From Eledone cirrhosa (taxonomy: Eukaryota): DNA of 64,000 nucleotides. The notes below the pieces were generated by a model. The model was not told the origin of the DNA. It searched no databases and saw nothing but the letters and a program-made list of their open reading frames with translations. Positions 1 to 64,000 of the stretch are shown piece by piece; the first letter of the stretch is position 1, and the number at the start of each line of letters is the position of its first letter. The stretch covers positions 287,246,001-287,310,000 of the forward strand of contig OZ024740.1 of NCBI GenBank assembly GCA_964016885.1, written 5' to 3'. Position numbers and translations under genes: made by a program.

Positions 1-405
1 TGTGGCTCTACTATTGAACATGGTACTATCTGTGGCTCTATTATTGAACATGCTACTATCTGTGGCTCTACCATTGAACATGTTACTCTCTGTGACTCTA
101 CCATTGTACATGCTACTATCTGTGGCTCTACCATTGAACATGCTACTATCTGTGGCTCTACCATTGAACATGCTACTATCTGTAGCTCTCCCATTGAACA
201 TGCTACTCTCTGTGGCTCTACCATTGAACATGCTACTATCTGTGGCTCTACCATTGAACATGCTACTGTCAATGACTCTACCATTGAACATGCTACTATC
301 TGTGGCTCTACCATTGAACATGCTACTATATGTGGCTCTACCATTGAACATGCTACTATCTGTGGCTCTACCGTTAAAAATGTTGCTGCCTGAGGCTTTG
401 CCATT
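1..405. repeat. 30-bp minisatellite (TGTGGCTCTACCATTGAACATGCTACTATC), about 13 copies, runs off window start
   Basis: 30-bp periodicity directly visible; explains the spurious repetitive ORF 2..469. Confidence 0.95.
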
Positions 406-999
406 AAATACTCATATCTCTTCTGATTACAGCATTACTGTTATGTTAGCAATATTACTAGTAACATAACTCCCAATATCTCATTTAATACCACTACCAC
501 CAACGTTAGCTCACTGTTTGTGTCAAGTTGTAACCCAGCTGGGTTGTAGGCATAATATGCTGCTAATTTTAATACCTCCATGCAGCCCATAGGTATATTT
601 AACAAAATGTCAGATAGAATTCTTTACATTATTTGTCCCACCTCTTTGCGCACTATGAGTTCAAATCCCACCAAGGTCAACTTTGCCTTTCATCCTTTCA
701 AGGTCGATTCTCCCTCTATAGAAAAATTTGGTTGTGTTCAAACCTGGAGACGGTTGGGCTCCGCCAGGTTTAAATGTGCCCTAGACACACCTTATGATGG
801 TGCCTCTATGACTCCACAAGGAGTTATGGGATCTTTATCCTACACTGATGTAAGGATTCAAACCATACTTTCAGTATCTCCTGCCCACATTTTTGCTGCA
901 AATTTTCAGGCTGGAGACAGACCACAATCTGTGGCCAGGCCTGCAAAGGTCATGAGTAATGTCTTTTCTCCAATGACTAACTTATAAAAACATGCCATG

Positions 1000-3515
1000 G
1001 TGTAATAACTGAAACACAGTGTGTGACATGGCTTAACAACTGTATCACTTACTTAGTGTGTGACATGGTGTAATAACTGCGTAATATAGTGTGACATGGT
1101 ATAGCAACTGTGTAACACAGTGTATGACATGACAGCAACTGTGTAACTCACCTGGTGTGTGGTGTGGTGTAATAACTGTGTAATATAGGGTGGCATGGTC
1201 TAGCAACTGTGTAATATAGGGTGACATGGTATAGCAACTGTGTAATATAGTGTGGCATGGTATAGCAACTGTGTAATATAGTGTGACATGGTCTAGCAAC
1301 TGTGTAATATAGGGTGACATGGTCTAGCAACTGTGTAATATAGTGTGACATGGTATAGCAACTGTGTAATATAGTGTGACATGGTCTAGCAACTGTGTAA
1401 TATAGTGTGACATGGTCTAGCAACTGTGTAATATAGTGTGGCATGGTATAGCAACTGTGTAATATAGTGTGACATGGTCTAGCAACTGTGTAATATAGGG
1501 CGACATGATCTAGCAACTGTGTAATATAGTGTGACATGGTATAGCAACTGTGTAATATAGTGTGACATGGTATAGCAACTGTGTAATATAGTGTGACATG
1601 GTCTAGCAACTGTGTAATATAGTGTGACATGGTCTAGCAACTGTGTAATATAGTGTGACATGGTCTAGCAACTGTGTAATATAGTGTGGCATGGTCTAGC
1701 AACTGTGCAATATAGTGTGACATGGTATAGCAACTGTGTAATATAGTGTGACATGGTCTAGCAACTGTGTAATATAGGGTGGCATGGTATAGCAACTGTG
1801 TAATATAGGGTGGCATGGTATAGCAACTGTGTAATATAGTGTGACATGGTATAGCAACTGTGTAATATAGTGTGGCATGGTATAGCAACTGTGCAATATA
1901 GTGTGACATGGTATAGCAACTGTGTAATATAGGGTGACATGGTATAGCAACTGTGTAATATAGGGTGGCATGGTATAGCAACTGTGCAATATAGGGTGGC
2001 ATGGTATAGCAACTGTGTAATATAGTGTGAGATGGTATAGCAACTGTGCAATATAGTGTGACATGGTATAGCAACTGTGTAATATAGTGTGACATGGTCT
2101 AGCAACTGTATAATATAGGGTGGCATGGTATAGCAACTGTGCAATATAGGGTGGCATGGTATAGCAACTGTGTAATATAGTGTGACATGGTATAGCAACT
2201 GTGTAATATAGTGTGGCATGGTATAGCAACTGTGCAATATAGTGTGACATGGTATAGCAACTGTGTAATATAGGGTGACATGGTATAGCAACTGTGCAAT
2301 ATAGTGTGACATGGTATAGCAACTGTGTAATATAGGGTGGCATGGTATAGCAACTGTGCAATATAGTGTGACATGGTATAGCAACTGTGTAATATAGGGT
2401 GGCATGGTATAGCAACTGTGTAATATAGTGTGACATGATCTAGCAACTGTGTAATATAGTATGACATGGTCTAGCAACTGTGTAATATAGTGTGGCATGG
2501 TCTAGCAACTGTGCAATATAGTGTGACATGGTATAGCAACTGTGTAATATAGGGTGGCATGGTATAGCAACTGTGTAATATAGGGTGACATGGTATAGCA
2601 ACTGTGTAATATAGTGTGGCATGGTATAGAAACTGTGTAATATAGGGTGGCATGGTATAGCAACTGTGTAATATAGTGTGACATGGTATAGAAACTGTGT
2701 AATATAGGGTGGCATGGTATAGCAACTGTGTAATATAGGGTGGCATGGTATAGCAACTGTGTAATATAGTGTGACATGGTATAGCAACTGTGTAATATAG
2801 GGTGGCATGGTATAGAAACTGTGTAATATAGTGTGACATGGTCTAGCAACTGTGTAATATAGTGTGACATGGTATAGCAACTGTGTAATATAGGGTGGCA
2901 TGGTATAGAAACTGTGTAATATAGAGTGGCATGGTATAGCAACTGTGTAATATAGTGTGACATGGTATAGCAACTGTGTAATATAGGGTGGCATGGTATA
3001 GCAACTGTGTAATATAGTGTGACATGGTATAGAAACTGTGTAATATAGGGTGGCATGGTATAGCAACTGTGTAATATAGTGTGAGATGGTATAGCAACTG
3101 TGTAATATAGTGTGACATGGTATAGCAACTGTGTAATATAGGGTGGCATGGTATAGCAACTGTGTAATATAGTGTGACATGGTATAGAAACTGTGTAATA
3201 TAGGGTGGCATGGTATAGCAACTGTGTAATATAGGGTGGCATGGTATAGCAACTGTGTAATATAGTGTGACATGGTATAGCAACTGTGTAATATAGGGTG
3301 GCATGGTATAGCAACTGTGTAATATAGTGTGACATGGCATAGCAACTGTGTAATATAGGGTGGCATGGTATAGCAACTGTGTAATATAGTGTGACATGGC
3401 ATAGCAACTGTGTAACTCACCTCGTTTGTGACATGGTGTAATAACTGTGTAACACAGTGTATGACATGGTATAGCAACTGTGTAACACAGTGTGTGAGAT
3501 GGTATAGCAACTGCA
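1000..3515. repeat. 31-bp minisatellite (GTATAGCAACTGTGTAATATAGTGTGACATG), about 80 copies
   Basis: 31-bp period with a few recurrent variant sites; degenerate units at both edges; source of all repetitive minus-strand ORFs 1045-3529. Confidence 0.97.
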
Positions 3516-4132
3516 ATACTCAATAACACAAGGGTTTAGTGTGACAGTGTGTGTAACTTCAAGTTAATAAGTTTGACTGTATAAGTGAAGGTTAATAAGT
3601 ATAACAGAATGCCACAAGGATTTAGGGGAAAATAGTGTATAGCTGCAGGTTAGAAAGTATAACATGATGAGTGACAGGGAATCATTATTTGTAACACAGT
3701 GCATAACTAATGTTACTTAATTTGTATATCATGACCATCATCCTCATCCTTTAACATCATCATCATTTAACATCTTTTTCCCTGTTAGCAAGGGTTGTTA
3801 CATACCAAGTTAGTTCTTAGTAGGTGCTACTGACTTCTCATTGGGCATCTCATGTGTTGCCGTTCTCTGCAGAGTGCACCAGGTACATTTTATGGTGGTG
3901 CAAGTACAAAGGAGGTGCTCATGACTTTACAAAACTGAAGAGTCTTTTCAACCCTTTGCTTGGTAAGTTTTCTATGGCTTGATACCCTTCCAATCATCAA
4001 CGACTTTATAAAGTGTATTAGGTGCATTTTATTATGGCACCAACACTAGAGTGGCTGTCATGTCCTTGAGATAACTCAAGAATCCTTTCAAATAAAATTT
4101 TACAAGGAAGTAATTGTTGTTCTATATTCCAG

Positions 4133-4308
4133 GTCTTATCTATGGTGCTGCTGTAGGTGATGCAATTGGTCTGGCCTCACGCTGGATGGATCCTGATGAA
4201 TGTCATTTTTATTATGACAAAGAAGATCTGAAGTATTGTAATATCCGTCAGGACAAACACCGAGTGTTCTGGAGTCCTGGAGATTGGACATCAAATTTTG
4301 ATACAATG
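4133..4308 (+). CDS. ADP-ribosylglycohydrolase-family protein, first coding exon in window (upstream exons not found in window)
   Basis: AG at 4131-4132, GT at 4309; encodes GLIYGAAVGDAIG...PGDWTSNFDTM, the ARH N-terminal GDAxG motif and the TDD-equivalent region. Confidence 0.88.
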
Positions 4309-4344
4309 GTTGGTATCTCTCTCTCTCTCATATATATATATATA

Positions 4345-4672
4345 CAATGGAACCTTGGTTGACAAACTTAATTAATTCCTGAATGCCATTTGTCACCTGA
4401 AATGTTTGTAAACTGAAACTATTTTTCTCATATGAAATGTTGAAAGAGAGAGACTGTGTGTGAAAGACAGATAGATATCACCATAGTAATTAACTACACA
4501 GCAAGTGATGCTTTCCTGCTGATACTTCAAGCTTATTGCTAACCATTGTTGCCAGCTTGCATATTCGTTACTCGAGAAACTGTTCATGAACCAAGATGTT
4601 TTATGTTCAGAAAAATTGTTCATGAATCAATTTGTTTGTAATGAGAGGCATTCATGAACCGAGGTTCCACTG
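4345..4672. mobile_element. Tc1/mariner (pogo/Tigger-like) MITE
   Basis: Imperfect TIRs CAATGGAACCTTGGTT ... AACCGAGGTTCCACTG, TA at left flank, no ORF. Confidence 0.7.
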
Positions 4673-4894
4673 TTTACATATATATATATACATTCCACCC
4701 TGTAAAGTGGTCGTTTTGGTGCCAAGATAAAAAGCACGCAATCCACTCTATAATTATGGTTGGCATTATGAAGGAAGCCAGAAACAGTTCTGTATGAGCA
4801 AGACACAGTCACCTGATCTGACTTGTCTCACAACAGGACTACTTGTCTAACCCATGCTAGTATAGAAAAATGAGTGTTAAATGTGGTGATGATG

Positions 4895-4959
<65 letters not shown>

Positions 4960-5026
4960 AAGGTTTAGCAAATAATGAAAAAGTTTCAAAATAAATTTTA
5001 AAAAATTGACTTTACCTACTATAGTT

Positions 5027-5109
5027 ACCTTTACCGATCGGTTTCGAATCCCAAAAATAAACGGAGATCATACGGCCTTCGTTGCAAAGAAAGATTCTCG
5101 TCAGAAGGT
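5027..5109 (-). ncRNA. Type I hammerhead ribozyme within a Penelope-like fragment (about 4957-5405)
   Basis: Minus strand reads ACCUU-CUGACGA-GAAUC[long loop]GAUUC-GAAA-CCGAUCG-GUA-AAGGU: intact core, 5-bp stem I, 5-bp stem II, palindromic stem III; adjoins (TA)n. Confidence 0.8.
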
Positions 5110-6249
5110 TCTTTTCATTCGAAGAATATAAAATTCTTGAATTTAAATTACGAACTAGCGCTATCCAAAACTGTTCCTGAGATGAGAGTGAATGATGTGG
5201 AATCAATTTTTTCAAGGGCCGAAGTAAAGATAGAGGCAGAGGGAGGTAGGTCAAACCGGCCGCAACTATCACTAGCAGCAGTCGGAACGACCCAATTTGT
5301 TTCTCAACAATAGAGGAGAATAGTAATAATAGGATATGTGTTCCTTCATGCACAAGGCGCTAAGGGACGCATGTATTGTCCAACCAAATGCCAATGTGGT
5401 TCAAATATATCATCATCATCATCGTCGTTTATCTTTCGTTTTTCCATGCCTGCCTGGGTTAGTCAGGTTGTTATGGCATGAAACAAGTCCTGTCAGGTGA
5501 CCATATCTTGCTCGTTAGAATCTGTATTTTGGCTTAATGCCAACCACGTTGCAGTGTGGAATGGGTGCTTTTTATCATGGCACCAAAATAACCATCTAAC
5601 TGGGTGAACTGTTTTTCCCAAATAAGTTAAAACACTAGACTGACAGAGTTTTAAAGGATATTTCGTGAACAAATACAATGAATTTATGTTGGGAGAGGAA
5701 AGCCAGATAGACAGACATAAATTGGTCTCATATATATCATTATCATCATCATCATCATCATCATCATTTAAAATCCATTTTACCTGCTTGCAAGGTTGGA
5801 TAGGTCATCCCAGACTGAGTCAGTACTTAAGCTAAGCCACTGACCTCTTAGATTGACCAGGGGCTCACATCCTGCTTACACACATTCTTGTGTTCTATCA
5901 ATTGCTCCAACAGTTGGGGGCTTGACATACGATCCTTTGCTCTACCAAGTGCATTTTATCATGGCACCAACACTAGAAAAGTTGACATGTCTTTGACACA
6001 GCTGAAGGACCTTCTCAACCCTTTGTTTGGCATGTTATTTTTTTGTCGCTGGATGCTTTTCTTATCATCATCCACTTTACAAAGTGTATTGAGTGCATTT
6101 GTTATGTAGATCACCAACATTGGGGAGGTTGTCATGGTTATAGTTCTTCCAAACTTTTGTTTGACAAGCTTTCTATGACTGGATGTCTTCCCTTTCAACA
6201 TTATTGGAGTCATACAAGTTACCCAATTGTGTAAAACATCACTTAAGGG

Positions 6250-6978
6250 ATATGGTTAAATTTACATACCTTTAAGTTGATGAAATTTGGAGAAAACTAT
6301 GAACAAATCTAATTAAACTAATCTTATACAGAAGACCCACCCTCTCATATTTTCGAGCTGAGGCATATATTCTAGTAGACAGCACCTTCCCTTACCATCT
6401 CCCCTCCCATACACCTCCCTTGCTGCAATCATCCCACCCATATACTTACGTCCCCATTTCCCCAGGCATCTACTCCACCCCACCCTAGTCCCCAACCCAC
6501 ACCATAAAGTGGTCCTCTTGGAGCCATGACAAAAGCCATCAGCCCACACTGTAAAGTAGTTGTGTAGGTGTCATGACAAAAAAGCGCCCAGTCCACACTG
6601 TAAAGTGGTCATGTAGGAGTCACGACAAAAAGCACCCAGCCCACAATGTAAAGTAGTCGTACTGGTGTCACAACAAAAAGCACCCAGCCCACACTGTAAA
6701 GCAGTTGTGTAGGTGTCACGACAAAAAGCACCCAGCCCACACTGTAAAGTGGTCATGTAGGTGTCACGACAAAAAGCACCCAGCCCACACTGTAAAGTGG
6801 TCATGTAGGTGTCACGACAAAAAGCACCCAGCCCACTGTAAATGAGGTTGGCATTTGGAAGGGTATCCAGCTGTAGAAACCAAGCAAAAATCACTTCTGT
6901 GAGCGCGAAACACGGTCCTCCAACCTGATCTCTCACAAGGGGACAGCCCATCCTACCCATGCTAATGTAGAAAATGGA
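6250..6978 (+). mobile_element. RTE LINE 3'UTR-derived fragment with about 47-bp internal tandem repeats
   Basis: Repeats of ACAAAAAGCACCCAGCCCACACTGTAAAGTGGTC and (ATG)n tail match the 3' end of the RTE at 35450-35740. Confidence 0.75.
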
Positions 6979-7192
6979 CGATAAACGATGATGATGATTT
7001 ATAGCTAATTCATTTTTATGAACAACTATTGCATGTCATTTGTTTTATATATTCATTCCTATACGTGTGCATTAATTCAAAATGAAATTTAATTTTAATG
7101 TGTGTCTTTTAATTTGAATTTAAAATCCTTTAAAATACAACTTAACTCACATGAAATATTTATAGTTTGCTATGTTTGATTTTCTTATCTAG

Positions 7193-7336
7193 ATGTTAGT
7201 TCTGGATTCATTAATAGCCTGGGCCGGAGTAGTTGACGAGCTGGATTTCTCCAAACGTTTGAAATATTGGTCTAAACATGGGTTTCCAGAGTTGAAAGAT
7301 ACCAAAGGAATTGTTCCCAGTTTTACAATTCAAGAG
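7193..7336 (+). CDS. ADP-ribosylglycohydrolase-family protein, exon
   Basis: AG/GT bounded, 144 bp, phase 0-0; MLVLDSLIAWAGVVDELDFSKRLKYWSKHGFPELKDTKG... Confidence 0.88.
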
Positions 7337-7477
7337 GTCAGTATTGACAATGGACAATCTGCCAATGTTTGAATTTTGATGAGGATTTATTAAATTTGAA
7401 CATATAATATATGCATTTTACCACTTTATTTCTATTACTAATAGACTCTACTACTACTATTACTACTGCTGCTGCTT

Positions 7478-7534
<57 letters not shown>

Positions 7535-7750
7535 AATTATAAGCTAACAAGGGAACCTCTATGTAGTCTCTCAATCTGTTTGAAATAGCAGCCCAATAGG
7601 TAAATTAATATTGACTAGTAAATATGTTTACAATTTTTGAACAGATGTATAAAATATATATAGACCAAATACGTAAAATATATGTATATATATATATATA
7701 TGTGTGTGTACCAGTCAAGTCCAGACTCTATATATGTAAATATGTGTGTG

Positions 7751-7807
<57 letters not shown>

Positions 7808-7950
7808 TAACATTGAGACATGTTATGTTTACATAATTGTATTTATTACATTATACATATTTTTTCAATATTTCTGTTGCTATGTTGCAGGTAAAATAGT
7901 TCCATCCTGGTTTATATCCAGTGAGCATATTATATATATATATATAAATA

Positions 7951-9250
7951 CAGGGTGTCGACGATATTTGTTCGCAATTTTCAACTGCTAATTTTATGCA
8001 AATTTTTTTTACTTCCGTTGTCACTCTTGTCTTCATAAAAACAGTGACTATATTTCCATTATTTATTTTCAGAATAATTGATTATGAATAATTTTGAACC
8101 TCCAAATTTGTGGAAGAGACACGGAGTTCTTCTTGGAATCCGTGCCGGCAGGACAAATAAGGAAATTTCAGACTTTCTCGGCGTCAGCAGGAGAATGGTG
8201 GAAAAGGTCAGAAAGGAATTGGAAGATTCAGGATTCGACTACGAAGCAACATCAGCGAGGAAAACACATGATCGACGATCTGACGCCTTCAGAACGCTCG
8301 AGTTCGTCGCTGAAGTTCAGGATATCATCAACAATGAACCTAGCAAGTCGATGTGTGCCATTGCAAGGGAGAAAGGCGTGGATGAAAAGCTCATTAGGCT
8401 GGTGGTACGTGAAGACATTTGCTACGTTTCATACAAGATGAGGAAAGGACAATTTCTGTCAAAGGCGATGCAAGAAAAGCGACTGAAGCACGCAAAGAAG
8501 CTGATCAACAAGTTGAAACACCCACTGGAGCCAGACATGCTGTGGTTTTTCTCCGACGAGAAAAACTTCTACCAAGACCAGAAGATCAACTCCCAGAACA
8601 ACAGGTGGCTCGCTGTCTCATCCAAAGACGTGCCCAGAGTCATGCAAACAAAGTTTCCAGCGACAACATTGGCCTTAGGTGTCGTCAGCAGTCAAGGTGA
8701 CGTCATGCCACCTCACTTCTTCCCTGAGGGCCTCAAGCTGAACACCGATGGCTACATCCATGTTCTGAGCGAGGTAGTAAAGCCCTGGATCCACCAGGTA
8801 GCTGCAGGTAGGCCGTACGTGTGGCAGCAAGACTCAGCACCCTGCCATACCAGCCGAAAGACCCAAGCCTGGCTGTCAGAGAACTTCGTCGACCACACTT
8901 CACCTGACATCTGGCCTCCCAGCTCGCCTGACTGCAATCCCCGTGACTTCTTTGTGTGTGGCGCAGTGGAACGAGACACCAACAGATCTAGCTGGAAGAC
9001 GATCTGAAGGCCAGGATCACAAGTGCCTTTAGGGGCCTAAGTCGGGGGACAGTGACGAAGGCCTGTAGCCGGTTCCGAAGCCGCCTTGAGGCCGTCATCA
9101 AAGCCAATGGCGGGTTTATCGAGTGAGATCGAAAGAACAAGTCATGAAGACAAACTGACCCAAGTTTGATAAATATATCTTAAAAAATAAAACTACTATG
9201 TTCATTTTTCCTAGATAGTAATCTTGCGAACAAATATCGTCCGCACCCTG
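7951..9250 (+). mobile_element. Full-length Tc1/mariner-superfamily DNA transposon, DD37D (maT) type, intronic
   Basis: 27-bp TIRs CAGGGTGTCGACGATATTTGTTCGCAA (7951-7977 and 9224-9250, 2 mismatches), TA target duplication, 1300 bp. Confidence 0.93.
8078..9126 (+). pseudogene. DD37D transposase with a frameshift near the C-terminus
   Basis: FSDEK, WQQDSAPCH and PPSSPDCNPRD motifs with 37 residues between the 2nd and 3rd Asp; ORF stops at 9007 but C-terminus DDLKARI...RLEAVIKANGGFIE* continues in another frame to 9126. Confidence 0.88.
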
Positions 9251-10295
9251 TATATATGAAAACAGTAAACAGAAATAACAAAGCAAATAACACAGTACAA
9301 TGAAAAGATTTATTAGTTTTATGCTTGATAAAGTAGGAAAAGAGTCTTAACGTTTCAGATGCTAGTCTTTCATCAGAAAATAGAATGAGATATTAAAAAA
9401 GCAATATAAAGATAGAGGAGAGTGAACAGTGGCAGAAAGATCGCCAGTTCATCGTTTTTATATCCACTTTTATTTATACTAGTCATGTAAGGTACAGATT
9501 TTTTATTTGCTGGTGGAATGGGGGAATGTATCCTCAAACTAGAGACCTAGTCTGAATACTTGCAACAGAGTGGACTCTGCTAAAGGAGGTGTTCATGGGC
9601 CAGGTGATGGTCTTAAACCAGACAATGGATTAAGTCTGCCACCATGTAGGCCATAGCATGATTTGAATGTAAAGCTGGAACGGATATCATAAGGTATCTT
9701 CTCAGACACTAACAATCTTGTTAATCCTTTGCTTTAGTCTGGTGCTTTATTTTATTGGCCTTGAAAAGATGAAAGGTAAAGTTGGCCTCAACAAAATTTG
9801 AACTGATTGCAGAGCCAGAACACTACCACCTTATAGAATGGACTGGGTGTTTTTGTCATGACACCACCACTACCACTTTATAGGGTGGACTGACTATTTT
9901 TTGTGGCACCATCTCTACCTCCTTACAGTGCAGATTGAATGCTTTTATCATGGCACTAGCACTACCACTTCACAGGGTAAACTGACTTTTTTATTTTTGT
10001 GGTGCTATCACTACCTCCTTTCACTGAACTGGGCTCCTTTATCATGGCTCCATCACTACCATTTTGCAGAGTTGGCTGGGTGCATTTTATTTGAGTTACC
10101 ATATGATAGGTCATTAGTTCATACCTATTTCAGGTGTCCACTAAAATATTTTAAAATAATTGTTAATAATCAATAATTCATCGTTGTTGTAATATTTAGC
10201 AATTACTATTTTTATTACATTGAATATAAAGTAAAATGTATATTGACTTTCATATTCCCAAATGTCATCATGATCAATGGTTAGACATATATGCA

Positions 10296-10345
<50 letters not shown>

Positions 10346-10352
<7 letters not shown>

Positions 10353-11028
10353 ACTAGAAATTGATTGACATATATATATATATAAAATAAACATATGAAA
10401 CAATCACAGGGAATAATTTGTAAAAGTGTTTAAGCACACATAGCTAGGTAGGTAACCAATTAAAGTTTAACTAGAACTTTAAACATAGTTACCTTTTAAA
10501 ATGATTAATCTTCCTTCTATATATTTCATTAAAGAAATATATTTCACCATCAATCGATTGGTAAACCACAGTAGCCAAATCCCGGATTTTCAACAAGGGA
10601 GATACGATGTGTGTATTTTTAAAAAATGCAACACGTGCTGCTAGCTATTTGCAGATTTGAATTTGCTGTGTAAACACAGATAGTTAAATCTTCTCCCTTG
10701 TTGAAAATCCAGGATTTGGCTACTGTAGTTTACCGATCGATTGATGGTGAAATATATACAAGGAAGATTAATCATTTTAAAAGGTAACTATGTTTAAAGT
10801 TCTAGTTAAACTGTAATTGGTTACCTACCTAGCTATGTGTGCTTACACACTTTTACAAATTATTCCCTGTGATTGTTTCATATGTTTATTTTAGATATAT
10901 ATATATATATATGTCAATCAATTTCTAGTTGATATAAAATGCTCGGATCTACTCATTGGAATCTTGGAGCATATTCTACAGTGGATATGGCGCATGTCCC
11001 TCTGACATGACACCTGTAATTTAATTTT

Positions 11029-11030
<2 letters not shown>
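10346..11030. repeat. Long inverted repeat (about 250-bp arms, about 90-bp spacer) with one-sided extension, flanked by (TA)n; Penelope-like architecture
   Basis: 10346-10602 is the reverse complement of about 10692-10935; unpaired tail to about 11030. Confidence 0.8.
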
Positions 11031-11074
<44 letters not shown>

Positions 11075-11154
11075 TGTATATATGCTTCAGCTTCTGCTCA
11101 TGGGAAGTCGGGTCTTCTGCATTACTGCGCAATATATATATATATTATTACATA

Positions 11155-11390
11155 TTTTATTGGCATCCATCAGTCTCGAAAGACCATGGATCTGCACCTG
11201 GAGAATGTTGTGTCAGCTGCTGATGCCGGTGCAGTGTCTGCTGTGGCTGTACAGGCCCTCACGGGGGTGGCAGTCCTGTATACAATAACTACATTTGTAG
11301 ATACTCTCCTCCGGTGTTACTGTGTTGTTCTTTTTTCAAGTATGTTTTTCCTCGGAAGCAAGTTTCAGTTTCTTTTCCCCTCACTCCATA
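11155..11390 (-). mobile_element. 3' end fragment of an RTE-type LINE (different family from the main RTE)
   Basis: Minus strand encodes DCHPREGLYSHSRHC, resembling the C-terminal CHSRIGLxSH motif of RTE-clade ORFs, then a short 3'UTR. Confidence 0.55.
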
Positions 11391-11992
11391 CATAGAAACA
11401 CATACATACAGACATGTGAAAGTAAAGTTAATGTACAGGCCCAAGGGAAACTTTTTATTTGCCTTTATGTTTGCTTTATTTTCAGGAGTTTAACCTTCTT
11501 AGATCTCATCAGAGTTTAACCTTCTTAGATCTCATCAGTTATAATCTGGTTGACATCACATGCTTTCTAAAGTTTATTGTACTTTTCAACATACAGCAGA
11601 TGAAATAATACATAATATTAATGACTTTTCTGTGATTAGATTGTACAGAAACTGTAACTATGATTATATATATCCAATATCTATTATTTGGTAGTGTGGA
11701 TTCAACAAGAAATAAACAGCAATGATGAGGAAATATATCATACTGCTAGTAGGTGAATTCATTTTAAAAAGATTTTTAGTCATGAAACATTCATTACTTT
11801 CTGAATGCAAAACATAAAGGAATATTACTTGATTTGAATTAAGTAGTAGCAGTCATGGTAGTAGTGATTGAGATGTTGTTATTATTATTATTAGTAGTAG
11901 TAGTGGTGGTGGTGGTGGTGATGGTGATAGTAGTAGTAGTAGTTTTAAATAGAATAGAACATATTCTTTTTACAAAGTCTTTATATTTGAAG

Positions 11993-12179
11993 GTCCTCAA
12001 ACAGCAGTCTTTTGAGGATGACCCACATTTAGCAGCTGAAGCAGTCTTACAAAAGGGCTGTCACCAAAACCCTGTCAATCCTACAACAGAAAGCCGCACG
12101 TTGAACCCATGTCTAATCACTCCACCAGATGAATATATCTTCAATGACAACTCAGCTATTGTTCGAGCTGCCATCTTAG
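11993..12179 (+). CDS. ADP-ribosylglycohydrolase-family protein, exon
   Basis: AG/GT bounded; VLKQQSFEDDPHLAAEAV...DNSAIVRAAILG (equivalent of the NGAxMR motif). Confidence 0.85.
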
Positions 12180-13021
12180 GTAAATTTGTTATGTCATATT
12201 TTTACTGCATGATATCTGGCAAGACCCTAACTACAATTAAATGAGGGAGGGATTAAATAGCATGTTAATCTCAGCCTGTAGATATATAAGTAAGAGGTAT
12301 AATCAATTGAATGTACCTCAGTACATGATTGGTATTTGTTTTATTGATGCTGAAAGGATAAAAGGCAGTCAATATCATCAAGTTTTAAACTCAGAACATG
12401 AAGGGTCATAACTAAATACTGCTAAGCATTTATGCTATTTCTTTGCTATTTCTACCACTTGCTGCCTTGTCATTGTGAAAGTTTGCTTTGCAACCATGTG
12501 TTTTCTGGTTATATCCTACCTACTACTATAACCTCAGGTTGACCAATGTCCTGTGAATGAATTTGCTAGAACTGGACCAAATTTCAGTAGACAGCTTAGG
12601 GAACCACATATCACCAGATGGCTTGTGGAATTCCATTCTGGCATGGTTTCTATTGCTAGATGCCCTTCCTAAGCCAGCCACTTTACAGAGCATACTGGGT
12701 GCATTTTATTGTGGGACCAGCACAAAAAAGATTGTCATGTTGTTGACATTACTAAAGAGTCCTCCCTACCTTCTTCACAGTCTCCCTTCACATGGAACTG
12801 CTGGTACTTCTTCACCCAATGATCATTATACTTGTGCATTACATGTTTGTTCCAATGTAATTTTCTCTCCTGCACTTATGATTCCTCTTATACTCAGTTT
12901 TTCTCTCAACTCATCAGTATTTCATTATTCACTTACACTAACATTACACATCCAGTGAAACATGCTCAATTCACTTCTTTCTAGCTTTTGCATAACCTTT
13001 ACATATATATATATATATCAT

Positions 13022-13412
13022 GAAGGCGCATGGCTTAGTGGTTAGAGCATTGGGCTTGCAATCGAAAGGTTGTGAGTTCAATTCTCAGACTGGGTGATGT
13101 GTTGTTTCCTTGAGCAAGACACTTTATTTCACATTGCTCCAGTTTACTCAGCTGTAGAAATGAGATGATAGGACTGGGGTCCCTATCATTCCACTGCAAA
13201 GTGCTCATGGAGGTGCCACGGAAAAAAAGCACCCAGCATTCACTGTAAATGAGGTTGGTGTTAGGAAGGGCATCCAGCTGTAGAAATCAAGCCAGAATCA
13301 GTTCCCATATGAGCAAGACAAAGTCAGCCGACTGGACACTGCCCACAACAGGACAACCCGTCTAACCCATGCTAGCGTGGAAGAACGGACGTAAAACGGT
13401 GATGATGATGAT
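13022..13412 (+). mobile_element. tRNA-derived SINE with RTE-derived 3' tail (family A)
   Basis: A box TGGCTTAGTGG, B box GAGTTCAATTC, central CCTTGAGCAAGACACTT domain, RTE 3'UTR tail ending in (ATG)n. Confidence 0.8.
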
Positions 13413-13859
13413 ATCATCATGTTTTTTAGATCTGCATTTCCTTGCTGGCAGGTCTCCCTTCTTACCTTTTCTATGCCTCAGAGTCATTCTTCTTTGTCTG
13501 CATGTTGGACTACAGTCCATATTATTCTCTTCTGTTATACTTTTTATCTCCTTTCTAAATTTTTTTCTCCTTTGGCTAATGCTTGCACGCATTTCTCTCC
13601 CTTGTTTGTCAGTTGACACTCTTGGGATACTTTTTCTTCTATATTTGTGTAATTTGCCTAAAGGCATAACTTGTCTCTTCCTGTTTTGTTATATCCAAAT
13701 ATGCACTGGAATGAATGGTATCAACCTTAATATACTGAAACCGTAATGATTTCCAGAGATTGACTGAGGAGATGGGACTGTCTGTCTTTCCATTGTTTTT
13801 TCCATGTCTTTATCCTATTTTGAATATCTATCTATCTATCTATATATCTAACTATATAT

Positions 13860-13911
<52 letters not shown>

Positions 13912-14262
13912 GGAGGCACATGGCTTAGTGGTTAGAGCATTGGCCTTGCAATCGAAAGGTTGTGAGTTCAATTCTCAGACCGGGTGATGTGTTGTTTCCT
14001 TGAGCAAGACACTTTATTTCACATTGCTCCAGTTTACTCAGCTGTAGAAATGAGATGATAGGGACTGGGGTCCCTATCATTCCACTGCAAAGTGGTCGTG
14101 CAGGTGCCACGGAAAAAAAACACCCAGCACTCACTGTAAATGAGGTTGGTGTTAGGAAGGGCATCCAGCTGTAGAAATCAAGCCAGAATCAGTTCCCGTC
14201 CCACCCTTGCAAGCAGGGAAAAGCGGACGTAAAATGATGATGATGATGATGATGATGATGAT
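13912..14262 (+). mobile_element. tRNA-derived SINE with RTE-derived 3' tail (family A)
   Basis: Near-identical head and body to the 13022 copy; (ATG)n tail. Confidence 0.8.
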
Positions 14263-14277
14263 ATATATATATACACT

Positions 14278-14530
14278 AATTTAAGGTATCATAACATATA
14301 TATAATATGTATAATGATTATGTTTCTCAGTAGAAAAGCTCAATGGACATTTGCCCAGAGCAACAATAATTCAATTAAGCGATATATGGCTCTTTATCTC
14401 TCTCTCTCAATATATATAGACATATATCTTTTAATTTAAATTAGTGATGCACTGGGAAAATGTCCATTGAGCTTTTCTATTGAGAAACATAATCATCATA
14501 CATATTATATATGTTATGATATCTTAAATT
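14278..14530. repeat. Inverted repeat with about 80-bp arms next to (TA)n
   Basis: 14278-14357 is the approximate reverse complement of 14452-14530. Confidence 0.75.
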
Positions 14531-15764
14531 CATATGTAACTGATCCAAATTCTTAATCTGTTGAGCTGCTTATACTGTAACTAGTACTTCACACCTCTTC
14601 CTAGTGGATACAACTTCCAGTCCTATTTGTATCTGCTGAACACTTTTTTTATGGCTAGATGCCCTTCCTATCACCAACCACTTTACATACATATACATTC
14701 AGCTGATACCACCCTTAAGTCTCTCAGTTGTCTGATACACTCTCTAGCTAATGAGTTCAATCTACTGTGGGTCTTTTATTTTGTCTGGATATGGCATTTT
14801 ATTCTATATTGCCTCAGTTTATGCTTGCCTTTTGGAGTAGGTAGTTGTATATGGGAATGTTATCTGTGTCAACTGATGATTCAGAGATAGTCTATCTCTT
14901 ATATTTTCAGTTGTATGTCTGGATAAGATACATTATTCTACATTACCTGTTTATATCCTTGTTATTGAGGGAATGTTACCTGTAATAAACTGGCATCCCA
15001 TCCAGTGGAATATTTGATCTCATTCACTTCACATCATTAAGCTAGGGTAAAGCAGTGACCCTCCAAAGCTCATTGAGTGTTATGTAATATATTATAGTTT
15101 AATTTGTTTACACACACAAAATTGGTGTATTAGCAGAATTGATAGAGCATCATAAAAATGCTTTACAGTGGTTAGTTAAGCCCTGTATGATCTGAGTTTA
15201 AATTATGCCAACGTCAATTTTATCGTTTAACCATCCAGTGTTGGTGAAATAAAATGCCAGTAAAGTACTGGGGTCATTGTAATTGATTATATCCCTCTTC
15301 TAAATGTTTGGCCTTCTGCCCATTTTAGAAATCAATGTTTACACACTCATATTTTGTTAAAGAGGAGGATGATGATAATGTAAAGAAGGAAAGTGGGAAG
15401 AATAATGATGAATAAGTAGGGTGTTAAACCCATATCTATTCAAACTTGTACAACCAACCCTTAGAGAGGAGGCAACCCTAGTAATTACTAGAGGTCCCAG
15501 AAACCAACAAAGTAGTATCTTTGTGGCCACTCAATCTGCTAGAAGTAGCAGCCAAATCTCTCTCAGATTACAACCCACTGTCTTAAAAAAGAATGCAGTC
15601 ATAGATATATGAAGAGATAAAGATTGGGTAGTCATAAGTGAAATACCTTTGACCAAGGGTTTTCTCAATCAGGGTTGACCTGAGACTTAACACCAACAAC
15701 AAATGAAGGTTTCATCATGTTAGGTATGTCATAGTATTTTGACTGGCTGGTTGTTGACTATTTA

Positions 15765-16235
15765 ATGAGACAAATGGATGACTGATAGGTTAGACAAGTG
15801 GGTGACTAAATGATGGGTTAGACAACAGGGTAACTAATTGATGGGTTAGACAAGTGGGTGACAATAGGTGAGACAAGTGACTAACTGATAAGTTAGACAA
15901 ATGGATGACTAATTGATAAGTTAGAAAGTAGATAACTGATTGTTTAGACTAGTGGGTGACTAATTGATGGGTTAGACAGTGGATGACTAACTGATATGTC
16001 AGACAATGCATGACTAACTGATAGGTTAGATAAATAGGTGACTGACTGATAGTTTAGACACATGAGTAACTGATAGGTTAGACAAGTGGGTGACTGATTG
16101 ATAAGTTAGACAAGTGTATGATTAATTGATAGGTTAGACAAGTGGATGACTGATTGATAGGTTAGACAAGTGGATGACTAATTGATAGGTTAGACAAGTG
16201 ACTGACTGACTGACAGGCTAGACAAGTGGGTAACT
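15765..16235. repeat. Degenerate about 28-bp minisatellite (GATAGGTTAGACAAGTGGATGACTAATT)
   Basis: Recurrent GTTAGACAAGTGG motif at 24-28 bp spacing. Confidence 0.85.
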
Positions 16236-16430
16236 TCTTAAATAATAGACTTGTTGGGAACAGGTGAAAGCTTTCTCAGTAATGAGCAATTTTATAGGTT
16301 AGATGGGTGACTTCTCAATCATAAATAATCCCTTGTCCTGGGGAAGGGTTGATTCATAAATAGAATTCATAATAGGAAACAGAAAATGAATAAATACTAA
16401 GTAAATATTTGGACTTGGACATTATTGCAG

Positions 16431-16561
16431 GTATACCTTATTTCTATGATTTGTCTGAAGTTGCCAACAATTCAGTACGCATATGTCGCTCGTCTCACAA
16501 TCATCCAGAATGCATTGCTTCCTGTATTGCCATTACTGTTATTATTGCTTTGTTGCTTCAA
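16431..16561 (+). CDS. ADP-ribosylglycohydrolase-family protein, exon
   Basis: CAG|...|GTAAGT; GIPYFYDLSEVANNSVRICRSSHNHPECIASC... (equivalent of the 'TH' motif). Confidence 0.88.
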
Positions 16562-16696
16562 GTAAGTACCTATTATATTTTGTTTTCACTGTTGTTAAAT
16601 CACATTGTCTCAACTGACAGCATGCATTGGTTATTTATGAAAATTTTAATATTTGTGCATATTTCTGTGTTGGGGGTCTCTAGCTAAGATATTTAA

Positions 16697-17136
16697 CCCT
16701 TTAGCATTTACATTACTCTACATTTACTATTGTATTTTTGTGGTAGAGGCTTTATCTCACATAATTATATCACATAATATTGAATCTATGAGATTTTGAT
16801 GTTATTTATTTTGTGAACAATGCCTTAATATCAGTATGAATGGGCAGTTTGAATAGAGAGAGATGAGAGAATTCTGGCCGGATATGGCCTGTTTAAATGC
16901 TAAAAGTTTAAGTCTTAACCCTTTAGCATTTAAACCGGCCATATCCAGCCAGAATTCTCTCATCACATTCTCTTCAAACCGGTCATAACTACCTGCTCAT
17001 ACCAACGTTAAGGTATTGTTCTCAAAATAAATATCAAAATCTCGTAGATTTCATATTATGTGAGATAATTATATGAGATAAAGCCTTTTCTGTGAAAATA
17101 CAATAGTAAATATAGAATAATATGAATGCTAAAGAG
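16697..17136. mobile_element. Two adjacent, oppositely oriented piggyBac-type MITEs (16697-16907 and 16919-17136)
   Basis: TTAA flanks; TIR CCCTTTAGCATT...AATGCTAAAG(G/A)G; the two interiors are reverse complements. Confidence 0.8.
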
Positions 17137-17489
17137 TTAATGGCAATGTTGGTCCAGTTTAAATGAGTATCAGAGGGAGATGTAGTTTACTACTTTATGT
17201 GACAAAGGTAATGTGTAGTTGGCATGACACTTTTTATCATTTGGGTTTAAATCTTTGTGTGAAAAACGTCTGCAATTGATTATCATTTCTTCTCAAAAAG
17301 GGTTGTCCATCAGTTGTAAGTATAACATTTTGAAAACTGGGATAAGTTACAGTAGAGTATAATACCTTATAAACATTGTCAGATTAATTGGAGGATAAAA
17401 AATGAATCTCATAAAAGCTTGAGGAAATATATTTTTATAATATCTTTGATGGATTGACTCAGACAAGGGAAGTAGCAAGTTTTGATTAA

Positions 17490-17697
17490 CCCTTTAGCAT
17501 TTACATTACTCTATATTTACTATTATATTTTCACGGTAAATGCTTTATTTCATATAATATTGAATCTATGAGATTTTGATGTTATTTATTTTGAGAACAA
17601 TTCCTTAACATAAGTATGAGCTGTCAGTTATGGCTGATTTGATAAGAAAGAGGTGAGAGAATGTTTGCCGGAAATGGCTGGTTTAAATACTAAAGGG
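17490..17697. mobile_element. piggyBac-type MITE
   Basis: TTAA-CCCTTTAGCATT ... TAAAGGG-TTAA. Confidence 0.8.
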
Positions 17698-19116
17698 TTA
17701 AGGGCACAATGACATACTTGTAGTAAGATTTGAGCTCATGATCTTTACTTCAGATATCTAACGTCTTAACTTCCTAATCACCCAAGAAGAAAATCCCATT
17801 GGAGACTATGTAGTTACTTTGCTAGACTACTGACAAGAAGCTGAAAACTTAAACCTTGCAATAGCCATTATGTGCTATCCCCTACATTATTTTATTTGCC
17901 ACAGTTTCTTTGGTATTACTTATACTTCATGCTTAGTTTGCTAGCAGTGGGATGGATATTATCATCATCATCAATGTTGTTTTAACGTTTGCTTTCCCCG
18001 CTGGCAAGGGTTGGGCAGGTCCATACAGACCAAGTCATTGCTGAAGCGGAGCCACTGGTCTCCCAGGCAGGCCAGAGATCTGTGTCTTGTTTATGTACTG
18101 TCCCATGTTCCACTGAGTCCTCAGGACAGGTTGTCATGCCTCTGACACAACTGAGGGTCCCCTCAATCCGTTGTTTATGGCTGGATGCCCTTCCTATCAC
18201 CAACTACTTTACAGCATGTACTGAGTGTATTTATCTTGTAAATCACCAACACTAGGGAGATTGTTATGTCCTTGACAACTGAAGGATCCTCTGGACCCTT
18301 TGTTTAGCAAGCTTTCCATGGTTAAATGCCCTTTCTATCACCAACCACTTTACAGAGGGCTAGGGTGGCAGTTGCTAGGAATGTGGAGGGAAGTAGTTAT
18401 GTTGAGAATAACTCTTAGGGAGTGTTAGTGGAAGGGAGAGGGGAGGTCAGGTCATATTGTATGCTGCAGGTCTGGTCTTCTTCAGCACTGCATAGTGGCA
18501 GCCTTCATGGTCTTTAGTCATTTCTGTTGTAAGATTTAGCTTTTTAAGGTCAGCCTTTACAACCTCATCCCATTTCCAGTAATAAAAATCACCTGTGCCA
18601 ACAATTCATATTAAAATAGATAAATTTTCAACAATCAATCCTTCCCCTGACATTACGGTTTGATATCAGTTTTAGGATGCAAATGAAGATTAGACAACAT
18701 TCCTGTCATGGTAGAATTAGTTAACAATTTGGCAGACGTTCTTTTAGACTTAATCCAATTTGTTTTCTGTTGCCATTCTATCTGCCACTACTCACTACTA
18801 TATTACTTATAATAGTCTTCCTGAATGTTAATATAACCAAATATCCCTCAATAGATTTACTACTACCAACAGACAGACATATGGACAGACAAGCAAATAA
18901 AGAGAGGGAAAGATAAGGCACCTGTTTAAATTTTAATTTTTTATGACAATATTTCCTTTAATAAAAGATTAGAGGCTCACAAATATCAATAACATGCTTT
19001 ATTTGATCCTCAACATCTGTGCCTTAGATCTGTTGATGTCCAGCTGTATGGAATTATCTAACAACTACTCCAAATTTTCTTTGATATCTATAAATTATCT
19101 TCTGTTCTCCATACAG

Positions 19117-19253
19117 GGTTCTCATGATTTGAACAATGTGGGATCAGTCCGAGCCTTGCTAAACACATCTGCCTTTCATGCCACCCCAGCTTTAAAGACC
19201 GATGAACAAAACAAGGAATTTGAGTCTATTTTAACTGTTACATCTTTAAAGAG
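19117..19253 (+). CDS. ADP-ribosylglycohydrolase-family protein, exon
   Basis: CAG|...AG|GTAAGT, phase 0-2, consistent with neighbours; GSHDLNNVGSVRALL... Confidence 0.82.
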
Positions 19254-19896
19254 GTAAGTTGATATAAGAAATATGACTATAACAGTCTTACCTTGAAATA
19301 TACTGTTTTATGGAGTTTTATTTTATTTTATCTGCTGTAATATTTCACAGTGTTATTGTCAAGAACTCTTTATAGCTGTACTTGACACACATGCACACAC
19401 ACACAAACCTGATTTTCAACACACAAAACGGTACCAGATTCCACAAACCATTAAGGGATACAGAAATGCTTGTAATTTTTTTTTTTTTTTTTGTGTCTGC
19501 ATTGTATGTACAAACAGGAGGGTTATGTAAACCTTAAAGATGAGATTACATAAGTAACCAAACCTTTACGCATTTATTTTGGACAATGTGTATTTTAGGT
19601 CATGAGATAGAGATACAGTAGTGTTGATAAGAATACCTAAGAGATTTAAACAGGAATGTCATGCAATTGAAAAACAAAACCTTGATAAGCAGGTGATGAA
19701 AACAGTTTACTTTACCATGACTTATCAAGCTGTTCCAATGCCTTACATGATTTTCCAAGCAACAGCTGATGCCTTTCTTATGGGCTGAAGCAAGATAACA
19801 AAAAAAATGAATTTGAATCAGTCATGTAACTTGATTCAAGAAGCTAAGAGCAAATGTATAACAACACATATATGTTGTTATTATTTAGCCTCAAAA

Positions 19897-20260
19897 GGGC
19901 AGTGGATTGGCAGTATTGGTAGAGCGTCGGACGCCATGCTTTGACGTATAGAGTTACGGCCCTTGCCATTCTGAGTTCAAATCCCGCCGAAGTTAACTTT
20001 GCCTTTCATCCTTACGGGGTCGATGAAATAAAGTACCAGTAATGCACTGGATAATTGCTGGCCTTGTGCCAAAAGTAGAAACAATTATTTAGCCTCAGAA
20101 GGGCAGTGGATTGGCAGTATTGGTAAAGCGTTGGACACCCTGCTTTGCGGCATAGAGTTACGACCCTTTACGCTCTGAGTTCAAATCCTGCCGAGGTTAG
20201 CTTTGCCTTTCATCCTTACAGGCGGTCGATAAAATGAAGTACCTGTCGCACACTAAATCA
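19897..20260 (+). mobile_element. Two tandem tRNA-derived SINEs (family B)
   Basis: A box TGGCAGTATTGG, B box GAGTTCAAATCC, conserved GCCTTTCATCCTTACGGGGTCGATAAAATAAAGTACCAG domain; first copy flanked by the direct repeat ATTATTTAGCCTCA. Confidence 0.8.
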
Positions 20261-21148
20261 GAAACTCTTGTTTAACCTCAGGTAAGCCGTGATTGAAAAG
20301 TCTTACTGCAAAAATACAATAGTATATATAGAGTAATGTAAATGCTAAAGAGTTAAACATAAACAGTCATCTAACACTCTTCATTCTATAAACAAATTAC
20401 TAACCTAGAATATCTTCATGTTTAGAAAGAGATTAAACAAAGAGCATATATAATTATATTTTTAAACTTTTACATATAAAATCTGCAAATGCTTCCATTT
20501 TTATCAGCTACAAAAATAAAAATTATCTGAATCTTAATAGATAAAGAAAAGTATATTTATTCTTGAAGAGATCAGCTCTTTAGTTTTCCTTGCACAAAAA
20601 TGATTGGTCAATAGACCAGCTCAGTCTTCTTTTATAAGAAAACAGCTGATTTTTTGTATGAATTGTATAAAGTAATTATGTTGTTTTGAAGAAAACTTAA
20701 AGCTATGTACACACTATGTACTTGACACTGAGTATTTGTAACACAGTAGAAAAGTTATAATAGCCCCCAACCCCCCAAGAATAAAAATTGCAGTTTTTTG
20801 TTCATAAAAATAATATATACAAGCGAGACATGATCACCGATCAATCTTGCCTCAAGTGGGACAATTCCCATCTAACCCATGCTAGCGTGGAAGATAGCCA
20901 TTAAACAATGATGATGATAATGATGACAAATATAGTATTGGTACTACAATGAAGCCCACCCATTACACATTGTAAAGTAGTTGGTATTAAAAAGAGCATC
21001 TATCTGTAGAAACTATGTCAAACTGGAGCATATGGACAAGACATGGTCATCTAATTTGTCCAGTCACAGAGATAACCCGTGCAACCCATGCCAACATGGA
21101 GCCCACACATAAAAAGGTGATACATGTTTTTATTTATTTATTTTTCAG

Positions 21149-21238
21149 CTTAAACCTTCGTGAGGAGCAAAAAATGACTCATACTTACAAACCTTTGGGA
21201 TGTGCTGCACTGGCTGTGAAAACTACAAAAGGATTCAG
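21149..21238 (+). CDS. ADP-ribosylglycohydrolase-family protein, exon
   Basis: AG/GT bounded, phase 2-2; LNLREEQKMTHTYKPLGCAALAVKTTKGFR. Confidence 0.85.
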
Positions 21239-21277
21239 GTGAATATTTTAAAAACATTTTCATAAACTCATCGCGTA

Positions 21278-21620
21278 TCATCATCATCATCATCATTTTA
21301 CGTCTGCTTTTCCCTGCTTGCAAGGGTGGGACGGGAACTGATTCTGGCTTGATTTCTACAGCTGGATGCCCTTCCTAACACCAACCTCATTTACAGTGAG
21401 TGCTGGGTGCTTTTTTTCCGTGGCGCCTACATGTCCACTTTACAGTGAAATGATATGGACCCCAGTCCCTATCATCTCATTTCTACAGCTGAGTAAACTG
21501 GAGCAATGTGAAATAAAGTGTCTTGCTCAAGGAAACAACACATCACCCGGTCTGAGAATTGAACTCACAACCTTTCGATTGCAAGGCCAATGCTCTAACC
21601 ACTAAGCCATGTGTTTCCAT
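21278..21620 (-). mobile_element. tRNA-derived SINE with RTE tail (family A)
   Basis: Reverse complement of the 13912-14262 copy. Confidence 0.8.
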
Positions 21621-21764
21621 GTGTATTTATACTGAGCTTACCATGACGTGTACAAAAGTATATAAATGAACATGTATGACTGACTGTTTAGGCTGTTCAC
21701 ATTGCAGTTCTGTAGTTCTGGCTTTGATCTCACTTTGCAGCACCTTGGGAAGTTGTCTTTTATA

Positions 21765-21995
21765 ATAATAATGAATAATGAAAATTATTGTGTACAGTGC
21801 TCAGGTGCACTACAACTCATGAAAGGTGCATGTATAGTACATAGAATAATGTACAAATATCAGGAAAGTGAACAGTGTATGAGTCATGATATACACACGG
21901 ATACATGTGTGCATGTGTATGGAGTGAGAATATCAGGTGTGTTGGCGAATTTCGAGAAGCATGGAAGTTTTGAAAGATGCAGTGTCCCGATCATA
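21765..21995 (-). mobile_element. CR1-type LINE 3' end fragment
   Basis: Homologous to 26065-26240. Confidence 0.65.
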
Positions 21996-22069
21996 CTGTT
22001 TGGTTGACCAATGTTTATTGGGTGGAATTTGACAGGTGAAAGCCTACCATATTAATGTTGTGTTGTACA

Positions 22070-22272
22070 GGCCAGTTGTTTGGCAGTATTGGTAGAGCTT
22101 TGGACAACATGCTTTACGGCATATATGTTCTGAGTTCAAATCTTGCCGAGGCTAGCTTTGCCTTTCATCCTTACGGGGTCGATAAAATAAAGCACCAGTA
22201 ATGCACTGGGGTTGATTTAATCAACTCTCCCCTCTCTAAATTTGTTGGCCTTGTGCCTAAATCAGAAACCAT
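22070..22272 (+). mobile_element. tRNA-derived SINE (family B variant)
   Basis: A/B boxes and conserved central domain; direct repeat ATTAATGTTGT on both flanks. Confidence 0.75.
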
Positions 22273-23013
22273 TAATGTTGTATTGTGCATTTCTAGGTGT
22301 ATAAATATCAACAAACATCTACTATTGAGGGGACTCCATACTTATGGTAGAGTCATATTTATTCTGTATATCTTGCTTAACTGGTACTCAAGTTTCACTA
22401 ATGTTGGCTAATCATCCAGTCTGGATGATTAGCCACAATGGCTAAATGTGTGCAAGTGCATGTGTGTGTGTGTGCATAACTTTCTACAATGTCAGAGAAT
22501 GATGCAAACATCAGTGAGAAAACTGAAAAACAGGTGCTCTTGAACAAAATATGTTGTGTGCTATTTATTCTATTTGAGTTGTAATATACTTTTTTGCTTC
22601 TTTCACCATAGTAAATTCAGTAGGTCCATGTTTGGCCCATTTCAAACCTGTAACCAATAATGCAATGTAAAGTAACTATTTCATTTTGAACTCTTCGTTT
22701 TAATGAGTACATTTATGCCTTTGCAAATGTGTATATGTATTTGAGATCATTTATATACAAGGAGAAGAGATGGCACCACATGATGGCACATATGATGTAA
22801 ATGGAGACATGTAATACATACAGATAGATTAGTGCTGAGGGAAAGGTGTTGTATGCTGAGAGTGGAAGGTGCTGGGGGGCAGAGGAAGATGTGAAGTCAT
22901 GGCAAAAAGTAGTGAGGTTAGATAGTTAGTGACAGTGATGTATTAATATATGTTGTCTACTAACCTTCCAACAGTAAAAACAATTAATTTAATGTGTCTC
23001 CTTTCACTTGCAG

Positions 23014-23206
23014 GGAGTTCATCAGTGATTTGGTTCTTGAAGGTGGTGACAGTGCAAGCAATGCATGTGTAGCAGGTGCCATACTTGGTTGCCGCCTTGG
23101 TTACCTTCAGCTTCCAGGTGATTGGCTAACAGAGCTTCTCCCACATCAAGTCAACTGGTTAAATATCAAAGTAAATTCCTTGCTTGACATGTTGGGGCTT
23201 CCATAA
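23014..23206 (+). CDS. ADP-ribosylglycohydrolase-family protein, last coding exon
   Basis: CAG acceptor; EFISDLVLEGGDSASNACVAGAILGCRLGYLQLPGDWL...GLP*, matching the ARH C-terminal GGDxDTxxxxAGAxxG...P..W motif. Confidence 0.9.
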
Positions 23207-24439
23207 CTGTTCAAGTGTTACATGTGGTCATGTGATGTTTTCAAAAACATTTATTGTTATACTTCATCACCAGTATCACCATTCTCATTATTCTCATTAC
23301 CATCATTACTATTCTTTTCATCACTATCATTAACATTCTTCTCATCAAAATGTTAGTTTGTGTCAAACATATTTAGATGATGATCACGAAGATGCCAGAA
23401 GTGCAACTTTATCACCATTTATAATTTTCCCTATATTACAGCATTTTCTTCAATGTTGTATTTTAGTGCAGAAGTGTTTATGTGTGTGGAAAGGCAAAAG
23501 AGCTCAAATCTTACTTCACCCTTTTAATACCAACCTGGCCAAAACCAGTGTCTGGTTCTATGAAACAAAACCACCTGGCCCAATCAGTATAGAGAATGCT
23601 TACTGCCATTGAAATGAGAAGAGAGAAGAAGGTAGCAGTTTGCAGGATGGGAGAGGCATCAGAGAAGGCCCTTGTTGGCTATGGAACAGGGAAGAGGAGA
23701 TAAGCCAGAAGCCAGGAGAAAAAGATGGGCAATGATTTGACCACTATTGCTGACCCACCAACACAATGTTACAGTTAAGGGCTAAAACACCCAATGAATG
23801 TTGAACCTCATCTGGTAGCATCAATACACCCTGGCTAAGGTTATGTTCACTGAAGGTAAATGAATGTGAACTGTCTTCTTTAAAATGTAATTATACCCAC
23901 ATAAGAACAATACGTTAAGTTACTATTTTAATGAAATAATTAATTATTTTAGTAAATCCTTCAAAATTTGTCATTGATTCATTAAAATAGTGTATTTCAT
24001 TAAAAATTAGTTGGAAATTGTGAAGACTCAGGTGTCACTTAGCTCAGGTATTTGTATATATATTCTATACTGTTAATCTCTTTTAGAAATCAGGTAATGT
24101 CTGGAGAATCAACATATTGAACAAAAAAGATCAAATCACAGAATTTATGGAAGAGAAAAATAGAGAGAAATAGTGTGTGTTTTAACAGATCTGTTATACA
24201 TATTTCACTTAGGAGAACCAGTTGTAAACAAAACTGTTGGTATTGTAACAATTGTTAAACTTTTATTTATTTATTTTCTAATCAAATCAAAATATGAAAG
24301 ATGGTGAAGTCAGGGTTGAAGTACTCGGTTGAATGATTAGGCAGTCTTTAGTGGGGGTGGAATGCTATAAGATGATGAGCTATAGAAAGAGACAGGTAAT
24401 AATGGAACAAGTGTAAGATTATTTGTATTGAGAATGGTG

Positions 24440-25620
24440 TAAAATAACTGTTGGTAATGAAAATAATGTTAAACTGTCAGTAATCAATCTAGTGTTAAAT
24501 TGTTGGTAATGAAACTGGTGTTAAATTGTTGATAATGAAACTGGTGTTAAACTGTTAATAATGAATCTGGTTTTAAATTGTTGGTAATGAATCTGGTGTT
24601 AAATTGTTAGTAATGAAACTGATATTAAATTGTTGGTAATGAATCTAGTGTTAAACTGGTAGTAATGAAACTGTTAGTAATGAATCTGGTGTTAAATTGT
24701 TAGTAATGAAAATAATTGTTAAACAGTTGGTAATGAATATAGTATTAAACTGGTGTTAAACTGTTGGTAATGAATCTGGTATTAAATTGTTGGTAATGAA
24801 TCTGGTGTTAAACTGTTGGTAATGAATCTGGTGTTAAATTGTTGGTAATGAATCTGGTGTTAAACTGTTGGTAATGAATCTTGTGTTAAATTGTTGGTAA
24901 TGAATCTGGTGTTAAACTGTTGGTAATGAATCTGGTGTTAAACTGTTGGTAATGAATCTGGTGTTAAATTGTTGGTAATGAATCTGGTGTTAAACTGTTG
25001 GTAATGAATCTGGTGTTAAATTGTTAGTAATGAAAATATTGTTAAACTGTTGGTAATGAATCTAGTGTTAAATTGTTAGTAATGAAAATATTGTTAAATT
25101 GTTGATAATGAATCTGGTATTAAACTATTGGTAATAAATCTAGTGTTAAATTGTTAGTAATGAAAATATTGTTAAACTGTTGGTAATGAATCTGGTGTTA
25201 AACTGTTGGTAATAAATCTAGTGTTAAATTGTTAGTAATGAAAATATTGTTAAACTGTTGGTAATGAATCTGGTGTTAAACTATTGATAATGAATCTGGT
25301 GTTAAACTGTTAGTAATGAAATTGGTTTTAAATTGTTGGTAATGAATCTGGTATTAAACTGTTGGTAATGAAAATATTGTTAAATTATTAATTGTTAAAT
25401 TGTTAATTGTTAAAATGCTGATAATGAAACTGATCTTAAATTGGTGATTGTTAAACTGTTAGTAATGGAACTCGTGTAAAATTGTTGGTAATGAAACAGA
25501 TGTAAAACTGTTTGTAGTTCCAACAGATGTAAAACCTATTGGTAGTTTACAGATGTAAAACTTGGTAATGACGCAATTATAAGATAATTATTTGTAAACA
25601 AACTAATGTTAAAATTGTTA
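24440..25620. repeat. 26-bp minisatellite (CTGTTGGTAATGAATCTGGTGTTAAA)
   Basis: 26-bp period, homogeneous in the centre and degenerate at the edges. Confidence 0.93.
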
Positions 25621-26061
25621 ATGAATATAAAGAAAGTATTTATTTTTCTAAAACTGAAAACTATAAACAGCAGAAAATTTGTATCATTTAAGATAGTTGT
25701 GAATGCTGGTTTCATAACTCTGGAACATCACTGAAGGTTTCATCTTTATATGGTGTATCTAGAACTCATTTCTTTCCAAGTTGTACTCACAGCAGGAATT
25801 GAACTTAGCGTGAACCAACTGCTGATGCTTAACAACATTTGAGTCATATTACCTCAGAGATACTGTGTAATATTGGTAACAAGTTATAAAGAGTTGAATA
25901 TATATGCTCATACACTTTTGGTATTGTTAGACCAAGTGAAATACCATATATACTCTTGTTACTACCAGACCAGTTTATGTACAATACATATCTCTGATGT
26001 GTTGTTGAAGTGTGCTTTCTTAGGTAGAGAAGCTGGTGGTTCTGATCTGCAGTGAATTATA

Positions 26062-26980
26062 AAATAATAATAATAATGAAATTATTGTGTAAAGTGCTCA
26101 GGTGCACCACAACTCGTCAATATAGTACATAGAATAATACACAAATGTCAGGGAAGTACATGTGTGTATGTGTTAGCTGTAGTGTTGGCGGATCTCGGGA
26201 AGCATGGAGGCTTTAAAGGATGCAGTGTCTCGACAGCTAACAACTGATGCAGGTAGTTTGTTCCATGCTTCAGCAACTCTGAGCGTGAAAAAATGTTTCC
26301 GAAAGTCATGGGAACTGTGCTGTTTTCTTACTTTGTGGGCATGTCCACGTGTGTTAGACACATGGAAATCAAAAAGGTACTCAGGGTTGTTGTTGGCAAC
26401 ATGGTTAACAATTTTGTGGGTGTTTACCAAGTCAGTTGCCAGGCGTCGGAGCTTCAATGTATCCATGCCCAGGGAAGCAAGGTGTTCAGAGTATGGTAGA
26501 TGCCTGATGGAGGGTATTCGCTTGGTTGCACGTCTCTGAACAGTTTCCAGGCGGTCAATGTCCTGAGCAAGATAGGGGTTCCAGACTGGTGATGCAAATT
26601 CTAAGTGTGGTCACACCATAGCTGTATACAGCCTTAAATAGATATCTGGAGAGCGGCTGACAAAGGTCTTGCTGAGTGATGCTAAGACACCCTCGGCCCT
26701 CTTGACAATTTTAGAGACGTGCCTCGTCCAACGCAAATCGCTGCTGACCGTAATGCCCAGGTCACGTTCACAGGAAGACTTCTTGATATTAGTGCTGTGG
26801 AGAGAATATGTGGACGCTGGGTTTTTACTCCCAAATTGCATGGTGGTGCACTTGTCCACAGCTAGCTTGAGTTGCCAGTCTGAGATCCAATGTTGCATTG
26901 TGTCCAGGTCAGACTGCAAGCAAGATCTATAGTGTTCAGGATCTGTCCTTTTTATCTCAAGGTACAGCTTGATGTGGTTG
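26062..26980 (-). mobile_element. 5'-truncated CR1-clade LINE (C-terminal part of RT ORF plus 3'UTR)
   Basis: LQSDLD...WQLKL...ERDLGI, and TRGHAHKV...RKHFFTLRVAEAWNKLPASVV; (ATT)n tail. Confidence 0.88.
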
Positions 26981-27377
26981 CTCATTCATTTTCTGTTTGG
27001 TAACTAAATATGTGAAACTTTCTTTCCAATTCTATTTTATGGTACTCAAGCATTGACTACTGCTGCGTGGTTAAAACCAGTAAAAGAGTCATAAAAACAA
27101 AATTAAAATAATTATATCATCACAAGATATATATTTTCTATAAATCAAATTTTGCATTTAATATTTTCACTAAATTTTTTATTTATAAAATTAAAAATAA
27201 ATTTTTTTCTCTGGATAGATGAACAAATTCGTATGGTTGTAATAAGTATACAAAAATTTTGACTTTTCTTATGATAATAAAAGTTGTTTTGTGGGGAAAC
27301 TGTAAATTTGTTTCTATTTTTTCTTTGTTATTATTTAATTCTTAACATCCTGTAATAATTTATCAGAAAATACTTAA

Positions 27378-27535
27378 CCCTTTATCATTCACATTACTCT
27401 ATATCAAATCTATGAGATTTTGATATTATTTATCTTGAGAACAATAACTTAATTTCAGTATGAGTGGCCCTTTATGACTGGTTTAAACAGGTGAGAGAAT
27501 TCTGGCCAGATATGGTCGGTTTAAATGTTAAAGGG
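27378..27535. mobile_element. piggyBac-type MITE (internally deleted)
   Basis: TTAA-CCC...GGG-TTAA; same family as 16697. Confidence 0.75.
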
Positions 27536-27624
27536 TTAAAGGGTATGATAATTCAAATATTAGATAGCATCGTTAATAGTGAACAGGTTGTTGGAAAAAT
27601 ATGCAGTAAACTAAAATAAAGGCT

Positions 27625-28070
27625 TACAGTTGTTATATGGTCTTGACTGTGTTAATTGGACGACAAGGTCACTTCAGAAGCTCTCTACATTCCAGAACCA
27701 CATCATGAGACTTATGACTGGCAAGTGGCTCAGCGACCATATATGTATCAGTGAGCTGCTCTTACATTACCGAATTAGACCAATTACATCAATTGTCAAG
27801 TCAAGAGTACTCAAACTATACGATCATATAAAAAGATCAACTCATAGCTTCTCTTACCAGCCAACCTTCCTAGAAGGAAGGTTGGCTGGTAGGAGAAGCA
27901 AAGGCCAGCAGCAAAATGATGGCTTGATAATGTCAACCTATGGACTGGATTTGATCTATGCTCTTTAAACTCTGCTGTTGGTGATCGAACTTTGTGGAGA
28001 AAAATATCTCATGTTGATGCAGTCTGCAACTGGCAGAGTTTAGCATCAAAGTAGTAGTAGTAGTAATAGT
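27625..28070 (+). mobile_element. Degenerate RTE-like LINE 3' fragment
   Basis: LYGLDCVNW...LKLYDHIKR...LEGRLAGRRSKG typical of the RT C-terminal domain; (AGT)n tail. Confidence 0.65.
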
Positions 28071-28890
28071 AAAATAAAGACTTTAATTTTTAACATAATG
28101 TAAAGTTGTTTTATACTTTTCATGAATATCTTGCTAATGCAGTTTCATGTGGTGCATGGAGTCAAAAGTTAAAAGAAATCAGGGTTAGTATTAAGGTAAC
28201 AAAATCAGTAAAGTGTTCAATAGTAGTATTTAATTAAATTCTGGGTTCAAACCTCATCATAGTTGACTTTACTTTTAATCCTTATGGGTTGATAAAATAA
28301 AGTACCAGTCAAATACTAGGGTTAATTTAATTGACTCCTCACTCACCCAAAAGTTTGTGTAGTCTTGTGCCTAATTTAGAAATTATTAATTAAAGACATT
28401 TAAAGTAGTGAATAACAGAATCAGTTAAGCACCAAAATACTTTGCAGCATTTAACTATATTCTTTCACAATCTGCACTGTAGTTGACCTTGTTTTCTTTC
28501 ATTACTGTACGATCTGAGTTCAAATCCCGCCGAGGTTGACTTTGCCTTATATCCTTACGAGGTCGATAAAATAAAGTACCAGTAATGCACTGGGTAGTTG
28601 CTGGCCTTGTGCCTAAAAGTAGACACAATTACTGTGGTATTTATAAAGCCAGTACCAGTAATTTACTGAAATATAACTCAACTGGCTAACTGTACCCTGT
28701 AAATTTGTGCCATGATGTTCATGCTGGTAATCATAAAAACAATCTAAATTAAAAACATTATTGCAATCAAAACTCAATTATCTGGTCACGGTCTTACTGT
28801 ATATGTTTAAATATAAGCCGAGGAATCTGTGATCCCCCCAAAAATGATGGGGGGGGGGACTTATATTCGGGTTCATTATTTTAACAATGT

Positions 28891-29082
28891 TGGATGGCGG
28901 TGGAATGGCAGTATCGGTAGAGGGTCGGACGCCATGCTTTGACGCATAGAGTTACGCCCCTTGCCATTCTGAGTTCAAATCCCGCCGAGGTTAACTTTGC
29001 CTTTCATCCTTACGGGGTCGATAAAATAAAGTACCAGCAATGCACTGGGTAATTGCTGGCCTTGTGCCTAACGTAGAAACAA
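28891..29082 (+). mobile_element. tRNA-derived SINE (family B) with target-site duplication
   Basis: ATTATTTTAACAATGTT on both flanks; A/B boxes. Confidence 0.85.
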
Positions 29083-29112
29083 TTATTTTAACAATGTTCA
29101 CCAACTTCAAAT

Positions 29113-29192
29113 TTTATGTATTGGGTCGTCAAGTATGAAATTTGTAGAAAAAAAATTCTACAAATTTCATACTTGACGACCTAATAAATAAA
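29113..29192. mobile_element. Minimal mariner-like MITE: two TIRs back to back
   Basis: TATTGGGTCGTCAAGTATGAAATTTGTAGAA ... TTCTACAAATTTCATACTTGACGACCTAATA with an A-rich spacer. Confidence 0.65.
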
Positions 29193-29921
29193 GTGTTAAA
29201 ATATCTGGAGTGTTCATTTTACAATGAAACACTGTTTTTCTACATTTACTACATCGTCGGTGTTATTTATGCATTTCCTTAAAAATATTTCCAACAAATT
29301 TTATATTTATCATTGTTATCAGTTTATGTCCATGTTATTTTTCATGGTGGCATGGGTTGAACAAGATTTATTTGAGGCAGAATTCTACAGCTAACACCTT
29401 ACTGATACCAACCCTCACTTGTTTTTCTCTTTTCTTTTTTAAGAAAGGTACAGTATTTTGCACATTTAACAGGATCTCTAGTTACGCAGAAAGTAAAACA
29501 TAAATCAACACAAGTTAATGTTGAATGCAAAGAAGACAGAAACACACACACCAACCATACATTCATCATCATCATCACCGTTTAATGTCCATTTTTCCAT
29601 GCTAGTATATGTTAGACGAATTGTCCCATTGTGCGACAAGCCAGATCATGTCTCATTCATACTGAACAGATTCTAGCTTAGTTTTTATGTCTGGATGCCT
29701 TTCCTAATGCCCAATATATATATATATACATACATATGATGCCTATATTACAATCTATCAATTTCACTCACAAGGCATTAGTTGACTTGTGGCTATAGTA
29801 GAAAGCATTTGCTCAGTGTCACATTATTGGATAAAACTGAAGACCATATGGGCGTGAGACAAACTTATTAACCACACAGCCATACCTGTGTCACCATATA
29901 TATATATATATAAAAAAAAAA

Positions 29922-30460
29922 ATAGACGGTAGCCACGGAGTAGGCAGACCCAGAAAAACCTGGGATGACTTGATAAATTCCGACCTCACACACTTACACC
30001 TCTCCAAGACAATGTCACTGGACCGAGATCTTTGGCGCTACACAGTAATACAGAAGACCCACCTTGCCTAAGTACAAAGCGAAACCTACAGTCAGTAGGC
30101 ACCTCTAACAAAATACACCCCCGTCCCACTACCCCCACCCCATCCACACAACCCCCTTTCGATGTAAAGTTATGTTGGTACCACAACATCCAGGCCAAAA
30201 CAAATGAGGTCGTGTAGGTGTCACGACAAAAAAACACACAGTCCACGCTGTAATGTGGTCGTGTAGGTAACACGGTAAAAACCTCCCAGTTCCACACTGT
30301 AAACGTGGTTGGTGTTAGGAAGGGCATCCAGCCGTAGAAAACCCGCCAGACAGTCCTATACGAGCAAGACAACCAATCTTGCCTCAAGTGGGAAAATTCC
30401 CGTCCAAACCCATGCAAGCGTGGAATATGGACGTTAAACGATGATGATGATGATGATGAT
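29922..30460 (+). mobile_element. 5'-truncated RTE LINE (second subfamily)
   Basis: GSHGVGRPRKTWD coding remnant plus 3'UTR and (ATG)n; near-identical to 52000-52525. Confidence 0.85.
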
Positions 30461-31678
30461 ATATATACATGTATTGATAGAGAGAATGTGTTGAAACCAT
30501 GATAAAATGCACCCAATACACTATCAAATGGTTGGCATTAGGAAGGACATCTATCCATAAAAATGTTAGCGAAAATGTAATGTACAACCGAGATGTCTTT
30601 CAGCCTGTCAATGACAACTTGTCTAATTGTAAAGTGCTAGTGCAGTGTTACAATAAAATGCACCCAGCCCATGCTGTAAAATGGTAGTGCTAGTGTCATA
30701 ATAAAATGTACCCAGTATATATATGTATCATCAGCATAAATATATAGTATTATCATCATCATCACCATTTTACATGTTTTCTATAATAGCATGAGTTGGA
30801 CGAGTTGTCACATTCTGAAATTATATCAGATGACCACGTCTTACTCATATGTTTTATTTTGACATTATTTCTATGGTTGGATGCCCTTCCTAACCACAAC
30901 CATTTTACAGAGTGTACTAGGTGATTCTTTCTTGATACCAACACAACCATTTTATGGTGTGGGCCAGGTGTGTATATATATATGAATAAAATTATAAGTG
31001 TGAAGAACAAACAAACTAAATTTACCTAACTTTTCCTCATAGTCTAGAGAAATTAATTAAATAAATTATCAATTAATCCAAGCTAAATCCCAATTATAAG
31101 TGTGAAGAAAAAATAGACAAATGTTTACCGAATTATTCCTCGTAGTCCCGACTGTTGCAGTTTCACTTGTGCTATGTAGAAAAAGTGCAATTCCATTGCA
31201 ATTGCACCTTAGCTATGAGGTTACAAGCTTTTCAAGAGACTCCCTCAATTAGGACTAGTTATTTCTAAAGTTACCATCGCCAGTAATAAATTCTAAAGGT
31301 GGAAGTCATCATGTGGCTGACGGTCAAGACAGAAAGGTAGTGAAGGGTAGACTGATAGCGAGAAATGGCATTGCTAGAAGAAGCAGTCAATTACTGCCTA
31401 ATTTTTACTCAACCTTATGGGAGTCAGAACAAAATCAGAGGATACCCATACATATTTATACATAGGCACAAACACATATATGAGTGATGACCACCTTCAA
31501 TAGGTTGTTGCTCGATGAATTAATTAATTAACCCTTTAATGTTCAAACCGGCCAGAATTCTCTACCTTTTTCTGTTGAAACTGGCTGTAACTGGTCGCTC
31601 AAACTGATGTTAAGGTATTGTTCTCAAAAATAAATACTTTCAAAATCTCATAGATATTATGTGAGATAATTATGCGAG

Positions 31679-31989
31679 GTTACAAGCTGAAGCATATAGA
31701 CAATATTCCCCCACACCCTCCCACTGCAAGGTGGTCGTGGAGGTGCCACGGCAAAAAAGCACCCAGCCCACACTGTAAAGTGGACGTGTAGGCGCCACGA
31801 AAAAGCACCCAGCACTCACTGTAAATGAGGTTGGTGTTAGGAAGGGCATCCAGCTGTAGAAATCAAGCCAGATCAGTTCCTGTATGAGCAAGGCATGGTC
31901 AGCCGACCAGACACTGCCCACAACAGGACAACCCGTCTAACCCATGCTAGCGAGGAAGAACGGACGTAAAATGGTGATGATGATGATGA
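31679..31989 (+). mobile_element. RTE LINE 3'UTR-only copy
   Basis: Near-identical to 35416-35740. Confidence 0.85.
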
Positions 31990-32039
31990 AAGCCTTTACT
32001 ATGAAAATATAATAGTATATAATATTATTATTAATATTA

Positions 32040-35000
32040 TTGTTGCTGTATTCTATCGGTTAGTTCTATCGCCTTGACGGCGACCCTCTCTCTACCTCAC
32101 AATTTCCCTCACACCACCATAGCCTATTCGACCCATCAAACCTCAGCATGCCATTTCTTCTGCTACTACTACCTAACTAACACTCTCCTCCCCTGTCCCA
32201 GCCCAACACACCCTGCCATTATTCCACCACCACTGTTCTTCTAGCCCTGAATTTTCCTACCATTATGGATGGATGAGCTGAGAATAAATTGGAGCAACTC
32301 TGAATTAATAGATGAAATGAATATGAATCTGCGAGCTACCAAACACCCATGTGAAACGCCAATCCAGAAAGAGAAAGCACACACACACACCCCTGCAAAA
32401 ATCGACTCTTCCCTACGAGTGTCGACAAATGCCCAAAACTCCGAGTTGGTACCATCAATGTAAGCACAATGAAAGGAAGAGCAGGAGAAATCGTAGAAAT
32501 GCTAGAGCGAAAGGAAATTGATGTATGCTGTGTGCAAGAGACTAGATGGAGAGGAGAGTCTGCTAGAGTCCTTGTAGGAAAAAGTCGGTGCTACAAATTT
32601 TTCTGGGTGTGAAATGACGATGGGATGGGTGGTGTAGGTATACTACTAGCTGACAAGTGGGTAGATAAAGTAATCTCAGTGCACAGGGTAAATGCAAGAA
32701 TCATTAAACTCAGACTAGTCCTGAATAAAACAATTACCACGATAATATCAGCTTACACACCCCAATCGGGGTTGACAGACGAACTTAAGGATAGGTTTTA
32801 CGAGTCCCTAATGCACACTACTGCTCTAACAAACGACAATGACTTCCTAATCATCGCAGGAGATTTTAACGGACACATAGGTAAACACTGCGACAGCTTC
32901 AATGGAGGCCATGGGGTTGGCACAAGAAACGAGGAAGGATTCAGACTTCTAGAATTCTGCGACGCCAATGACATGTCGATATGTAACACAAACTTAAAAA
33001 AACCTGACAACCACCTGATCACCTATAGATCAGGGGAGCATTCTAGTCAGATAGATTTTATCCTCATCAGAGGACGTGACAGATGGACAGTCGTAAACAC
33101 AAAAGCCTTCCCTAGTGAGGAATGTACATCCCAACATAGCTTAGTTGTCAGCGACCTCACAGTCAGAACTAGACGAACCTGGAGAAGAACGATCTGGAAG
33201 CTGAAAGACCCCTCAACCAGTAACAGATTTAAAGATATTTTACTCAACGCCTACGACAGTAAAGAAGAACAGATAGAGACATTCAATGTAGAAGAGCACT
33301 GGGAGTTCCTAAAAAATAACTTACTAGAGGCGACGGATGAGGTCTGTGGCTGGAGTAAGACCACAAGCAGGAGGAGAGTGACTTGGTGGTGGAACAATAA
33401 GGTAGATGAGGCAGTTAAGGCCAAGAGACAGGCATGGAAAGAATGGAAGAACGGGGGGAGCAGGGTACATTACATAGAGACCAACAGGGAAGCTAGGCGA
33501 CAAGTATACTTAGCTAGGAGGGAAGCAGAGGATAGAAAATTCAAGCATGTTTTGCAACGTGAGGACCAGAAACAGGAGGTGTTCAAGATTGCGAGGCAGT
33601 GTGTCAGAGAGAATTGTGATGTCATTGGAGAGAAGTGTATCCGGAATGATAAAGGTGAGCTTGCTCTCACAAGTGCTGAGAAGAAAGATGCATGGAAGAG
33701 TCATTATGATAGATTACTAAATGAGGAGAATGCATGGGAAGAAGAGACCCTACCCCAAGTAGATCCTATAGAGGGGCCAGCAGTACAAGTCAGCAGCAGC
33801 GTAGTAAGTAAGGCAATCAAAGATATGAAGATGGGGAAGGCAACCGGTCCATCGGGTATAGCTGCCGAGATGCTGAAGGCATCTGGGTCTGTAGGTCACA
33901 CTATAACCACATGTATTGTTAACCAGGTAATACTAGGTGTCATACCAAAAGATTGGTGCAGTAGCATGATTGTCAACTGCTACAAAGGTAAAGGTGATGC
34001 ACTAGATAGAGGAAACTATAGAGGTATAAAGCTGATAGACCAGGTCATGAAAGTAACAGAAAGAGTTATAGCACAGTTGATTAGGGACCGGGTGAAATTA
34101 GATGAGATGCAATTTGGGTTTGTACCAGGAAGAGGCACCACTGATGCCCTCTTCCTTGTGAGGCAGTTACAGTAAAAGTACCTAACTAAAAGTAAGCCAC
34201 TCTACCTGGCATTCATCGATCTTGAGAAAGCCTTTGACAGAGTTCCACGTGCTGTAATCTGGTGGGCTCTTAGAAAACTAGGAGTAGATGAATGGCTTGT
34301 GAAAGCGGTACAAGCCATGTATAGGGGAGCAGTCAGCAAAGTTAGGATTAGCAATGAGTATAGCGAGGAATTTAGTGTACAGGTTGGGGTCCACCAGGGC
34401 TGTTCTTAGCCCCTCCTCTTCATCATAGTCCTGCAGGCAATAACGGAGGAGTTTAAGACCGGATGCCCATGGGAACTCCTGTATGCTGATGACCTCGCAC
34501 TTATAGCTGAATCTATGGTAGAACTAGAGAAGAAATTCCAAACTTGGAAGCAGGGACTAGAAAGAAAGGGTCTCAAAGTCAACATGACAAAGACTAAGGT
34601 CCTTGTAAGTAGACGAGAAGACAGAACCCAGATTCCCTCAGGGAAATGGCCTTGCTCAGTATGTAGGAAAGGTGTAGGTAGGAACTCCATTCTCTGCCCC
34701 AAATGCAAACAATGGGTACACAAGAGATGTAGTGGGATCTCAGGAAACTTAATTAAGAATGTAGGCTTCACATGCAGCAGCAAACAGCCACAGGAAACAA
34801 GTACCACCAATCTCTGGGAGGGCTCTGTAGAAACAGTAGACAGCTTCTGCTACCTAGGTGACCGAATTAGCAGCGGAGGTAGGTGTTCAGAAAGTACAAT
34901 AACTAGGGTAAGAACGGGATGGAAGAAGTTTAGGGAACTACTACCACTGCTAGCTGCAAAAGGCTTCTCCCTCAAAATGAAAGGCAGACTGTATGATGCG

Positions 35001-35710
35001 TGTATCCGAACAGCGATGTTGCATGGTAGTGAGACCTGGGCGCTGAAGGTGGAAGACTTACGTAGATTAGAGAGAAACGAAGCCTGCATGCTCCGATGGA
35101 TGTGTAATAGTAATATACGCGAACGACAAAGCATAAATGAATTGAGAGAGAGACTGAGCATAAGAGGAATCAAATGCTGTGTGCAGGAGAGGCGGTTGCG
35201 TTGGTATGGACATGTGATGCGTATGAAGGATGACAGCTGCATAAAAAGGTGCAGAGCACTAGAAGTCGATGGAAACCGCGGAGTGGGCAGACCCAAGAAG
35301 ACCTGGGATGAGGTGATAAAAGCCGACCTTACCCAATTACACCTCTCAAAGGCAATGACACACGACCATGACCTCTGGCGTCACGCAGTAATACAGAGTA
35401 CCCGACCTCCCATGGGTACAAGCTGAAGCATTTAGACAATATGCCCCCACACCCTCCCACTGCAAGGTGGTCGTGGAGGTGCCATGGCAAAAAAGCACCC
35501 AGCCCACACTGTAAAGTGGACGTGTAGGCGCCACGAAAAAGCACCCAGCACTCACTGTAAATGAGGTTGGTGTTAGGAAGGGCATCCAGCTGTAGAAATC
35601 AAGCCAAATCAGTTCCTGTATGAGCAAGGCATGGTCAGCCGACCAGACACTGCCCACAACAGGACAACCCGTCTAACCCATGCTAGCGTGGAAGAACGGA
35701 CGTAAAACGG

Positions 35711-35740
<30 letters not shown>
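32040..35740 (+). mobile_element. Near full-length RTE-clade LINE retrotransposon
   Basis: APE endonuclease and RT in a single ORF region, Cys-rich motif (CSVC...CPKC...HKRC), 3'UTR ending in (ATG)n. Confidence 0.93.
32436..35426 (+). pseudogene. RTE endonuclease-reverse transcriptase ORF, disrupted
   Basis: LRVGTINV, CVQETRW, GDFNGH, SQIDFIL (APE); QFGF, FIDLEKAFDRV, GVHQG, LLYADD (RT); premature stop at 34173-34175 and frameshift near 34400. Confidence 0.9.
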
Positions 35741-35741
<1 letters not shown>

Positions 35742-36780
35742 AGTAATGTGAATGCTAAAGGGTTAAGTAAATAATCAATTAATCAGAGCTATATAAAATT
35801 ATAAGTGTGAAGAACAAACAGGCAAAATTTACCTCCTTTTCCTCATAGTCCAGAGAAATTAATTAAATAAATAATCAATCTGAGCTAAAGATAAATTATA
35901 AGTGTGAAGAAAAAAATAGACAAATGTTTGCCGAATTATTCCTCGCAGTTCTGACTGTTTCAGTTTCACTTGTGCTGTGTAGCATAAGTGCAATTCTGTT
36001 GCAATTGCACTTTATATATATATATATGTATATATATGTGTGTGTGTAAGTATGTATATAATGATTAGTTAGAGGGAAGGCTAGCAGTATTTATTTATTT
36101 ATGGCCTGAGTTCAAATCTCACGGAATTTGACTTTGCCTTTTATCCTTCTGGGGTCAACATGAAACAAATACCTGTCAAATAATGAGTCCACAATCAATA
36201 GGACTAATCACCAATTGAGGGATATAAAAATCAAGCAATTGACTATGTTTACTAGTACATAGATAGAAAATTAGTAGTTGTAGCAGGAGAAGAGCAGTGC
36301 CCTGATGTAGTGAAATTGATGCAATTGTTTAGTTTAAGCTCCTGTGGAGATGGAATTACAGTTTTGTAAATGTTACATAGGGCTGCCAGATTAAAACCTA
36401 ACTGTAAAGTCAAACAATATTTGAAAAAAGCCAAATATATTTAAATCTGGCTTACATCATACTTACATCATATGAAAAGCTCATCCACATTGGAACAAGT
36501 AAAATCTACAGCATAGACTTAATGAGATATAACATTTTTTAGAGTATGTGGTTAATTCCACATCTTTAAGTTCAACATCTTAGCCTCACATGCACTCCCT
36601 GCATGGAAATCTTTTACATCCACCATATTCTTCAGATATTGCTCATATGTGTACAGAACTACCACAATCATAGTTCTAATAAATTAAGGCAATCAGTAGA
36701 AGAAAAAAAAAACAACACATTATTGAAGAAATAGTTATTTATTGATTATTATTTACACATAAGTAGAATCTGTTTAGAAT

Positions 36781-36846
36781 TTAAGCAAAAACATCAACCC
36801 TTGGTTTAGGTAAACTATCATCTATGTTTTGTATGTTACGTAGAGC
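36781..36846 (-). CDS. UXT: UXT (prefoldin-like chaperone), exon 5 (last)
   Basis: TTCTTGCAG acceptor; ALRNIQNIDDSLPKPRVDVFA*; AATAAA on minus strand at 36738-36743. Confidence 0.82.
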   Translation of the reverse strand, partial: ALRNIQNIDDSLPKPRVDVFA

Positions 36847-37686
36847 CTGCAAGAAAATAAATAGTGAGAATCTTTCAGTGAATAGAGAAGAAACATAATG
36901 TTTAAAGAAAATACAATTGTGAAAGTTTCAGTAGATCAAATATTAATCTTATGTCTTTCCTGTCTGTATGATGGCTAAGACTGTCTCTGGTTAGTGTCTG
37001 TGTCCCACTGCAACCTCAGACTATTTCTGGTTATATCTTCTACTAACTGCAACCATGTGCCTTTTCTGGTAAGATCCTCTATTTCACTGGAGCCAAAATC
37101 CTTCTCATTTCATGTCTTGTGTTTCACTGGAGCCAGGTTCACGTTTCACTACAACTAGGAACCACTTGAGTTTGCTATCAGTGTCTTTCTTACATCCACT
37201 CCCACAATGAAAACCCCCAAAGAATTTATGAATAGGCTTCTACACAAAATGAACTTTACAATCAGATAACATACATTCAATACGTTTTTTTTTAAAACAA
37301 ATTTCATTTAAAAAACAAACTAAAATCAGAACTATTCTTCAGCTGGAATACACTTCCTTCTAAAATATATCTCTATCTGACAACAGAAATTATCTTTAGT
37401 TATTTAAAAATAAATGTGGTCAATAGTTTAACATTTTTTTGTTATGGTTGGCCATGTCAGTTGGATACCAGCCTGCAGTTTGTATTGCACCATCACCATG
37501 TCTATATTTTCAGATGTCAGCTAGAGTAAACAGACACAACTGCTTACTGCTGTAAGCACCAATAAAACGTGGCTACTTACTCTCTCAAGAAAGGCATATA
37601 TGCTAGAAGTTATATATTTGTGGTTCTGGGTGGTAAACTAATATTTAAACTAGTATTTTAAATAGTGAAATGGTAAATGCCAGTAC

Positions 37687-37858
37687 CTCAAGCACCATCT
37701 TGATGTTGGCTTTCACCTTTGCAGCCTGTTTAGTCAGAATATCAGACTTTTCATTCAAAAGTTCGGTTTTCTGGTCAATAAACTTGAGCGCTTGCTGGAA
37801 AGTGAAGTCCACAAAGAAACCAAAACCAACAGAAACCAAAATGGAAGAAGTTTTGTGT
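37687..37858 (-). CDS. UXT: UXT exon 4
   Basis: ILVSVGFGFFVDFTFQQALKFIDQK...VKANIKMVLE, matches UXT [23 protein letters not shown]/GT bounded. Confidence 0.92.
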
Positions 37859-39596
37859 CTGTAAGAAATAGAAGAACAATTAAAATATTATATCTTAAAT
37901 TCAAAGAAATTATTCAGAACTGTAAGTTACAAAAAACAATTTAAGAATTCATTAGTAATAGTAAAAATATTTCACACCAGTAACCATCCCAACCATTGAA
38001 CCAAAGAGAGAACCTCTATGTGGTGGCTCGACCTACTAGAAGTGGTCAATTTTTTCTCAAATTACACTCTGCTTTCCTAAACATTAAATAATATAGTCTG
38101 AGATATACTATGTCTGGAAAAAAGAAATGGAATAAGCACAACTAGAACACCTTTGGTTATAAGGCTGCTAGATTAAGGTTGACCTGGAAACTAAACAACA
38201 ACCAATAAACTATGTAATCTTGAAAAAAAATAGATGCCAAATAATAATAAAAAGCTTTATTAACCCTGTTAATGTAACAAAATCAGGAAGACAAAGTAAC
38301 AAAATTCAGTTTGATTTCTATGATAACATAGAAATCGTAAAGAGATAGTTTAGTCACTGATCTAAGTCCTTTATCTCTACTTTCTCAGGTACAACAGCTG
38401 AAAAACATAAATATTAGATTACATAACTATATTTCTATACTATTATTTTACTGGTTTCAGTCATTGGATTGTGGCCCTGCTTTAAGGTTTTTAATTAAAC
38501 ATATCAACTCCAGTACTTATTTCAATGAATTCTATTTATTGAATAACTAATTTGTCTTTTTGACATAAAGAAGCACAACTTGTTTAGCACAACTGCTAAA
38601 TTGAAAAACACACATATATACACATATTCATAAGAGGACTCTGCAGTTTCCATCTACCAAGTTCCACTCACCAGGCATACAGAATACACTTGTTTGAGAT
38701 GTCATGAAGTAAGATTGCAACAGAACCATCTGGTTACAAACTATTTATACACATGAGAATGGCTGCAGCCATAGGATAAATTTAAATATTTATATATAGT
38801 GTTGTTAGATAGTTATAGATAGCTCTAGTTCAAGAATTAACAAAGCAAGTTCTAACCCATCTGATACACAACTATGATTCTATACTATACACTGTTGTTT
38901 ATATACTATCAAGTCAAAATCCATAGTTACACTCAATATACAGATTTGTATTTTTAAATAATTCAAAGTAATGTTTCTGTTGTTCAGTCAATAAAATTAA
39001 AACAAATGCCATGCAGCATTGAGTTTAAATCCTGCCACGGTCAACTTTGATTTTCATGCTTTCAGGGTTATTAAAATAAAGTACCATTCCCAGGCAGTGA
39101 AATGGTGGAATTGTGAGAATGTCAGACGAGATGCCTTGTGATATTTGTTTTGGCTCTTTGTGTTCTGAGTTCAAATTTTGCTGTGGGTATTTGGATTTAG
39201 ACTTAATCCATTGCCCAGTTTAACACTATCACCTCACTCATAAGTTACTTCAATGAAGTCCACTCTGTTGTATGGGTTAAGCCAGGTCATTGATTTAACT
39301 CTCCCTCCTACCAGTCACAGAGGTGCTGAAAATAGTTATAGGTACTACTCTTCCCTTCTTGACTAAAGAGTTTGAAAAAAAAAAATAGGAAGTTGAATTC
39401 AGTTGTCCTAGTTTGTCTGATTGTTAAGTAGTTAGTTGTTGGAAGGGTAGACATCCGGCAGTAAAATCAACTGCTCCAACAAATAAACCATCCCATACAT
39501 ATAGGGAAGAAATGGATGTAAAGCAGTAAATATAACTGAAAGTGAAAAAAAAGGAAAACCTTAAAAATATTTTCTTTTTTTTTTTTATGATGACAT

Positions 39597-39776
39597 ACTG
39601 CATATACTCGAATATAAGCCAATCCCCTTATTTTATGCCTGAGAAATAGGCAAAAATCCAAACCCCATTTATAAACCGAGGCAGCTAACCAACACATTGT
39701 ATATGAGCCAACCTTGCATTTTACCATCGATTTTTTGGTCACATATTCCTCGGCTTATATTTGAGTATATATGGTA
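39597..39776. mobile_element. Tc1/mariner-type MITE
   Basis: TIR ATATACTCGAATATAAGCC ... GGCTTATATTTGAGTATAT with TA flanks; relatives at about 28796 and 63824. Confidence 0.7.
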
Positions 39777-40601
39777 TTTCTTTTCTAAATGTAATCATCA
39801 TCCTTCTAGGCAACTATCAACTTACTGCAAGGTGAAGGCCTCCCCAAACTAGTGCATACGGGTCTTCTACTGAGCTACTGTCAGACATAGAGCTCCCATC
39901 AATATCATCTCTCCATCTCGTTGTCTTCCTTGACTACATGAATCTGTGCACCTTCGTCTCCATTCTATACACAGTTTTGTCCATCTGTTGTCATTTGATC
40001 ATGTCTCATTGTACATTTTTTTAATACTAGAATTTTTTTCCACACACTAATGTGTATGTGTATATTTGTGTACATGTGTGTTTGTGCATACATCTATATG
40101 TATGAATATAGAAATATAAACGTGCAAACAGACACGCTTACAAAAATACACATACATTCAAGCAAGCAGCAGACATAAAGAGAGGAGGTAGTCAAACTAC
40201 TCCTCTCTCTTTACATGTTGTGACAGAATCACAGAAATTTATATATAGAGATGTTTTATATCTAGTACTTTTGTTTGCACTCTTATTCATTGATAATTCT
40301 TTCCTGTCCTTTTTAGTGTTTCCTAATATACAACTTTACATACTCCTTTGTGTTGATCTCAGCTTCTTGTCCATATTTTGACTCATTGACCATGTCACTA
40401 CTTCCTAAGTTATTGCAAATATGATACACTAATAAAACATTCTGCACTTCAAGTATATCAACATCTTAGTTTTCATGATACCACTTTATTTACCAAAACA
40501 CACACAATCCAGCTTGGATTTATATATTTTACTTTCATTAAATGGTTAAAAGCAACAATTATCTAAAGAATACAATCTAATAATATGTATATTCAACTTA
40601 C

Positions 40602-40675
40602 ACTTTAGCTTGAACATAAAAATTACAGCCAAGATCTACTTGCGTCTTAAGTGGTTCGGCATTTGGATCCAAGTC
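40602..40675 (-). CDS. UXT: UXT exon 3
   Basis: DLDPNAEPLKTQVDLGCNFYVQAKV contains the diagnostic VDLGCNF motif; AG/GTAAGT. Confidence 0.93.
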
Positions 40676-41370
40676 CTAAAGGATATACAATATAATTAAA
40701 AACAATACATTATAAAACACTTTGAAATATAATGTAATATGATATGCAATATTACACCACTCTTTCACATAAGTATACATACATATGTCGATCAATAAGA
40801 TCCCAGACCTCATTCACTTAATGAGTGGGGTGGAGGTTGTCAAATTGGACCAAGGAAACAATGTTTCCATTGGTCTTTCCAATTGTTAATACTATCTACC
40901 GGTCATAAATCCAGACAGAAGGAGCAATGTGAAATAAAGTGTCTTGTTCAAAGGCATAAAGCATTGCCCAGTCTGGGAATCAAACTCACAACCTCACGAT
41001 TGCAAATACAATTCTCTAACTACTCAGCCACACACCGTTACTGACATTAGTATATATTATAAAATACAGTGCAATACTTTATAATATTCAATATGATAGA
41101 GTACCGAACAATATAAAGTAATGCACTAATATAACTATTGATTACTAAGAGATAGCATACAACTATTACAAATACAAATATTGATTCCTAACCCTAACAC
41201 AAGGGCATAAATTTGGGCGAAGGGTAGAGAATTATATCAACCTTAGTGCTTGACTAGTATTTTAATTTACCAACTCCAGTAAAATGAAAGGCCATTAATA
41301 GAAGAAATATTTCATTTTGTTTTAATAATGATGATTATGATATGAAGACAATTATTATTATTATTTTAAA

Positions 41371-41555
41371 GGGCGGTGGATTGGCAGTATTGGTAGAGCG
41401 TCAGACACCATGCTTTACAGTATAGAGTTATCGCCCTTTACGTTCCGAGTTCAAATCCTACCAAATTAGCTTTGCCTTTCATCCTTACGGGATTGATAAA
41501 ATAAAGCACCAGTAATGCACTTGGGTAATTTTGTGCCAAAAGTAGAAACAATTAT
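41371..41555 (+). mobile_element. tRNA-derived SINE (family B), ending about 25 bp from the UXT exon 2 donor
   Basis: A/B boxes and conserved central domain. Confidence 0.78.
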
Positions 41556-41580
41556 TTTTAATTGATGTTCAATTACTAAC

Positions 41581-41662
41581 CTGTAACCGTTCAATCATTG
41601 ACTTTAATTGTAAATATTCTGAAATTTCTCCATAAATATGTTCCCGCTGATCCAATATTTTC
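41581..41662 (-). CDS. UXT: UXT exon 2
   Basis: KILDQREHIYGEISEYLQLKSMIERLQ; AG/GTTAGT; phase-consistent. Confidence 0.92.
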
Positions 41663-43346
41663 CTATGTTAGAACAACAATAAAAGATAACATTTAAAAAT
41701 GTTTGTGGATTCTAAGATTATCATTGTTCAGACTATTAACCTTATTTCGGAGAGATGTAGGATTTTTCAACATTTACATCTACATTAAGTATTGTAAACA
41801 CTGAAAAATCTTTCACAACTCATCTTAGACATTTTTAGATTCATTTGGAATTCATCATCATCATCACCATTTAACATCTATTTTCCATGCATTAGACGGG
41901 CTGTCACAAACTGAAGTTAGACAGCTCAGGTGACCACATCTTGCTCATATGATCCATTTGAGGCTTGGTTTTCTATGGCTGGATGCCTTTCCATATTATA
42001 GGGTGGGTTAGGTACTTTTCGTCATATCCCCAACACGACCACTTTATAGGGAGAATTGGGTGCTTTCTTGTCGGGGCATCAGCACAGCCACTTTACCTGG
42101 TGGAATGGGTGCTTTTTATCATGACACCAGTGTGACCACCTTACAGAGTGAACTGGGTGCTTTTTGATGTGGCACCAGTATGACCGTTTTACAGAAAGGA
42201 TAGGGTGCTTTTGTTGTGGCACCTATACAACCACCCTACAGAGTAAACTAGGTGTTTTTTGTTGTGGCACCAGCACTACTATTATACAGAATGGGCTAGG
42301 TGCTTTTTGTTGTGGCACTAGCAACATGTCATGGGAGTGTATCATCATCATCATATAACATCTATTTTTCCATGCTTATATCAGTTAGACAAGTTGTCAC
42401 ATCATGAAACAAGTCAGGTCAGGTGACCATGTTTGCTCATATGGATCTATATTTTGACTTGGTTTCTACAGCTGGATACCTTTCCTAATGCCAACCATGT
42501 ATGTTACAGTGTGGAGTTGGTGCTTTTTATCGTGGCACCAAAACGACCATCTAATAGGGTGGATTAATGTATATAATTCAATAATGTTTAAAGAATACTG
42601 TAATGTATACTATTTTTCTTGAGTTTAATTGTTATACAATTATTTTCATATATGTGCATACTTACTTAAGCCTGGCATAAGTGGGATGGTATTTTTGTAC
42701 AAATAAGTTGTTTAACCAAATGCTGCCTTTTCTAATCACTAAACAATAAATTAAAGTATGGGACCTGTTTAAATCAGCCTGGCAAATTGGAGCAAACAGT
42801 AATCTATCTACCTGTTTCAGGGTTACAAAGGACCGTACCATAACCTTTCAAAGAAATGAAATTTAGCTGATGGTGTCCCTTTGAGTCAACTAGATCTAGA
42901 AACGTGATTTAAAAAAAAAAAAATAAATAAACAATAGGGTCGGATTAAAGCCAAATTGATACCATAAGCATACATAGATCAACAGTGTTTCCGCATCAAT
43001 TCTTCCATTATCTGACTGACAAAACATTAACATACAAGTGCTGAATGTGAAATAATAGATTAAAAATTCAGTTTTCTTTCAGCCCATCCACCACAATTAT
43101 ATTAAACACAACTTGTTTTGTTGTTTAATTTTATTTATTTAAAACTAAATTACAAGTAGTATTTATTAGGGTAACAGGGGGGAAATGAAAACTTTCTACA
43201 CTTATTTATTCATATATTTTAAACATATAATTTACTATTTGTACCATCAGACCTATCAACATACCCCACCCGACGGGGAGATCTCATCTACTTTGGGGTG
43301 GGTGAGAGATGTCTCTTCTCTTGTGAAAATGGGTATAACATTCATT

Positions 43347-43520
43347 AGTATCGGTAGAGGGTCGGACGCCATGCATTCCAGCATAGTTTCGTCCCTTTAC
43401 GATTTGAGTTCAAATCCCGCCGAGGTTGACTTTGCCTTTCATCCTTACGGGATTGATAAAATAAAGTACCAGTAATGCACTGGGTATTTGCTGGCCTTGT
43501 GCCTAAAGTAGAAACAATTA
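43347..43520 (+). mobile_element. tRNA-derived SINE (family B), 5'-clipped
   Basis: B box and conserved central domain. Confidence 0.75.
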
Positions 43521-43917
43521 TGTAAAATCTCCCAATTTTGCCTCGTTTCTCCCCGTTTTGGGACACGTTTTTCACGGTACTCTCCGTTTGAGTTTTTAGA
43601 GGTTGGCAGGTCTGTACCATAGTAAATGCGGTACTGGCAGAAACTGTTATGCTCCCATTCCATAGTACCCTAAACACGTGCTTCTTTTATTTACTGCATA
43701 ATAAAGCACTCATACTAGGTCGGCTCTATTACCGATGAATTATATCAAACAAGAGCAATGGACATAAAATTAGTGCAGTTCATGTGAAGTATGAGATGTT
43801 AGTATATTGAGTGAAACATAAAAAAAATTCCACTTGGACAACGGTCTTCTAACCGAAGAAGTTCTATTGGGTACAGAAGCTCAAATATATGAGATGAGTT
43901 AACTGCGATTTACTTAC

Positions 43918-43985
43918 TTCAAATCATTCCGTAATCTTTCATTTAGAAAAGTTTCGTAGCTCAATATTTTCTGATTTGCCTGCAT
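43918..43985 (-). CDS. UXT: UXT first coding exon
   Basis: MQANQKILSYETFLNERLRNDLK, matches UXT KVLRYETF...L.RDL; GTAAGT donor. Confidence 0.9.
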
Positions 43986-43995
43986 GGCTAAGGGG

Positions 43996-44042
<47 letters not shown>

Positions 44043-45939
44043 TAGGGTAATTGTTTGCCTATTTCTTTTGCTTATCCAGGCAGCGAGAATGAAAACAAAA
44101 AATATGAATCAAGGGAGGAAACTGTATATATTTCCGTTTGTTCATACTTCCAGTAAAACATGTCAATATATGATGGTGGTCACATATTCTAAACACAGCT
44201 TCAGTTACTTATTGAAAATCTTAAATAAATTTTTTTTTTTCCTGAAAACTGGGAAATGTATAAGCAATCCTGTAATTTACTTGTTTACTTTTATTTTCGA
44301 TTTCTTCTCGTTGGTTTTACAACCACTAATTTGGGATATATCGTCTGCAACAATCAATGTTATTTGTTATTGTTATTATTGTTTTTTTTTTCTTCCTTTT
44401 TTTATTTATTTTGAAACATTGTTTTTTTCACTAGTGTTGTGTTCGGTGTTCAATGTAAAGATTATGGCTAGGATCGAGAGTTTGGGGTGGATTAAAGTTA
44501 CTATCTGACTGATAATATCTCATTTTATTATATATGATCGGTGATTATACAAAATAAAAATAAAAATTTATTCGGTCTTAACAACAACTTTTTTTTCATT
44601 CTGTCCCTAAAAACGTCATTACTCAATAGTAATATTTGTGTTACCATACTTAGAGTTATACTTGTGGTGGAAAAAAAAAATCATTGTCCTGATCAATTTT
44701 GGTCAAGAAAATAAAGAGAGACAACCTCGAAAATAGAATGTGGGCAAGATAGCGATGGTTGATCGACTGATCTTTGGCAATCCGGCGACACATCCAGACA
44801 CTGTCTTATTAGACCTCTTCAGCGAAGTATAGTCTTTATTTGCATGAGTGTAATGTTGATGTATTAAAATTTCTTGACTCACTACAATAAATATATTGTT
44901 TACTCATGCATTTTCCTAGTCCGTATTTCAAGTAATCATACAACTCAGTGTTTATTTGCAAATAATCTATGTGCCGTTCAAGTCATTTTTTGTGGCAATA
45001 ATGATAAAGATTAAAGTCACTCCTCACTGCACTACCTATTTTTCATAAATTTTGATGAATTAAGATTTCAAAGTTAGATAGGTCTTATCATTAAGCTGAT
45101 AATTCTTTCTCTTCACCATAGATGTAATTTTGATTAATTATAATTTATTAGCTCATTACACAATATATATGCTAACACTAAGTTTACCCTTTACTATTTG
45201 GTTTTCATATAAAGCATATCCCTGGGTATTTTACTTCATTACTCGAATTCCACTCTCAGCAAAAACATATTGAATATTGGCTCTTCTACTACTTTTACAT
45301 AATTTATTAGTCTGTAGAGAAGAAATTTTCTCTAATGGAAAAAAGTGTGCAATTTCCAAAATTGCTTTCCAACAATTATTCATATACGCTGTACACTACA
45401 ATTAGTTCCTTTTCTAACATAACTTTTTAACATCAACTTTGCAAACATCAACTTGGAACCATAGAAGGATATTATTGTATGCACCACAAGAGAAACCCCT
45501 TCTAAACTCGTAACTATCATCACAATAATCAATAATTCTTACATGATTAAGATGATGAAAACAATAATTTCTTAAATAAGCAAAATGCCAGTAATTTTGA
45601 GGTGAAATTAGAAGATTAAATTGACCACAGTATTTGACTGATATTTTATTTTATTGATCTTAGAATAGAAACAGTCTGGGCAAATATAGAAAGGCATGAT
45701 GTCTAACATTCTAATGATTCTGCCAATACAAACAATAGGAATTTCTATGATAGGCACAACAGCACAAATTGGGAAGATAGGAGGGGATGTTGTTGATTCT
45801 ATAAATCCTTAGTACTTCACTGATATTTTTTTTTATGAATTCCCTTATGATAAAAGGTAAATGGGATTTGAACTCTTGATGCATAACTAAATGTTATAAG
45901 GCATTTTTCCATTGTTCTACTGATTCCTCCATTCTAATA

Positions 45940-46280
45940 ATGATTTCTACTATAGACACAAGGCCAGCAATTTGAGGAGAGGGGGAAGTCGATTGAATCG
46001 ACCTCCGTGCATTACTGGTGCTTTATTATATCAACCCCGTAAGGACGAAAGGCAAAGCTAACCTCGGCGGGATTTGAACTCAGAACGTAAATGACCATAA
46101 CTCTATGCCGCAAGGCATAGAGTTCTATGCCGATACTGCCAATCCGTCGCCCTTCTCCATTCTAATAAGTGTTTCTACGTTAGGCACAAGGCCAGCAATT
46201 ACTCAGTGTATTGGTACTTTATTTTATCGACCCCGTAAGGATGAAAGGCAAAGTTAACCTCGGCGGGATTTGAACTCATT
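45940..46280 (-). mobile_element. Two family B SINE copies (one full, one truncated)
   Basis: Reverse-complement SINE bodies separated by the recurring flank CATTCTAATAA. Confidence 0.75.
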
Positions 46281-47632
46281 CTAATAATAAACAGAGAAAT
46301 GGCCTTGAATGGTATTGAAAATAAACTTCTGGAGCAAAGTACATAAAAAATATATGCAATTATTCACTTTACAAAAAAAAATAAAAACACTCCCAAGCAA
46401 CTCTCCTCACCGCCACTGCATCCCCCCAATCGATGCCTCCATCAGTATTACTCCTTAGCTACTCCCCCTCTAAAGCCATTAGAACCCCTAACTATGGCAC
46501 CCTAGTAGCTACTCTCTCTCTACCTCTATGCGCACCCTGCACCACCACCCCTTAGTTATTCTTTTCCATCAGTACACCCACCCCGCATGCTATTGACCAC
46601 ACCATCCACACACCCCACCACTATATCTCCTCTTTCCCTACACTATCAGTTACCCTTTCCATTACTTGTCACCCTGTCAAATCACAACAGTCATCATACA
46701 CCATCTCCCTTCTCCTCTCGACCCTCATTAAACTCCACAAACAGATAGGGCTCTTCAGTTGGGACTATCACCAACAACCTCTCTAGTGACAGTGCCACGA
46801 AAATGCACCTGGTACACACTGTAAGGTGGTTGGGGATAGGAAAGGCACACTGCTGTAAGAAAAGAGTCGAAAGGACTCCTTAGTTGTGTCAGGGTATAAT
46901 AACCTCTCTAGTGTTGGTGAACTATACGATAAATGTAAAGTGGTTGGTGATAGAAAGGGTCTCCAGCCATAGAAAGCTTGCTAAACAATGGGTTGGGAGG
47001 ACCTTTCAGTTGTATCAAGAACGTGCTAACCTTCCTAGTGTTGGTGATCTACATGATAAACACCCCAAGTACACGCTGTAATACACATTAGAACATGGAA
47101 CCAATGCAACTCCCGGCATGTCTGGAAGGTTAGTAGACTTGCTTCAGTACTGACTCAGGCTATGAAGACCCGCCCAACTCTTGCTAACAGGGAAAGTGGA
47201 CATTAAATAATGATGATGATGATGACAATACTTTCCTGAAGTAAAAGAAATGCAGCATGTTCAAGAAGAACAATAATAACTTATATATAATTATAACCAT
47301 TAAGGTTTTTAAACTGATTGTATGAGCAATGTATCTTTGAATGTATAACGCTTTAAGCAATTTTAGTAAAATACTAGCAGAATGGCGCGGCGCTGCTCAG
47401 GATTTGCTCTAGGGTTCTTATATATTTGATATATATTTATCCTTATTGAGCCTCGTGAAATAAATACGTTTGTTTATATTTTGTTATTGTGTATGCAAAA
47501 ATATCTGTAGACGAATATATAATTATATATATATATATATATATATATACGTTATTCCGGGTTGAATCGGAGGTAACCACAGTAAGTAAGGTACTCAATA
47601 CATAGCAGAGTATAAAAGTTTTAATATAGATG

Positions 47633-47683
47633 AGATTCTACAGGACTAGAACTGTTTCATTCATTAGAAATCATCAGGAATCT
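47633..47683 (-). ncRNA. Type I hammerhead ribozyme (left arm of inverted repeat)
   Basis: Exact reverse complement of the 48109-48159 motif. Confidence 0.8.
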
Positions 47684-48108
47684 GGGTATCAAAAAATAAA
47701 AATGGTATTTATAGGTCTCTACAAGTGGTAGGAGAGGGTGGGGAGTGGGATGGGTGTAGGTCATTGGTTGATAGAAAAGGGAATTCATTAAAAGCTAATT
47801 CTACAAAGCTATAGTTTTCTTTAATTCTATCGACCATGACTGACCCCCCACTGATCTTATAGACATTTGTTTGCTTAAGAGAAACTTAATGACAAGGAAT
47901 GGTATGCCATCCGGAACCTGTTTATAGAATTCTGTCTGCCCTTGTTACTCTAAAAACATAAATAAATAAAAATAAACTATAGCTTTGTAGAATTGGCTTT
48001 TAATGAATTCCCTTTTCTATCAAACCAATGACCTACACCCATCCCACTCCCCACCCTCTCCTACCACTTGTAGAGACCTATAAATACCATTTTTATTTTT
48101 TGATACCC

Positions 48109-48159
48109 AGATTCCTGATGATTTCTAATGAATGAAACAGTTCTAGTCCTGTAGAATCT
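48109..48159 (+). ncRNA. Type I hammerhead ribozyme
   Basis: AGAUUC-CUGAUGA-UUUCUAAUGAAU-GAAA-CAG[UUCUAGUC]CUGUA-GAAUCU: 6-bp stem I, short stem II, stable stem III, GUA cleavage triplet at 48151-48153. Confidence 0.82.
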
Positions 48160-48171
48160 CATCTATATTAA

Positions 48172-48212
<41 letters not shown>

Positions 48213-48315
48213 CGGAAAAAATGAAACAAAATTTAATTTCTCACTCTTAGTACGGCTGTTACTTAAATAAAAGTATGTATACGTACATACATATATGTAT
48301 ACAGACGTACAGTAG

Positions 48316-48376
<61 letters not shown>

Positions 48377-48827
48377 TGGCTGCCAACTCGTTTTCAAGTA
48401 CGGCCACTACTTTATATCCATGTAGGAGAACCCCTACCGATGCGCTGAACGAATGAACTTTTTAGTCCAGCCAGCGACTTGAAAACTCTGGTTCAAACAC
48501 TACACTTGTGACCATTATTGACACATACTGCTGGGCCCATGGTACCATGTGAGGACAAGTGCAGAGAGATCTCCAGATATAAAGCAATGCCTGTGCCGTG
48601 AAGCTTTTATAGTGAGCAAAGGCAGTGCACAAAGCCAGTCCCACTCTCTTAACCAAGATGATATTTACCAAAAAGAAGAACAAGTCAACATCATTGGATA
48701 CTATCAGGGTTGCAGGTGTTATGTCAGAGTTTTCCTTCTCCTAGAATTCTGCCTTGACAAAGGCTAAGGGGTCATCTCTCCCGGTGATTTTGGATGGCTA
48801 TTGACTCTTAAGAGCTCCCTTGCCCTT

Positions 48828-48863
<36 letters not shown>

Positions 48864-49002
48864 GCACACATATATATATGTACGTATGGATTCACCGAAC
48901 ATTTATTATAATGGTCGGTGTGTTTGTAAACAAACATCCCGTATTAAGCCGTACAGTGTCTAGCAACCATCGTTGCTCATTTGTTCAACACTGACAAAGG
49001 AA

Positions 49003-49043
49003 CGCTGTACTAGTTTCAAGCTTATTAGCTATCGTCAGCAACG
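49003..49043 (-). ncRNA. Minimal type I hammerhead ribozyme
   Basis: CGUUG-CUGACGA-UAGCUAAUAAGCUU-GAAA-CUA-GUA-CAGCG; palindromic ACUAGU stem III. Confidence 0.8.
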
Positions 49044-49463
49044 TATACCTTCCTGCCAGATGGTTGAACATCTGAAAGTATATACTTTCATTATAATAAA
49101 TGTTCGGTGAATCCATACGTACATATATATATGTGTGCATGTATTTCATTTCATTTTACGTCCACTTTTCCCTGCTTGCAAGGGTGGGACTATGTATATA
49201 TATATATATATATATATATACATACTATATATATATACTACTGTACATCTGTATACATATATGGATGTACGTATACATACTTATATTTAAGTAACAGCCG
49301 TACTAAGAGAGAGAAATGAAATTTCGTTTCATTTTTTCCGTTTATCGTTTTCGGTACCCCGGTCGATTAACTCACTCGATATGCAAATTAGGCTGCTCAG
49401 CCGTTAATATGCATAAGGAAAGTATATACTTTCAGACGTTCAACCATCTGGCAGGAAGGTATA

Positions 49464-49504
49464 TGTTGCTGACGATAGCTAATAAGCTTGAAATTAGTAC
49501 AGCG
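49464..49504 (+). ncRNA. Minimal type I hammerhead ribozyme (variant copy)
   Basis: UGUUG-CUGACGA-UAGCUAAUAAGCUU-GAAA-UUA-GUA-CAGCG; C-to-U changes weaken stems I and III. Confidence 0.68.
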
Positions 49505-49785
49505 TTCCTTTGTCAGTGTTGAACAAATGAGCAACGATAGTTGCTAGACACTGTACGGCTTAATTTGGGATGTTTGTTTACAAACACACTGAGCATTATA
49601 ATAAATTTTCGGTGAATCCATACGTACATATATATATGTGTGCATGTATGTATATATATATATTCACATATATATCGCTATTTCAGAGCATTTATTCCAA
49701 TTTCTAATTTCTGCCGGACCGGCAACCGCTCTTTCAAACCAGTTCCTGTACACAGCTAAGTATTCTATAAGTCTCTAGCTGTGTC

Positions 49786-49874
49786 ATTCTCGATAAAAGC
49801 ACTGGATATGTAGTCCTGATGATTTCTAACGAGAATGAAACGCGTAGATTACTTCCCTTGCTTTTATCGAGAAT
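49786..49874 (+). ncRNA. Type I hammerhead ribozyme, array unit 1
   Basis: GUAGUC-CUGAUGA-UUUCUAACGAGAAU-GAAA-CGC-GUA-GAUUAC, plus a 16-bp distal stem I (49786-49801 with 49859-49874). Confidence 0.85.
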
Positions 49875-50095
49875 CTAATTTTAATACGTGACGTATTCTA
49901 TTCTATAGCGATTAGGTCTTCAAAATGTTTATTATAAACATACAGAATATTTTCGAATATTCTATGTCTATATTCACATATATATCGCTATTTCAGAGCA
50001 TTTATTCCAATTTCTAATTTCTGCCGGACCGGCAACCGCTCTTTCAAACCAGTTCCTGTACACAGCTAAGTATTCTATAAGTCTCTAGCTGTGTC

Positions 50096-50184
50096 ATTCT
50101 CGATAAAAGCACTGGATATGTAGTCCTGATGATTTCTAACGAGAATGAAACGCGTAGATTACTTCCCTTGCTTTTATCGAGAAT
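50096..50184 (+). ncRNA. Type I hammerhead ribozyme, array unit 2
   Basis: Same motif; CUGAUGA at 50126. Confidence 0.85.
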
Positions 50185-50405
50185 CTAATTTTAATACGTG
50201 ACGTATTCTATTCTATAGCGATTAGGTCTTCAAAATGTTTATTATAAACATACAGAATATTTTCGAATATTCTATGTCTATATTCACATATATATCGCTA
50301 TTTCAGAGCATTTATTCCAATTTCTAATTTCTGCCGGACCGGCAACCGCTCTTTCAAACCAGTTCCTGTACACAGCTAAGTATTCTATAAGTCTCTAGCT
50401 GTGTC

Positions 50406-50494
50406 ATTCTCGATAAAAGCACTGGATATGTAGTCCTGATGATTTCTAACGAGAATGAAACGCGTAGATTACTTCCCTTGCTTTTATCGAGAAT
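50406..50494 (+). ncRNA. Type I hammerhead ribozyme, array unit 3
   Basis: Same motif; CUGAUGA at 50436. Confidence 0.85.
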
Positions 50495-50715
50495 CTAATT
50501 TTAATACGTGACGTATTCTATTCTATAGCGATTAGGTCTTCAAAATGTTTATTATAAACATACAGAATATTTTCGAATATTCTATGTCTATATTCACATA
50601 TATATCGCTATTTCAGAGCATTTATTCCAATTTCTAATTTCTGCCGGACCGGCAACCGCTCTTTCAAACCAGTTCCTGTACACAGCTAAGTATTCTATAA
50701 GTCTCTAGCTGTGTC

Positions 50716-50804
50716 ATTCTCGATAAAAGCACTGGATATGTAGTCCTGATGATTTCTAACGAGAATGAAACGCGTAGATTACTTCCCTTGCTTTTATCGA
50801 GAAT
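50716..50804 (+). ncRNA. Type I hammerhead ribozyme, array unit 4
   Basis: Same motif; CUGAUGA at 50746. Confidence 0.85.
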
Positions 50805-51025
50805 CTAATTTTAATACGTGACGTATTCTATTCTATAGCGATTAGGTCTTCAAAATGTTTATTATAAACATACAGAATATTTTCGAATATTCTATGTCTA
50901 TATTCACATATATATCGCTATTTCAGAGCATTTATTCCAATTTCTAATTTCTGCCGGACCGGCAACCGCTCTTTCAAACCAGTTCCTGTACACAGCTAAG
51001 TATTCTATAAGTCTCTAGCTGTGTC

Positions 51026-51114
51026 ATTCTCGATAAAAGCACTGGATATGTAGTCCTGATGATTTCTAACGAGAATGAAACGCGTAGATTACTTCCCTTG
51101 CTTTTATCGAGAAT
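51026..51114 (+). ncRNA. Type I hammerhead ribozyme, array unit 5
   Basis: Same motif; CUGAUGA at 51056. Confidence 0.85.
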
Positions 51115-51212
51115 CTAATTTTAATACGTGACGTATTCTATTCTATAGCGATTAGGTCTTCAAAATGTTTATTATAAACATACAGAATATTTTCGAATAT
51201 TCTATGTCTATA

Positions 51213-51252
<40 letters not shown>

Positions 51253-51319
51253 CTACTGTACGTCTGTATACATATATGTATGTACGTATACATACTTATA
51301 TATATATAATTATATATAT

Positions 51320-51561
51320 ATATTGTTATACTTTGGGAGGGTCATGTTGCCAATAAAAGACACACGCACCAGTTGCTTTCACTTCAATTTATTATAATAA
51401 ATTTATAAATTCCTAAATTTATAAATTTATTATAATAAATTGAAGTGAAAGCAACTGGTGCGTGTGTCTCTTATTGGCAACATGACCCTCCCAAAGTATA
51501 ACAATATCGGTTTCAACACACGTTTTCAGATAAAGAATCTTGCTAAACAAATTCAGAAACG

Positions 51562-51565
<4 letters not shown>
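51320..51565. repeat. Near-perfect hairpin (about 92-bp arms, tiny loop) with about 58-bp one-sided tail, within (TA)n
   Basis: 51320-51411 is the reverse complement of 51416-51507 with about one mismatch. Confidence 0.85.
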
Positions 51566-51600
<35 letters not shown>

Positions 51601-51602
<2 letters not shown>

Positions 51603-52526
51603 TGGAGGGTGCTCTGAAAGTACAGTAGCTAGAGTCAGAACGGGATGGAAAAAGTTCAGAGAGCTTATACCACTATTGGCCGCTAAAGGTTTCTCTCTAA
51701 AAATGAATGGCAGGCTGTATGATGCCTGCATACGAACAGCAATGTTACATGGCAGTGAGACATGGGCCTTGTGTGCAGAGGATATACACAGGCTGGAGAG
51801 GAACGAAGCTTGCATGCTCCGTTGGGTATGTAATGTAATAGTAATATACGTGAACGGCAAAGCATAAATGAACTAAGGGAGAAATTAGGAATAAGAGGGA
51901 TCAGATGTTGTTTACTCGAGAGAAGACTACGTTGGTATGGTCACGTGATGCGCATGAAAGACGACAGCTGTATAAAAAAGTGCAGGGCAATAAAAGTAGA
52001 CGGCAGCCACGGAGTAGGCAGACCCAGAAAAACCTGGGACAAATTGATAAATTCCGACCTCACACACTTACACCTCTCCAAGACAATGTCACTGGACCGA
52101 GATCTTTGGCGCTACACAGTAATACAGAAGACCCGCTAAGTACAAAGCGAAACCTACAGTCAGTAGGTACCTCTTAACAAAAATACACCCCCGTCCCACT
52201 ACCCCCACCCCATCCACACCACCCCTTTCGATGTAAAATTATGTTGGTACAACAACATCCAGTCCGAAATAAATGAGGTCGTGTAGGTGTCACGACAACA
52301 AAAAAAAAACACACAGTCCACGCTGTAATGTGGCCGTATAGGTAACACAGTAAAAACCTCCCTGTCCACACTGTAAACGTGGTTGGTGTTAGGAAGGGCA
52401 TCCATCTGTAGAAAACCCGCCAGACAGTCCTATACGAGCAAGACAACCAATCTTTCCTCAAGTGGGATAATTCCCGTCCAAACCCATGCAAGCGTGGAAG
52501 ATGGACGTTAAACGATGATGATGATA
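51601..52526 (+). mobile_element. 5'-truncated RTE LINE (second subfamily)
   Basis: AAKGFSLKMNGRLYDACIRTAMLHGSETW... with frameshifts; 3'UTR and (ATG)n. Confidence 0.88.
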
Positions 52527-52988
52527 TATTAAAATAACAGATTAAAGTTTAAGCAAAGAATCGCTGCTTTCACTCTTAACGGGATCTTCTGAAACTAAAA
52601 AAATCAATCTGTGAACGCAGAAGTAAATATTTCGAAAAAGGTTACACACTATATATATATACACACACTCTATATACATATATACATACACACACAGGTA
52701 ATGTCATAATGTCGTAATGCAGACAGCCATATATTATAAGGGCGCAACGTTATATCTATGTATCTATCTAAAAGGAAAGACTAAGAATTATAGAGAGAGA
52801 TCGCTAAATCGCCTAATGCGGTCCCTAGGGCATTGAAAATTTGAAATTATTTTTGCTCAAAACACTCACCGGACCATACGTATTACATGTGTAAAGTTTG
52901 AAAAAAGTCGGTTGGGTGGTTCTCGAGTTAGGGGGTCAGACAGACAGACAGACAGACAGACATACATTCTCTGTTTTAGATATATAGA

Positions 52989-53783
52989 CTAGCAGAATGG
53001 CCCAGCGTTTGCTCTTTAATATATTTGATATATATTTATCCTTATTGAGCCACGTGAAATAAATACGTTTATTTATATTTTGTTATTGTGTATGCAAAAA
53101 TATCTGTACACGAATATATAATTATATATATATCTATCTAGCTGTCTGTCAGCTCACTAAAACTTGAGAACCACCCACCCGATTGTTTTCAAACTTTACA
53201 CATGTAATACTTATGCTCCTGTGAATGTTTTGAGCATTAGGCGATTTAGCGATCTCTCTCTATAATTCTTAGTCTTTCTTTTTAGATAGATGCGCCCTTA
53301 TAATATCTGTCTGTATGTCTGGCTGTCTGCATTACGTCATTATGACGCGATCAGTGTGTGTGTGTGTGTGTGTATATATGTATCGTAATGCAGACAGCAA
53401 GACATACACACAGATAATATAAGGGCACACACAAACTCACACACACACGCGCGCACGTACACACACACGCAATAGTTATTCCACTGTCAACTCTCAAAAG
53501 ACGGCGTCTGTCACTCTCTCTCTCTCTCTCTCCCGCTATCCCCCTCTTTTAGTCTGTCTGTTTCTTTCACTTTCATTCTTTCTCTCTGTAACTCGTTCAC
53601 ATTTCTCCCCTCTATCGAAAAACGGTGTGACGAATGGGGAGAAGGAGGAGGAGTAGTTTTGCTCAAAACACTTCCGGGGCCATACGGGTTACATCTGTAA
53701 AGTTTGAAAAAAACGGTTGGGTACTTCTCGAAATTTAGGGAAACAGACACACAGACAGACATCCTCTGTTTTATATATATAGA
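52989..53783 (-). mobile_element. Non-autonomous Helitron, unit 2, containing an inverted Helitron segment (about 53130-53350)
   Basis: Minus strand A|TCTATATATATAAAACAGAG ... CATTCTGCTAG; abuts unit 1 head to tail. Confidence 0.72.
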
Positions 53784-53789
53784 TAATCG

Positions 53790-55985
53790 AATTAAGTAAA
53801 TAATTTATTCGACAAATTTCAATTCTGTTATATAATGTTTGCAATAACAAAAAGAAAAAGAAAGAGGGAAAAAATTAAATAATGAAAGTAAAGAAAAGGT
53901 TTAGGGGAAGGGAAGGGAGAAAGGCAATGTTTAAATAAAAGAAGAGAGGAAAAAAAAACTGTGTGGAAACTTAAGAAGGTATACCAAACAGTACTAAAAA
54001 AAAACAAACAAACAAATCCTTGTTTAAAACAGTAAAGAAAATGTAAAGGAAGGAGTGAACAACTGAGCCAACACTAGAGCAAAAGACAGCAGCGAGGGGT
54101 TCTCTAATGACTTTTGAGGCAAGCCAGCACACTCGCAGCGTTGCCTCGAGTGATGGCGAGGTTAATGCGCTGGAACAGCCAAGCGCCCTCGCGAGATTCG
54201 CCAGTTACCTCTATTAGGCGAGCCGCCAGTGAAGAGAGGAACCTCGTAGTCAACGGCCCGACTCCCCCAAACGTCTCGAAAGCCACAGGCTGAAAAAGGT
54301 AGCTGCCCGACAGATCAGAGTATTTGAGGGTTTTACTCTGCTCGGCTGTGGAAGCTGTGTCTCTCGTCCTAACCGCAGCATCCAGGATGTGGGAGAGAGC
54401 AAAAGAGTCATTAACAGTGACGTCCCAGACAAGGCACCTGCCCCTCGACCAGGGGCACAAGGTAAGGCCGTCAGGTCTTTTGCCGTCACTTCTGGACAAC
54501 CCAGATGGTTCCAAGACTGAGAGGATGTTCGCCCGGGCCAAAGCTCTCTTGAGGATGAGGTTTAGCTCCGTGTGACGTGCGAAGCGGACGGCAAGAAAGA
54601 CCGCGGAGGCCTGTGGAGTTGAGGAGTTTGCCGCATCGGCACCTTAAAACCATGCAGACGTCAGCTCCCTGTTGGAACTAGTCCATGCTGGAGAGGAGAG
54701 GATGCTGTTCACCAGGGTGGATCAAGCGTAGGTGGAGGAAAGGAAGCAGGGGAGAGAGAGGGACGAACACTTACGAAGACCAAGACCCCCAAATCGCTTG
54801 GGCAACGCAACCTGATTGCGGGACTCTGGAGAGAGTCTAACATTGACCAGGCACTCGAGTCTCTCAAAGATTAGGTCGTCGAAGCGTTGGAGGCAGGACG
54901 GAAATCTGTGAGAGGGGCTGACCCTGAGCAGATACAGAAGCTTAGGAATAGACAGGTAGTTCCTGAGTATGAAGAAACCTTGATGAGGTTCGATAACTTC
55001 AATATTCTTCAGCAGCTGCTCAAGGCCAGCCATCTTTGATTGGAAGATTGACTAGAAGGCCAGGTCTGTGATTGGGGCTCCTAAGGAGCACCAAGCCGAC
55101 AGGGGAGGCACCGCGATGGAAGGGAAGGACTCTGCAAACAGGTCGATTAGCTGTTGGTGTTGAGAAGCCGGGTGGTTGAGGATCCAGAGTTCACATTTGG
55201 AGCTATTGACCTGGAGACCTCGGCGGCCAAGCTCCTCAACCATCTTGTTGGCAGTGGTGAGAACCATATCCAGAGTTCCCCCCAAACAGGCGTCGTCGAG
55301 GTACCACACATTGAGTTCCAACTCAACCCCCATCTTGGTGACGTCATCAATGTCCAGTGCAAACAGAGCGGGCCCGAGTGGGTCACCCTGTTGGACTCCT
55401 GAGGCAGAGGTGATGATTTGGTTACCGAAAGAGAGGTAGGAGGGCTCCCGATAAGCCTGCCAATCAAAGTGATAGAGTTGTGGAACCCTCTCTCTTACTG
55501 AGCCGAGGACGACGTCGCGGATGACGGAGTTAAAGGCGTTCCTGAGGTCAAGTTTGAGGATGACCTTGGGGGACGAGGAGGGCAAGTTGGTAAATGCTCT
55601 GGTAGCGTGGACAGCAGCCTCACATCCCAACTTGGTGCCCACCTCCAGCTGGATGAGGGAGAATTCCTCCGCCAGTGAGTCGGAGACCAACAACAAACAC
55701 GCCTTTGCAGTGAGGCGGCGAAGGGTGCAGCCAACCAACTGCAATGGGCCGCATGTCTCCGTTGGGCTTGGTGAGACCAAATAGCTTCGCACCAAAGAAC
55801 AGTGGGCGGATGAACGGGAGAACGTTCACTGAAGAGAACTGATTCACAAACCGAGTCAGACTCTCAAAGAGCTCGAGTCCGGCGTCACCGGCCGATAAGG
55901 AGATACCATACTTGAGGTGTTGAGGACGAAGGCCGTCAATTCCCGCGCCTGACCCAGCGGGGAAGGATGAAATCGCCTTTCTGAT
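53790..55985 (-). mobile_element. 5'-truncated CRE-clade non-LTR retrotransposon (RT plus restriction-like endonuclease), degraded
   Basis: RPIAVG, KLDLRNAFNS, GVQQGDPLGP, WYLDD, LPKRFGGLGL (RT); DGKRPDG...WDVT...K..KY...FETFG (RLE); frameshifts and deletions; GC-rich relative to flanks. Confidence 0.88.
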
Positions 55986-56429
55986 ATTAATTGTGAATGG
56001 ATCATTGATGAATGTGAGTAATGTTTTGACACTATATCAAAACATAAAGTTTGATGCTTTTTAAATACTTCGAGTATTTAATTTATATAGGGAAAATATA
56101 TAATTCGTCACACTTTTGTAATTTTTTATAAAGTTTTCCAGCCACCTCCATCATCAGTTTTATTATTATTATTATTACATCTGTGTAACGTTACCAACTA
56201 TAACAAAAGTATATTACAGTTATATGGCGGTTAACACTAGAGCAGTGATTACCAACAATTTTCCTTACTAAGAAATACATTTATTGACAAGAACTTTACT
56301 ATGGAACACTGACTTTTGAAATGTTTTTCTTCTCAACTAACTCACGAACCGTTTAATTATCTCCCTTTTAAAAGATAACTCTCCTTCTCCTGGCAGCCAT
56401 CACGTTCATCACTCAAACATTTATTCACC

Positions 56430-56578
56430 ATGGCAGAACTTTTATTAGATTCCAATATTCGAGTTTGGGTCTTTCTACCCATTGTTGTCATTACTTTTCT
56501 AGTTGGTATCATAAGACATTACGTCACTATATTACTTTCCTCAGAAAAGAAGTCAGAACTTCAGCAGGTTGCAGACAG
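56430..56578 (+). CDS. EMC3: ER membrane protein complex subunit 3, exon 1
   Basis: [32 protein letters not shown], highly conserved EMC3 N-terminus; CACCATGG Kozak context; GT donor. Confidence 0.96.
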
Positions 56579-56686
56579 GTATATGCAGATTTTTAAAAAA
56601 TTATATTTCTTTGTTATAAATATTCTTTTTTTTTAATTACTGTATTTTGTTATTAATATAATTCTTTAATTATATTTTTTATCTAG

Positions 56687-56744
56687 TCACGCTTTAATTC
56701 GTAGTCGAATATTACGAGAAAATGGCAAATACATTCCTAAACAT
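56687..56744 (+). CDS. EMC3: EMC3 exon 2
   Basis: SHALIRSRILRENGKYIPKH; AG/GTAAGT. Confidence 0.95.
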
Positions 56745-58094
56745 GTAAGTATAACTATATATAGCATTCGATTGATCTGTGTTACATAGGTCCTGTTTAA
56801 CTACATACATCTACAGTCGCGTTTTTAGCATATTGTGTTGTGTGCGTATAATGATTTTTATTTGTATTGATTGGACCAGTATCTTTTTATCCCTTTATGT
56901 ATAACGAAGGAGCGAGACTCTGCGTAATCACTCGAACTATTAGAAATAGTATAAAATGTTCCTCTAACCACACTCTATCATCATAAAAAATAGGAAACAC
57001 TCGTTCGATAGCGTAGTCTTAGATATACTAAGCCAGAATAAATGACAGGCTGGTCACGACCGGAGCCTCTTTGATCGTAAGTGCAGTACCAATGCTGATC
57101 TGTGGTTAAACATCAATAACGTATCTGTGTGTGTGTGTATATATAATTATTATAAGGATTATTTACCCCACTGTTAAGCTTTTATCGTTTGAATGTGTGT
57201 GTGTGTGGAGAGCTTTGTAAAATTTCCATTAACTTCTCAACAACCTATCACGTTGTAATCGCTGATACCATAACACTACGTATTTCACAAAATACCGAAA
57301 TGTAAAAAATCACATTTCTATAAATTTATATTTTTGCCAATTGATACTCCATCAGTTCAATATATGGCAGTGATAGTAGAATTGTATTTACGCTTCGATT
57401 CGAAGCTATGCTTTCTTTTATTTATTTATGTTTGTCTAAGTTTAGTGTTCTGGATGAGAGATCCCTGAGTAATGGGGGAGTTAATTTGTCTTTACTTCAA
57501 GTGAAGAAAGCAAAGTTAATGAAAGAAAAGGAAGAGGCTATATAGCCGGTCCCGGTAAAATAGGCTCACAGGTTATTTAACCGGTAAGAGTGTCAGGCAC
57601 CATGAGTTGCATACTTTTACGGTCTGATTTAAGACAATTTGAAATCTTTTCCACCATCAATTGTTAAAAAACAAGTTAAAATCATTTAGTCGTCTATTCA
57701 TAACATACACTTTGGTTATATACATAAACAGATATAAACAACAGAAGTGCAAACCCACACACATCTATTCTACATATTCATAAATAGACACATACAAAAT
57801 AATTATTAAATACACACACATCTATGAATAATTGAGGAAGGAAGGGGCTGGTGAAACACTATAGCGATATATGTGTTGCGTCCCTTTAGGGTTTACCGGC
57901 TACATAGCCTATTCGGAAAGAAAATACATAGACCTGACTAAGACTTTCAGATAATAAAATAATTCAGTTAAATGTATTGTCTGTTTAAGAAGATTGCTGT
58001 ATCTCTTAAAGGGTGGGTAAACTACGGCCAGTGGAAGAATTCGGCGAATTATTAAAAAAAAATAAAAATCAACAAATTTTCGTATATAATACTT

Positions 58095-58275
58095 AATAAT
58101 TGTTTCTACTTTAGGCACAAGGCCAGCACATTACTGGTACTTTATTTTATCGACCCCGTAAGGATGAAAGGCAAAGTTAACCTCGGCGGGATTTGAACTC
58201 AGACTGTAAAGGGACGTAACTATGCTAGAAAGCATGGCGTCCAACCCTCTACCGATACTGCCAATTCACCGCCCT
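58095..58275 (-). mobile_element. Family B SINE with target-site duplication
   Basis: TATATAATACTTAATAAT on both flanks. Confidence 0.82.
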
Positions 58276-58744
58276 TATATAATACTTAATAATGTTTTGT
58301 AATGTACAGACACAAATTAAAAGCAAACTTTGTTTTAAGATTTTTGTATTTAATAATTTTATTAATTTATGTATTATAATGATGCAGTTTATATTTTATA
58401 TTTTCTAAATTCTAACTGAAGAAAAGTAAGGTTACTATATCCAATAGTAAATGGTGCGGCCCTCTGGTGGTCATGACCCAGTCAATGTGACCCCCGTTCC
58501 AAAAAGTTTGTCTATCCCTGTCTTAGAGAATAAGAAAAAGTAATATGTGAAGTTTCTATTATTGAAAATGATATTTTCTTGAAAATTAATAGTTCCGTTC
58601 TTTCCTTTGCCGTAACTATAACAATATAATTTTTGCAATTCTCACTATTTAAAAAAAAGTTACAAAAAGTTAAAATATGATGCGTGCATCATATTTTTGT
58701 TACTTATGTGATCTAATTAATGTTGGAAGTAGTTATAATGATAG

Positions 58745-59480
58745 TATAGTAGCTGGAATAAAGAGGAGTTGGAAAACCTTTAGGGAGTTGTTATCTCTGT
58801 TGACAACAAACAGGTCTCTCTCTCCAAACACACATATATATGTGTGCGAAGCATAGAATTTATGAAATGTTTAAGTGATACTGTATAGTAGTGAGATATG
58901 GGTGTTGAATGTGGAAGAATTATTGAGGCTAGAGAGAAGGGAATTGAGTATGATCTGTTGAATGTGTGGTGTTAACATGTATAAAAGAGGGAACACAAAT
59001 GAGATGAGAGTCCAGGTGAGCGTTAAAGGCATTAGCTCCACCTCGTCACATGCCCCTAGATCCCAATCCCCACCAAGTCCCCAGCCTACTGTAAAGTGGT
59101 TGTGATTGCAACACGACAAAAAGCGCCCAGCCAACACTGTAAAGTGGTTGTGTAGGTGTCACAACAAAAAACACCCAGCCCACACTGTAAAGTGATTGTG
59201 TAGGTGTCACAACAAAAAGCACCCAGCCCACACTGTAAAGTGATTGTGTAGGTGTCACAACAAAAAGTGCCCAGCCCACACTGTAAAGTGGTCATGTAGG
59301 TGTCATGATAAAAAGCACTCAGCTCACAATGTAAATGTAGTTGGTGTTAGGAAGGGCATCCAGCTATAAAACCAAGCCCAAACCAGTTCCGTTTGAGCAA
59401 GACATGGTCCTCAAACCTGGCTCGTCTAACCCTTACTAGCATGGAAAAATGGATGTTAAACGGTGGTGATAATGATGATG
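58745..59480 (+). mobile_element. Degraded RTE LINE 3' fragment
   Basis: Remnant resembling WKxFRELL, then about 47-bp repeats and (ATG)n tail. Confidence 0.7.
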
Positions 59481-59801
59481 TAGTAAATGAGGTGGCTTCT
59501 CTGGCATGAACATATATCATAGATTGATAATGATTGCAAGGTGATAAAATACAGTGTGTAACAGCAGAAAGTTCTTGTGACAGAGGGAGTACTGAGTTCA
59601 GATCTCAGAATATTTGGTCTTATGAACTTTCCAACCCATGCTAGATTTGAAAATCAGACGGTTAAAACATTGATTCTATTAAACAATGGAAGTCTTTATT
59701 AATTTATTTGTTACATATTAATATTAATACATGTAAACTAATAATAACCTCTATTTAATACGTATAATATTTGAAATCAACGTTTTCTTTATCATTTTCA
59801 G

Positions 59802-59895
59802 GCCTTTAATATGCGTAAAAGTTTCTTCAATGATGAAGATAGAGGCTTCTTTAAGACACAGAAAAGGGAAGCAACTGTCAAAAATCCAATGACAG
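59802..59895 (+). CDS. EMC3: EMC3 exon 3
   Basis: AFNMRKSFFNDEDRGFFKTQKREATVKNPMT; CAG/GTAAG. Confidence 0.95.
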
Positions 59896-60335
59896 GTAAG
59901 ATATGGTGACAATGTGATTAGAAATTCACATTTCCAGACCTTTTTCATGTGTTTTGATAATCCCAAATGTAAAATTTACCAAACATAGTGCATCTTTTGT
60001 ATTTTTTCTTTTTGCAAAGAGCTTATTCAAAAACAGTCATCACCACCATCATCATCATCGTATTACATGTTTTTTCCATGCTAGCATGGGTTCAACACAA
60101 CTTTATTGAGGCCCTTTCTGATGTTAACCGATGCTTGATTTTTAAGTAAAGTACTGATTTTCACACATTGAACTGCTGAGCTGCAGGACATAAACAAATG
60201 TCAGCACTAGCAGTATCAACTATGAAGGCACAGAGACTAATACACATGTGTATATATAATTTATGTATCTTTGTAGTACAAACATGGTATAAAAATCCAA
60301 GGCTTTAGAGCACGCGGTCCATAGATAGAGTTAAG

Positions 60336-60499
60336 TATAATCAGTTACAACAGTCACATATACAGATACTTAAGTTTCGTTGGGTTGTTTACTCCAACTC
60401 ATTAGCCTATCATAATAAAGAAAAAAAATGAATGAGTTGGGGTAAACAACACAATGAAACTTAAATATCTGTATATGTCACTGTTGTAACTGATTATAC
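60336..60499. repeat. Imperfect inverted repeat, about 68-bp arms
   Basis: GTATAATCAGTTACAACAGT...CCAACTCATT pairs with AATGAGTTGG...ACTGTTGTAACTGATTATAC. Confidence 0.75.
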
Positions 60500-60894
60500 A
60501 CATCATCATCATTTAACGTCCATCTTCCACGTTAGCATGGGTTAGACAGTTTTGTTCGATTTGCTGCGGGATTGGTCGGGAGACCATGTCTCGCTCGTAT
60601 GGAAGTGTCTCTGGCAGGTTTTCTACGGTCTTTCCTAACACCAACCACCTTTACACAGTGTGGACTGGGAGCCTTTTTACTGTGTCTCCTACCTGACCAC
60701 CTTACAGTGTGGACTGGGCGCTTTTTGTTTTATCATCGACACTGGACGGCAATGGGAGGGTGGTGTGTATATTGGGTTAAGGGGTACCTACTGACTAGGT
60801 TTGTATGTAAGGGAAAACAGGTCTTCTGTACAACTGCATGGCACCAAAGATCTTAATCCAGTCTTAGAGAGGTGTATGTGAGCATATATATATA

Positions 60895-61245
60895 TCATCA
60901 TCACCGTTTTATGTCCGTTCTTCCACGCTAGCATGGGTTAGATGGGTTGTCCTGTTGTGGGCAGTGTCCGGTCGGCTTATCTTGTCTTGCTCATATAGGA
61001 ATTGATTCTGGCTTGATTTCTACAGCTGGGTGCCCTTCCTAAGACCAACCTCATTTACAGTGAGTGTTGGGTGCTTTTTTTTTTTTCCGTGGCGCCTACA
61101 CATCCACTTTACATTGTGGGCTGGGTGATTTTTTTGCAATGGAATGATAGGGACCCCAGTCCTATCATCTCATTTCTACAGCTGAGTAAACTGGAACAAT
61201 TTGAAATAAAGTGTCTTGCTCAAGGAAACAACACACCACCCGGTA
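60895..61245 (-). mobile_element. Family A SINE, 5'-truncated
   Basis: Reverse complement of the 13022 copy lacking the tRNA head. Confidence 0.75.
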
Positions 61246-61267
61246 TGTTTATTTACGGAAATACTTA

Positions 61268-61327
<60 letters not shown>

Positions 61328-62275
61328 TCATCATCGTTTTAACATCCACTTTCCCTAGGTTATATACAGTTTCTGTTTTCTGTTAACTAAATTCACTTAC
61401 AAGGTATTGGTTAGTCTGACACTATATTGTACTGCAACATTGTGCCATGTAGTGGAATAGAACCTGAATTCATGTGGTTATGAAGTGAACTTCTTAACCA
61501 CACAGCCATGCCTCATGCTTATTAATCAGTATGTTTATCATTTGATTGAAGGTTAATATTTTATTTGTATACATATATAATTGTATTACAACTTAGATAA
61601 TAATGCTTGTTCTTATTGTCAATGTGGTTATCAATAACTGGACTGCTGAGGCAAGATGGTCAAGTTGGTGTGGTATTGCTTATAAATCATGAATTCAGAT
61701 CCACTTCAGGAGTCTTGTTGGTTCTTAACAAAGCACTATTCTTCATTACCCCAGTTCACCTTTATTGTACAATACCTGGAATAAGTACCAGATCATCTGG
61801 TGAATGTTATCTATGATACTCCCTCCCCATTTCATATCCTGCCGTTTTCTAGCAGTTTTTTTCTGAACATTATTACATTTCCAAAGACAGTTTTTTTTTC
61901 ATTCATTTGTGCTTCATTCCTGGCAAGAACAACCTTTAAACCCAAATGTAGACCTAATGTTTTGAACACAACAAAGGACAGATTCATTATTACATAATAT
62001 ATTTTATTCTTTTAAGCTGTGTTATAAATCTCAAATGAATAGAACCAATGTGTAACAATGTTGCAGTTATTACACTGTCATGGAATAATGAGATATCAAT
62101 CAAGATTTTGATTTAAATATAAACACTTTTGTACTGATAGTCTTGTGTATATTGGAACCAGAGCTGTCTCATTTGGGCTGAAGTCCTTAAACATATATAT
62201 TGATGTCTGTATTGTGAACATGAAATTGTTATATTAAAATGTTACGAAATTCACTGTCTTCTCTTGTTACTGTAG

Positions 62276-62380
62276 ATCCCACTATGATGACTGATATGTT
62301 AAAAGGAAATGTCACTAATGTTCTACCAATGATCATTATTGGTGGTTGGATCAACTGGGCCTTCTCGGGATTTCTCACCA
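62276..62380 (+). CDS. EMC3: EMC3 exon 4
   Basis: [35 protein letters not shown]; AG/GTAAGT. Confidence 0.96.
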
Positions 62381-63069
62381 GTAAGTTTTGCTTCAATTTT
62401 TAACTTCTTTCTTCTTGATATTAGAATTTTTTTGCATGTTTTATAATGATCATAACTCTAACAATAACAATATAGGTAGTGTGTTATTTTTGTTATAATC
62501 ATTTTAGTCTGTGGAAGAGGAGCAGTGACTATGAGCACTGCAAACATTCCCATGGGTTGATGTTCAGCTTGAATTTATATATGTTGATTCCTGTAGGGAT
62601 TTGAAAAATAGATGTTTTTTTTTGTTTTTTTTTTAGAAATTATTAGTTGAAGCATGACATGAGATGTGAGACATAATAGGAATGACAAGAGTATAGGAGA
62701 GATAATCAGGAAAGTTGGACAAGACTGATATACAACTGGTTTTTCAGAGAAGCAGGAACTGTAATAGTATAAGAAGGGATAGGAGGAGGACACAGCAAAT
62801 TGTAGTAATGTTTTGGTAGGTGATGGGCAGTTTTGGGATATAGTCAACAATGTGTGTACTGCAACAATAGTAACAGCATCACATCTCAGATACTGGAACA
62901 GTACTCTGATATAGGTAATATTTATGTCTTGTAGAGGGTTAGCAACTCTGACATAGAAATATAGAATATTAATTACATTGGTCTGGCTGAACTTCAGCAT
63001 TTCAGCAGTGTTTATCTGGTCATCTTTGTATTTACTTTAAGACATATTGTCACAAGAGTGGGTACTTAG

Positions 63070-63274
63070 CCCTTTAGCATTCACATTACTCTATATTTAC
63101 TATTGTATAATCATGGTAAAGGCTTTATCTCACATAATCTCAAGTTTACAAGATTTTGATGATGTTATTGTTTAAGAAGAATATCTTAGCGTCGGTGTGA
63201 GCTGCTGGTTAGGGTTGGTTTCAAAAGAGAGAAACTATTCTGGTCAGATACAGCCAGTTTGAATGCTTAAAGGG
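63070..63274. mobile_element. piggyBac-type MITE
   Basis: CCCTTTAGCATT ... AAAGGG-TTAA. Confidence 0.72.
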
Positions 63275-63465
63275 TTAAAACGCATAATCTAGATTTAAAA
63301 TCCAATAGATTAGTCTAAACACAACTTCATTCTATTTCATTTTAGGACATTTACCTAATATTTTCTAATAATAATATCTCACTAAACTTTGACTTATTCT
63401 TCACCTTAAACATGTTATATTAAATAAATTACCTAGTTTTAATTCTCATTACAATTGTGTTTCAG

Positions 63466-63547
63466 CAAAAGTACCGTTTCCTCTCACATTACGTTTTAAA
63501 CCCATGTTGCAACGTGGTATTGAACTTGTATCATTGGATGCATCCTG
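63466..63547 (+). CDS. EMC3: EMC3 exon 5 (gene continues beyond window)
   Basis: [28 protein letters not shown]; CAG/GTGAGT. Confidence 0.96.
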
Positions 63548-63823
63548 GTGAGTCAGTTTTTAATCTTTGTGTGTGTGAATCAGACTGAATGCATCATCAT
63601 TGCCACCATTATCACCATCAACAACTGATGTGCCAGACTCCAGATCTGTATAACCTATTTTAGTATGGCCCATCAAATCTCAAAAAGTGATGATCATTAC
63701 CATTATCAACTGCTTAACATCTTTGTGTTGGCATAAGTTGAACATGTTAGCATAAACAATAAATGTCCAGTTGCCTCATTTTACTATTACTGCATAAGGT
63801 TTGGATAAATGGGGATGAACTTA

Positions 63824-63994
63824 ACGTATATACTCGAATATATGCCGAGTCCCCTACTTTATGTAAAAAATGGGCAAAAATCCAAACCCCATTTATAAGC
63901 TGTCAGTTAATCAACACATTATGTTTAGATGGTGAATATAAGCCCAACGGTTTTTTAGTCACATATTCCTTGGCTTATATTTGAGTATATACGG
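63824..63994. mobile_element. Tc1/mariner-type MITE (same family as 39597)
   Basis: CGTATATACTCGAATAT ... ATATTTGAGTATATACG TIRs. Confidence 0.7.
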
Positions 63995-64000
63995 TTTAAT

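What the first reader, a model, noticed from the sequence alone, without database searches (positions are those of the whole stretch)
49661..51210. Five-unit 310-bp tandem array with one hammerhead ribozyme per unit: candidate retrozyme / circular-RNA replicon
Seen: five apparently identical 310-bp units between (TA)n tracts. Each carries GTAGTC-CTGATGA-TTTCTAACGAGAAT-GAAA-CGC-GTA-GATTAC (cores at 49816, 50126, 50436, 50746, 51056). Stem I (GUAGUC/GAUUAC) continues past an internal loop into a perfect 16-bp helix (49786-49801 with 49859-49874), and stem III is the palindrome ACGCGU. Established: short tandem repeats with minimal type I hammerheads and palindromic stem III define metazoan non-LTR retrozymes and Penelope pseudo-LTRs; such hammerheads are thought to cleave as dimers, and retrozyme monomers can circularise. 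Inference: a + strand transcript would cut after GUA at 49846, 50156, 50466, 50776 and 51086, releasing four exact 310-nt monomers. The genomic concatemer may be a rolling-circle-like cDNA copy of a circular RNA, made by a Penelope-type RT in trans. I do not recognise this family, but cannot confirm it is undescribed.
Basis: partly seen in the sequence, partly recalled or inferred. Interest (0 to 1): 0.92.

Follow-up and report, generated by a model that had tools for sequence, protein, structure and literature searches.

The report
Rolling-circle retrozyme array, Penelope-style insertion
Five identical 310-base repeats, each holding a hammerhead ribozyme motif, are one of over a thousand young insertions of a non-coding mobile element whose ends and variant patterns suggest it was likely copied from a small RNA circle by a borrowed Penelope-type enzyme, a route proposed for animal retrozymes but not yet shown.

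Summary
In detail: five identical 310-bp units, each with a type I hammerhead; the predicted lowest-energy fold of a dimer transcript is the double hammerhead. It is a non-LTR retrozyme, a known kind, and not rare: 16,541 exact 25-mer hits and at least 1,239 insertion ends in this genome. The added value is the family anatomy. Of the first 18 loci on contig 1, 14 are two inverted arrays with 3' ends outward in (TA)n, one ending about 139 and the other about 165 nt past the ribozyme cut. That is the Penelope inversion-plus-tail signature. Both arms share one haplotype in 45 of 47 loci (6.8% across loci). Locus-wide substitutions keep the ribozyme (7 keep, 0 damage); single-unit ones do not (2 keep, 18 damage; p=4e-5). 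This points to one functional monomer copied many times, most likely a circle. The window copy is an atypical single arm. Not shown: cleavage, any RNA, the partner element. Two loci switch haplotype mid-array.

The parts
49659..51225 (+). Retrozyme array, 5.03 units of 310 bp, single arm; perfect period to 51216, 3' end merges into (TA)n
49810..49852 (+). Type I hammerhead, copy 1 (stem I 6 bp, CUGAUGA, U.U + 4-bp stem II, GAAA, palindrome ACGCGU, predicted cut after 49846)
50120..50162 (+). Hammerhead copy 2 (predicted cut after 50156)
50430..50472 (+). Hammerhead copy 3 (predicted cut after 50466)
50740..50782 (+). Hammerhead copy 4 (predicted cut after 50776)
51050..51092 (+). Hammerhead copy 5 (predicted cut after 51086)
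49786..49874 (+). 16-bp helix (49786-49801 with 49859-49874) extending stem I; repeated in each unit; covaries in sister families
49847..50156 (+). One predicted cut-to-cut monomer (310 nt); no open frame longer than 59 codons on either strand when read round the circle
49976..50011 (+). The two inferred reverse-transcription start sites of the family in one unit: short site at monomer 130-139 (49976-49985) and tail site at 165 (50011); 140-165 is the 26-nt tail
49651..49675 (+). 5' junction: short (TA)n fused to the unit's own TA-rich stretch (monomer position about 123); no inverted arm here
51216..51248 (+). 3' (TA)n target tract; the array ends at the family's short site
49413..49650 (+). 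Host element, left part: a copy of another hammerhead-bearing repeat (core at 49469) whose internal TA stretch received the array; it resumes at 51249
51249..51300 (+). Host element, right part (continues the sequence that ends at 49650 in other copies)

Best explanation
The array is one insertion of a young, high-copy non-LTR retrozyme, likely made when a Penelope-type protein nicked (TA)n DNA and reverse-transcribed round and round a 310-nt RNA circle that is predicted to arise by double-hammerhead cleavage and ligation. Steps: (1) an array is transcribed on the hammerhead strand (inferred; promoter unknown); (2) neighbouring units form a double hammerhead through ACGCGU and cut after GUA (predicted fold); (3) the monomer is ligated, probably by a host RtcB-type ligase (by analogy, PMC7229834), and as a lone circle would cleave poorly (predicted 6.7 kcal/mol penalty); (4) a Penelope-type RT/GIY-YIG protein cuts both strands of a (TA)n site and primes inside the RNA at two adjacent sites, about 139 and 165 nt past the cut (end positions shown in the genome; enzyme inferred from PMC11167929); (5) each cDNA runs several times round the template, stops at a random point, and the two are joined, giving two inverted arrays with 3' ends outward (shown). 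In the window only one arm, primed at the short site, is present and its 5' end is fused to the TA target.
For: Architecture: 14 of the first 18 loci on contig 1 (picked by an internal 25-mer) are two-armed, and 14 of 14 have one short and one tail end; over all 78 fetched records the 64 with arms on both strands all start with a minus arm, none is plus-then-minus. 138 of 146 arm ends fall at 138-139 or 160-174 (40 records were picked by the tail end; the 8 others are region edges, N gaps or one rearranged locus). Genome-wide at least 1,034 tail ends and 1,239 short ends run into (TA)n. This matches the Penelope signature (inverted 5'-truncated copy, 30-40 bp tail at one end, TA targets) and the in vitro finding that a Penelope-like protein cuts and extends both strands and starts internally at two adjacent sites. 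Monomer bottleneck: both arms carry the same haplotype in 45 of 47 loci against 148 of 2,162 cross-locus pairs; 24 haplotypes in 54 loci; allele shares within loci are all/all-but-one 110, single 83, two 11, intermediate 10; the window's own rare allele (T at monomer 35) occurs in 73 units genome-wide, as 7 whole arrays plus 8 lone units and never in between. Selection on the ribozyme at the template stage: locus-wide substitutions in stems or core keep pairing 7 of 7, single-unit ones 2 of 20 (Fisher p=4e-5); the only core position that varies locus-wide is the free position 7 (16 loci). Sister families of 313-324 nt show C3-G8 in 4 and U3-A8 in 5 of 9 sequences and compensatory changes in stem II and the long helix. 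Only 2 of 140 arms stop within 5 nt of the cut (4.5 expected if uniform). 1 of 29 unit-private substitutions is mirrored in the other arm.
Against: No cleavage, RNA or circle was observed. No autonomous partner was found: 0 of 50 GIY-YIG loci (of 150 scored, 10,596 candidates) have an end homologous to the unit. L194 switches haplotype about 2.4 units from the 3' end in both arms, which fits a mosaic multimer template, and L166 switches in one arm. L179, L158 and L047 show periodic variants, so long arrays also grow by DNA block duplication. The mirror test is weakened if parent arrays were younger and cleaner than today's (17% of 540 full units now carry a private substitution). Two locus-wide single-base insertions in stem I (8 loci) add a bulge and were left out of the selection count, as were L043 (many indels) and clustered variants. 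In vitro, the anole element did not need hammerhead cleavage and used uncut RNA, and only 1 of 9 Xenopus retrozyme dimers cleaved. The window locus lacks the inverted arm and the tail.
Confidence: 0.72

Rival explanations
1. Same Penelope-type twin priming, but the template is a long uncut linear transcript of an existing array; no circle is needed and array length just reflects 5' truncation.
For: Gives the same inverted arms, tail and shared haplotype. L194's two arms change haplotype at the same distance from the priming sites. The anole element used uncut RNA in vitro. Parents can be long (one arm of about 45 units).
Against: Cannot by itself spread a new variant from one unit to all units of both arms; the T35 allele is locus-wide on three different backgrounds, and the T35+T295 array (14 units) has no second copy in the assembly. 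Predicts selection against, not for, a ribozyme in every unit. Predicts mirrored private variants: 1 of 29 seen, up to about 25 expected from 144 mirrored units at today's 17% rate.
Confidence: 0.15
2. Linear cut monomers are copied and the enzyme jumps end to end from one monomer to the next, building the tandem.
For: Haplotype switches exist in 2 of 47 two-arm loci; Penelope elements form partial tandems.
Against: Predicts mixed arrays, since the commonest haplotype is only 12 of 54 loci, and stops or errors at the cut site; 2 of 140 arms stop there and junctions are exact.
Confidence: 0.05
3. A single pseudo-LTR-derived unit inserts and then expands locally as satellite DNA by unequal crossing-over (the model favoured in the 2026 preprint).
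For: Periodic private variants show DNA block duplication in 3 long loci; model stated.
Against: Would need separate expansion of two inverted arms at most of more than 1,000 loci while units stay nearly identical; private variants mostly stay single (83 single, 11 double); does not explain selection on locus-wide variants.
Confidence: 0.05
4. The unit is the pseudo-LTR of a protein-coding Penelope element and the arrays are truncated multimers of it.
For: Layout resembles a pseudo-LTR: an autonomous family here has a hammerhead with U.U and a palindromic stem III and ends about 123 and 170-180 nt past its cut.
Against: None of the 36 family loci screened for open frames continues from the unit into an RT frame in register (the RT next to L037 is a separate nested insertion); a profile of the clan finds no element end in 50 GIY-YIG loci.
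Confidence: 0.03

Closest known systems
Metazoan non-LTR retrozymes of coral, mussel and axolotl (PMC7229834; results and discussion read)
   Same: Tandem 150-450 bp units, GC under 50% (here 34%), one type I hammerhead per unit, no LTR, no coding. The palindromic tetraloop helix III matches HHR_Amex1 and the U.U at the base of helix II matches HHR_Amex2; both work better as dimers. The paper proposes circRNA templates and Penelope elements as helpers.
   Different: Different sequence and host; RNA not shown here. The parts I read describe no inverted two-arm structure, tail or (TA)n targeting; the supplement could not be read and may bear on this.
Vertebrate non-LTR retrozymes as Penelope derivatives (bioRxiv 10.64898/2026.07.22.740005; parts 1-3 of 5 read)
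   Same: Dispersed monomers and multimers of about 300 bp related to pseudo-LTRs.
   Different: Link made by co-occurrence and sequence trees; arrays explained by local DNA amplification; 'tail', 'orientation' and 'mollus' do not occur in the text and 'inverted' only in a reference.
Endonuclease-bearing Penelope-like elements: Poseidon of Anolis (PMC11167929, parts 1-3 of 4); Naiad/Neptune structure (10.1101/2021.04.23.441226, passages)
   Same: Inverted 5'-truncated copy, tail on one end, AT-rich or (TA)n targets, two internal start sites downstream of a hammerhead.
   Different: They encode RT and GIY-YIG; the tail is 30-40 bp there and about 26-35 here; cleavage was dispensable for the anole element in vitro.
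Non-autonomous Chlamys elements such as MRC1 (passage)
   Same: [quoted passage not shown]
   Different: That clade lacks hammerheads and its members resemble autonomous families at the 3' end; no such partner found here.

Membership tests
Non-LTR retrozyme | Short tandem repeat, 150-450 bp unit, GC under 50% | tested here: met
   310 bp, 5 identical units, GC 0.34
Non-LTR retrozyme | Complete type I hammerhead in each unit | tested here: met
   Core, stems I-III by direct reading and motif scan; conservation and covariation. Rfam models miss it.
Non-LTR retrozyme | Non-coding, no LTR | tested here: met
   Longest open frame 59 codons round the circle; ends are array ends in (TA)n
Non-LTR retrozyme | Dispersed at many loci (mobile) | tested here: met
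   16,541 exact 25-mer hits, 0 in control; at least 1,034 and 1,239 ends
Non-LTR retrozyme | Self-cleavage of the transcript | not testable with these tools
   Predicted only: double hammerhead is the unconstrained minimum-energy fold, 15 kcal/mol below two single hammerheads
Non-LTR retrozyme | Expressed as linear and circular monomer RNA | tested here: inconclusive
   See Tried and rejected
Mobilised by an endonuclease-bearing Penelope-like element | Inverted 5'-truncated copy and a tail on one end | tested here: met
   14 of 18 unbiased loci, 14 of 14 with short plus tail ends; the window locus itself is single-armed
Mobilised by an endonuclease-bearing Penelope-like element | Insertion into AT-rich or (TA)n targets | tested here: met
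Mobilised by an endonuclease-bearing Penelope-like element | An autonomous family sharing the 3' recognition region | tested here: inconclusive
   RT plus GIY-YIG families are present, with open frames up to 1,096 codons, but none of 50 loci examined shares the end; 50 of 150 scored, 10,596 candidates
Pseudo-LTR of an autonomous Penelope element | Unit continuous with an RT/GIY-YIG frame | tested here: not met
   0 of 36 family loci screened
Minimal (PLE-type) hammerhead | No non-conserved helix III nucleotides, long helix II | tested here: not met
   Has a palindromic helix III insert and a 4-bp helix II, i.e. canonical by PMC4209133

The most novel reading that the evidence does not exclude
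The family is a viroid-like RNA circle that mutates or even replicates as RNA and is written back into chromosomes by rolling-circle reverse transcription from both cut strands; the more than 1,200 arrays are then snapshots of single RNA molecules under ribozyme selection, and haplotypes with no genomic parent (such as the 14-unit T35+T295 array) arose in RNA.
Probability: 0.15. Interest if true: 0.85.

Novelty: new member of a known kind. Interest (0 to 1): 0.6.

Why it matters
How animal retrozymes move is still a model: a 2020 review says their repeats show no conserved motif that would point to the helper element (PMC7761336, passage), and the 2026 preprint says the life cycle lacks evidence. 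This family carries the Penelope inversion and tail at hundreds of near-identical young loci, maps the two start sites to the base, and shows a single-monomer bottleneck with selection for the ribozyme. That makes the circle-template step testable both by a genome census and in vitro, and bears on how Penelope tandems form. A 310-nt RNA that a Penelope protein copies into long concatemers would also be a compact template for studying that enzyme. My paper searches found no report of this anatomy for a retrozyme; they cover only open-licence PubMed Central and bioRxiv text.

Tried and rejected
Rfam: no hammerhead family hit at gathering score or at E<=10; the microRNA hits are TA-repeat noise. 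Expression: no RNA holder listed; this is no evidence either way. The four runs laid are contigs of unrecorded kind; 340-nt self-overlapping contigs in X1 and X2 fit tandem DNA as well as a circle. Partner search: Pfam GIY-YIG scan, blastn of the unit against 50 GIY-YIG loci and 20 tail-box loci, clan profile with nhmmer: only nested insertions of sister retrozymes. The hammerhead family at window 48115 looked like a partner, but its likeness is limited to the ribozyme core (score 57, shuffles up to 63) and no RT frame adjoined it in 20 loci. I first read T35 as a strong mutation hotspot; the seven lone T35 units were picked by similarity to the window, and the census gives 8 lone units in about 16,500. 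I first took T295 as unique to one locus; one search shows a lineage of 174 units, so only the T35+T295 combination is unique. A bacterial promoter scan is not informative for an animal. Earlier findings of this scan: three look-ups returned nothing. PMC5785218 is not held; the supplement of PMC7229834 could not be read.

Full report
Observation. The stretch 49659-51216 has perfect period 310; the five units are identical. Each holds a type I hammerhead: stem I GUAGUC/GAUUAC, CUGAUGA, a U.U pair then a 4-bp stem II, GAAA, the palindrome ACGCGU and GUA, with the cleavage-site A at 49846 + 310k. The 16-bp helix is exact. Rfam misses the motif. By the definitions in PMC4209133 (passages) it is a canonical metazoan type I hammerhead, not a minimal one. 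With no constraints, a two-unit transcript folds into the strand-exchanged double hammerhead at -109.9 kcal/mol; forcing two single hammerheads costs 15 kcal/mol, and in the lone circle the active form costs 6.7. These are predictions. Four public runs hold the unit and its head-to-tail joint, all with G at 49881, so the repeat is not an assembly product.

Family size. The genome (3.0 Gb, host not given; repeat content recalls an octopod, untested) has 16,541 exact hits of an internal 25-mer and none of its reversed control. Junction patterns give at least 1,034 ends at monomer position 165 and 1,239 at about 139, each running into (TA)n. Positions count from the first base after the ribozyme cut. 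The short end is uncertain within 130-139 because that stretch is itself TA-like.

Anatomy. I examined 77 loci (78 records): the window, 18 best BLAST hits, the first 18 loci on contig 1, one more short locus, and 40 records picked by the tail end. In the unbiased 18, 14 are two inverted arrays joined at their 5' ends with 3' ends outward, and all 14 have one short end and one tail end. Of 64 records with arms on both strands none is plus-then-minus. Median arm length is 3.2 units, the longest about 45. 5' ends are spread over the unit (mild excess in the first 124 positions, KS p=0.012) and 2 of 140 lie within 5 nt of the cut. An inverted 5'-truncated copy, a tail on one end and TA targets are the stated marks of Penelope-like insertions (10.1101/2021.04.23.441226, passages). 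A purified Penelope-like protein cuts and extends both strands of AT-rich DNA and starts inside the RNA at two adjacent sites that bound the tail (PMC11167929). I infer that the two arms are the two cDNAs of one such reaction. The window copy is single-armed, ends at the short site, and sits in the internal TA stretch of another hammerhead repeat.

One template per locus. Of 568 full units, 458 equal the commonest unit of their locus, while 54 loci with three or more near-full units show 24 haplotypes. The arms agree in 45 of 47 loci against 148 of 2,162 cross-locus pairs. Allele shares are bimodal. The window's allele T35 was counted genome-wide: 73 units, being 7 whole arrays on three backgrounds and 8 lone units in G35 arrays. 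One lone unit (in L037) equals the window unit exactly and could be its ancestor; the T35+T295 array has no second copy in this assembly, though a parent could be missing from a haploid assembly. Going from one variant unit to all units of both arms needs a monomer stage.

Selection. Among substitutions in the hammerhead stems, long helix or core, locus-wide alleles keep pairing in 7 of 7 cases and never hit invariant core bases; single- or two-unit variants keep it in 2 of 20, with 5 in the core (p=4e-5; damage against all other sites p=0.003). L043, indel alleles (including two locus-wide one-base insertions in stem I, 8 loci) and clustered variants were dropped before this count. So copies decay freely once inserted, but founders have intact ribozymes. 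Eight sister units of 313-324 nt align with the window unit; they keep the tail box and helices, with 19 of 76 predicted pairs showing double changes, and switch C3-G8 to U3-A8 in 5 of 9 (possibly one event; the C3-G8 pair is supported by the rescue experiment cited).

Which template. An active ribozyme in every unit destroys long transcripts, so selection for it argues against uncut multimers as the main template. Linear monomers with end-to-end jumps would mix haplotypes and stop at the cut; they do not. A circle fits all three points. Against this: L194 changes haplotype at the same distance from the start sites in both arms, which fits a mosaic multimer, and L166 changes in one arm; L179, L158 and L047 show later DNA block duplication; the anole enzyme did not need cleavage in vitro; 8 of 9 Xenopus dimers did not cleave. 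Only 1 of 29 unit-private substitutions is mirrored between arms, where up to about 25 would be expected from linear runs at today's variant rate, but younger parents would lower that expectation. I put the circle route at 0.72 as the main path.

Partner. The genome holds many RT plus GIY-YIG families, some with open frames near 1,000 codons and some with similar hammerheads. One has a U.U, palindromic-stem hammerhead and ends about 123 and 170-180 nt past its cut, the same layout, but no sequence match. No partner was identified in 50 loci.

Comparison and verdict. It is a member of the non-LTR retrozymes by every sequence feature tested; cleavage and RNA are untested. The rolling-circle and Penelope-helper ideas are published as models (PMC7229834; PMC4209133; PMC7761336) and a pseudo-LTR origin is argued in a 2026 preprint. 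I found no paper describing the inverted arms, tail and monomer bottleneck for a retrozyme; unread supplements and subscription papers may do so. New member of a known kind, with unusually clear genomic evidence on an open mechanism: interest 0.6.

Noticed in passing
window 47550-48175: Second hammerhead family (core at 48115 and its inverted copy; 4-bp stem III, U.U at stem II) as two inverted arms in (TA)n, one arm with a tail of about 70 nt; 1,637 first-look candidates in the genome, no RT frame next to it in 20 loci.
   Followed up: partly
window 48858-49650 and L037:9020-9850: Third hammerhead family (cores at 49038 minus, 49469 plus; palindromic stem III) with a unit of about 480-510 bp in tandem elsewhere; probably another retrozyme; hosts the array.
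   Followed up: partly
window 51320-51507: 92-bp perfect inverted repeat matching the 3' end of a Penelope-like RT/GIY-YIG family seen in L037; a short two-arm truncated insertion.
   Followed up: partly
L031:7353-7667, L046:2470-2784, L114:655-976 and others: Older sister retrozyme families of 313-324 nt share the tail box; some use a U3-A8 core; about 5,000 more tail-box hits than the main family's 25-mer.
   Followed up: partly
L194 and L166: Haplotype switch inside arrays: both arms at the same offset in L194, one arm in L166. Not explained by a single circle.
   Followed up: partly
monomer position 35 (window 49881): G-to-T change is locus-wide on three backgrounds and also occurs as 8 lone units; a few times the average per-allele rate; cause unknown.
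   Followed up: partly
L054 and L065 inversion junctions: The two arms join across the 16-bp helix (positions 250 and 13), suggesting annealing through the element's own inverted repeat.
   Followed up: no
window 32613-35423: Endonuclease and RT frames of a non-LTR (LINE-type) element with a PHD-finger hit after the RT.
   Followed up: no
window 1058-3513 and 24446-25372: Long minisatellites (31 bp x 79; 26 bp x 36) with strong G skew.
   Followed up: no
window 13029-13092: tRNA-like Rfam hit at 33 bits, likely a SINE head.
   Followed up: no
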